Assembly (NCBI GenBank): GCA_964247055.1
Contig: OZ176055.1
Coordinates: forward strand, 7,068,001 to 7,132,000
Reading direction: 5' to 3'
DNA: 64,000 nt
Source of the DNA: Paragordius varius
Taxonomy: Eukaryota; Animalia; Nematomorpha
Part shown: in pieces, positions 1 through 64,000 of the stretch
Position numbering within the stretch: position 1 is the first letter of the stretch
Layout of the letters: each line of letters starts with the position of its first letter
The notes under the pieces: generated by a model
What the model was told of the DNA's origin: nothing
Databases searched by the model: none
The model's input: the letters and a program-made list of their open reading frames with translations, nothing else
Position numbers and translations under genes: made by a program

Positions 1-2295
1 TCACATTCACAAAAATTTATTTAAAAGATGCTTACCTCCAAATGCCAGTGGCCGAGAAGAATTGTTAACAATATCAACACATAAAGGTTTTTTTAGATAC
101 AAACGCATCTTCCAACGGGTGATGGAACAGGTACTGGCTGAAAGTCCGGGAACTTGCGTATATTTAGATTACGTCCTAGTGACTGGAAAATGAGCACATT
201 AACAATTAAAAAACGTATTAAATCGTCTCGATAAAGCCGGATTCAAATGAGGACAAGATAATATAATCATAGGTGGCAGAATCAGTTAACTATTTAGGGT
301 TTGAAATATCGAAAAAGGGTATAGGCCCATATAAAAACAAAATCAAGGCAATTAAGGAATTAAAAAGGCCGGTAGATAAAAAGTCATTACGTCGTTTTTT
401 AGGTTTTTGACGCTTCACGAACGTTTTATACCAAAATTATAAATTATAGTCCGTCCCTTACATGAAATAACTAGTAAGAATACGAGATGGTTTTGGACCG
501 AGAAACATGAGAAAAGCTTTGCAGCTAAGAATTTGTTAACCGAAAAAGTGTTTTCAACACCATATAATCCGGATAGGAAATTGATAATAGAAACTGGTGT
601 GTCAGATTTAGGATTTGGGTGTATTTTAAGTTATGAGAATACCGATAGCGTATGCCTCACAAACAACGCCTAAAGGAATTATTCCACTATCGAGAGGGAA
701 TTAAAAGCAATATTGTTGCGTTAAGAAAGTTTCATAGTTTCGTATATGGTAGAAAATTTATAATATTAACTGACCATTTACCCTTAGTAAAGTTAATGAA
801 TAGAGATCGAAATTTAATATAAATACATAATATTAAAAGATGGATTAATATAATAAATGAATACAACTTTGAAATTAGTCATCAAAAGGGGACAAAAATA
901 AAGCTGATTATTTGTCGAGATGCCGATTGACGAGATCGTTGCCTATGATGAAGATTATGCGGTTACCAGATATCTAAGGTTTTTGAAGTGTCATAGCGTG
1001 CGGTTAGGCAGAGATGAAATTTAAAAAGAAACCGCATCAGATCTAGTATTACAAAAAGTAATTAAAGCGTTAAACAACCATGACTGAAGTTCTCCAGAAT
1101 TAGAAAAGTTTGTAAACCGTAAAGACGAGTTGGCATATCAAATGATCGGATTATAATTCCGAAGCCCCTCAAAAGAGAGGTGGGAGATACCTACACAGCG
1201 GTCATAACAAAGTAGAAACCATGAAAGCGATGGCCAGATTTACGTGTTATTGGCCAGAATTAGAAATGACCTGATAAAAGCTGTAGTCAGTGTGAATCGT
1301 GAACGTAGTAGGCCGAACGTTACTCAGAATTCCACGTATTAGTGGGATCATAATGTTGCTGTGTGGGAGCGTTTGCATATTGATATAGCCGGACCGGTTG
1401 ACGGCTATTATTGGTTGTTGATAATTGTTAGTGCCTCGAAATGGGCAGAAGGGTTTATTTTAAAAAAGGTAACCGCAGCGAATAAAATCCATAAAGTAAA
1501 GTAGAAGAAACGTTTGTAAGGTTTGGCTTTGCAAGAGAGATCGTTAGCGATAACGCTTCATATTTTAACAAAGAGTACTTCACGTCAACCTTAAATACGT
1601 TAGGGGTGAAACATATTAAGGTTACCCCCTACCATCCTAAGAGTAATGGGATGGTAGAAAGGTTAGTAGGTACAATAAAAAATAAATACAAAAGAATAAA
1701 AAATAATGCGATATCCACCCACAAAGCGTTTAACACTAGCATATGGGCGTATAGAAACTCTATCCACTCGACAACTAAAGAGACCCCGGTCCAATTAATG
1801 TTCAAGCGTACACCCCATACCACCTTAACCTGGTTAAATAGTAGGGCAAGATTGTTAGAGGCAGTCCGACGTTAGTTTGCGATCAATGAACCAGTAAAGA
1901 TCAAAAATGAACTAATCCAGGATGGTACGCCGGGGAGATCACGGACCATACAGGGTTATTGTCATGCAAGGTGTGGGTCAAAGACCAGGAGAAACTCGTG
2001 AGAAAACACGCCGATCAAATAGTACACCAGCCACACAAATCACCACTTTCAGCAACACAAGTGATGAGGACGTAACCACGGTCAAGGATGGTTAGACAAT
2101 TGCCTAACCTCAACCAAACAGCACTATCAACCCAAGTGACAAAACCGAACCGATTACCCCGACAGCCGCCAGTCTAAATAATAATAATACCCAGGAACCT
2201 GCAACAATCACCTCCCCCATAAAAATACAGGAACGACTGTAACCGACAAGAAGTCGTCAGAAACCCGGCGCGCTTTCGTAAGAAGGGAGTAGTGA
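1..2295 (+). mobile_element. Degenerate Ty3/Gypsy (Mag-like) LTR retrotransposon: RT 3' part, RNase H and integrase relic, truncated by the window start
   Basis: Frameshifted or stopped remnants read LKDAYLQMPV (RT), RKLIIET (RNase H), WERLHIDIAGPVDGYYWLL and REIVSDNASYF...KHIKVTPYHPKSNGMVERLVGT (integrase; ORF 1606-1875). These are clearly homologous to the younger element at 28198-32738. A polypurine tract AGAAGGGAGTAGTGA lies at 2281-2295. Confidence 0.92.
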
Positions 2296-2508
2296 TGTTA
2301 TCGTGATAACTGATAGGCTAATTCGAATGAACCTTATATTAACTATTAGATTAACCGGACAAACAACATTCGTTATATATTAATAGATGAACCTCGTAAT
2401 TTATGTTTGTAGTATTAGATTAACCTCACCGTCACCTTTTACTATTATTATTATACTTTAAATAAATTGTAGAAACGTAAGCAATTCACCTTGATATATG
2501 TGAATACA
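2296..2508 (+). repeat. Putative 3' LTR of the degenerate Gypsy element
   Basis: Starts TGTTA directly after the PPT, the same AGTGA|TGTTA junction as in the young element. Contains AATAAA near 2461. The right end (..GAATACA, 2508) is a guess because the partner LTR is outside the window. Confidence 0.5.
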
Positions 2509-2529
2509 TTTTTACCTATTTTAGATATG

Positions 2530-2551
2530 TATATATATATATATATATATA
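2530..2551. repeat. (TA)n microsatellite
   Basis: About 11 TA units seen directly; similar tracts at 25209-25225 and 40562-40583. Confidence 0.9.
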
Positions 2552-3214
2552 GATGAATCATTATATACAAATGAACATATACAATTAATTAATCCTTTTT
2601 TACCGTATCTGACGTTACTTTGGTCCCATCTATTAAAGAGGAAAGAATAATTTATCAAAATTTTGAGGTTATAAAAATATAAAACATCATCAAATTATTT
2701 AGAAAAGTGTTATGATATTTTAAAGTGTTTTTAAACTGTATCCAGACTCAAATAAGTATGAAGTAGGCTTCAACAAAATTTTCTAAAAATTATTTTTTTA
2801 AAAAATATTTTTTGTGTTCAAATTTTAGCATATAATATAAACTTTTTCCCCTAAATCTCCGCCTTTTTGCCTTTATTTTAAGAGAACTTGCCCTCTTACG
2901 GGTCCAAAAATTTGAGATTTTTTGAGCCCACACTTTAAATTTTATAATTATTGTTTTGCTTTTATATGTAGTGTATGATATATTTTAGTGATCTATTTGG
3001 AATGAAGCATTTAACTTTCACCAAAAAGTTTTTAACATTATGTCAATTTCGCCACTCTCTGATATGGAGCAATTTCTAAAACTTGTGTATACAACACATT
3101 CATTTCAGTCCTTTTATTCAAATTGGGATCTTTGGGGACTCCATGTCTGTTAAAATTTCTTATTTCTAAAAATATAAATTGAAACAATTGTAAGGTTTGG
3201 ACTTATATAACATA

Positions 3215-3985
3215 ATTATTATTACATTACATGTTTTCACTCGTGAGAGCGATCATGTTATACAACCTGTCTCGCCATAGAACTCTATCTATGGCTTCTT
3301 CTGCATTAAGCTCGTATTCTGCTAGCTCTCTTTTTAATGTGTCTATCCATTTCGTGTTGTGCCGACCACGTCCTCGTTTTCCCTCAACTATATGACTATC
3401 TATTATATTTGCAATATAATTAGAATCTCTCCTTTCAATGTATCCGAACCAACGTAGCCTATTTTTTTGACATTCTTTCCACTATTGGTTTATCTGTGCT
3501 CCCACGAATAAATCTATTTAACTCCGTCTTTTCTTGTTACCCCACACTTCATTCTAAGCATTTTCATTTTTTGACGTTAAAATTCTTTCTTCGGATTTTT
3601 TGACGCCCCAGGTCTGTGAATTATACATCATTGTGAGTTGAACATCTAAAGAGTAAATCTTACCTTTCACTCTAACATCAATATTTTGATCACATAACAC
3701 GCTTAAAATTTTCTTTCAATTTACCCAACTGCTCTTTATTTTTAAATTAATATCATCGGTCAACGATCCATCTGAACTTAGCATTGCCCCCAAATATTGC
3801 ACCTTTCTTACCCTTCAGAACCTTCTATTTCATGTTTTGGACCCCCAAAAGTAATAAATTCAGTTTTTGCTTTGTTTACTTTCAGACCGTATTGATCCAG
3901 CATAACAACCCATCTGTTTACCGTCGCTTTAACTCAGCCAATGAATTAGATAAGATGATTATGTCAAATGCATACATTAAGTACC
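3215..3985 (-). mobile_element. 5'-truncated, degenerate RTE-clade non-LTR retrotransposon (RT C-terminal region)
   Basis: Minus-strand remnants across frames read YAFDIIILSNSLAEL (decayed YADD), LDQYGLKVNKAKTEF, DVRVKGKIY and RLRWFGYIERRDSNYIANIIDSHIVEGKRGRGRP, all typical RTE motifs. The element ends in a TAATG/TAA-like tail near 3215. Confidence 0.8.
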
Positions 3986-4970
3986 AACCTTAATGCACCG
4001 AAATATTAAAAAGATTCAATTTAAAAAAACTTAATATTACTTATTTTATGGATAAACCTCAAAGAAAAATTAAGTAACGTGACATATTATTTTAATCATA
4101 GCGCATCTCAACGAGTCTTAAAAATGGTTGTTTTTAGAGTTCGTACAAAAAATCTCACATAAAATTTATCCTGATAAAAATTTTGGATCCAAGCATTTTT
4201 GCTGAAACCAAATAAACTTTATTTGGCACATACTGGGCCATATTTGAATTATGCGAAATATATTTACAAAAAACGTCAATAAAACTTTCTTAATGTATGC
4301 AAAATTGACAAACGCGTTGTTTTAAATATTGTTTAAATTCCATTTTTGGCTATTTGGAAGCCATAATGATTGAAAATATATATTAACCAAATCATATAAC
4401 ATTTACGTAAAGTATACTTTGATTAAGAATCTGAAGTTTTTATTCGCCTGTATATATTCCACAAATACTCGTTTATTAAATTCCTTTGTCGCGTGGTCAT
4501 CTTTCTTTATTATTATTTTTCTGTCATTTTTAGACACTGTAGGTTATTTACATCATCCTTAGTTTTGAACGTTTTACATATTCATCATAAAAAATATTTT
4601 ATTAATATCTTTTGTTATATCTTGCTTGAGAAGATCACCATTGTTTTGCATTAATATCCGCTTAGATATCCGTCATTTCTTTTCCTTTTAACTAAAAATG
4701 TCATTCTATAAAGCATTTCCACTTATGACAATAATTGTAAAACGAAAATGAGTTCAAAGAGAAGTGTGATGGTATTATATAGTAGATGCAAATATTATAA
4801 TATATTTATTAATTAAGATTAACGCCTGGCCAAAAAACACAAAAATAAATACATCTCCAAATCAATATTTATGACCTATAACGAGAAAAAAAATTTCATA
4901 CTATAAAATAATATTTTATTAGTAGAATTCGGATCTTTTAATATACCATTTACATTAATTCGCCTTTATA

Positions 4971-5213
4971 CAATTCCAATTCACTTGAAAAATTCAATTC
5001 ACCCTAAAATAAATCAAGTGTTTTTAAGGTTAAAAATTACTTATATTTTTTAATATTTTCAAAAAGTGAAATTTTGTTTAAAATTATAATAATACTGAAA
5101 AAATAATAATCTATGCCATTAAGATATATTTCATATTAATGAGTTACATTAGCCCGAAACATATGTACTATTTTTAGGGTGAATATGAATTGTTCAAGGG
5201 TGAATTTGAATTG
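4971..5213. mobile_element. MITE with ~45-bp TIRs and TA target duplication (Tc1/mariner-type)
   Basis: TA|CAATTC..AATTCACCCTAAAA at the left end is the reverse complement of TTTTAGGGTGAATATGAATTGTTCAAGGGTGAATTTGAATTG|TA at the right end. Related copies lie at 34214-34442 and 49440-49733. Confidence 0.7.
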
Positions 5214-8200
5214 TAACTAAAAAGACAATAGTAAAGCATAACCTAAAGTATTTGCATTTTCTCCAAAAAAACCTGATGTTTTGCGTAGAGCTTTAAAATC
5301 CAAAAATATTTTTTTGACGATTTAGTAGGACAATTTGTTTATTGAAAATTAATGTCGCTGTTGCACCCGTGAGTAATTGTTTTTTTTTCTATAGTTTAGA
5401 GTGCATTGGGGTTCAGAAAAAAAATATTCCGCAGTGTGAGGAATTTTTGTTTATAACCACGAGAGAAATAATGATATGATTTAAAAAATTAATATTTTAA
5501 TCAATGAATTTAGAATAACTCTGGAATAAATTTTATATGAAAACATTTGGACTGTAAAACCGGATCCAAATAGGACGGTTTTAAATAGAAACCGGGTTAT
5601 ATGTTTTTACAGCATCAAAAATCTCCTAAATATTTGCAGTATGCAACTTATGCCTTAAAAAATTTTGAGATACCAATTATAATGAACCTCAAAACAATCA
5701 CCATGGAATAATAAGATTTTAACCAGATAATACGTATAATTTGAATTATTTTTTTTGATATTTTAAATATTTTAATTAAAATATAATATTCTTGCCCCTC
5801 CTTTCAAATAATAAATCATTCAATTAATTTTACAAGCGTCGCCCAAAACGTGACTTTCACAAAAAATTATAAATTTGGGGCTTTTTTTAATAACAATTTT
5901 TCTGTTGGTAAATTATTGATTTTTTTCAGCGTGTATTATTAAACAATCTACCCAAATTTTTATGGCTTAAAATCAGTGGAAGTCAATCTTATTTTTTGTG
6001 TACAGAAAATATTAATATTAAATTTTACCACTTTTTGTGGACAAGAATCTTGTTAACAACCCTTTTAAACTTATTGGTGTAAAGAGGGTTTGAGTTTCGA
6101 CCAGTCAAAAAATAATAACCATCGAACCGCTATGAATACAGTCATCATTAAACTACAATTGTAAAATATTTTATAGCTAAACCAAATTAAATACGGATTC
6201 AATTTGTTGTAAAATCGATTTACATATTTAATATTATATAAAATTTATATATGAGTACTTTATATTGTATTACAATATGCTTGAAAGTTTTTGACCGAGG
6301 CCAGGATTAATTCATCAATGCATTCAACAACCCTAGGCTCAGGGTAATATTTTGCGTTTTTTACGAATATATATATTTCTTATAGTAAATATAAAATTTG
6401 GGAATGTAAATCAAATATTTTTTGTTATCAATAGTGTGGCGGTATTAAACAATTGTAGAAAATATTTTTCCCAAGATTTAATTTAACTACAAGAAATTTT
6501 AAAATCTATAGGTTTTTTAAAAATCTTATATTATATTTTTTAATTTTCGTTTAAAAAGATATGATTTTGGCTTAGATTTTCCGGTACAAGAAAACCTCAA
6601 GAATAAAATAATTAATGATAAAAAAGTATTTTCGGTGTTAAATTTGATTTATAAAAAAATTCGCGATAATCTTTGCCAAATTTCAGAAACGTAATAACTA
6701 TATTTATTCATTTTTTTATAAAACCAGACATGTGCAAACATATTATATTTTTATACTTTTAACCATTTTTCAGACAAGCAAGCAAAGCAAGAAAAATGGG
6801 AAAAAAGATAATCCCCTAAAGCTTTTTGGTAATTTTTGTTTTTTAATAGAAATGTAAAAATTGTTTTTGGTGGTGAGGCGTTTTTGCATCTTTTTTGTTT
6901 TATTATAATTTTGGCGTCATCGGCTAGCAATATATTAGTCTGGGTTTGGAAAATTGTTTTATAACTATATTTTACAAAAAACATAATGCATTTGCATAAA
7001 AAACATAAAAGAAGTATTAAATTAAAAATGCAAAAATAGTAGATGATAAACCATTTTATCCGTAATATTAAGATAAATTATGAGAAGAAACATTCAATAT
7101 ATATACATTTAATCTGTCCATCTTTGTTTTCATACCATTTCTTTGACATCAAACGCAAGTTGAAAAAGATATTTATAATAATTTTGAGATATGCCTCTAT
7201 AATTTGGTTTTTATTAGATAAGTTTTTTTTCGATGTATAAAAAGAGCTGTAGATTTGCTTTAAAGATAAATATATTTTTTGAATATATTTGAAGTTTAAG
7301 ACTAATATAAACATATTTCGGCATTTGACGCATAATAAATCGTAATATCACTTTGATCTGATATTAAACAAGTAGTTTGCTATTAATAAATATGAATTGA
7401 AAATCAGTTGGTATAAAATATAACCTTTAAAGGTTATATTTTCATTCTGTTAGTTACTCATGTAAGTTCATAATTCATTTTTCAGAATATGTAGAAAACA
7501 TTTCATAAAAAGGGCAGGTCTCTTTAATGGAGCTTGGTTGGCATTTTCTTTGATCTTTATTATAAATTCGTACGTATTTTGCACAAAAAAGCTAAATGTA
7601 AAAAAATAATGTATACACATTTTTCATCTATAATTTTCGTTTTGTATGTTTTGATGAACTTTTATAATGTATATTATACGTTTATTCTTGTCTGTTTTTC
7701 CTTAACCAAAAAACATCTATCTACCAACCAACAAAACCATTGGATGGCTCGCTTTGCAAACAACAAGAAGAATAATTTTGAGATAAATTATCATTATTTT
7801 TTCCATTTTTAATAGTAGTTTTTGGCAATTTTTTTTCATTAAATGGGATGTGTCTTGCCCATTTTTTGCGTTTTATGAAAGATATTAGTATCTACGCACG
7901 CCTACATAAACGATGACATTTTCTACAACGCAATAAAGCAAACACACTTTATTATGGCCAATATTTTGATTATTATCAACAAAATTAATTAAAATGCCAA
8001 TTTCCTTTGCAAATTACAAAAACAATATGGGGGATATTCCATATCATAACAGTTATGATTCAAAAGCCAATTTAAATTTTATTGATGGAATATGAATTAC
8101 AAGTACATTGAATTATTTTTATAAAATAATATCTAAGAAATACTTAGATTATAAAATTTAACATGAAACCTTAGAAATTAATATTTAATCTTATTGAACT

Positions 8201-8399
8201 TTTAACATTAAACGCCTTATATGGGTCATAACTGGATAGATATATTATTACCGTTTCGAAGATTTATGCAGCAATTCTCTCAATATTATTTTTATATTTA
8301 ATTATTGCCCATTCATGTTTTTAACAGAAAATGAGCATAGGTTTATTATATAAATGACAGTAAAAGTGTTTATAATGTACCGATGTCATAGTTTGTTAA

Positions 8400-8863
8400 C
8401 ACTTCATTCATTTCCCTTTCACTTTTTGTCCTAGTTTACCTTTTGGGTTAGTTTTATGTCCCTAAGCTAAACTTTGTAGATAAACTTCAGTTTTGAAAGT
8501 TATTTTAGTTATAATTTAATTACAAACATTATTACAGTTTTGTGACTTCAAGCTCTAAAACGCGATAGAAACGAACAGCGATATTAAAATCAAAATGTAT
8601 CCTGTGAGCTTCTTAAAGTTAATCATTTACATTTTATAACCATAATATCCATTCATTTGCCTGTTGTATTAACGATTTAAAAAAATATAAAAACAAATGG
8701 CGGCAAATTAAGACGACAATTTTTAATTTTGCATTTTTTAGAATATTTTTATAATGCACCTAATAGGCTAATAAAATAAGCATATTAAATTCGGCTCAAT
8801 AGCTTAATTTTTTTTAGATATCCCACTCTGGGCTATAAAACTACCCCAAAAGGTAATGTAGTG
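8400..8863. mobile_element. piggyBac-like MITE (older copy)
   Basis: TTAA|CACTT...GTAGTG|TTAA ends. The subterminal AAAACTACCCCAAAAGG motif and internal AAATGGCGGC resemble the copies at 43842-45151. Confidence 0.55.
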
Positions 8864-11215
8864 TTAAATATGAAATAGCTCATAAACTTTACCTATTTAT
8901 GCCTTTTTTAATGGGTGAAAAATAGTAATTTACAGTAATTTGTGTTATCTTAGTCTTTAATAGAATTGGTTTCATGGACCGCATTTGTAATTTAACTCTT
9001 TATCTTATTCAGTTTAACACTACGATTCATAAATTATAAAATTTTTCTAGATCATACTAAAATTCTATTTTGGAATCCAAAACATTTTATTTTAACTTAA
9101 GAAATCTTTTGCAGACCAAATGATAATCACCGAGGGTCGCGGGTAAAACACCCCTGTTTTAGACAACTATGTGATATATTATGCATAAATTTTTCCCTTC
9201 CCCTTTTCAAAGAGTCTCAAATGATATATATAAGCAGCAAAAACATCACATATAAATAAAAAAATATATTTTAAATGTTTTACTCAAAAGAATGACTGAT
9301 TTGCTTTTCCATCAAAAAATATCAAGTTATGTTTTGAGAATTTTAATGTTCTGGAAGAAGGATTTTAGCTAAGTTAAAATTTAAACTTGTTTGAATTTGT
9401 TAAATTTTTTCTTGATATGATTGAGTTGTAAATCAATTTAATTTATTAAACGTTATTGAAAAAAACGAATGATTGATCAGATGGAGGATATATTAGAATT
9501 TCCAAGTAAAAATGACATTTTTTAATTGGATATATAGAAATAATATTTATAAGTGGCCAACATAACTTTTTCAAGTGAAATCATATTAAATTAATAACAT
9601 TTATACATTTGCAAAAACTATTTATATTATTTTGTTAACTGAATTAATAAAATTATTTAAAAAAATTTATTAAATATATGTGTTATGGTAATTGCAAATT
9701 TTGATTATTCATATAGAATATGTATCAAAAAATTATTTATCGTATTTTATAAAAAATTTGTAGCTAAAATATATTTTGATTTGTACCTGAGTATTTATTG
9801 AATATAAGAGTCAAACTTTAAATTAAAGATTACAACAGTTTTGACGAGGTCTTTCAAAATTTTCATACCTTCCTCCAAAAACATTTTAGCAATTTCTCAC
9901 AAAAATAGGCATAATCTGATGTAGTTGGCGCATTATAATTGTCTTTAGGCGCAAAAAACTAAAGATTTTTTGTAGTGCTCTATTTATACTATAGTGCACA
10001 AAATCGCGATAGATATTAATAATTTTTATGGTTTTTGGTTTTGTAGATAGTGCATCTTATTGATCGAAATCAAAAAATGGGAATTAGAGCTCATTGTTTT
10101 AATTTTTTAATAAAAATTTAATGCTTCAACCAATATATAATTATGTGTTAAAATAAAATGGAAACAATGTAATTAAATTTTTCATATTACCTCCAGAGTT
10201 TCAATGTTTGAAAAGCCTAAAAATAGATATGTACTTATTAGAAAATGGCATAAACTAAATCAAAGCTTTAGGTAAAAGCGTATCTATAACATTTTTAAAA
10301 TCTTTTATCATTCTTAAAACAGTTAGTTCGCATAATTCAATGTCGTCAAAATTTGTATCGCCTAAATTCTAGCTAATTTAACCTTATGCAAACGAATTTT
10401 TATATAAGATATTTTAAACTATATCTTCCACGGCATTAAATGTAAAATCATGTTTTTGTACATATAAAACCGCGTTAACAAAACTCTGAAAAACAAAGTG
10501 CACGTTTATTTTTTAATCATAACATATATATATTTTGTGACTATTTTAGATATGCCTTTTTAAGCAAAATAGAAACGTAAAAATTTAGCCCTCTAACACC
10601 CTAAACAAAAAAATAGCCAAAATTTTAATATAATTTACCAAAATATGCGCTATGTTATAAATTCCGATTTGGAATAGTAGTTAAAATAAGTTTATATAAT
10701 TTTCACAAATGCATAACAATAGCATCATGGTATGTTACAATATGATATGCATTATAACATACATATTCGAGGTAAATTTTTTATAATCCAATTTACACAG
10801 TCTACATTTATATTTGCTTTTGAGTTTTCTTGACGAACAACACATTTTATTCATTTCGGTTATGTTAAAATGTTATTGTTGTTGAGAATTATGTGCTCCG
10901 CAATTGTATTGCAAAAGTTTAGTATACACTATTCAGCTTTATGTTATTATTTTAAATCTGGATCGAATTGGATACTGTTCAGATAATTCGATTAATAAAA
11001 AAATTTACACTATCGAGCTACTCACATTCCCTTTATTAAACGCCCAACAGGCCTGATAGTCTACATTATATTGATCTACAGAAACTTGTTGATTCACCTC
11101 TAAACCAATAATATAATCAATTGTATCCTTTGTTTTTAGCAACTAACAAGTCTTTTACAGTTTCGTATGGGCTTAAAAAAACAAGGTTCAACATTTATTG
11201 CCATTTCATCTAAAC

Positions 11216-11510
11216 CAGGGGTGTCCAACACAAATGCCTTCATGGCCCGCAATTTGAACTCAAAGAAAAACTGGCGGGCCGCATTTGAGATATATATGCG
11301 GGCCATCAATATTTTATCAGATCTCAAATATAAGACTGTAAAATACAAACAGAAAACAATGTTTTCTTGTTCGTTGTCACTAGGAAAATTCCAAAAAATA
11401 TGCGAAAAATTAATTTTACTAAGATTCGCATAATTTTGCAAATTTTTAATTTCTAATATTTTTGCGGGTCACACATAATGTCTCGGAGGGCGGCGCTTTG
11501 GACACCCCTG
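11216..11510. mobile_element. hAT (Buster/Charlie-type) MITE
   Basis: Perfect 13-bp TIRs CAGGGGTGTCCAA / TTGGACACCCCTG, subterminal GCGGGCC motifs, and an 8-bp TSD ATCTAAAC/ATCTATAC (7/8 match, nnnTAnnn pattern typical of Buster elements). Confidence 0.85.
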
Positions 11511-13418
11511 ATCTATACATTAAGGATATATAGCGATTTATTGTAACAGAGATGTCGCAAATAATTTTATTTTCCATGCGAATTTTTTTTCATGCAATTC
11601 AACTGTAAATTATTTTAAATATTAATACCCAACATTTTTATAATCTCTACACTTTAATTGCACTCTTGAAAACTTTAATTTCCTCCCTTGTGACCTCACT
11701 CACACTACATTTTAAATTTATTTCTAATTCTTTTATTTTACCTTTGAACATTTTAATATCAAACTACAAGCCAAATTCACCAAGAAAATATATTATGTGT
11801 TGGGTTAAATCTCATAAATGCTTGGATAATTGAAAAAAAAACAATTTTTTAAAGAGTAAAAAATTATAATACATAAAAAGTAATCTTAATTAAATGGTAA
11901 TTTTTTATTATTATTTTAGTATAAAGGTGAATTTGAAATGATCAAGGTTTTGTTATGAATTTGAGCGTCTTAATTTATTTGAGTGTAAATTAATGTTTAT
12001 GTATTAATATAAAGTTTAAATAAATGGCACCACCATTTTCCCAAAACTTTTGCAATATGTTATAAAAAGATAAAAATAATTTATATTTAGCGTAATTTAC
12101 ACTAAACTTTTTTACTATTTAGATATACGATTGAACTTGGCTCTGAGTGAACAATGGGCTGACTGTATGTTCTGTATTATCCTCTTTGTTTATATAAAAT
12201 GACACATGAAGTGCGCCATGGTGCCATTTTTAATTGGCATATATAACAGCAAAAATATTACTGTAACATATCTAGAATGGGTTCATTTGCGCAAACTTAT
12301 AAATTGTGTACTTCGCGTCAAAATCGAATTTTGTACTTTAATTGATATGTTAAAAAGCAAAATTTTTTATCTACTGTTATCTCAATCTAACACAATAAAG
12401 TTCATATTATAAAAATTAAATTAATATATATTTAATTTCAAACTAAAAAAGCCAACATGTTAATTTTTTTTTAAATATATATAATTTATTTTGTGTAAAT
12501 GTATGTGTGAGATGTTAAAAACTGTCAATTTGTAAAAAATGACCTCTTTCAAACACAATCTCCTTGTCATAAAATGTTTTTTATTACATCATAACAGGCA
12601 TTAAACGCTCCTTTGAGCATATTAACTAGGAGAAGAAAATATCCCAAAAGAACTCAAAGAAAAAATATTGTGTTTTGTGTGAACTGTATTTTTCATACAT
12701 GTGACATAAATTAAATGTTCAATGTCTCAATTTTTACATTATATTGTTTTTTTATATTAATGGTTTGAGGAAGAACAAAAATTATCCATTAATTTTTCCA
12801 AAAAGATATCATAATTAAGAGGAAAATTTTATGGTGAAACGTTGGAATTATTTTAATGCTATAAATGTTTTATAGTATTTTCGTTCTATCCATAAAAAAT
12901 ATTTCTCCATAAAAACTAGGCACACTCATCTTCTTTCATATGACATTAATTGACAAACGTGATAAGTTAAAGATATAGATTCCCTCATAATACATGATAA
13001 TATAATTATTAAAACGTAAAACAAAACAGATAAACCAAGAAAAAAATGCCCTTTTGTACATATTAATATTCAACAAGGGATACTATTTGGCCAAATCAAA
13101 TTACCATTAGTGAAAACATTTAATAATTAAAGTATTTGTGCACGAGAGGCATGGTTAAATCAGACTCAGTAATAAAAATTTTATCCAAAAAATATTGGAT
13201 AAATTTTTTTATTTATGCCATTAATTGCCACTTGAAAAAATACCATTTAAACTGTTCTCACAACATATATCATGCTTCCAAAATTCATTCAAATCCACTT
13301 TTCATATACACCGAAAACATCATCTCTACCTCACATCTTCTATTCGTATTTAACAGTAAAGTTAAAATTAAAACGATTTTGAAAGATATATTACAACAAA
13401 ACTCTCTGTTTTTGAAAA

Positions 13419-14897
13419 ATGGCGTCCCATTTGCAAATTTTAAACCGTCATCAAATATTGCCTCAATATTATGTTACGCCACAAGTTATAACATACTTCT
13501 ATCAATTGTCCCCACATCATATGATAAGTAATGAAAGAAATATTAAATGTTTACACAAACGGCAAACATTTCAAACAGACCCAACCACATATATCAAACG
13601 AAATCACCTAGATGGGAAAACATATTGGATGCAAAATAATGAAACGGTTAAAGAGCCTGGAAACGAATTTTATGCGCGAGAACTGAGTTTGATTTCTACC
13701 CACAAAGCACAGCTACTTAAATCCAATAATTTTTCTAATCAAACTTTTCCATGGCTTTGTACATCACCTACCTACTCCTATTACTGTTATATGACAAATT
13801 TTATGGATCATAATAAAAATAGTAATTATTACCATATTAATTTTAATAATAATACTTTATGTAATCAATTAAATCATGATCGAGGCTTAAATTTTTTAAA
13901 TGGACAAAACAATGCGCATGTGTTTTCGGGGTACGATCCTAAAAGTTTAGATGGAAGGATAATTAATTCTTCCTCACAAATTGCCAGAACTGACTCGTTA
14001 AATAATTCACCACCAATAAATTCTTATAGTTCGTCTGCGAGTTATAAGGCCAAGAATAATTTTAATTTTAACGGCATAGGAAAGACAAATCGATTCGAGG
14101 ATTTCAACAATTATTACAACGTTGACCGAATTTCAATCAATGATACTTGTGATAATACAAGCCGTGAATATGATTGCTTATCTAATTATGCCAATATTGC
14201 CTCTTCAAAAGTTTCTTGGGATGATAGCGATGCTTCTCTCAGTCCCAACCAGCAAAGTACTGTTAATGAATATGGTAGTAATAATTATATGTCAGATTCT
14301 GTGTCCAACGTAAATACGACAAAAGGTCAAGAAAAAAATGAACAATGTTATAATAATACAACAGCAAATAACACCAGCTCTAGAAAACGAACCGCTTTTA
14401 ATACTGAACAGCTTGCTATTTTAGAGCATGAATTTAAAACGAAGAAATATCTTTCGCTCAATGAACGTTCCGAAATGGCTTTAAACCTTAATCTGAGCGA
14501 AGCTCAAATTAAAATATGGTTTCAAAATCGCCGGGCCAAATGGAAACGTATGAAAGCAACTGGGAAAGATTCAATCCTTCCTTCCCTAGGTAACACGAGT
14601 AGCGTTTACAAAAACAATCCTTTAAGGCCGGATGTTGAAAACTTACCTTCACCTGATTACGTAGGGGATTTTGATTCCAATTTACATAGAGATAATGCAA
14701 AAGCGAGTGTTTTACTAAAAAACTTTTGGTGCAATCGAAAAATGGCTTCGGGGACTACCTTATCAAATAATGCTGGTAAAACCACTGGGCCATCAAAGCT
14801 GATTGTACCCATTCCTATACATGTCTCACGTTTAGCGTTTCGAAATCAACATCAAAGCCGTAACAATAATACCAACAAGAATAATATTTCTTCATAG
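13419..14897 (+). CDS. Gbx: Gbx/unplugged homeobox transcription factor (ANTP class)
   Basis: 492-aa ORF with homeodomain [59 protein letters not shown]. The KKYLSL and RRAKWKR signatures and the Gbx-specific C-terminal motif [20 protein letters not shown] are present. The true start codon is uncertain. Confidence 0.93.
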
Positions 14898-14942
14898 TTT
14901 GAAAAATAATTAAACTTAAACCTTAAAAGAAAATCATAAAAC

Positions 14943-15170
14943 ACAGGGTACCTTACAAATCATACATATTATTTAACAAACACAGGGTTTAAATTTTATT
15001 GTACATTTTTTACAGGGTAACCATTTTACATTATATTATATATATTAATATTTTTACTATGATTTAACCAAAAAATGTGTATATTGAAAGCAAAAATGTT
15101 ATTTTGGGATATTTGATATTTTTTATGGATATATGCATTCGGACATAAACACGGTAACATTGTACAGGGT
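14943..15170 (+). promoter_or_regulatory. Cluster of miR-10-family seed sites in the Gbx 3'UTR
   Basis: ACAGGGT at 14943 (ACAGGGTA), 14982, 15012 (ACAGGGTA) and 15164, all on the sense strand, between the stop codon (14897) and AATAAA at 15249. Confidence 0.75.
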
Positions 15171-17552
15171 CTTCATACCTTTATTAATTTCCTTAGAATT
15201 TATTATTTATCATTGCAATATGATATAACAATTTTCTATACTATAAAAAATAAATTTATTTCTTATATAAAAACGATCCTCGAATTAGAGTAAAAATTGA
15301 AAGTATGCAGACAAAACTTCAAAATATAGAGTCAAATTTTCTTCAAAAGTTTTAAAGCTTATTTTCATATATAAATTTTAAAATAACAATTGTAAAATAT
15401 ATGTGTTAATACCTATTTATACATCTCTATTTTGAACTTTCAAATTTGAACAGTTAGTTAGTTATGTGTAAAAATAAAGTTAAAAAAGTATGATTACTTT
15501 TCAAAAAAATATGTGTCTTTCTCTCACATTTACCCCTAAAATTTTAATTTTTATTGTGTTTTCCTTAAAAAATATTTGGTTCTTTAAATTTTACAACCTT
15601 ATTTTGTGTATCATAACTCCAGTATAAAGTTTTTCAGACCTACCATAAATTGTTCTTACATGAAAATATAAGTTGCAATTATAGTAAAAAATGAATTGAA
15701 CATATTAATTTATCATTTTGATTAAATTTTTGGTTTAGTTGTTAAAGTACTTTATTAAACTAATAAATGGTTTTGCCCGCTCAAAATTGGAATCTGCGAG
15801 AATAATCAAAAGGGATCATATTTTTGCTTCGCAAAATAATAGCAGAAAAATTGAATAGGTGGACAAAAAAACTAGGGTCGGCTCGTGTAGATGCGCTAAA
15901 AAGAGGATTTGGTTTTTTTTCCTATTTAGAGCTGCTAAATTTGAGGTTCTGTAAAATTATAAATATTGCAATATTAAAACCATGATAAATGCATTAGATA
16001 TCGGAAAATAAATTTTTATGGCTAACAATAATTTTTTAACGGTATATATTTTAAAACTAATAAATTCAAATCCAGTGATTACAAAGCAACAGAAATTACT
16101 ATTTTCATATATATTTATATTTGAGGGCGTTTTTGATCGAATTTAATACATTTATTCGGAATTGTAACGATAGTATTGAGAATATTCTATCTGGATATCT
16201 ACTTAAAAAGTATATAAAATATGTAGCATAGTGGTTATTACGTTTTACTATAACGTATGAATGAAAATATAAATTATTAGCTCTAGAAAATATTTTATTA
16301 TATTCTTGATTAACCCAAAAATATCTAACCAATTTTCAATAATTAGTTTTTCGTGAGATGTTGTTATACATTATTATAAGATACATGGGATTAAAATTTT
16401 ATTCTTGTCCACATGGTTCAAATTTATGAAAAATATAATTGGCTTAGAGAAATTTCATTTTTTACAAAGAGTATTTATTATATGATACATCTTAGCTTAA
16501 GTGTAAAATAATGATTTTTAGATGACATGTGACATTTATTTTTTTCATCCCTAGCTGTTTTAGCTTTGGCTTCTATCACCATTCTTTCTCCTAAAAGTTT
16601 CCAACAAGACTACAACAAAAATGCTCGCGCGTTTAATTAAGGCATTGAAATTCCTATATATATAGATGAATTGTACGTGTTTTCACATAAAATAGGAAAT
16701 AAAAAGCAAACAGAAAACACTTTAACATTGTTGTTAAGATCAAAGAGTCAAACAAGTAAAAATAGTTAATTCTATTTCCAATAATTTTTGTCAAATCCCT
16801 ATTTGACTTTTTATGGAAAAACATGTTTCAATATCTCTTTCTTTTTCTGCACCAAAACTAATTGGCAAAAAATGATTGATGCTAAAAAGTGTCTTTTTTG
16901 ACTTTATACTGAAATAGTTTTTTACCGAACAACTTTCATCAATCGGTACATTCCATAATAAAAGTATTATATAGCTGTTGCCTAATCTTCCATAAGAATT
17001 TATCTCATATATGTTTTGATTGTGAGCTGTCATATACACAGTTTACCTGAAGGATTCGCTTAATATCGAAAAAATACCTTGGTTGATAATTTATGCTGCC
17101 GCAAAGGAGATTATTCAAATTGTAATATTTTTTTCCGTTAACCTATATCTTGTAGTTTTAGTGCAAATTTATCTAAACTAGCCATTACAATAGCCATATT
17201 ATATGGGTCTTTTGAATAGTTTATTTAAGGGAAAAGTTCATACTTGCTAATAAATATAGTATAAAAAGCTATTATTGACCATTTTAAAATTTTAATTATC
17301 AGAAAAAAGAACAAAGCATATGCAGAAAATTAATTATTCAGATGCGCCTTGCTTCCCATTGATTAAACGCCTAACAAAAGGTATATATTTCACATCGCCC
17401 AATCGAGACCCTACCCCAAACACGATTGGCATCATTAAACTTAAGTATAAATTACGGTAATAATTTATAAGTATTTTTTTACACGGATTAGTCAAATAAA
17501 AAGGAATTTATACATTTGTTATACTTCTAAATCCCAAACAAAATATCTAAAC

Positions 17553-17830
17553 CAGGGGTCACATACCGCCCTCGAAAGCATTTCTACAACCCGTGAGAAA
17601 TTTGAATGCCATATAATGAACTTCATAATTAAGACCTCTCTTTTGGAATTTAAATCAAAATGGGTTTTCTGAATAACTCTTTCCGAATTTCGGCAATCAG
17701 CTAGCAGAATTTGTTAAAATAAATATTAGTCATATTGTGATGTATTTTTTCAGTACGAATTTGATAAAGTAATTATGCATGTCCATATTTGTGAATGCGG
17801 CCCGCGAAACGATAGTGATGGATACCCCTG
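17553..17830. mobile_element. hAT (Buster-type) MITE, diverged copy
   Basis: CAGGGGTC... at the left end, ...GGATACCCCTG at the right end, internal GCGGCCCGCG, and decayed TSD ATCTAAAC/ATCGAATA. Confidence 0.7.
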
Positions 17831-18580
17831 ATCGAATATGTATAAGATGAGATAGTTGATTTTATACATCCCTCTTTTGAAATATTAAATCGGTATATCC
17901 CCATATGGTATATTCAAGAATGAGCATTGTTAGTTGCAACAAGTTTTGAAGACTTTCGATAACAAAATATTGTTATTATTACCGGTTTTTCACCTCAACA
18001 GTGTCCCTGAACATTCGAATAAGGTCCTTACTTAACCATTTTAATTTTAAATTAGTCTTTCAATATTTTTTATTTGCCTATATCTTATATCAATCAAACT
18101 ATGGATTACATATCTATTATATCATTTTTAAACCTATTTTTATTAACCCTAAAATTTTAGATGTTTTTGTCACCCAAGAACATCCAGCATTTTTTTATTA
18201 AATTAAAATTATTTATTAATAAGTTTTAAACGATAACATATATATAGTTTTCGGGGTTATTAAAACCTTTTTAATTAAAACATAAATAATTTTATAATTG
18301 TACAAATTAGAAACACAAAAGGTTGTTTATAAAAAAATATATTAAATAGGTTTAAATATAATAAAATAAAAAAATAAGTACAAAGAATATGATACAGCCA
18401 AACTTAAAAAGTTTAAGAACCAAAGTGTTAAAGGATCAATTCGAAGTGATGGAGGAGCAACTTAAAATATTCAAGGAAGTGATAAGGGACACTCTTGCAG
18501 TGCAAATGGTAAAAAGAAACATATATTTTTTCCATAATTTATATAAATTAATTTATATCCTATCCATATTTCTTTTAGAC

Positions 18581-18830
18581 CGGAGGGTCCAACACGCGGC
18601 CCGCGAAAAAGTTGTCCATAATTAGCAAAAATACACACAAATTGATATTTATCATACAAATTTTCTGAATAAGTCCATTTAATTGACGAACTAGATAAAA
18701 TTCTTGTACGGTTAACATTTTACAGTCTTAAGTTTGAAATCTGATGCGATTTTTATTTATGCATATATTTTTCACGGCCCTCCGGATGAGTCAAAAACGC
18801 GCCCCGTGAAGCCATTTGTGTTGGACACAG
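18581..18830. mobile_element. hAT (Buster-type) MITE, diverged copy
   Basis: CGGAGGGTCCAACACGCGGCCCGCG at the left end and TTGGACACAG at the right end, with TSD TTTTAGAC/CTTTAGAC (7/8). Confidence 0.7.
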
Positions 18831-19819
18831 CTTTAGACTATATCATCTACTTATTACATTCCAAGTTCCAAAATAGGAAATTAATACATGAAATTTAGAT
18901 AATTTTTTAAAAATAGAAAATTTAGGGCGATTTTGCACGTCTTGCAACTCTTAATCTTCAAAATAGAAATATCCAATGGATTGGCTGGCCCAAATATTTT
19001 AAGAGATCTATATAATTTGTTTTTGGTCACGTTTTTATCAATGGGGATGGCTATTTAATTAAATTATTTATTATTAGAAAGGAGGAGTCTAATTTTTACA
19101 TTAGTATCCTCAAAACATTTATCGATTTTTAAAAATTATTTTGTGGGCTTTAAAATAATTATATTAGGGTTTTTAGAAAATGTTTTTTGTCTCTTATTTA
19201 AATTATATGACGTCATGCACACGATAAACTAATAATGGTACGCAGAGTAAATTCCCAGGCCTGGAACATTTTATTTAATTTTTTAATTATATAATATAAA
19301 AATTAAGGGACTTTAATGCCATCTCCGACCTTGTTATAGGTGATGGATTTGTTAGGATACTGTCCTGTCTAATTATATTTATTATCACAATTTATATAGA
19401 AACATTTAATTATAGATAATAATGTTATTTTATTTGGTGTATTTCAAAATTTCATTATAACTATAAACCACGTGCGCTCTAGTAAAATTTAGACAAAAAT
19501 AAAGCAAATCAATATAAAAAACTTTGTCAATCAAAAAAATTACAATTATTTGATTTATAATTTCGTACATACCATGTATAGTCATAAATCATTACCGGTT
19601 TAACTAGACGATTAATTTGACACATGCGCCATTTGTTCTGATATTAGGAAGACTGCCTCCAAAAACTAGCATCTTATTTTTATCATTCAGTAATCATGTC
19701 AAATTTTGTGTCTGAAAAATAAGATTTGCCCACACACATTGCTTTTCTTAATCTATCAGAATATAAAAGCTGTTTCAAATCATTGTTTACTGCTAGAAAC
19801 ATGGTGCACATGGTCCATC

Positions 19820-20335
19820 AATTAAAAGTGAAATATAATTTCAAACTCAATTGCAATTAGAAGCATTATATGTATTACAAAAAACAATCATCAGACATGT
19901 ACGAGCATTGGGAAAAACAATAGTCTCGGATCCCATCCAATATTGAACGTCAAGAAAATTATTTATTTGACTTGCGAAATCCTGCTTCAACGTCCAAAAT
20001 CATTTTTATAACGAATTTCGGGTGATCATTAGTGGCTTTATTTTGTTACAAAGCGACTTAAATAGTGGCTTTCACTTGCTAGCCTTGTCATACCGAATCT
20101 CTTCGGATAGAAGAACGTGCACTGGCCATAGCGGTATGTCTATTATGAATTTTGGAAGCCATGTGAAACCATTGATAAACAACCCTATCGCCAATAAATG
20201 ATTGATTTAAAACGCATTCCGGAATAGGCTAGAAGCCTTGGCAATGATATTGCTACATGACGATATTCCGTATCACACAACTAAGCCAATCAAAGGTACA
20301 TTAAAATGGTTTCGATGGGAAATTACTTATATGCT
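19820..20335 (+). pseudogene. Degenerate mariner (Mos1-like) transposase fragment
   Basis: Fragments across frames read QTQLQLEALYVLQKTIIRHVRALGK, TCEILLQR..SFL*RISGDH*WLYF (decayed RIVTGDEKW), VYYEFWKPCETI..YRQ*MIDLKR and MILLHDDIPYHTTKPIKGTLKWFRWE (decayed ILLHDNARPH..WEVL). Confidence 0.7.
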
Positions 20336-20840
20336 GGTTTTTAAATTCTTTTACAAAGTCTGCATTCTCATCTTTCGTTTTAAACTTAGTTTTCTATGAT
20401 ATTTTTTATAATTGTAATAATGACATCTAGTTTTACGATCAATCGGGCAAAAGATGGATCAATAATATTTTAGCCAAATTGGCCGCATAAAAGAGAAAAG
20501 AGCCAAATCAATATTAGAAATTTAAAAACACAAGAATCGAATAGGAATATTTAGTACGGTAATTAATCAATATCCGAAAAAAATATTTGTTGATTAGACA
20601 GGTTCGGTCATATTTATATCCATCGATACTTTCAAGTTATTATTTATATTTGAAATTGCTCTGGTTTATAAAAAACCCCAAAAGGCAAATATATTCAAAA
20701 TTATTTATATGTTTAACTCTGAATTTAAATTAAAAGATTTGTTCTTTAAATGTAAGTGGTTTTATCTAAAATATTAATCAATTTTACCTCAAATTCGAAA
20801 GCTTAAATTAAATTTGGGAGCAGAATATCACAATATATTG

Positions 20841-21093
20841 CAGAGGCATACACGCGGCCCTCCAAAATATTTTCGCCGCCCATAAGATAAATTACAAAAT
20901 TTTAGGGAAATCTAAGTAAAATTGTTGAACAACTTTCTGAATTAATTTTTTAAAATTTTGGAATATGAACGAGCAAAAAATGCTAAAATAAATAATATTT
21001 TTTACAGTCTTATATTTAAATATAATAAAATATTTGTTAATGTCCATGTATTTTGTGAATGAGGCCCGTAAAGCCAATTGTTGGACACCCCTG
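20841..21093. mobile_element. hAT (Buster-type) MITE, left end decayed
   Basis: Intact right TIR TTGGACACCCCTG (21081-21093) and CACGCGGCCC near the left end. Confidence 0.6.
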
Positions 21094-22761
21094 TCTTTAT
21101 GTTTGATGTTGCCATGCAATATAGACTTAGCCAAACTAAAATAAAAAAAGTATGAATATCAAATTAAATTATAAGCCTATATCAAAAATTTATATCGCTA
21201 TATCTCTGCCTTTTGCGTTTAATCAAAGTAATCTAGCCCATTTATCGGGGACCAAAAATAAAAGCTTATAAAGTTTAAATAAGATTAGACTAATTATACG
21301 TGTACAATATATATACATATTCTGATAAATATATAAGGATTTCTATAGTGCTTTTGGTTTCAGGCCTTAAGGGTAATTAAAAAAATTTGCCACTTTGATA
21401 ATCGCTCCATATCGTGCAATCACAAAATTTGTGAACTTTATACCCATAATATTTTTTTGGTAAAATCTAAATGCATATTAAAATATAACTATATTGAAAA
21501 ATTAAAGCAATATTTATATGAAGATATGATCTTAAGTGCACCGAAATTCTCAAATTTTCGGACCCGTCAAAAATGGGCAAGTATTCTTAATATACAAACA
21601 AGAAGCCAGTATTGCGCAATTAAATTTTATATGTCGTTGACTTTTTGGAAAAAATAAATAATTTATTATTCATAGCATGATTTTTGATGATGTGAGTTTT
21701 GGTATTTCCAAGCATATAGTAAAACCGGTATAATATGATATTATAAAACTAATTTTTCTATATAATTCGATTATACTGAACACTTTTATCACATGATTTT
21801 TTGATTAAAGGATATGTTCATCTACAAATTTTAGTTGTGAAATAAGTTGTAGTTTTGACAAAAAACGCATATATAATGCAGTCAAACGCATAAATCAAAA
21901 ATCAGAGGTGGTATATGCTCAGCATTATTAATTTTTTTTTAACTGTTTTTATACTGTTTTAATTATGCTTCTAAATACTTTATAATTACACCAATAATTC
22001 GTTTAAACTATTAAACAAAATATCAATTTTTTTAAAAAAATTTATATATATTTTTATGCGAAATTTTTGGCATTTTCTTGTTTATTATGGATTTGACCAT
22101 AGCGGTAAAAAAGATTCGGTTTCAACATCTAAAATTTAGTAATTTATAAAAAATAATTTGATTTTTATATACATAGTTAATGATGGACTGATAATTTATG
22201 AAATGACGATTTTAGCGTGTACTAAATTTTTTTAATTATGCGACTATTTGCCTTTTTTAGATAGTTATCATAAAAGTTGTAATAATTTCTTTACCTACTC
22301 ATGAGGCTCGACACCATAATCACTATGTTAATCCTAGGACAATTTTTCTTAGAATGATATATTTTATATTTGTGTGCTTATTTACAGGGATGCAAAAAAT
22401 TTGTAGCTTTTAAAGCCCCTATCTAAAAATAAATTGCATAAAATGTTGTTTAATATGTATTTTAAGTTATTTCTTGCTCTAGTATTTACCAAAAAGGTAT
22501 ATTTATAACTACAATCTCCATCTTTTAAGTGACGCAATTACCACAACAATAATCTTTTTCTATGACTCGTAAGGCCCAAAACCAAAACATCATGAAAATC
22601 CTGATGCATTTTTCCATCAGAATATTTATATTTATAAATAAATTTTTTATCTAAACCGTTTATGAGAAATTATTTTTATGTGATATTATTTGCACACTTT
22701 TTTAAATTTTATAAAATTTTGTAATTTAACAAGATGCCCTCCCGATAACTATTTGTCATAA

Positions 22762-25332
22762 ATGATGTTTAATTTGTTAGGCCTTACCTGTATTTTTATT
22801 TCAGGTAGGCTGCTTTATGTTAAAGGATTAACTCCCCAAATTCTTATTGCCGATCAAAATAAATCCATAAATAATGGGGATGTTGCCAGATTTGACTGTT
22901 CTGTTAAATATCGTGGTCCATATGAAGTTTCTTGGTTGAAAATTGGAGATTTAGAAAACAAACAAACAGATCCCGATCATTTAACTACTGGTGGATCAAG
23001 AATCACACATGATACAAGAATGACAATTATCCGTAATACAGAAGAACAGTATATGCTGGAAATTCGAGATGTTAAACTTTCTGATTCAGGAATATATCAA
23101 TGCCAAATATCTACCAATCCAATCATTACAGCAAATGCATATTTAAGCGTTTTATGTATTTTTGATATTTATTATTAGATCGTCCTAAAATAAATCCTAA
23201 TCTTCCCGACATAAATGCGCAAATAGGCCAAGACATAACGTTACAATGCAGTGCGACTGGTTACCCAAAACCAACGATATATTGGCAACGAGAAAATCAA
23301 AAACTAATATCATCTATTGTTGGTCCTAAGTATGTTTAATTATAACCATAGATATTATGGAAATACTTTGGTTATTAAAAATGCCTCCAGAAATGATCGC
23401 GGTACTTACATTTGTGCAGCAAGCAGCAGTATTGGAACAGATTATTTCAAATACAATGTTAATCTAGAATGTAATACATAACTATTTTTACTTATCTTTC
23501 AATTATATTTATATTATCCAGTTCCACCCATAATCCGCATTGATGCTTCTAAAAAATCGGTTGGTGGCATGATAGGGAAACGTGTTGAACTTGTATGCTC
23601 AATCGAATCTAATCCACGCAGCAATATGTATTGGAAATTTAACGACCTTGAAGTTTAAATTATAATCATATAATTTTTATAAATATATTAATGCTCTTAT
23701 TTCCTAACACTTCTATTCGAGTAACAGATCATATTAAAATAAGTATTATTAAAAACTACTCAAAGTTGTGCTGCCAATAGTTTATGCTTTTCTTCCATAA
23801 AAATTATACCAATAAAACAAAATATCTAGATAAAATTTAGTTTTAAAACAAAGCTCTATATTCGACATCGTTTTTTTTACAATATTTTTGCAAAATCGTG
23901 TTTTTTGTTTATAACGCTGAACTTCAAGTCCATTTTTTGTTTTAATCACATCTAACGTTAATATAAACAGAAAAATGGTTTATTTTACCTTATTTTTATA
24001 TTTAGTTAATGCATACATCAATGTTTACCATTAGGTTTGCCCTTGAGAATAATATCAAGTTTTTTTGAATGAATCTTTTTAATATATCGGTTTATTAATG
24101 TTATATGAGTGCAAACTTTTGCAATAGTTGCAATTTATTCCATATTTTTTAAATATGATTTAAACACACATGGGGTCATCAGTTACCCCAACTTGGATCA
24201 GAGGACTATAATGAATTTGTATCGAAGTGTTATTTGATATTAATTTCGTATTTTTATTTATCGTAGTTAACAGACGATGAAAACGTTAAAATTGTCAGAT
24301 TGACCGAACGTAATGATCAAACATCGATGCAGCTGACTCTAAATGCGTTACGAAAAATGGATTTGGGAAATTATCAATGCATTGCCACCAATATATATGG
24401 CGGAGATTCCGAAACGATTACTTTATTTGGTTCGTTATTTTATATATTTTTTTGTTTCATTAACTCTATATTTGTCAATTTTTCCAACTTTTTCATCTCC
24501 AAACATTGTTTTTTATAAATTCTTCCACCTTGCAACTAAATGAAAAACCTTTTTAGGAAATAAGGCGAATTTATACACTGCACATTGTCCTGTGAAATAA
24601 AATAATTTTTTCAAACTAGCTGCTGCAAGAAATTAGTTTTACATAAAATATGGCAAAGAAGATTGATATTTAAGATAAATACGCGTTAAGTATTTTATAA
24701 TTAAAAATTAGACTAAAAACCCTGCTTTGACTTCGTCCTCGTTGAACTTATCATTATTAAATTTAATCACGATATAACATTGTATTTAGAGTGTAACGGA
24801 AAGAGGCTTTAATTTTATATTTGGTTTAAGAAATAGGCAAAAAGAGATTGAATAAATTTATTTTAATTATATAAATTATTTTTGTATTATAGAAAAAGAT
24901 TAAATTTGGTTGTATTCCATTATTTTCAGTTGTTATTTTCAACTAATCAAGATACACACACACTTTTATTTAAAAATAATTAATATCACATTTCACACGT
25001 TGTTTTTTTATTTTTCACTAATTTTACTGTTAATATAGGTATTATTCGCTGTTTGGCGCATTATTTTGTTTTTTCCCAATTATTTCATAGCTTTTGTCCG
25101 CTAATTATTTTCGAAATTTCCAGGATGTCAAAAATTACTATAATCCTTTATAGAACAAGAGCTGCCTAACATTTTAATATAATATCTTTTTTTAAAGATA
25201 ATTAATATTATATATATATATATATTAGAAATCAACGGAAGTATGAATCGTTCTCAAAACACTGTTTTATTATGGGTTTCTTTACCTTTTATCCTTTTTC
25301 ATACTTTTTTGGGTTTTATAAATAATTTCTGA
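22762..25332 (+). CDS. Lac: Lachesin-like (IgLON-type) three-Ig-domain, GPI-anchored cell adhesion protein; 6 exons
   Basis: Exons 22762-23155, 23179-23329, 23352-23470, 23522-23652, 24267-24429 and 25229-25332, joined by GT-AG introns of 23, 22, 51, 614 and 799 nt. The joined frame gives a signal-like N-terminus, Ig1 (FDCSV..W..DSGIYQCQIS), Ig2 (LQCSATGYPKPTIYWQR..DRGTYIC), Ig3 (LVCSIESNP..W..DLGNYQCIATN) and a hydrophobic tail (VLLWVSLPFILFHTFLGF). The start exon and exact orthology are uncertain. Confidence 0.8.
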
Positions 25333-26879
25333 AACTTTCCCTATTTATTATTTTACAAGCACCGATCTCACCATTTAATTTCATTTAACACGTCGTGTCA
25401 CCCATATTTAATCATTGATTTTATATATATAAATATAAAATTGGAATACTCGCCAAATATCAAGTTGACTCAAATTTTATTTAGCCCTTAAACTTAAATT
25501 TTTTAAATCAATCATGTGATATAGATGACATAATTTGGATTGCTTTTATCATTCCAGGCATTTATATATACTGTGATATATATTTATCAATAAATATGCT
25601 CATATACCTTGTTATATATCAGAATTTACCACAAAGTAAATTAGTGATAAAAATATTTAACTTTACTCAACTTAAAAAATTTAATAAAGCGTTTATTATT
25701 ATGAATTATAATTTGGTTGCATATTTCATATTTGTATTACCAGTTTTATCTTAAATATTTAGATAAATATTTATTTAATCTAATTGTATTATTTGCAAGT
25801 TTCATAACAGAAAATTAATAAAAAATTATTTGGCGGTATTTTCTTGCAACTTCCTATATTAAATAAAATAGACCTACAGGCAAAAATGCATTTAAATTTA
25901 ATACAATATCATGAATAATGTTATTACAATATGAAATCTCACAGGATAGACGATATTTAAAGGGAATGAATGTTAACGCAAAATTTTGTTAAATAAATAA
26001 GTTTTATTGAAACGCCCTCGATGACTGATTTGTGAATTAACATCAGAGTCAGGTTTTCCATGTTTTGCAAACCATCTATTTCATTAAGAGTTTTTTTTAC
26101 AAAAGCATCCTAAAAGTTAAATTTCACCCCAAAAAATATGGTACCATTAATTTTAAAGCTTAAACACTGTCATTACTGAGTAAATTTTATTTCCAAATAT
26201 AGGAAAAACATTGTCATTTTTGGATAAAACTCCAACTTCGAATATTTATCGTATTATTAATATTAGTTTGAATATAATAAATTTGCCATATTGATAAAAT
26301 TTAATATTTCAAATATGCCAAATTTTTTGCCAACAATTATAAATTTCAAAATATGCAGCGTTTATTTTTATCAACCATATTTTTAAGTTTCCCTTTTTCA
26401 GTATTTCTGCAATTCTGATGTGCGACGAGGAACAATCATTTAATATATTCACTCTTATTGTATTTTAATTGGTTATATGGAACTAAAAGAAAATTTCGCT
26501 ATAAGCAAAAGGCGAATCCTGAAATAGACGGTATAATGTATATAATTCATTGAGCAATTTTCCCTATATTAAACATTATTTTTTAGTAAATTTTGGTTAG
26601 TTATATAAAAATATGATACGAAATTAGATTTGAATGATTCTGTAACTTTAATAAACATTGCGCATGCTTTAAATTGGTTAAATTCAAGGTATATAAACTT
26701 ATTACAAAGTATTAAATAGCATTTGAAAATTATTGAGTAATAGCTGTGACTGTCACGCGTCTCTGGGCCTTAGTCGAAATGGAATATTTCATTCGAGTTA
26801 AAATTAGGATGAATAATGATGTTGATGATGGATACCCTTTCAACTCTGGGCTAGTTGAGACAGCTTGGATCATAGCCTT

Positions 26880-27215
26880 CTGTGTACATATATCTGTACC
26901 AGTAAATGGATCGAATGTGCTGTATTTTTTGATACGATCTAAATAGTCCAGGCCTTCCATATTTTCTAGCCCGTTCTACTGGGCCTAACGTGTCGCTTTT
27001 TTATTTTATCGGATCTCATCAAACAACGGAAGAATTTGAGTTGCAGGGTATTTATTCCTGAAGTAGGCTTTGTTTGGGCTTGATGTACTCTAGTACCTTA
27101 TAATTTTTTATATTATGTTCCCACTGTCTATCCAGCATATAACTATAGGTCCATAATCCAAATGCTTTTTGTTGTAGTGAGTTGAGGGCCCAGAACTCAC
27201 AGCTGTGGGCAACTA
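26880..27215 (-). mobile_element. Degenerate RTE-type LINE fragment (post-RT region)
   Basis: The minus strand reads SCEFWALNSLQQKAF.LWTY..ML..WEHNIKNYKVLEY, then QLKFF..LMRSDK and RKYGRP..DYLDRIKK, matching the RTE C-terminal pattern. Confidence 0.6.
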
Positions 27216-28197
27216 AAAGATTAAAATTCTAAAATAAAATTGTCCTTTAGCATTCCTGTGCTGTTTTTTTCTTCATTCGTCCAATTGAGTTTAGACCACT
27301 ATGCGAATACACTCATAATTTTTAATAAAGCGCTCAGAATTATGCTTATAGAATTGTAGAATGTTGATTTTGTGGCATTTTTCCGGCAAATAAGTTAATT
27401 TAAACTCAAAACATGAAAAAATGTATTCATAAATTAATATGACATAGTTGAACTTTTTAAATTATTATCCTTTAGTTACCGTGTGAAAATGGTTTTTTTT
27501 ACAAAAAATTATTATGAGACAATTTTCTGGAAGCCTATGCGTCAAAATATTTATTTTTTTACGATTCGAAAGGCAACTTTAAAATTGCTCCTTTAATACC
27601 CACTCCTCCCTTACCCCTTCGTATGACATTTTTGCAAAAAAAGAAGAAATTTTCCGCCGAAATAAGGCTATAAAACATGGAATGTGGTTTTTGTATTACT
27701 TGTTTATAGGCATTCACCCGTGTCAGTTTTTAAAATAAAAAGCTAAGTAGGTCCTTTCTCTGGTAAATATGTCACCAAATAAAAATAACTAGGTTTTAAA
27801 GCTAATCTCTAAAAACCTATGAAACCACATGGATCTAATAATTCTTTCAGCTACATGGTATAAATGCAAAAATTTTTAATTAAGCGCTGTTTCAACTAGC
27901 GGTTGATTAGGGCTATACCATTTGTAAAATACTACATAAAATAATACGGAGTAAATTTTAGCAAATATGAGATCTGTATATATAAAAGGGATTATAAGTA
28001 GTTCCAGCAAAAAGTCATAATAAGAGCACTTTGTTAATATGCTGCTGGACTGCGTGATTTTGAAGCAAATTTTGCGACAAATAATGGGATCATTTAAGTG
28101 TATCCAATATAAAGGCAAAAATTTTAGCAAAAGCATTTTTAATTTGCCGCTGAATAGGTATCCATGGTTTGAAAAAGATTCAATATATACACCAAAC

Positions 28198-28494
28198 TTT
28201 TATTTGTAAAAGATGAGGAGATAATAAAAGAAATGTGAAATGAACTGAATTATTTATTTTGTTTTTTTAAGGTGTATATATAGCAATTTTAACTGTCCAT
28301 GATTTGCATTATATCAATAAAATTCCAAGTAACAAAGGTTGTATATTTACATATAACACAAAAAATATCAAAAATAATACAATTCAAATAAGGGGTTAAA
28401 GTTATAATATATAACCAAAGTATGTATATCACATTTGCATATAACACAGAAAAATATTATAAAAATAAAGTATATCTTTCAAATTTGCCTAACA
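28198..28494 (-). repeat. 3' LTR (297 bp)
   Basis: Direct repeat of 32442-32738; on the element strand it reads TGTTAGG...CAAATAAAA. Confidence 0.95.
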
Positions 28495-28507
28495 TCACTT
28501 CCCCCTT
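28495..28507 (-). other. Polypurine tract
   Basis: AAGGGGGAAGTGA on the element strand, immediately before the 3' LTR. Confidence 0.85.
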
Positions 28508-29240
28508 AAGAGAACCGGACCGGCGGTCGCCGAATTCTCTCGGGGTAACGTCGCTCGTGCGGATTTGCATTGATATTGTCATTATTATTATTAATGTTAT
28601 CATTGCTACTATCATTATTATTATCATTTATTTTATCATTATTATTGTTATTACTATTGTTATTATTATCAATACTACTATCATTATTATTATTGTTATT
28701 GTCTATATTACTATCATTACTATTGTTTGGTGCGGTTGAGTTGGCCGGTAGGTCTACGTGTTTCAACTGATCTGCATGCTTTCTGACAATCTTCTGGTTT
28801 ACCTGATCCCACACACTGTACGAAAGAAGGCCCGTTCTATCAACAACATCGCCGGCTCGCCATCCAACATTTTGTTCGTTTCTCATCATTACGGGTTGGT
28901 TTATTGAGAATTCACGGCGTGGACGGGGTGCGTCTAAGATTGTTGCTTTTGTGTTGATCCAGGTGAGGGGTGTTTGAGATACTCGTTTGAAGAGTAGTTG
29001 AAACGGGGTTTCTTTTGTAGTCGCATGTATTGAATTACGATATGACCATAGAGTGGTATTGAAGGCTTCTTGTGGTGAAATATTATCATTTTTGATTTTT
29101 CTATACTTGCCCTTGAGGGTCCCCACTAACCTTTCTACCATCCCATTACTTTTAGGATGATAGGGGGTTACCCTCACGTGTTTAATACCCAAGTTTGTTA
29201 GAGTGGATGTGAAGTACGAATTACTAAAATAAGAAGCATT
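28506..29240 (-). pseudogene. Out-of-frame C-terminal half of integrase
   Basis: Reads NASYFSNSYFTSTLTNLGIKHVRVTPYHPKSNGMVERLVGT...RRYPERIRRPPVRFS in a different frame from gag-pol, so it is separated by a frameshifting deletion at ~29240. Confidence 0.9.
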
Positions 29241-32200
29241 TTATGCAATATGTTTACCGAATTAACCTTTTTTAACATGAACCCTTCCGCCCATTTGGAT
29301 GAGCTATCAATCAGTAACAACCAATAATACCCGTCAACTGGTCCCGCTATATCGATGTGTAACCGTTCCCATATCGCAGCATTTGGATCCCAATGATAAG
29401 TCGGATTTTCAACTAGGCTTGGCTTGTTTATCTGACATGCACTACACTCACTGTATCTTCTTACCAAATCGTTCTCTAATTTCGGCCAAAAACAAGTAAA
29501 CCTTGCCATTGCTTTCATTGTTTCTACGTTATTGTGCCCGCTGTGTAAGTAGTTGACCACGTTTGACTGTAAGCTTTCTGGAATGATAATTCGATCGTTT
29601 AAACTGACCAATCCGTATTGGTACGAAATCTCTCCCTTCCGATTCGTAAACCCAGCCAACTCAACATCACTCCAATCTTGGTTATGAATCGCCTTAATTA
29701 CTTTCTGCAAAATTTTATCTTTAACCGTTTCTCTCCGAATTTCATCGCGACTTAACTGAACATTATGACAATTAAGAAACCTAAGATATCTAGTTACCAT
29801 GTAATCTCTATCGATTGTGTCGACATTATCATCACTGGGACATCTTGATAGGTAATCAGCTCTATTCTTGGGACCCGCCTGATAACTAAGTTCAAAGTCA
29901 TAATCATTCAAACGGTTCACCCATCTTAAAATTTTCGCATTTTGTATTTCTTTCAAATTTCTATCCCTATTTATTAACCTAACAAGTGGTAAGTGGTCTG
30001 TCAAAATTTCAAACTTTCTACCATAAATGAAGTTGTGGAACTTTTCTAATGCAAAAACAATAGCCTTTAATTCCTTTTCTATCGTGGAGTAGTTTGATTC
30101 TGCGGTACTACATTTTCTTGAACCATAGGCAATGGGTTTCCTTTCACCATTTACAACATGACTTAAAATACATCCAAACCCTATATCTGAGGCATCGGTT
30201 TCAATTACTAACTTTCTATCCGGATTGTATGGTGTTAAAAATACTTGTTCACTTAATAATTCCTTAGCGGCTTTCCAACAATTCTCATGTTTTTCCGACC
30301 AGTTCCATCTAACGTTCTTACTTGTTAAACTATGTAAGTCACTTACAATCAATTGAAGCTTGGGTATAAATCTTTCATGAAACGTCAAAAATCCTAGAAA
30401 ACTTCTTAAAGATTTTTTATCCACAGGTTTTTTAAAATCATTGATTGCTTTTACTTTATTCTTGCAAGGACTTATACCTTTATTACTTATTTCAAATCCC
30501 AGATAACTTACTGAAGGTTCACCAATTTTTATTTTATCTTTTCTTAATCTAAAACCTGCTAATTCTAACCGATTTAAAACATTATTAAGATTTATTAAAT
30601 GTTCCTGTTCAGATTTGCCAGTTACTAAAACATCATCTAAATATGCACAAGTGCCGGGACAATCTTTTATAACCTGGTCCATGACTCGTTGGAAAATTAT
30701 TGGTGCTGTTGACAGTCCGAAAGGCATCCTTTTGTAGCGAAAAAATCCTTTGTGAGTCGCAATTGTCAAGAGATCTTGTGATTCTTTGGTTACGGGCATT
30801 TGTAGGTAGGCATCTTTCAAGTCAATCTTAGTGAAAACTTGGCCTTCGCCAATCTTACTCACTAAATCATCAAACGTTGGAATGATATGAGAGTCCTCAG
30901 TGAGCCACTTGTTGATGGTAACTCTAAAATCGCTGCAAATTCTTACCTCTCCATTCGCTTTGAGCACATTAACGGTGGGCGTGGCCCATGTCAGAGGTGT
31001 AAGGTTGGGATCTATCGGCTCCAAAATGTCTAACTTTTGTAATCTTAGTAATTCATTTTCAACTTTTGCTCTTAGGGGAAACGGTACTCGGCGGCAAGGC
31101 CAAACTTTGGGGGAGGCATTGGGTGCTATATGAATTGTAACTGGCTCAATGTAACAACCTAATTCCTCTTTAAATAGATTAGGGAAATTTTCAATAATTT
31201 TATCAAGTTTAAGAAAGTTAATTCGTACTTTAGGAATGTCGATGTTAAATCTCGTGATCCAATCCAAGCCACAAATGAGCGGTGCCTTTGACATTTTTTC
31301 TTTCAATACACAACATTCTGCGTTCCCCAAGTTTTGCCCATTGATTTGCACTGTGACTGTTGTTACGCCCAGTAGAGGTACTATGCTATTATTGTAGGCT
31401 TTTACTGGCGGTATGGGTCTAATATTTGGCTTGCCAACTTGTTTCCAGGTGTCAAAGCTGATAACACTGATGTCAGCTCCAGTATCATAGATAAACGTTT
31501 GTTCTGTGTTGTTTATCATTATTTTTACGGTCCATGGTGAGGTTGGCATTGCTTTTCTATGGATCTGGCGGTTGAACAAATTTTTGGCAGTGTTTTTTGA
31601 TCTACACATTTTTGCGAAGTGATGAGGTTTTCCGCATTTATTGCAATTGCGGTTCCAGGCAGGACATTTGTTTGGTCCATGGCTATTACCACAACGATTG
31701 CACGAATGTGTTAGGGGTTTTGCTGTTGGCTGTCGTGAACGCATGGCCTTGTTATTATTATTGGTGTGTTGTAATCGATTTAAATTACTACCATTATTAT
31801 AATTGGTATTATCATTATTGTTATGAAGGCCAGCCCTGGCAGCCTCGTGTGCTAGTGCGAGATCCACTATCGTTTCTAGAGGCACGGGTTGTCCGTTGAT
31901 CTCGGCATCGGGATACCTTGAATGTATGTCAATTTCCAATTGTGGTTGCCGTAACCCAATGACGAAGGCATCTCGAATCCGTTCCTCTATTGAATCCTTA
32001 AATTTTGCCTCTTCGGCTGCGATTTTTACCCGTTCTAGAAATTGGGTAAACGATTCGGTGTTGTTCCGCACAAGTCGGAAAAACTCAAATCTGCTTTGGA
32101 ATTTCGACTTTGTGGGATTGAATACCTTTAAACCCGTTGCCATTATCTCGGTCCATTCTGCATCTTTTATCTTTTTCGGATAGAGTCGTTGGTTGATTTT

Positions 32201-32374
32201 GCGTACCACCATTAGACCTCCATACGCAAGCAAGGTTGTTTTGAGGGCTTGTTCTGTTACAGGGATATCTTTTGCCTCCATAACATTTGTCATATACTCA
32301 ACGTATTCCTCAAACTTAATATTATCATTATATTTTTCGATGCATAGGTTAGCGAGATTGATTGGCGTTGTCAT
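29198..32374 (-). CDS. Gag-pol polyprotein (truncated within integrase)
   Basis: 1058 aa containing two CCHC knuckles (CNRCGNSHGPNKC, CNKCGKPHHFAKMC), protease DTGA, RT YLDD, RNase H IETDASD, and the integrase HHCC zinc motif with HIDIAG. Confidence 0.95.
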   Translation of the reverse strand: MTTPINLANLCIEKYNDNIKFEEYVEYMTNVMEAKDIPVTEQALKTTLLAYGGLMVVRKINQRLYPKKIKDAEWTEIMATGLKVFNPTKSKFQSRFEFFRLVRNNTESFTQFLERVKIAAEEAKFKDSIEERIRDAFVIGLRQPQLEIDIHSRYPDAEINGQPVPLETIVDLALAHEAARAGLHNNNDNTNYNNGSNLNRLQHTNNNNKAMRSRQPTAKPLTHSCNRCGNSHGPNKCPAWNRNCNKCGKPHHFAKMCRSKNTAKNLFNRQIHRKAMPTSPWTVKIMINNTEQTFIYDTGADISVISFDTWKQVGKPNIRPIPPVKAYNNSIVPLLGVTTVTVQINGQNLGNAECCVLKEKMSKAPLICGLDWITRFNIDIPKVRINFLKLDKIIENFPNLFKEELGCYIEPVTIHIAPNASPKVWPCRRVPFPLRAKVENELLRLQKLDILEPIDPNLTPLTWATPTVNVLKANGEVRICSDFRVTINKWLTEDSHIIPTFDDLVSKIGEGQVFTKIDLKDAYLQMPVTKESQDLLTIATHKGFFRYKRMPFGLSTAPIIFQRVMDQVIKDCPGTCAYLDDVLVTGKSEQEHLINLNNVLNRLELAGFRLRKDKIKIGEPSVSYLGFEISNKGISPCKNKVKAINDFKKPVDKKSLRSFLGFLTFHERFIPKLQLIVSDLHSLTSKNVRWNWSEKHENCWKAAKELLSEQVFLTPYNPDRKLVIETDASDIGFGCILSHVVNGERKPIAYGSRKCSTAESNYSTIEKELKAIVFALEKFHNFIYGRKFEILTDHLPLVRLINRDRNLKEIQNAKILRWVNRLNDYDFELSYQAGPKNRADYLSRCPSDDNVDTIDRDYMVTRYLRFLNCHNVQLSRDEIRRETVKDKILQKVIKAIHNQDWSDVELAGFTNRKGEISYQYGLVSLNDRIIIPESLQSNVVNYLHSGHNNVETMKAMARFTCFWPKLENDLVRRYSECSACQINKPSLVENPTYHWDPNAAIWERLHIDIAGPVDGYYWLLLIDSSSKWAEGFMLKKVNSVNILHKMLLILVIRTSHPL

Positions 32375-32422
32375 GTTCGATTGGGTATCAGTAAGACCTC
32401 CACTAGCACTAGCTTAGTTCGG

Positions 32423-32440
32423 TACTCGTCTTGGCCACCA
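32423..32440 (-). other. Primer-binding site, probably tRNA-Ile
   Basis: TGGTGGCCAAGACGAGTA, 1 nt inside the 5' LTR. A 3' end of ...GGCCACCA is typical of eukaryotic tRNA-Ile(AAU); the assignment is an inference. Confidence 0.7.
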
Positions 32441-32441
32441 A

Positions 32442-32738
32442 TTTTATTTGTAAAAGATGAGGAGATAATAAAAGAAATGTGAAATGAACTGAATTATTTA
32501 TTTTGTTTTTTTAAGGTGTATATATAGCAATTTTAACTGTCCATGATTTGCATTATATCAATAAAATTCCAAGTAACAAAGGTTGTATATTTACATATAA
32601 CACAAAAAATATCAAAAATAATACAATTCAAATAAGGGGTTAAAGTTATAATATATAACCAAAGTATGTATATCACATTTGCATATAACACAGAAAAATA
32701 TTATAAAAATAAAGTATATCTTTCAAATTTGCCTAACA
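32442..32738 (-). repeat. 5' LTR (297 bp)
   Basis: Direct repeat of 28198-28494. Confidence 0.95.
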
Positions 32739-32743
32739 CAAAC

Positions 32744-33061
32744 GTAGCTAGAAACAAACAACCATAGCGGGCCGCATTTTTGACCTAAAAAACCCAGCCG
32801 GTCGCATTAAAAGTTTGAACATTAATTAATAATTAAATTTCCTACAAAAGATTGTAAAAAAAATAATAGACAACATAACCAAATTTAAGCTAGTCGCTGT
32901 CGAAATTTGGAATGACCTATTCGGAAAATTTGCACAAGATATATCAATTTTACCAACGTATTGTACATATTTTTTTAATTATGGAATTTTATACTTGTTT
33001 CGTAACCAATTTTTTAGCGGGCTGAACACAATATCTCGGAGGGCCGCATTTGACACCCCTG
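32744..33061. mobile_element. hAT (Buster-type) MITE remnant, left end missing
   Basis: Right TIR TTTGACACCCCTG ends at 33061, with GCGGGCCGC subterminal motifs as in the 11216 copy. Confidence 0.65.
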
Positions 33062-34213
33062 ACTTAGATCATAAAAATTAATAAGATAATCTCTGTAGTA
33101 AAAAAATTGTGGTTAAAATTGTATAGATTAGCTTATGACTAGGGTCTTACCCTATGTTCCCTAAAAGAAGTTGGCTTGTTAACAAATTTTCGGAAAATTT
33201 ATGAGCCAACATTAATTTAACGATCCGTGTGAAGACTTGATTATACTCGAGCTATTAAATAGCCTTTGGGCAGTTGACTCTATGCAAAATATGACTCAAA
33301 ACAAAAAATCGTGTCTAAAGACTTTGAATCGTATTTATGACAAAATATATAATCAATTGAGTAATAATCGTGTCACATAGCGATGCGTGATATGGCACAA
33401 CTTAGGAATCAATAAATTTTATATTATCTCACAACTATTTTCTCTAGAAGGTTCATAAAAGTGGCTCGATCAAGCTCGACGCATTCATGACTGATAAAAA
33501 AATATACTTAATAGAATTTGTATGGTCCCAACACGTTTTCTCAAAAATCGCTTCAAAGCCAACGTTCTATATTTTATAAATATAGAGATAGATCTTTGTA
33601 GTGACGAAATAAGCAGTATCGCTAAGTTTGTGGTAAATAATTGACTATTTTGTTAAAACCCACGTGATGTGGTTAATAGATGCAAATTCAAACAAGTGCT
33701 TTCATGATCGGCGAATTAATAATGTAAAACACCATTATTTAATGGAAATAGGAACATAGTTTATGGGAGACTCAATTACAACAATTTTTCGTTTGGATGC
33801 GTTATGTGTTGGGTGAGGCCCTACTGTAAGGGCTCAACTATGATATTTGCCTTCATAAGACCATTAAAAAAATTATTTAAAAAATTATTTTTAAGGGCTT
33901 AGTGTTTTTAGCAAAAACGTTTTTACCGCTGCCAAATACCGAGGTTCTTCTGCGGATTGTTCGGGGCGATAAAAAATAAAAAAAATTTTTCCCGGATATC
34001 CGGGTTTGCTTTAAGTTTTCATGTAAACTTGTTTTTATTTCACAAAAAGCCTGAATCAAACTAATCCATCTGGTTAATATCTTATTTATACCGTTACGGG
34101 GATAAAAAAGTGTTAATTAGTAAATTAGTTTGTGGTTTAAAAGATTATTGATATCTGTTCAAATTGTACAAAAATTGGCCCAAAATGATTTATTTGCTAT
34201 TTTATTTTTAATA

Positions 34214-34442
34214 ACACCTCAATTTACCCTTAAATAATTTAAATACAACCCAAAAATAATTATGTTTTTGAATATTAAAAATTGTCTGTATCTTTTTATA
34301 TTAAGAAGCAAGAAATTTCGTTTAAATTAACATAATACTGAAAACATAATAAACTATGCTATAAGATTATATTTCACATTAATGATAAGTTTATATTTAT
34401 TTTTAGGGTGAATTTAAATTTTTCAAGGGTCAGTTTGAGTTG
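34214..34442. mobile_element. Tc1/mariner-type MITE (family of 4971-5213)
   Basis: Shares internal ATAATACTGAAAA..CTATGC..TAAGAT and the right TIR TTTTAGGGTGAATTT..TTCAAGGGT..TTG|TA. Confidence 0.65.
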
Positions 34443-36051
34443 TAAATAATATATTATATTTGCTAAAACGAGTCACTCAAAATGGTAGAGAAAAACTGTA
34501 AAAACAAATCTATATAAACTCTTGATCATGGGCTATATTGAATTAAGCTTTAGACAATTAATAATAAAACAATAATTTTATCCAATGTGTAAATATAAGA
34601 AGCATTTTTTATGTCAACCATGTTATAACATGGTTTCTAGTGTTATACGTTATCGCATAAAGTTCCGACAATGTCGAAATCAGATTTAAATTAATAATTA
34701 TGTTACAAAGGGGTCAAATTTTTTATGGTGAAATTTTAAATTATCTTGACAACAAAAAGATATTGTATAGCTGTTGACAGAAACGTTACCCCCCATTTTT
34801 ATAAATTTTAAACATTATTTTATAAATATTTTTTGCTAGCACAACCATACGGACAATAAATTTACGATTATAGAATTACTAAAACTCTATATTTTTCATA
34901 TTTTGTTTATAAAATTTTTGGTTGAATGATTTTTTCCATTTAATTTTTTTCATAATTTTGATTAAATAAAAAAATATTGAAAATTCCTAAAAATGTTCAG
35001 GGGTAATATAATAATAGTTGTAACAATTTATAATGACATAATATACCTACACACCTTTTCTGATATCATTCTTTGGTAATTTTTAGTTTACAAAAAATTA
35101 TTAAAAGTGAATTTGTTTTCGAACCATTGACCCCCGTAGATATGAGACTCTATTTTCAAAAACAGTAATTGTTTTTTATTAAACTAAGTGTTGTTGTAAA
35201 TTTTAAATCAAAATATTTTGCTAGTTAATTTTACCATTTTTAACTCGCCTTAAAGTAAAATTAGTATGTTTATCTAATTATATTATAAGAAATAATTTAA
35301 CATAAAATATCTGAAATTTTTTACTGACTCAGTGTTCATTGACACTTTTTTTAATTAGACGACACTTAAATTTTTGTGTCAACTAAAATTTTCATCATTT
35401 ATCCGTAGTTTAATATAATTTGGTCATTACACCTTCTGACATGTGAATAAATTAAAAAATTAAATTTAATTTTAAAATTTGGTGGCTGTATTGTTTTGGT
35501 TTTTAACGTTTTTGCTGCACTTCAAAAATGGTTTGTATTAGAAAAAAGGACAAAAGCCTCTTCTAATCTCAACAGAGAGTATTTTTTTAATTATGACAAT
35601 AACAGTAATAATATAAAGCAATTTTAAAAGCAAACAACTAAGTATTCTTGGGACAGGAGACTTTGTGTGTTGATAAAAAAATCCGCAATTAAAGTCCTGA
35701 GGCAAGTTCAATACCACTTTAATAAATGAAATTATTATATTCAAGTTTTTGTTTGTTGTATAGGTTCTAATAGAGGAAAAATTTTAACCATTTTTAAAAT
35801 TTAGCGATGGGTCTGTAAAAATAAATTTTTTCAAACAATCATCTCAAAAATGTATTTGAGAGTTCTAATAGATAACCATATAGAATAAAATTTTTTAAAT
35901 ACTATTAAAGTCAAAATTATTATTTACAAAAAAAATTTAAATTAATGTATTTATATTACTAGGTAACTTCCAATTATTTAATTCATAATGTTAATGAATG
36001 ACAAATTAATATTAAAGTATTTAATAAAACTATAAAGATAAAAATATTAAA

Positions 36052-36476
36052 CACTTCATATATTTTCATTTTTTGTGCGCGATGACATTTTGAGGTATTT
36101 TTTGTACCCCAGAGCTGAAAGTAGTAAACAAAATTTGTGGTGAAAATTTAATTATCAAACCCTCTTTTCCTGCATTAGATAAGAAAATTTAAAACTACAA
36201 TTTTTTTAACTTCTAAAGTCCCAAATGATACCTCCAAAATACGATTGAAATGAACAGCTGATATTAAATTTAAAAATACAACAATTCGCTAATAAATTGT
36301 AATTATAAACCTTACCAAAATTAAATTATATTTTAACCATGATATACAATTATTTGCCTGTTGTATACTCGATTAAAAAATATAAGAAATAAAATGGCGG
36401 TGAAAAGGTTTGAGATAAAGATTTTTTTTACAATTTATTCCTCAAAAAAATCTTCGGGCCTAAAAGGCCAAGGAAG
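36052..36476. mobile_element. Degenerate copy related to the piggyBac-like MITE at 8400
   Basis: Shares GAACAGC.GATATTAAA, TTTGCCTGTTGTAT and AAAATGGCGG with 8570-8705; the ends are poorly defined. Confidence 0.4.
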
Positions 36477-38104
36477 TTAAGATTTAAATTTGGCCTAATG
36501 GTAAATATATTAAAAGGTCATGATATGAATGAAAATGGAATTATTAACTCAGAAAATAATTACGCGTTTAAACTTTATTAATATTAAGATATTCCTTATA
36601 AATTAAATAAAAAAGTACTCTTCATGAATGAATATAAGATAATATTGATCTAAAAGCTAAATAAATATATAAGGTTGAAAAATGATAGGATAGATGAATT
36701 GATAAAAATTAGGGGCAAAATACATGTTTAAGGACCAACTTGAGTTATAAGAGGAGACTCTTAAAGTGTAAGTGAATTATCATAAAATCTAAATTTCTAT
36801 AAAAATTGGGTACTTGGGAAATTTTTCTAAAATAAAAATCTCCATATCTCTGACTCTAAAATAAGTTTTTACGATCCAATAAATGTTCATAAGACACCCT
36901 TTTAGTAATTGATCATAGGGATATTTTTTGTAAACTATACAAATTTTTTATTATGGTTAAATTATGTGGAAAACTTGGCTTGTGCAATTATTGTTGCAAT
37001 CAAAGGGGGTTAGGTCAGTTCAGCAAAAAGGCAATACTAGTTTTTGTGGAAAAATAAATACCAATATCTGTAAAATCAGGTAGATCAGTGGTACTCAAAC
37101 CGCAGCTCACCGGCTGTACACGGTCCTTAAAGTGCTTTTATATGGCCCTGAATTATGTATTAAATTTTTTACACACTTATTTTGAATATAAATATCTGCG
37201 ATTGTGGTAAACAGTTATGAAATATTCATCCATCGGTATTATATGGTGCACGGCTCTTGAAATTTTTTTGGTGATTATCAGTGAGTTAGATACTTACCTA
37301 ATCACACGGATAGTTTATACATAGTATAATAATTAATATATTTTTTTATCTATATGTCACCTAAATAAAAATGATATTTTTTATAATAGGACACGTCTCT
37401 ATTTTATTCAAAGTTTAAACTGTTAAAAGTTTTCATAAAATGACCTAATAAAGATTGACCAAAACCTACTTCACATACAATAATGTTATGTTATGGAGGT
37501 CATTTATATAATATACATCTAAGGATTAATTTAATATATTTCGACGCTTTACTACCATTTTCAGGACAAACACTAAAATAGGAATAACTTAATTATTTTT
37601 TGAAAAATCCAAAACCTATAATAAAACTGAATATAAAATCACAATTCGGAAACCTAAATACAAAATGCAAAATTTTAAATATGTTTATAACAGTCATTCT
37701 CATTTATCAAATAGGTGCAATAATACCATGAATAAAAATTTTATACCAATAAAAATGGTCCATGTTAATAAAATTAAAATTAAAACCTTCCATAATATTT
37801 TTTACTTGTGGTTAAAGAAATAGTAAGATACGTAATTAAAAAAAATTTAAATTTATAATTTTTTTTATTTTTTTCAAATATATTAAATGCAAAAATAATA
37901 CTTTATAAATGTACCGCAAAAAACAAATTTTTTAAATTAAAAATATTTAACCTTTTATACAATGAAAACGACGCAATATTTGTCAACGAGAAAATAATTA
38001 CGATATTTTGGCCATAAAAGTTATATTTTATTTAAAAAGCATGAATTTATTTTATCCCTAAATTTAAAATTTTTGTAACTAAATTATCAATACATTTTTT
38101 TCTT

Positions 38105-40018
38105 ATGTCAAAAAATTATTGCGTACAAAATCGTGAAAAAATTGAACCGATTTCTTTACAGAATCTTTTACCATTGTTTGACAATTGTCCTTGCGCAAAA
38201 AAACCGAAAAAGGAAATAAACTATGACAATCATGTTCAGATTAACAATGATAAGAAAGATAATTCCGAAAAAATTGGTAAATTCATTAGTAAAAATTTGC
38301 AAAATTCTTCGATACAAGCACTAAATTCTAGTAAAGATGATTTTGTAAGTAACTCATCCACAGATACTTTGATAGAAAATGCGACAACAGGCGTGAACGA
38401 GAATTCACCTCTAACCAAAAGTTTAATAAAACTGAACAATAATTTCCTACCTCAAAATGATACAAATTTTACTATGAATAAAGAACCATTTAACGGAGAA
38501 TCGGTTAAAATCAATAATGATAGAACCTGTGACGATGTACAGAATCTTGATCAATTATTAAAATATTTATCGCTCGTTTTCTATAAATCTCTCAATGTTT
38601 CCCAATTTTTGACATCGTATGCCGTAAACGCCGTTCCCCTCCTATCATGTTTGGCTTATATGCCACAAATATTGAAGCAATGTTTGAAACAATCACAAAC
38701 TCCTGATGATAGTACAATGAAATTTGAGGACCCACATAATTCATTTTCCCCTAATACAGAGTATTGGAATGGCGAATTTAGTAAAATTTGGAACTTTCAT
38801 CACAAACTATGGCTTAATGTTTTAGAGTTACGGGACATGTTTGGTGACACTTTCCTTACAAGCATACAAAATCAAATTGAGGGTAAATTAAAAAATAATG
38901 ACAATAATAGTAGTCAAGACAGTCAAATTTCATCTCTAACCTTTAACTGTAGTGATACAAAGGATATCGAACCAAAAAAAACTGATAATTTATATTATTC
39001 AATCTATTCAAGTGCTGCTAATATACCTTCTAATTTAAGCACTATTGAAAGCAATATAGTTTCCACAAATGCCCGCATCAGTGAGTTGTTGAATCATAAT
39101 GTTTTATTGGGTAGCAAGACGGTAGACTACGTGAATCCATTTACAAATATTCCGACGCCCCCTAGTAAATTTGTTATTAATGCATTTAGAAAAAGATAAT
39201 CATTTATGTATCGATAGCCCTGACACAACTATCAATAAATGTATGATGTCCCAATCACAAATGTGTAATGAAGAGAAAACCAATTTTACTAAAAATGAGC
39301 TTGACACTCAAATTATATCCACTATTAAAAATGGAACTAAGAAAATGATATCAAGTAAGCAAAACATTATTCTTTTAAAATAATTATTCATGTATCTATT
39401 TACAGTATGTATAACAGTTCTAGTTTTATTCAGTATTGCCAGATGCACACACATTAAAGATAACTATCAACTTGGGGTTATTTTTTTCCTTTTTTGTATT
39501 ATCTAATATAAAGGTGCTTTGCTGTTCATGCTCTCTAACAAAATTTAATGAAATACTAAGAATATATAGTTATTCACAATATATTTGCGTTACCATTTTT
39601 CTATGTACACCCCTAGTTTCTCCTATTAATTTTTCCGGCCCCTTAAAAACAGATCTATGATTTTAATTTTAATACTTAAATGTGTGCTGCGGTGTTAGAA
39701 TGTTCCAACGGTTGTACATCAACCACTGCTGTCTCACCTTATAAACGGGAAAGATTTACATTTAAATCAACACACCTGGAAATTCTGGAGAGATACTTTA
39801 AGGAAGATCCATATCCAGATGCTAACAAACGCGATGTAATAGCACAGACATGCAACGAAATTGTTAGCCAACAGATTGGTCGTGAATTGGTACCTAAAGA
39901 AAAAGTTACGATACACGTGGTTGCCAATTGGTTTGCGAATCGTCGCAAAGAAAGTCGACGAAAAAAAGGTATTATTTCACAAAGATTTATATACAACTAA
40001 AACATTTTAGAAGAATAA
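38105..40018 (+). CDS. HMBOX1: HNF-class homeobox protein (Hmbox1/HNF1-like extended homeodomain)
   Basis: Homeodomain RERFTFKSTHLEILERYFKEDPYPDANKRDVIAQTCN-[insert]-KVTIHVVANWFANRRKE has A50 and a 16-aa insertion between helices 2 and 3. Phase-consistent model: exons 38105-39164, 39190-39354 and 39699-39968, then either read-through to the stop at 40000 or a 42-nt intron to a stop at 40018. Linkage of the upstream exons is inferred from splice phase. Confidence 0.75.
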
Positions 40019-41347
40019 GCATTTTTTGCAACCTATTATATACTTAATAATATATTTCATTTATAATTTTGACAAGCAATATTTTTCTTCTACAATCGAA
40101 ATTTATTTAATAGTTAATGGGGTTCTGTCAGACCAAATAAAATTAACGATAAAATAAAAATTTGGTGCTTAATATTTGCTTTTGGAGCACATGCTTCATC
40201 TGTTTAAAGAACTTTCTTTGTGAGAAAGTTTTAAATTGATGTCTGAAGAATACCTGAAATGTAAAAGGACAAACTTGAAGTACAAATAGTAATTTAATCA
40301 ATATAACCGAATACAGTTAGTTTGTATACACTGTGGTAAATACTTAAAATAATTACCAAATTATAATAAATATTTATCCATAAACAGAGCACAGAAGTAT
40401 TTCGTCCCGAATTAATGCAGGAAATATCGTGAACGGCAAATTTGACGACTTGATCCTGTTTTGTACAAATCAGCACTGTTTAAAAGATCCACAAAATTGA
40501 ATTCCCAAAAAATCTAATTACCTTTGCATTACGGATTTTATTTAATATGCTAGTGTCAATCTATATATATATATATATATATACATATTTATATTTACAT
40601 TCGCTTTATGTGTGATAACGCGCATATTCAATCCTTGTGACAATCATCACTGTAACAAAACTCTTATGCAAGATAAATATGCAGTATTTAACAAATATCA
40701 ACAACGATTATTATTGATATTCATTTCATTAATACATAAAATTTGCCCTCATATCCATTTTTAAAAGCAAAGGCTCTAAAATTTATTTTTGCCATTCTAA
40801 GAAAATATTTTGTGATAATTTATCATAGTCTATCTCTATCGTGTCGCTATGAGTTTAAGTATGCTTGCCATCGTTTGTGATTACAATGCAGATGAAATTA
40901 ATGCTGTCGGAATAATATTGATTAGTCGCTCCAAATTTTATCACACTAAGATAAAAATTTCTAGTACCATATATAAACTGAATCCAAAATAGGAGGATAT
41001 AAAAGAATATTCTGATATATGTATATTCTGAATTCATCATGATTCTTGGAGTTTTAGAACTTACTAGTAATATACGAAAGTTATTTGCACTTTTGTGAAA
41101 TTGCTATACCGTAAAATCGCAAACTTAGCGCCCATGTTTGATCAAAATTTATAATAAAAGCTATATGATTTATTCCAAAAAATATAATAAAAAATATGAT
41201 ATAAGGAAAATAGGTACTTATTAATTTTAAACAAAATCCAAAATTCCAAATTTTCGTTCTCCTAAAAGGGGTAGATCTCTTAACGCTATAATTTTTTTAT
41301 TCATGTTAGATTATGGCAAAAAATATTTTTTAAAAAGTGCATACTTT

Positions 41348-43099
41348 GGGTGGAAAGATAAAAAAATCGCTCTTGATTTGTAAATCAAGCGTAGTAAGTT
41401 GAGCAAGTTTAATTAAACCAGCCAACGTACTTTTGAAGATTGGTGATAAAAAACACTTAAGTCAAGTCTTTAGCTTATGAATTTAACATTTTTTTCCCCG
41501 GAAATATTTTGTCAATTCCAAAATTGATGAAATAAGGCACAAAAAGATAAACAATCAATACAATATGCATTTATTAAAGTTTTTCAAACTCAGTGGCACT
41601 TATCTTATAAATTATTATATTTCTAAATATTGAGCCCGGTAACTAAAATATTTAAGTTGATTAACACTCTCTATTATTTTACCACTTTACTCATTTTGTT
41701 AGGAGCCCATTTGCAAATATAATGGAGAGATGTTTATACAATATAACATATTATTTTTAATTGACTATCAAATTACATTTGATATTTATGAATAATAAGT
41801 CTATACATGTTATAATGGTGAAAACGAAGATTTGAAAATTTAAACAAAATTAATACCTAAATATTAATTAAGGACATTTTCGTTCAATTTTTTTCCGAGT
41901 TAACTGAATTGATAAATTTAGCATATTTTTATATGCATTGTTCTTAAATATTAGCAGAGTTTTTTTAAATATTATCCTCTTTTGTATCCAGCCAATTTGA
42001 AAGTGTGATTAGCCAAAAATTATCAAATAAACAATTTATAGAATTAAAGGTTTTAATAATATATAAAGCTACAATTACACACATAAATAGTTTCCAAAAT
42101 AATTTTATCCAATATGTCAAGTGTGCCCTATCGACACTTGCGAAACTTTAAGTTTTACTTGATCACATGTTATCAACTCCGAATCAAGTTTTCTTGCTTG
42201 ACTTAAGTCGTGTAATGTTAAATTTTTTATCACATGAATGCGAGCCATGACTTGACTTGCAAGTTTTTCAAGTCATGGCCGCTTTCATGTGATATAATTT
42301 AACATTTGACGACTTAAATCAAGGGAAAAAATCATATGATTAAAAAAACTTGAAGATTTGGTAAGCGTAGTGCACTAACAGATTTAAAAATATGGGTTAA
42401 ATTATTTGCTATGTATCTATATAATTTAGGCTTTATATGTAATTAAACCTTTTGTTGATGCTATAAACTGTTTATCTCATAATTTTTGGCTAATTAACCT
42501 ATCCAAATTTGGTGGTACAAAAGAGGATAAATTTTTATAAAAAAAGAACAATGCATATAATAATATGCTAAATTAATTAATTCCGTGAACTCGCAAAAAC
42601 TTTGATTCACGAAAATATCTAAAAATAAATAATTAAATATTAATCTTGTTATCTTCGTTTTACATATAATAAACGCTAAAAATTACTTCACCATTAAAAC
42701 ATGTAAAGAGTTATTTTATCATAAATTATTTCAAATATAATATAATAGCAATTAAAAATAATAATCAGTTATTATAATGAATAAACATCCCATTCAAATT
42801 TTAAATGGACACCTAACAAAGTAGTGTAGTAAATTATAGGAGTGTTTTCAAGGCCAATGTTTTTGCACCTTCATTTTAGTTGTTGGGTTAAATATAAAAT
42901 CTATAGCCTTTTATACCTTATTTTATAAAATTTGGCTAAAATGATCAAAATAATTTCCGAAAAATTCGAATTAGTGTCAAAAAATGTTACATTCACAAGC
43001 AAAAGACTAGATTTAACTGTTTTTTATCATCGATCTTCAAGACACTTGCTAAAAAAACTTGCTCAACTTGCTAAGCTTGACTTTTTTATCACCCCACCC
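41348..43099. repeat. Large imperfect palindrome (arms ~910 and ~840 bp, 12-nt loop)
   Basis: Reverse-complement matches are seen throughout, e.g. 41447 GAAGATTGGTGATAAAAAACAC vs 43015-43036, 41990 TTAGCCAAAAATTAT vs 42478-42492, and the central CATGACTTGA / TCAAGTCATG at 42246-42277. Confidence 0.85.
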
Positions 43100-43639
43100 A
43101 TTTTTTTACAAATTTTCATCTAAATTAAAAGCAAACGAACCTTTTAGTTTACATTCTCAGGCAGTAAAATGTTCAACATCACCAAATTATAAAGTGTTTT
43201 TATAATTTATTAAAGCGTTTTTTACCGTTTTTATCTAACCTTAAAGTGTTAACTTGCCACCATAATTTTGTATAATTTAATTTTTTGAACAAAATTTTCA
43301 TTTTATCGGTAATTTTTTTAAATTTCGCATATTTTTTATAATATCGGCCTGGTCTTTTTTTGGTGAAATTCCCATTCGGTAAAATTGTGAATCTCTAAGC
43401 ATTTATATTTCACAAATTTTATATTTAGCACTTTGATTTAAATTAAGGTAGCTAGTGACATCAGAAAATATCTGAAATAATATTTAAAATTACTGAAAGA
43501 GTTTGTTCCAATTTAAATTTTGACTTTTATCCTGATAATAAAAAATAAGCCTAAATATTATATCGTCTTAACGCAAAAATTAAAGTTAATTTATTTTAAC
43601 ACATCAACATTAATATAAAGAAAAATTCATTTATTCATT

Positions 43640-43825
43640 ATTTTCTTTAATGTTAACCTTCAGGTTTATATCTATAAAATAAGTATTAAAAACCTTTCAA
43701 AATATTATATAAGTGAAAACTTTTGCCATAGTTTGAATTTACACCATATTTAAAATTTATGGATGGGGTCTTTAAATACACCAATTTGAATCAAATGACT
43801 AAAATAAATGTGTTGTATTTAACTG
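43640..43825. mobile_element. Older partial piggyBac-like MITE copy abutting the next copy
   Basis: GGGGTCTTTAAATACACCAATTTGAATC..ACTG|TTAA matches the family end; the left boundary is unclear. Confidence 0.6.
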
Positions 43826-43841
43826 TTAACATGTGCATTAA

Positions 43842-44421
43842 CACTTGGATACAAAACATTCATTTTAGTCCTTCGATTCAAATTGGGGTAGTTAAATACC
43901 CCAGGCCTGTTTAAAATTAAATTCTTTAAAAAATATGTAAGGAATCAAAACCATGGCAAAATTTTGCACTTATATAAGATTAATAAACCGAAATATATAA
44001 AAAAATTTTATTCAAAAATACTTTATATTACTTTTAAGCTAAAACCGAAAGGTAAAAATTTAGACAACGTGACATATGTGCAATGGCAAAATTAAAAAAT
44101 AATACAAAATAAACCGCTTTTTCTGTTTCTATCAATGTTAGATGTAATTTAAATAAAAAATAAGCTATAATTCTACCCTTAAAATTAAATAAATACGATA
44201 TTTTGCAAAAATTTTGTAAAATAAAAATGGCGGCGAAGTAGTTAGACATGGAACTTTTTATTCAAAACAAAATTTCATTTAGATATTTTGGCATATTAAT
44301 ATAATTTTTATTAGGATAGAAGCATAAATTTGAATTGGGACCGTTTCCTTCAGTAGTTTTGTAAAAATCCTAAATCAAATTTGGTCTGGGGTATTTAGAT
44401 ACCCCAAATGGAATCGAAGTG
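43842..44421. mobile_element. piggyBac-like MITE, 580 bp
   Basis: TTAA|CACTT...AAGTG|TTAA ends. The internal inverted repeat (TTCGATTC..TTGGGGTA..TAAATACCCCAG) sits directly at one end and ~30 bp inside the other, the asymmetry typical of piggyBac. Confidence 0.8.
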
Positions 44422-44572
44422 TTAATCACACTTGTAAGGCCTAAAATATGCACCATGTTTTCTAGGATATAATATATTTCATTTTTTTCTTTGTAGTATT
44501 GTGGAGTAATTGGAAAAAAGCAATTTTTTACTTATAAAGAATATACCCCAAAGCACCGGGGTAATATTTTAA

Positions 44573-45151
44573 CACTTCAATTCACATTGAAGTATCTAAT
44601 ACCTTAGACTAACTTTGACTTAGGATTTTGGAAAAACTACCGAAGGAAACGGTCCTGATTTAAATTTATGCTTCTATCCGACTCAAAATTATATAAATAT
44701 GCCAAAATATCTAAATAAAATTTTGTTTTGAAAAAAAAGTTCCAAATCAAACTACTTCTACGCCATTTTTATTTTGTAAGATTTTTGCAAAATATTGTTT
44801 TCATTTAATTTTAAGGGTAAAATTAAAGCTTATTTTTTATTTAAATTACATTTAACATTGATAGAAATAAAAAAAAGCGGTTTATTTTGTATTATTTTTT
44901 AATTTTGCCATTGCACACATGTCACGTTGACTAAATTTTTACCTTTCGGTTTTAGCTTACAATAAGTAATATCAAGTAGTTTTGAAATTTTTTTATATAT
45001 TTCCGTTTGTTAATGTTATATAAGTGCAAAGTTTTGCCAAGGTTTCGATTGCTTCCATATTTTTTAAAGAATATTTTTTTAAACAGGACTGGGGTATTTA
45101 ACTACCCCAATTTGAATCGAAGGACTAAAAGGAATCTGTTGTATCCAAGTG
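44573..45151. mobile_element. piggyBac-like MITE, 579 bp, inverted relative to 43842-44421
   Basis: Reverse complement of the preceding copy (roughly 90% identical by eye), with TTAA at 44569-44572 and 45152-45155. Confidence 0.8.
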
Positions 45152-45340
45152 TTAATAACCACAACATATATATTCTACCAGTTTATCCCCGATATTCGCA
45201 CTATGTTATGCATAATATTAATATAGGCTGTGTTAAGCATAATTATATTATTTATAAAATGATTAAAACAAAAAAATAGCTTTGTTTAAATCAATATTGT
45301 GAATGTGCATCTGATTTTTTACAGATGTTACTTTGAAGTT

Positions 45341-48300
45341 ATGCAAATACCTAATGTAGTAATTGTTACAGGTATTTTTCCAACTATAATAAATTTTAGT
45401 TTTGGCCGCTAATATAAAGAAAATCAAAGGAAAAAACGGTATTTTGCAAGAATTTATAATAGGCTTTAATAATCCGTATGTTACAATATCGTTGGGCAAC
45501 GAAAAATTTAAAACTTCAGTTTACGAATCTACAAACAGTCCTGAATGGAATGAATCTTGCGAATTGTAATTTTGTTAATTATTTTATATTATATAATTTT
45601 TTTTAATTATTTAGTCCAATACCAGAAAAGCGAAGTGCTCTAACCTTAAATCTTTATCACCATACAAATGGGATTGCTGATGATTTTATCGGCCAAGTTA
45701 TAATTCCATTGTCAGATTTCTCAGATGATTTAACCAAAACATATTCAAAGTATGCTTTATTTATATGTTGCAATTTATGCATTATGATATAACAAAAATA
45801 TATAACAAAAAATAAGCGTACAATAACCTAGTAACTAGAAACTAAAATTAGTATAAAATATATTGAAATCTTTTTGTAGTCTATAATTACAAGCAAATAT
45901 ATTTTACTTAGTTGAAGCTAAATAATTTACCAGATTTTTACCATTTGATTAATTTAATGAAATAATTACTAATATTAGAGCACAAATCAAGTTGATTGAA
46001 TTGCGAAAACTATTTTAAACGTATACTCTATTTTTTGAAAAAACTAATACGACGATATTAAAAATTGGAATACAATATCTAACATCTCCCTCTATACTTT
46101 GGCGTCGAGATATTATTTTAGGTGATTTACTCCGTCAAAAACCCATATGTCCAGCAGTGATGTCTGGCGAATAACCCTTTTGCCTTTTCCTTCGGAATTC
46201 ACACAACTTCTATCCGGTTGAAACTTTGTCGAAATCTTCTGATTTCTGGCGCGAAAAATGATTTCTATCATGCTTTTGGTCTCCGGTCACAAAAACTTGT
46301 TTGGACATTTTTTAGGATACAAATAAGACGTTTGATGTTAACATTAAATATCGCCACATCTGAAACATTCCAAGGATTTAATCCATGGATGTGCCATAAT
46401 TTGTCGCAAAAAATGTCCAGCCACTGTTTATAGACTGGAAGTTTAAAGGCGATGGTCATAGAATATTCACGAGGTTTTTATAGAAAGTATCTAATGAATA
46501 AAGCTTGGATTTGGAACAAGAAAGGCTCGCGGAAAAGTATGGCTATTCGCTAGACATCATCCCACATCAAATGGGTATTGTCGGTCGAGGGAAATCCTGT
46601 GAATAATATAAGATATTTTATTAACTCAATTGCATTATGATGTTATTAGTTTTATTTTAAGATAGAAAACATGCTTTTCGCCATTGTCAACGATAGGAAA
46701 ATATATACAATTTATCCAATTTAACAAGTAATATTGTGTAACATGAACAATGTAAACAATTCGAGAGGCATGTTTTGTATTTAAATATAACTACGAACAA
46801 AATATAAGTTACTATACATTTCTATAATTTTATTAAATAATGCTGGATAGCATGTACAGCAAAGGGCAGAATTATTTTTTTCTTGCTGTTAGTCAATAAG
46901 TAAGCTCTTTGCGATATATCCTATTTGGCAATATTTTATGCAAAACCATCATTGTATTTTTACACATACTGTAATGCAAATGCGAACAAATATTACAGCG
47001 ACCTATACAAATATTAAATATTAACAGTACATCGCTAGTTTTATATTATAAAATGTCATACAGCATTACCAATATAAAGTAATATTAATAGCTAAAAGCA
47101 GAAAAAACGAAAAATAAGCTTTTTATATGCTTTGAATTTAAGCAAAATATGTTGCCTTCTGCTGCAAATGCTATGTGGCACTTAATTAAAAACTAGCAAT
47201 GTATTTTTATTTTTTATTTATATTATTTTTTTATTTTCTCTGAGATAATGTGTGTTGAATTTTATTCATAAACACACACGGCTGGGAATGTAGGCTGTCA
47301 TCAAAAACATTGAAATATGCAGTTCAGTTTAATCTCTTATTAGTTTTTTGTTGTTACATATTATCACATAACTTATTTCTAATTTAAAATGTTTGATATA
47401 TAATATTAAATATTATACATAATAATTGATTTACAAATAGATGGTACCCGCTGAAATCCAAATCTGGGAAACAAGAAATTGAAGGTATCCGTGGGGAACT
47501 TCAAGTCAGTACAGCTTTCGAATACAGAAACATAACTTCCAATCATGACAAAGGGGACTCCAGCGCGTTACAAAAGAACAATGATAATGGCTCTTCTCAG
47601 TCACGAAAATCTATTCTTTCCATTTCAAGTTTGGGTTTGAGCAGTGGTGGAGGAGGGGGGAAAAATTTGATGAACAAAAAAATGTTGACAAATTCAGTCA
47701 ATAAACTTGTGAATAAGGCCTCCACCATATCCTTTAAAGGAATTCATAGCAAAAAATCGGGGGACGAAGATATAAATATTACTCCTACATTTTCTCGTGA
47801 AAGCAAGAAGATTTCTGAAGAACCCAAAGAAACGTTTTTTGACGGTAGTGAACTTAGCTTAAACAGTATTGTTAGTAATACAACCGAAAATTCAATAGCC
47901 ACTCCTGAACTAAAATCGAAAAATTATTTAACTGGTCACAATTATGGTGCTGGAGGACAGGTGTCACAAAGTGCATGGGAACTTAGTGGGAAAGATGGTA
48001 GCAGTTTGAAAAAGAAGAAAAAAATATCGCTAGTTGTCGGCCACATGGCAAAAAATATTGGTATTTCTATATTTTTTGTGTAATTTACGTTAATTAACCG
48101 TTAATTTCCTTTTTTATATTAATTTATAATCAATTTTTTGTGTTTTTAGGTTCAAAATTAAAGGATAGTTTAGACACCACGGGATCAATATTAGACCTTA
48201 AACACTCTCCTTCAATTCCTGGTCCTCTAAAAAATAGTATAAGTCAATTTTCATTGAACACCTCATCGCACGATAATACAGAGGAGAATGATAAGGGGGA

Positions 48301-51013
48301 CAGACACAAATTTAAAAAATCACTTTCAGCATCTAAAAAGTAAATTTTTGGTAAAATTTTTATTAAATGTTACGAAAAATGTAAAACTCCTAGTTTATTT
48401 ATAAAAAGATACAATTTAAAAAGTTAAAGAATTTTAATTTTTATAAAAAGATCATAATTTGAATCTATATTGTTTGTGTCTCTCTCACAACTGTTATTAA
48501 TTTATATAGAAAATATTAAGAAATAAATATGGGCACCTAACAAGGTTTTTTCATTATTTTTACTCCGTATAATTTATTTTTACTGTAATTTTATCTTTAT
48601 TTTTTTATACACAAAAATTTATATGTCATTTGTATAATTTTTTTTATCATTTATATTGCTAGAGGTATAATAAATAAGATTAAGAAGGTTTCTTTTCACA
48701 ATGATCAAAGTAAACAAAATAGCATGATGGAAATAGAATCGCCACCCTCCATAATTATTGAGGAAGATAATTTGAGTAATTTTGATTTTCAAAAAGATAC
48801 CTCCTTTGAAACCAATGAACTAGAGTCGACTAAACGAAAAGCATCTCCTAAATCGTCGCATAATTTAGCCATGAATTTAGAGGATAATAAATTGAGCATG
48901 GCTTTTGAAAATCAATCTACTAATGATATATTCAAGAAACATTTTAATAGCAGAAGTAATGATTTCGAAGTAAGTCATTTAACTGTAAATAAGCTTTCAA
49001 ATTTTTATTTTCTATACCCAAGCTGGCCGCTTATGATAATCCTTTATCGTTATAAGAAATTCATAATCATTTGGCAAATCACAGCTGATTTTTATAATTA
49101 GTGTTAAGTAAGATAAATTTCTTTTAAAAACAATTTAAATGAGTTTTACTAATGTGTGCAATATAACTTTTATATAAATCTAGGACATGGTTACTATGCC
49201 AAAATACTATTTATTATTCGAATTTTTCTTATAAAATTTTTATTGATAAAAAGAATGAAAAGAATTAAAGGTAAGGCGCGTTTGAAAGAACGAGAAGGGA
49301 CGAACAAAGAATAGGGGCAACATTTTAGGTTAATGCCTTATTATAATCTTGATTAGACACAGAGAAATATTTCTTGCTTTATTAACCAGCTTGCTTTTCA
49401 TATCCAAAAACCTAATACTTTTTAAATATATATCATTTACAATTTAATTCACCCTTTAATAAAAATTCATCCTCGTACAATTTAAGTTCACCCTTTAAAT
49501 TAATTGTGTTTTCGGGCAATATAACGCATCATTAATATGAAATATATCAGTTTTTTATTTTTTTACCATTATTTATATTTTTTAATAAAATTTTATTTTT
49601 CACAAATTTTAAGAATTGGGTAGTTTTTAATCTTAAAAAAATACATAAATTATTTTATGGTAAATTTGAATTGTTCGAGTGTAAATTTAAATTGTTTAGG
49701 TATGAATTAGAATTGCAGGGTGAATTTGAGGTGTAGATGGCATATCCTATTAAATATATTAAAAATTTGACTATATCCGATTCTTTTTATGTCGATTTGT
49801 GTAAAATATATTTTTGGTATGTTGAGGAATCGATAAATTATTTTGTTAGTGTGGCGAAAAACGCTAATTATTTTTCGCTGTTTATATTTTTGTATTCGAT
49901 GGTTATTTTGAAATAGAGACATCTCTTAAACGTTTATCCCTAAATTTTGCACTTTCTATACACAATTATTGATAGCATTAAATTGAAAGTTTTGGAAAAT
50001 AATTTAAATAATATACCACTATTTAATTTTTCAAAATAAATCATGGTAATTACAATGTCCCTTCATGTTAATTTTGTTACCAACTGTTTCTTTATATAGT
50101 CGAAAAACGTATTTAATACTTATATCTCAAAAACCGAAGAGCACGGATCATTCGTTGACGAACAAAGTATGATAAATTATGAAAAGTGTAATTATAAATC
50201 ATGTAGCTGTGCCATAGTTTTTATAATTAATGTCTTAAATAAAAAACATTAGACGTCAATAACAGTAAAACATGGAATACATTTAATCAGGCCAACTTAA
50301 GTGGACCAAACTTTGATAATAATAATAATAATATCAAAAACGGAAATTACAATTACACAATATCATCAAACAATAAAAATATTACAAACAATCCAAATAT
50401 TGCTGTGACACCACCCTTTAGAGTTACGGCCTCAGTTCTTCCCACGCAAAAAACGTCGTCACCTTTGCACACAAAACCAATCAATGAGAATGCCGCTGGG
50501 AAATACGATATGAATGTTAATCGACAACCTAATGAATCCTTTGTAACTCCTACTCCACCGGCACGGAAAAGTGCAATTACCAAAATGGATAAAAATTTGT
50601 CGATTGCTGACAAAATTAATTCTCAAAGTTTAAGGGCCCTATTTTCTAAAATGTCAAATTTAAACAAGCAAGAACTAAGTTCCACCTCATTCAATGCGAA
50701 ACAGCAAGAACAAAGGGAGGAATTGTTTGCCCTGGCTTCTAGCCTTAGCAAATATGTACGTACAATTTATATTTATTTCATATGTAACATAAAATCATTT
50801 TGATTTGTTTAAAATTTTTAATCTTATCTCATTCATGCAAATGATATAAACATATTTTAGGAACTCATAAGCTATATCATGGATCAAGAGGCAACACGCT
50901 TAGAACACGAATCCAAGATTGAACATTTAAACGCATATATTGAAGAATTGTTATGCAAAATATTATTAAATTCGCCCGGGTTACTGGAAAAAAGAAGAGG
51001 CCTTATTTCTTAA
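45341..51013 (+). CDS. RAB11FIP: Rab11 family-interacting protein, class I (Rip11/FIP1/2/5-like): N-terminal C2 domain, C-terminal Rab-binding domain
   Basis: Exons 45341-45371, 45400-45438, 45463-45565, 45615-45749, 47441-48060, 48150-48339, 48663-48969, 50100-50166 (tentative), 50253-50755 and 50861-51013, all GT-AG and phase-consistent. C2 domain: VIVTVLAANIKKIKGKNGFNNPYVTISLGNEKFKTSV..PEWNESCEF..DDFIGQV..WYPLKSK..RGELQV. RBD: ELISYIMDQ..KIEHLNAYIEELLCKILLNSPGLL. Confidence 0.88.
46085..46600 (+). pseudogene. Possible degenerate MULE (Mutator-like) transposase fragment in Rab11-FIP intron 4
   Basis: A locally higher-GC, coding-like stretch. Fragments SSSDVW, FGIH, LLISGAKNDFY and NIATSETFQG-IHGC-HNLSQ occur in the order expected for the MULE core, including a CxxH-like motif. 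Heavily frameshifted. Confidence 0.4.
49440..49733. mobile_element. Tc1/mariner-type MITE (family of 4971-5213), reverse orientation, in Rab11-FIP intron
   Basis: TA|CAATTTAATTCACCC at the left end and GGGTGAATTTGAGGTG|TA at the right end; the TIR modules appear duplicated. Confidence 0.55.
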
Positions 51014-52490
51014 TGACTATGTTAATACCATCAGTAACTATTCATATCATACGTTTACCCAAAATAATATTCTTAACACATAAGATTAAATTTTAATTAT
51101 ATATTACCTTTTACAGATCTTAATTTATACCGTCTAGTCCCTAGTTGAAAATGCATATTTGCACATTTATTATACAATGAAATTAAATTTAAAATAAATA
51201 AATATCATATAATTTTGACAAATATTATAATGTGAATTTTTTTTTAAATTGTGCAGATTTTAAATTTCATATGATAACCTTACATGGGATTTATTAATAA
51301 CCTTTAATTTCCTATAAAATCGATAAGTGTTTTAAATATATTTATTTATAGAAATTTCTCAATCGCCTGTAGGCGTTGATACTACGAAATTAATACATAA
51401 AGAATTTATGTCCATTTATTTATTATTAAAAATAATTAAAATTATGCCAGTACCTGTAACATGACAATGGGTTGTCATTAGTCATCTATCTCTCTTCGTA
51501 GCTCTTCATTCGTGTATTTAATTTTGGAATAATTGTTTAAATTTGTATTCATCATCAAACTCACACAAATATTATTAATATTTCTATTCAAATGGTAATA
51601 ATTGGCGATCCCAGAGCAACCAATTGATTAAAAACAAATGAAACTAACGCTTGAAAATTAAAATGCTACTATCTCAATAAAAATAACATAATTAAAATAA
51701 ATAAAGTTTAATTTTGACAAAAAATTCCATATTAAACTACTTCGACGTCATTATATTTTTAGCAAAAAATCTGTTTTCTACAGCTAAAATTTTGGTAATT
51801 ATTTTTTATCAAAACAAATTACATTGACAAAAATGTTTATATTAACATTTCTAAATTTGCTCATGTCATGTTTTCTAATTTTTTGCCTGTCTAAATTTTT
51901 TATATACTTGTGCAGCAATGTTATATAACTGGATATTTTTGAAATGGTTTCAGTAAATTCCATATTATAAAATTTGATTTGAGAGTAAGTACGATTTGTA
52001 TGCGGAAATATGTCCTCATCAGCCTTTTTCGAAGGCGGGATATTTTCAAGAATTTTTATTCGTTGAACCATATTTTAAGTTTAATGGGTATTATCACAAG
52101 AGTTTATAGATAAGAAACAAATATAATCATTCACAACAATTACGTTAGAGAAATGTATTTTAAAATATTTAAAATGTAGGAAAGTCAAATTTTATATATA
52201 TTTAGTTTTCTGTCTACATAACAAATAACAGGGGAGTCAGGATTAAAAGTGAGTAGTTTTCTCTCTCAAGTAAAGACGCGTTTAAAATGGTTACAGAGTG
52301 GCACGCTTTTGTTATATTATTGTTAAATTTTTATGTTATTTCTGTCTAGGTCCAGTTGTTGTACCAACTTAAAACATAAAGAAATAAAATTTTAACATAA
52401 TAAAATGAATTCGTTAAAAAACATTATTGAAAACTTAAAAGTTTTAAATTATCAAAACACATTTACAGTATGCATTTTGATGGTTGCAAT

Positions 52491-52999
52491 TAGGGTTGTG
52501 CTGACCAAGTCATGACCCGGTCAGTGACTATTTATTTTTTGACCATGGTCATTTCAGCTGATTTTTGAAAAATTGTTGGTAATTTTTTTGAAAGAAAAAT
52601 AGTAAGTTATTTTTTAATATATTTAAAAAAAATATATAAATATTTAAATTTTCTTATTTAAAAATCTAAAATGTTAAACATGCATCCTTAAAACATTAGC
52701 ATTTAAGCATATGCAGTTATAAATGAAAAAGAAAACAATCCAACTTTTTATAAAATATTCAATTATTCCATATATGTGAACTAAAAAAATTAAAAACATT
52801 TCATAATTGGATATTTCAATGATCAAAAAAGTGTAAAAGAAACAGAAATTTTATTTGAAATATCCAGTATTAAAAGCGAGGTATTTGAAAACTCAGAAGT
52901 AATTTTATAATCCAATATCGTATGGTATTTACTTAGGTAAAGTGGTCATACTATGGTCTGACCGGACTTTTCTGATAAGCAGTCAAATGCACAACCCTA
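52491..52999. mobile_element. hAT MITE, 509 bp
   Basis: Perfect 11-bp TIRs TAGGGTTGTGC / GCACAACCCTA, 8-bp TSD GTTGCAAT/GTTGTAAT (7/8), and subterminal TGACC/GGTCA motifs. Confidence 0.85.
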
Positions 53000-53149
53000 G
53001 TTGTAATTTTAAACACAGTAGTGTGAAAAAACGAAATGTTAAATAACAATTATTTCTTTTCTTTTTTCCACACATTCCTGTGCCTACTATAGTGTGAAAT
53101 AAGCAATCATATACTGTAAATTAACCATGTTTTTTTTAAGATGTAGTGA

Positions 53150-56100
53150 TTGCCAACAATCATATTATACCATATATTTTTTGATATTATCAACAATCAA
53201 CCATATATTGTGAACAATCAAATAATATTTAATGTAATTAAAATATGTTCAATTATATTTTATTGTTTACAATATCAACCATATATTTTTAACAATCAGA
53301 ATATAGATTTTATTGTTTACAATAATCAAAAAATATATTTTTAACCATTAAAAAATATTTTCAAAAATAAAAATATATTACGCAATGATATTTAAATGAT
53401 TAAACAATTAACCATATATTGTTAACAATATAATAATATTTCCAACAATTAATAAATATTACCCAATAACATTTTAATGTTTCCAACAATCAGCCATATA
53501 TTTTCAATAATCAAATTATATTTCAACAATCAATATATATATATTAACCAATAATATATGAATGTTTCCAACAAGCGATACATTTTCAACAATCAAATAA
53601 TATTTTCATCAAAAATATATTACCCAATAACATTTGCAACAATCAACCATATATTTTCAACTATCACTTAATAATTCCTAAAATTAAAATATATTATTGA
53701 ATATCATTTTAATGTTTATAAATAATCACCATATATTTTCAAAAATAAAATAATCCAACATAGCCAATAACATTTAAATGTTTATAAACAATTACCATAT
53801 ATTTTCAAATATCAAATAATATTTCCAACAATCAAAATATTTTTCCCAATAATATTATAATGTTTCCAACAATCAACCATATATTTTCAACAATCAAATA
53901 ATATTCCCAACAATCAAAAATTATTAACCAATAATATTTTAATGTTTCCAACAATCAACCATATATTTTTATCAATAATATTCCCATTTATGAAAAATTA
54001 TTAACCAATAATATTTTAATGTTTCCAACAATCAACCATATATTTTTAACAATCAAATAATATTCTTAACAATCAAAAATTATTACCCAATAATATTTTA
54101 ATGTTTCCAACAAACAACCATATATTTTCAACAATCAAATAATATTCCCAACAATCAAAAATTATTACCCAAAAATATTTTAATGTTTCCAACAATCAAC
54201 CATATATTTTTATCAATCAAATGATATTCCCATTAATGAAAAATTATTACCCAATAATATGTTAATGTTTCCAACAATCAACCATATATTATCAACATCA
54301 ATGGATATTCCAACAATCAAAAATTATTACCAAATAATATTTTAATGTTTCCAACAATAAACTATATATTTTAACAATCAAATAATATTCCCAACAATCA
54401 AAAATTATTACAAAATAATATTTTAATGTTTCCAACAATCAACCATATATTTTCAACAATCAAAAAATATTACCCAATAATATTTTAATGTTTCCAACAA
54501 TCAACCATATATTTTTAACTATCACTTAATAATTCCTAAAATTAAAATATATTACCCAATAACATTTTAATGTTTATAAACAATCACCATATATTTTCAA
54601 AAATCAAATAATATTCCCAACAATCAAAAATTATTACCCAATAATATTTTTATGTTTCCAACAATCAACAAAATATATTTTCAACAATCAAATAATATTA
54701 ATTTCAAAAATCAAAAATTATTACCCAATAATATTTCAATGTTTCCAACAATCAACCATATATTTTAAACAATCAAATAATATTCCCAACATTTAAAAAT
54801 TATAACCCAATAATATTTTAATGTTTCCAACAATCAACAATATATAGTTTCAATAATCAAATAATATTCCCAATACTCAAAAATTATTACCCAATAATAT
54901 TTTAATGTTTCCAACAATCAACCATATATTTTCAACAATCAAATAATATTCCCAACAATCAAAAATTATTACCCAATAATATTTTAATGTTTCCAACAAT
55001 CAACCATATATTTTCAACAATCAAATAATATTCCCAATAATCAAAAATTATTAACCAATAATATTTTAATGTTTCGAACAATCAACCATATATTTTCAAC
55101 AATCAAATAATATTACTTTCAACAATCAAAAATATTTTTCCAATAATATTTTAATGTTTCTAAAAATCAACCATATATTTTCAACAATCAAATAATATTC
55201 CCAACAATCAAAAATTATTAACCAATAATATTTTAATGTTTCCAACAATCAACATATATTTTCAACAATCAAATAATATTCCCAACAATCAAAAATTATT
55301 AACCAATAATATTTTAATTCCAACGATCAACCATATATTTTCAACAATCAAATAATATTACTTTCAACAATCAAAAATATTTTTCCAATAATATTTTAAT
55401 GTTTCTAAAAATCAACCATATATTTTAAACAATCAAATAATATTCCCAACATTTAAAAATTATAACCCAATAATATTTTAATGTTTCCAACAATCAACAA
55501 TATATAGTTTCAATAATCAAATAATATTCCCAATACTCAAAAATTATTACCCAATAATATTTTAATGTTTCCAACAATCAACCATATATTTTCAACAATC
55601 AAATAATATTCCCAACAATCAAAAATTATTACCCAATAATATTTTAATGTTTCCAACAATCAACCATATATTTTCAACAATCAAATAATATTACTTTCAA
55701 CAATCAAAAATATTTTTCCAATAATATTTTAATGTTTCTAAAAATCAACCATATATTTTCAACAATCAAATAATATTCCCCACAATCAAAAATTATTACC
55801 CAATAATATTTTAATGTTTCCAACAATCAACCATATATTTTCAACAATCAAATAATATTCCCAATAATCAAAAATTATTAACCAATAATATTTTAATGTT
55901 TCGAACAATCAACCATATATTTTCAACAATCAAATAATATTCCCAACAATCAAAAATTATTAACCAATAATATTTTAATGTTTCCAACAATCAACCATAT
56001 ATTTTCAACAATCAATTAATATTCCCAACAATCAAAAATTATTAACCAATAATATTTTAATGTTTCCAACGATCAACCATATATTTTCAACAATCAATTA

Positions 56101-59100
56101 ATATTCCCAACAATCAAAAATTATTAACCAATATTATTTTAATGTTTCCAACAATCAACCATATATTTTCAACAATCAATTAATATTCTCATAAATCAAA
56201 TAATAATACCCAATAATATGTTAATGTTTCCAACAATCAACCATATATTTTCAACAATCAATTAATATTCCCAACAATCAAAAATTATTAACCAATAATA
56301 TTTTATGTTTCCAACAATCAACCATATATTTTCAACAATTAATTAATATTCCCAACAATCAAAAATTATTAACCAATAATATTTTAATGTTTCCAACGAT
56401 CAACCATATATTTTCAACAATCAATTAATATTCCCAACAATCAAAAATTATTAACCAATAATATTTTAATGTTTCCAACAATAAACTATATATTTTAACA
56501 ATCAAATAATATTCCCAACAATCAAAAATTATTACCAAATAATATTTTAATGTTTCCAACAATAAACTATATATTTTAACAATCAAATAATATTCCCAAC
56601 AATCAAAAATTATTACAAAATAATATTTTAATGTTTCCAACAATCAACCATATATTTTCAACAATCAAAAAATATTACCCAATAATATTTTAATGTTTCC
56701 AACAATCAACGATATATTTTTAACTATCACTTAATAATTCCTAAAATTAAAATATATTACCCAATAACATTTTAATGTTTATAAACAATCACCATATATT
56801 TTCAAAAATCAAATAATATTCCCAACAATCAAAAATTATTACCCAATAATATTTTTATGTTTCCAACAATCAACAAAATATATTTTCAACAATCAAATAA
56901 TATTAATTTCAAAAATCAAAAATTATTACCCAATAATATTTCAATGTTTCCAACAATCAACCATATATTTTAAACAATCAAATAATATTCCCAACATTTA
57001 AAAATTATAACCCAATAATATTTTAATGTTTCCAACAATCAACAATATATAGTTTCAATAATCAAATAATATTCCCAATACTCAAAAATTATTACCCAAT
57101 AATATTTTAATGTTTCCAACAATCAACCATATATTTTCAACAATCAAATAATATTCCCAACAATCAAAAATTATTACCCAATAATATTTTAATGTTTCCA
57201 ACAATCAACCATATATTTTCAACAATCAAATAATATTCCCAACAATCAAAAATTATTAACCAATAATATTTTAATGTTTCGAACAATCAACCATATATTT
57301 TCAACAATCAAATAATATTACTTTCAACAATCAAAAATATTTTTCCAATAATATTTTAATGTTTCTAAAAATCAACCATATATTTTCAACAATCAAATAA
57401 TATTCCCAACAATCAAAAATTATTAACCAATAATATTTTAATGTTTCGAACAATCAACCATATATTTTCAACAATCAAATAATATTACTTTCAACAATCA
57501 AAAATATTTTTCCAATAATATTTTAATGTTTCTAAAAATCAACCATATATTTTCAACAATCAAATAATATTCCCAACAATCAAAAATTATTAACCAATAA
57601 TATTTTAATGTTTCCAACAATCAACCATATATTTTCAACAATCAAATGATATTCCCAACAATCAAAAATTATTAACCAATAATATTTTAATATTTCCAAC
57701 AATCACCCATATATTTTAGACAATCAAATATAATTCCCAATAATCAAAAATTATTAACCAATAATATTTTAATGTTTCCAACAATCAACCATATATTTTC
57801 AACAATCAAATAATATTCCCAACAATCAAAAATTATTAACCAATAATATTTTAATGTTTCGAACAATCAACCATATATTTTCAACAATCAAATAATATTA
57901 CTTTCAACAATCAAAAATATTTTTCCAATAATATTTTAATGTTTCTAAAAATCAACCATATATTTTCAACAATCAAATAATATTCCCAACAATCAAAAAT
58001 TATTAACCAATAATATTTTAATGTTTCGAACAATCAACCATATATTTTCAACAATCAAATAATATTACTTTCAACAATCAAAAATATTTTTCCAATAATA
58101 TTTTAATGTTTCGAACAATCAACCATATATTTTCAACAATCAATTAATATTCCCAACAATCAAAAATTATTAACCAATAATATGTTAATGTTTCCAACAA
58201 TCAACCATATATTTTCAACAATCAAATAATATTCCCAACAATCAAAAATTATTAACCAATAATATTTTAATTCCAACGATCAACCATATATTTTCAACAA
58301 TCAATTAATATTCCCAACAATCAAAAATTATTAACCAATAATATTTTAATGTTTCCAACAATCAACCATATATTTTCAACAATCAATTAATATTCCCAAC
58401 AATCAAAAATTATTAACCAATAATATTTTAATGTTTCCAACAATCAACCATATAATTTCAACAATCAATTAATATTCCCAACAATCAAAAATTATTAACC
58501 AATAATATTTTAATGTTTCCATCGATCAACCATATATTTTCAACAATCAATTAATATTCCCAACAATCAAAAATTATTAACCAATAATATTTTAATGTTT
58601 CCAACAATCAACCATATATTTTCAACAATCAAATAATATTCCCAACAATCAAAAATTATTACCCAATAATATTTTAATGTTTCCAACAATAAACTATATA
58701 TTTTAACAATCAAATAATATTCCCAACAATCAAAAATTATTACCAAATAATATTTTAATGTTTCCAACAATCAACCATATATTTTCAACAATGAAAAAAC
58801 ATTACCCAATAATATTTTAATGTTTCCAACAATCAACGATATATTTTTAACTATCACTTAATAATTCTTAAAATTAAAATATATTACCCAATAACATTTT
58901 AATGTTTATAAACAATCACCATATATTTTCAAAAATCAAATAATATTCCCAACAATCAAAAATTATTACCCAATAATATTTTTATGTTTCCAACAATCAA
59001 CAAAATATATTTTCAACAATCAAATAATATTCCCAACATTTAAAAATTATAACCCAATAATATTTTAATGTTTCCAACAATCAACCATATATTTTCAACA

Positions 59101-62100
59101 ATCAAATAATATTACTTTCAACAATCAAAAATATTTTTCCAATAATATTTTAATGTTTCTAAAAATCAACCATATATTTTCAACAATCAAATAATATTCC
59201 CCACAATCAAAAATTATTAACGAATAATATTTTAATGTTTCCAACAATCAACCATATATTAATAACAATCAAATAATATTCTCATAAATCAAATAATATT
59301 ACCTAATAATATTTTAATGTTGCCAACAATCAACCATATATTATTAAGAATCAAATAATATTCTCAACAATCAAATAATATTACCCAATAATATTTTAAT
59401 GTTTCCAACAATCCACCATATATTTTCAACAATCAAATAATATTCTCATAAATCAAATAATATTACCTAATAATATTTTAATGTTGCCAACAATCAACCA
59501 TATATTACTAACAATCAAATAATATTACCCAATAATATTTTAATGTTTCCAACAATCCACCATATATTTTCAACAATCAAATAATATTACCCAATAATAT
59601 TTTAATGTTTCCAACAATCAACCATAGATTTTCAACAATCAAATAATATTCCCAGCAATCAAAAATTATTAACCAATAATATTTTAATGTTGCCAACAAT
59701 CAACCATATATTTTCAACAATCAAATAATATTCCCAACAATCAAAAATTATTAACCAATAATATTTTAATGTTTCCAACAATCAACCATATATTTCCAAC
59801 AATCAAATAATATTCTCAACAATAAAATAATATTACCCAATAATATTTTAATGTTGCCAACAAACAACCATATATTATTAAGAATCAAATAATATTCTCA
59901 ACAATCAAATAATATTACCCAATAATATTTTAATGTTGCCAACAATCAACCATATATTATTAAGAATCAAATAATATTCTCAACAATCAAATAATAATAC
60001 CCAATAATATTTTAATGTTGCCAACAATCAACCATATATTCTCAACAATCAAATAATATTCTCAACAATCAAATAATATTACCCAATAATATTTTAATGT
60101 TGCCAACAATCGACCATATATTTTCAACAATCAAATAATATTCCCAGCAATCAAAAATTATTAACCAATAATATTTTAATGTTGCCAACAATCAACCATA
60201 TATTTTCAACAATCAAATAATATTCCCAACAATCAAAAATTATTAACCAATAATATTTTAATGTTTCCAACAATCAACCATATATTTCCAACAATCAAAT
60301 AATATTCTCAACAATCAAATAATATTACCCAATAATATTTTAATGTTGCCAACAATCAACCATATATTATTAAGAATCAAATAATATTCTCAACAATAAA
60401 ATAATATTACCCAATAATATTTTAATGTTGCCAACAATCAACCATATATTATTAAGAATCAAATAATATTCTCAACAATAAAATAATATTACCCAATAAT
60501 ATTTTAATGTTGCCAACAATCAACCATATATTATTAAGAATCAAATAATATTCTCAACAATCAAATAATATTACCCAATAATATTTTAATGTTGCCAACA
60601 ATCAACCATATATTATTAAGAATCAAATAATATTCTCAACAATAAAATAATATTACCCAATAATATTTTAATGTTGCCAACAATCAACCATATATTCTCA
60701 ACAATCAAATAATATTCCCAACAATCAAATAATATTACCCAATAATATTTTAATGTTGCCAACAATCAACCATATATTATTAAGAATCAAATAATATTCT
60801 CAACAATCAAATAATAATACCCAATAATATTTTAATGTTGCCAACAATCAACCATATATTATTAAGAATCAAATAATATTCTCAATAATCAAATAATATT
60901 ACCCAATAATATTTTAATGTTTCCAACAATCAACCATATATTTCCAACAATCAAATAATATTCTCAACAATCAAATAATATTACCCAATAATATTTTAAT
61001 GTTGCCAACAATCAACCATATATTATTAAGAATCAAATAATATTCTCAACAATAAAATAATATTACCCAATAATATTTTAATGTTGCCAACAATCAACCA
61101 TATATTATTAAGAATCAAATAATATTCTCAACAATCAAATAATATTACCCAATAATATTTTAATGTTGCCAACAATCAACCATATATTATTAAGAATCAA
61201 ATAATATTCTCAACAATCAAATAATATTACCCAATAATATTTTAATGTTGCCAACAATCAACCATATATTCTCAACAATCAAATAATATTCCCAACAATC
61301 AAATAATATTACCCAATAATATTTTAATGTTGCCAACAATCAACCATATATTATTAAGAATCAAATAATATTCTCAACAATCAAATAATATTACCCAATA
61401 ATATTTTAATGTTGCCAACAATCAACCATATATTCTCAACAATCAAATAATATTCTCAACAATCAAATAATATTACCCAATAATATTTTAATGTTGCCAA
61501 CAATCAACCATATATTATTAAGAATCAAATAATATTCTCAACAATCAAATAATATTACCCAATAATATTTTAATGTTGCCAACAATCAACCATATATTAT
61601 TAAGAATCAAATAATATTCTCAATAATCAAATAATATTACCCAATAATATTTTAATGTTTCCAACAATCAACCATATATTTTCAACAATCAAATAATATT
61701 CCCAGCAATCAAAAATTATTAACCAATAATATTTTAATGTTGCCAACAATCAACCATATATTTTCAACAATCAAATAATATTCCCAACAATCAAATAATA
61801 TTACCCAATAATATTTTAATGTTGCCAACAAACAACCATATATTATTAAGAATCATATAATATTCTCAACAATCAAATAATATTACCCAATAATATTTTA
61901 ATGTTGCCAACAATCAACCATATATTATTAAGAATCAAATAATATTCTCAACAATCAAATAATATTACCCAATAATATTTTAATGTTGCCAACAATCAAC
62001 CATATATTATTAAGAATCAAATAATATTCTCAACAATCAAATAATATTACTAAATAATATTTTAATGTTTCCAACAATCAACCATATATTTTCAACAATC

Positions 62101-64000
62101 AAATAATATTCCCAGCAATCAAAAATTATTAACCAATAATATTTTAATGTTGCCAACAATCAACCATATATTTTCAACAATCAAATAATATTCCCAACAA
62201 TCAAATAATATTACCCAATAATATTTTAATGTTGCCAACAAACAACCATATATTATTAAGAATCATATAATATTCTCAACAATCAAATAATATTACCCAA
62301 TAATATTTTAATGTTGCCAACAATCAACCATATATTATTAAGAATCAAATAATATTCTCAACAATCAAATAATATTACCCAATAATATTTTAATGTTGCC
62401 AACAATCAACCATATATTATTAAGAATCAAATAATATTCTCAACAATAAAATAATATTACCCAATAATATTTTAATGTTGCCAACAATCAACCATATATT
62501 ATTAAGAATCAAATAATATTCTCAACAATAAAATAATATTACCCAATAATATTTTAATGTTGCCAACAATCAACCATATATTATTAAGAATCAAATAATA
62601 TTCTCAACAATCAAATAATATTACCCAATAATATTTTAATGTTGCCAACAATCAACCATATATTCTCAACAATCAAATAATATTCCCAACAATCAAATAA
62701 TATTACCCAATAATATTTTAATGTTGCCAACAATCAACCATATATTATTAAGAATCAAATAATATTCTCAACAATAAAATAATATTACCCAATAATATTT
62801 TAATGTTGCCAACAATCAACCATATATTATTAAGAATCAAATAATATTCTCAACAATAAAATAATATTACCCAATAATATTTTAATGTTGCCAACAATCA
62901 ACCATATATTATTAAGAATCAAATAATATTCTCAACAATCAAATAATAATACCCAATAATATTTTAATGTTGCCAACAATCAACCATATATTCTCAACAA
63001 TCAAATAATATTCTCAACAATCAAATGATATTACCCAATAATATTTTAATGTTGCCAACAATCAACCATATATTATTAAGAATCAAATAATATTCTCAAC
63101 AATCAAATAATATTACCCAATAATATTTTAATGTTGCCAACAATCAACCATATATTATTAAGAATCAAATAATATTCTCAACAATCAAATAATATTACCC
63201 AATAATATAATGTTTCCAACAAACAACCATATATTATTAAGAATCAAATAATATTACCCAATAATATTTTAAGGTTGCCAACAATCAACCATATATTATT
63301 AAGAATCAAATAATATTCTCAACAATCAAATAATATTACCCAATAATATTTTAATGTTGCCAACAATCAACCATATATTATTAAGAATCAAATAATATTC
63401 TCAACAATCAAATAATATTACCCAATAATATTTTAATGTTGCCAACAATCAACCATATATTATTAACAATCAAATAATATTACCCAATAATATTTTAATG
63501 TTGCCAACAATCAACCATATATTATCAACAATCAAATAATATTCTCAACAGTCAAATAATATTACCCAATAATATTTTAATGTTTCCAACAAACAACCAT
63601 ATATTATTAAGAATCAAATAATATTCTCAACAATCAAATAATATTACCCAATAATATTTTAATGTTGCCAACAATCAACCATATATTATCAACAATCAAA
63701 TAATATTATCAACAATCAAATAATATTACCCAATGATATTTAAATGTTGCCAACAATCAACCATATATTATTAACAATCAAATAATATTCTCAACAATAA
63801 AATAATATTACCCAATAATATTTTAATGTTGCCAACAATCAACCATATATTATTAAGAATCAAATAATATTCTCAACAATAAAATAATATTACCCAATAA
63901 TATTTTAATGTTGCCAACAATCAACCATATATTATTAAGAATCAAATAATATTCTCAACAATCAAATAATATTACCCAATAATATTTTAATGTTGCCAAC
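53150..64000. repeat. 82-bp tandem satellite array, running off the window end
   Basis: The period measured at 54904/54986 is 82 bp. The monomer is AACAATCAACCATATATTTTC + AACAATCAAATAATATTCCC + AACAATCAAAAATTATTACCC + AATAATATTTTAATGTTTCC. It is degenerate over 53150-53850 and homogeneous beyond. Confidence 0.98.

Follow-up and report, generated by a model that had tools for sequence, protein, structure and literature searches.

Candidate miR-10 response elements in the predicted 3' untranslated region of Gbx in horsehair worms

Known targets of miR-10 and related systems

Few animal microRNAs are as old and as well conserved as miR-10, and most of the developmental targets known for it are Hox genes. 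Its gene has its canonical home beside a central Hox gene, and the microRNA represses Hox mRNAs such as hoxb1a and hoxb3a in zebrafish and HOXD10 in humans. The locus analyzed here resembles this system in two respects: ACAGGGT seed matches of the same Hox-cluster-encoded microRNA are found in the (here predicted) 3' untranslated region (3'UTR) of an ANTP-class homeobox gene, and a regulator expressed posteriorly would again dampen a gene of a more anterior domain. It differs in the target, which is Gbx, a non-Hox gene. Several copies of one seed match at cooperative spacing in the short 3'UTR of a developmental regulator are also a feature of the lin-41/let-7 and lin-14/lin-4 pairs of Caenorhabditis elegans. 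Those pairs, however, are temporal switches proven by genetics, whereas the Gbx case is known from sequence alone, and the Gbx sites pair through the seed only, without the bulged or 3'-compensatory pairing of the nematode examples.

In human neural progenitors, miR-10 acts as a caudalising factor, and its overexpression raises GBX2 (PMC4582174). Like the present locus, this system concerns anterior-posterior identity in the neural tissue near the Otx/Gbx border. As GBX2 rises upon miR-10 overexpression in that study (PMC4582174), it is not a direct target there, and a link in nematomorphs would be of opposite sign. In the literature searched, judged from titles, abstracts and PMC4582174, no direct link of miR-10 to Gbx2, Gbx, unplugged or unpg is reported. 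The link would add a new target to a well-known kind of regulation and remains a prediction. It would also offer a simple and testable entry, consisting of one UTR and one microRNA, into the axial patterning of the Nematomorpha, a phylum with hardly any molecular studies of development. MirGeneDB 3.0 added Gordionus sp. as the first nematomorph.

The Gbx gene and the ACAGGGT words of its 3' flank

The window, i.e., the whole stretch of 64,000 nt that was analyzed, carries an open reading frame (ORF) on the + strand at positions 13419-14897, which comprises 492 codons counted from the first ATG and ends with a TAG at 14895-14897. Its homeobox (14382-14549, + strand) was matched by the Pfam model PF00046 with 82 bits (C6:7082382-7082549), the Pfam Homeodomain match in the ORF standing at 1.2e-21. 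The best named protein matches were GBX-1, GBX-2 and unplugged, together with the Gordionus protein CAK9304556. A Gbx-type homeodomain is combined with the C-terminal family motif (K)[IL]VVPIP[IV]HV.R and with best reciprocal similarity to GBX/unplugged, and the original assignment of the gene to Gbx/unplugged is thereby borne out. Both the homeodomain and the C-terminal motif contain invariant columns in an alignment of the window protein with 12 Gbx proteins (13 proteins in total). As the protein stops a few residues past the C-terminal motif, like its relatives, the stop codon can be taken as the true coding end.

By far the nearest protein was found in the horsehair worm Gordionus sp. m RMFG-2023, with ~50% identity over the conserved 185 residues; the peculiarities NERSEMA, NFW and SRLA[FY]RNQHQSR are common to both Gbx proteins. 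The other Gbx protein matches (P0056-P0096) were dismissed as belonging to other clades, with nothing nematomorph-like among them. The original prediction had spoken of related spiralians. This frame was wrong, since the closest Gbx protein is that of Gordionus, an ecdysozoan, and the animal belongs to or near the Nematomorpha. A search of public sequencing runs returned words of the locus from DNA-like runs only and from none of the putative RNA runs. One contig marked “RNA?” touched the stretch over 62 nt of the homeobox with six differences and was discarded as most likely representing another homeobox gene. In one DNA run, the contigs across 13400-16400 exist in two versions of similar depth (about 230 and 199) that are ~7% apart over some stretches, which suggests that the sequenced sample contained two diverged haplotypes.

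The 3'UTR is predicted to extend from 14898 to 15284 (+ strand), a single-copy region with 22% GC. All four ACAGGGT copies are located on the sense strand between the Gbx stop codon and an AATAAA at 15249-15254 (+ strand). Site 1 (14943-14950) is an 8-mer, ACAGGGTA, 46 nt past the stop codon. Site 2 (14982-14988) is a 7mer-m8, ACAGGGT, 85 nt past the stop codon and 39 nt from site 1. Site 3 (15012-15019), again the 8-mer ACAGGGTA, lies 115 nt past the stop codon and 30 nt from site 2, and site 4 (15164-15170), a 7mer-m8, lies 267 nt past the stop codon and 152 nt from site 3. In both of the latter, a T stands opposite microRNA nucleotide 9, giving TACAGGGT. An exact search agrees with what had been read by eye, namely the four + strand copies at 14943, 14982, 15012 and 15164 ahead of AATAAA, the T-shifted word at sites 3 and 4, and a sole further copy in the window at 1950 (+ strand); the - strand of the window holds no copy.

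ACAGGGT is the complement of miR-10 nucleotides 2-8, and all four sites match the seed of the 22-mer encoded in the same genome, two as 8-mers and two as 7mer-m8 sites. Pairing is confined to the seed, without extended 3' pairing, and the duplex energies range from -11.4 to -15.4 kcal/mol. Sites of this kind are favored by a position more than 15 nt from the stop codon, by an A+U-rich context and by neighbors ~10-40 nt apart, which act cooperatively. The 60 nt flanking each site consist of 68-85% A+U. Seed matches of let-7, miR-100 and miR-125 were not found in the Gbx flank. Seed accessibility as estimated by partition-function folding was unremarkable and uninformative, with two sites above and two below the UTR median. 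The five polymorphisms of the flank (14918, 14922, 14955, 15050 and 15089) all fall outside the sites, a powerless test with ~0.4 hits expected.

The prediction that these words are part of the mRNA depends on the position of cleavage. Within 550 nt past the Gbx stop codon, AATAAA at 15249, 79 nt past site 4, is the sole canonical poly(A) hexamer. The same scan revealed an ATTAAA at 14909, 12 nt past the stop codon, which could in principle direct cleavage ahead of site 1. The sites would then lie outside the mature mRNA; alternatively, miR-10 and Gbx might never be co-expressed, and in either case there would be no regulation in vivo. This is considered improbable, as site 4 still precedes the sole AATAAA, the unique sequence stops shortly past this signal, and the presence of a genome-unique cluster and its recurrence in Gordionus would be left unexplained.

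As candidate microRNA sites, the four words were compared with the frequency of ACAGGGT in the whole assembly (110.56 Mb, 44 contigs), which contains 1830 + 1741 = 3571 copies on the two strands, or 1.6e-5 per position and strand. The rough estimate of ~1e-5 per position that had been made from base composition came close to this value. Under a Poisson model, four or more copies fall within 228 nt with a probability of 6.9e-12, and both strands of the whole genome should together yield 2.7e-5 four-site clusters. In a genome pattern search, triplets of ACAGGGT with gaps of at most 160 nt were identified in two places only, the Gbx flank and a tandem array on contig C1. The latter is a coding repeat of 126 bp (42 codons) in which ACAGGGT runs antisense to the reading frame, indicating that the word was merely copied together with the repeat unit. 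Pairs of ACAGGGT within 250 nt number 51, of which about 30 belong to the C1 array and three to Gbx; the ~18 located elsewhere compare with 14 expected. Gbx is thus a single statistical outlier in a genome that is otherwise random for this word. Among all repeated 7-mers of the flank, ACAGGGT was the most surprising (p 1.8e-11), the runners-up being its own overlaps.

Some further features of the word and of the C1 repeat were recorded alongside. The letters of ACAGGGT in reverse order occur 5904 times, clearly more often than the word itself (3571 copies). The region C1:9586084-9597895 holds two arrays in opposite orientation, built from a 126-bp unit (~93% alike) that encodes a 42-residue tandem repeat protein (...KPCMLKYYVNIIANQILKDAKLK...).

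The possibility that the sites belong to a dispersed repeat family was rejected. Positions 14898-15284 (387 nt) match only themselves in the genome, and contigs of public DNA runs cover them at single-copy depth, so that the motifs stand outside any such family, as required by the original prediction; repeat sequence begins only at ~15285. There, right past the predicted Gbx poly(A) region, a high-copy dispersed repeat occupies 15285-15520, with a contig depth ~100x that of its flanks and many loose contig ends at 15285/15289, 15328 and 15402.

A local origin of the cluster was considered as well. A run of 11 nt (AAACACAGGGT) is common to sites 1 and 2, and sites 3 and 4 agree at 10 of 11 nt (TTTTACAGGGT and TTGTACAGGGT), as might result from chance or from a neutral local duplication of a short unit without function. 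On the 5' side, the similarity between sites reaches no further than 4 nt beyond the motif, and on the 3' side it stops with the motif itself. With at most 11 nt in common, no bigger unit was duplicated, and a larger local duplication was therefore rejected. Chance is contradicted by the small number of clusters expected genome-wide (2.7e-5) and by the independent recurrence in Gordionus (P 1.5e-5, see below). A functionless origin is accordingly the least credible of the explanations weighed here and can be regarded as extremely unlikely.

The mir-10 gene and its recurrence with the Gbx sites in Gordionus

The exact miR-10-5p 22-mer, TACCCTGTAGATCCGAATTTGT, is present in this genome as one copy at C6:816691-816712(-), and a genome-wide pattern search that allowed three mismatches revealed one miR-10-like locus. 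The 22-mer resides in the 5' arm of a hairpin (L002:1425-1540(-), corresponding to C6 ~816.6-816.7 kb), where it is paired with a conserved 3p arm. The hairpin has a folding energy of -30.1 kcal/mol and a z-score of -3.76, and 0 of 200 shuffled sequences were as stable. A central-class Hox gene with a YPWM exon (homeobox C6:819568-819738(-)) lies on the same strand, and the microRNA gene follows 2.8 kb downstream of it; an Antp-like homeobox is found 14 kb away. The species thus possesses the microRNA on which the original prediction relied, as an exact 22-mer in a hairpin beside a Hox gene. Gbx and mir-10 are situated on the same contig at a distance of 6.25 Mb.

The Rfam model for mir-10 (RF00104) did not match this hairpin even at E 10. 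Relative to Gordionus, the loop of the precursor is extended by ~25 nt, and this unusual length accounts for the failure of the model; standard annotation would probably overlook mir-10 here. The first Rfam mir-10 match obtained on C6, at 1.35 Mb, was rejected since it represents the miR-100 of a miR-100/let-7/miR-125 cluster, with the seed ACCCGUA and not ACCCUGU.

Both the sites and the microRNA recur in a second genus. The Gbx locus of Gordionus (L060, GCA_954871325.2; single exon 6001-6969) was reached through the longest protein isoform. It contains two copies of ACAGGGT in 12,969 nt, compared with 0.41 expected, and both are sense-strand 8-mers (AACAGGGTAA). They are positioned at +148 and +219 from the Gbx stop codon, and the probability of at least two sense copies in the first 350 nt is 1.5e-5. 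Beyond A+T-rich noise, the Gbx 3' flanks of the two species are unalignable. In an unbiased survey of words shared by both flanks, ACAGGGT (6.8e-17) and ACAGGGTA (6.9e-13) nonetheless ranked at the top, far above the rest.

All six sites of the two species are found on the sense strand. This orientation bears on the view that the words act at the DNA level, as transcription factor sites in an enhancer or silencer downstream of Gbx. Enhancers typically hold clusters of identical short motifs, as would be the case here. Transcription factor sites are, however, usually free in orientation and not tied to a UTR, whereas the six copies are all sense, at most 270 nt past the stop codon and upstream of the poly(A) signal. 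A DNA element is therefore judged to be very unlikely.

Pairing with miR-10 would better fit the pattern of conservation. Over the six sites, the conserved block is confined to the exact seed match, with A as the next base at four of them, and other flanking bases vary; opposite microRNA position 9, for instance, the bases are C, C, T, T, A and A. Conservation of nothing but the seed match is the footprint expected of microRNA pairing and not of a longer protein-binding motif.

The microRNA itself was identified in Gordionus by searching with the Hox exon that adjoins mir-10. In the Gordionus locus L063, on the same chromosome as Gbx, the orthologous Hox gene is followed on its own strand, 4.8 kb further downstream, by an identical 22-mer miR-10-5p. 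Its hairpin has an energy of -38 kcal/mol and a z-score of -3.73, and was matched by the Rfam mir-10 model with an E of 7.8e-7 and 35.4 bits, below the gathering cut-off of 47.5 bits. Compared between the two genomes, the hairpins differ in the loop alone, with conserved 5p and 3p arms.

Any trans-acting factor that recognises ACAGGGT on the mRNA would produce the same statistics, so that the words might be conserved RNA elements read by an RNA-binding protein or by another small RNA with the seed ACCCUGU. Among sequences with at most three mismatches to the 22-mer, a single miR-10-like locus was found. Another reader of the words nevertheless appears unlikely, given that the conserved block coincides exactly with microRNA positions 2-8, that A is favored right after it, and that an identical miR-10-5p was kept in both genomes. 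We know of no RNA-binding protein with an ACAGGGT motif.

Predicted regulation of Gbx and its phylogenetic reach

Taken as miR-10 targets, the four ACAGGGT copies are likely to be canonical miR-10-5p response elements in the Gbx 3'UTR that would lower Gbx output where miR-10 is present. In the proposed mechanism, miR-10 would be transcribed from its usual place beside the central Hox gene and loaded into Argonaute. Its nucleotides 2-8 would then pair with four sites of the Gbx mRNA, of which three are 30-39 nt apart and therefore at cooperative spacing. The stability and translation of the Gbx mRNA would be lowered wherever miR-10 is made, presumably in the Hox-expressing trunk, and Gbx expression would be cleared or sharpened towards the Hox territory. 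We infer that the sites are part of the mRNA, that some cells contain both RNAs and that Gbx is repressed as a result. Gbx is thus probably turned down by miR-10 in these worms. What gives the prediction its interest is that a whole-genome count singles out a non-Hox gene of the head/trunk border as the clearest miR-10 target and that a second genus agrees.

The expectation that the Gbx flanks of relatives would share the sites held for Gordionus, with its two 8-mers, and failed for the more distant animals. Sense copies of ACAGGGT were not detected in 5 kb downstream of Gbx in the mayfly Cloeon (L061) and the mussel Mytilus (L062), nor in ~3 kb downstream of each of three metagenome Gbx loci (L026/L027, L028 and L029). 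Deep conservation was rejected on these grounds, and the link is not an ancient bilaterian one. Judging from the flanks compared, the repression of Gbx by miR-10 looks like a feature of the nematomorph lineage.

Among 30 homeobox loci of this genome (±1.5 kb each), Gbx alone has more than one copy of ACAGGGT. At nine other Hox-like loci, no sense copy was found within 1.5 kb of the homeobox, and one Hox-like locus (L040) shows a single, weaker 7mer-A1 match. In Gordionus, the 3' flank of the Hox gene adjoining mir-10 likewise holds no ACAGGGT. Within these ±1.5 kb windows, the pattern perhaps reflects a loss of canonical Hox targeting by miR-10.

The Hox genes themselves are spread widely in this genome. 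A proboscipedia/Hox2-like homeobox is located at C6:7197914-7198084 (-), 115 kb beyond Gbx, a labial-like homeobox at C6:8.07 Mb, and the central Hox genes together with mir-10 at C6:0.80-0.88 Mb. The Hox genes are thus dispersed over a single contig, in agreement with the published arrangement in Gordionus. Fragmented Hox clusters, located on one scaffold in Gordionus, were described in a 2024 survey covering nematodes and nematomorphs; the survey does not mention mir-10 or Gbx (PMC11603191). As a speculative and rather doubtful extension, it might be proposed that in horsehair worms miR-10 was rewired from Hox mRNAs to Gbx as its one outstanding multi-site target genome-wide, and that a post-transcriptional Gbx/Hox boundary was kept between the genera while the Hox cluster fell apart along the chromosome. 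If true, this would show that the main target of an ancient microRNA can change while its sequence and its place in the genome stay the same.

Several features elsewhere in the window were noted. A second homeobox at 39743-39961 (+ strand) is atypical: it carries an insertion, ends with VANWFANRRKE, resembles the HNF1 type and was matched by PF00046 with 44 bits. A retroelement pol frame at 28506-32374 (- strand) encodes an aspartic protease, a reverse transcriptase, an RNase H and an integrase zinc finger, with a fragment of the integrase core in a second ORF, and accounts for a GC-richer block at 28-33 kb. Satellite DNA fills the last part of the window (53764-64000, more than 10 kb); its unit measures 82 bp, with a higher-order period of 246 bp, ~20% GC and a GC skew near -0.8, and it continues past the window end.
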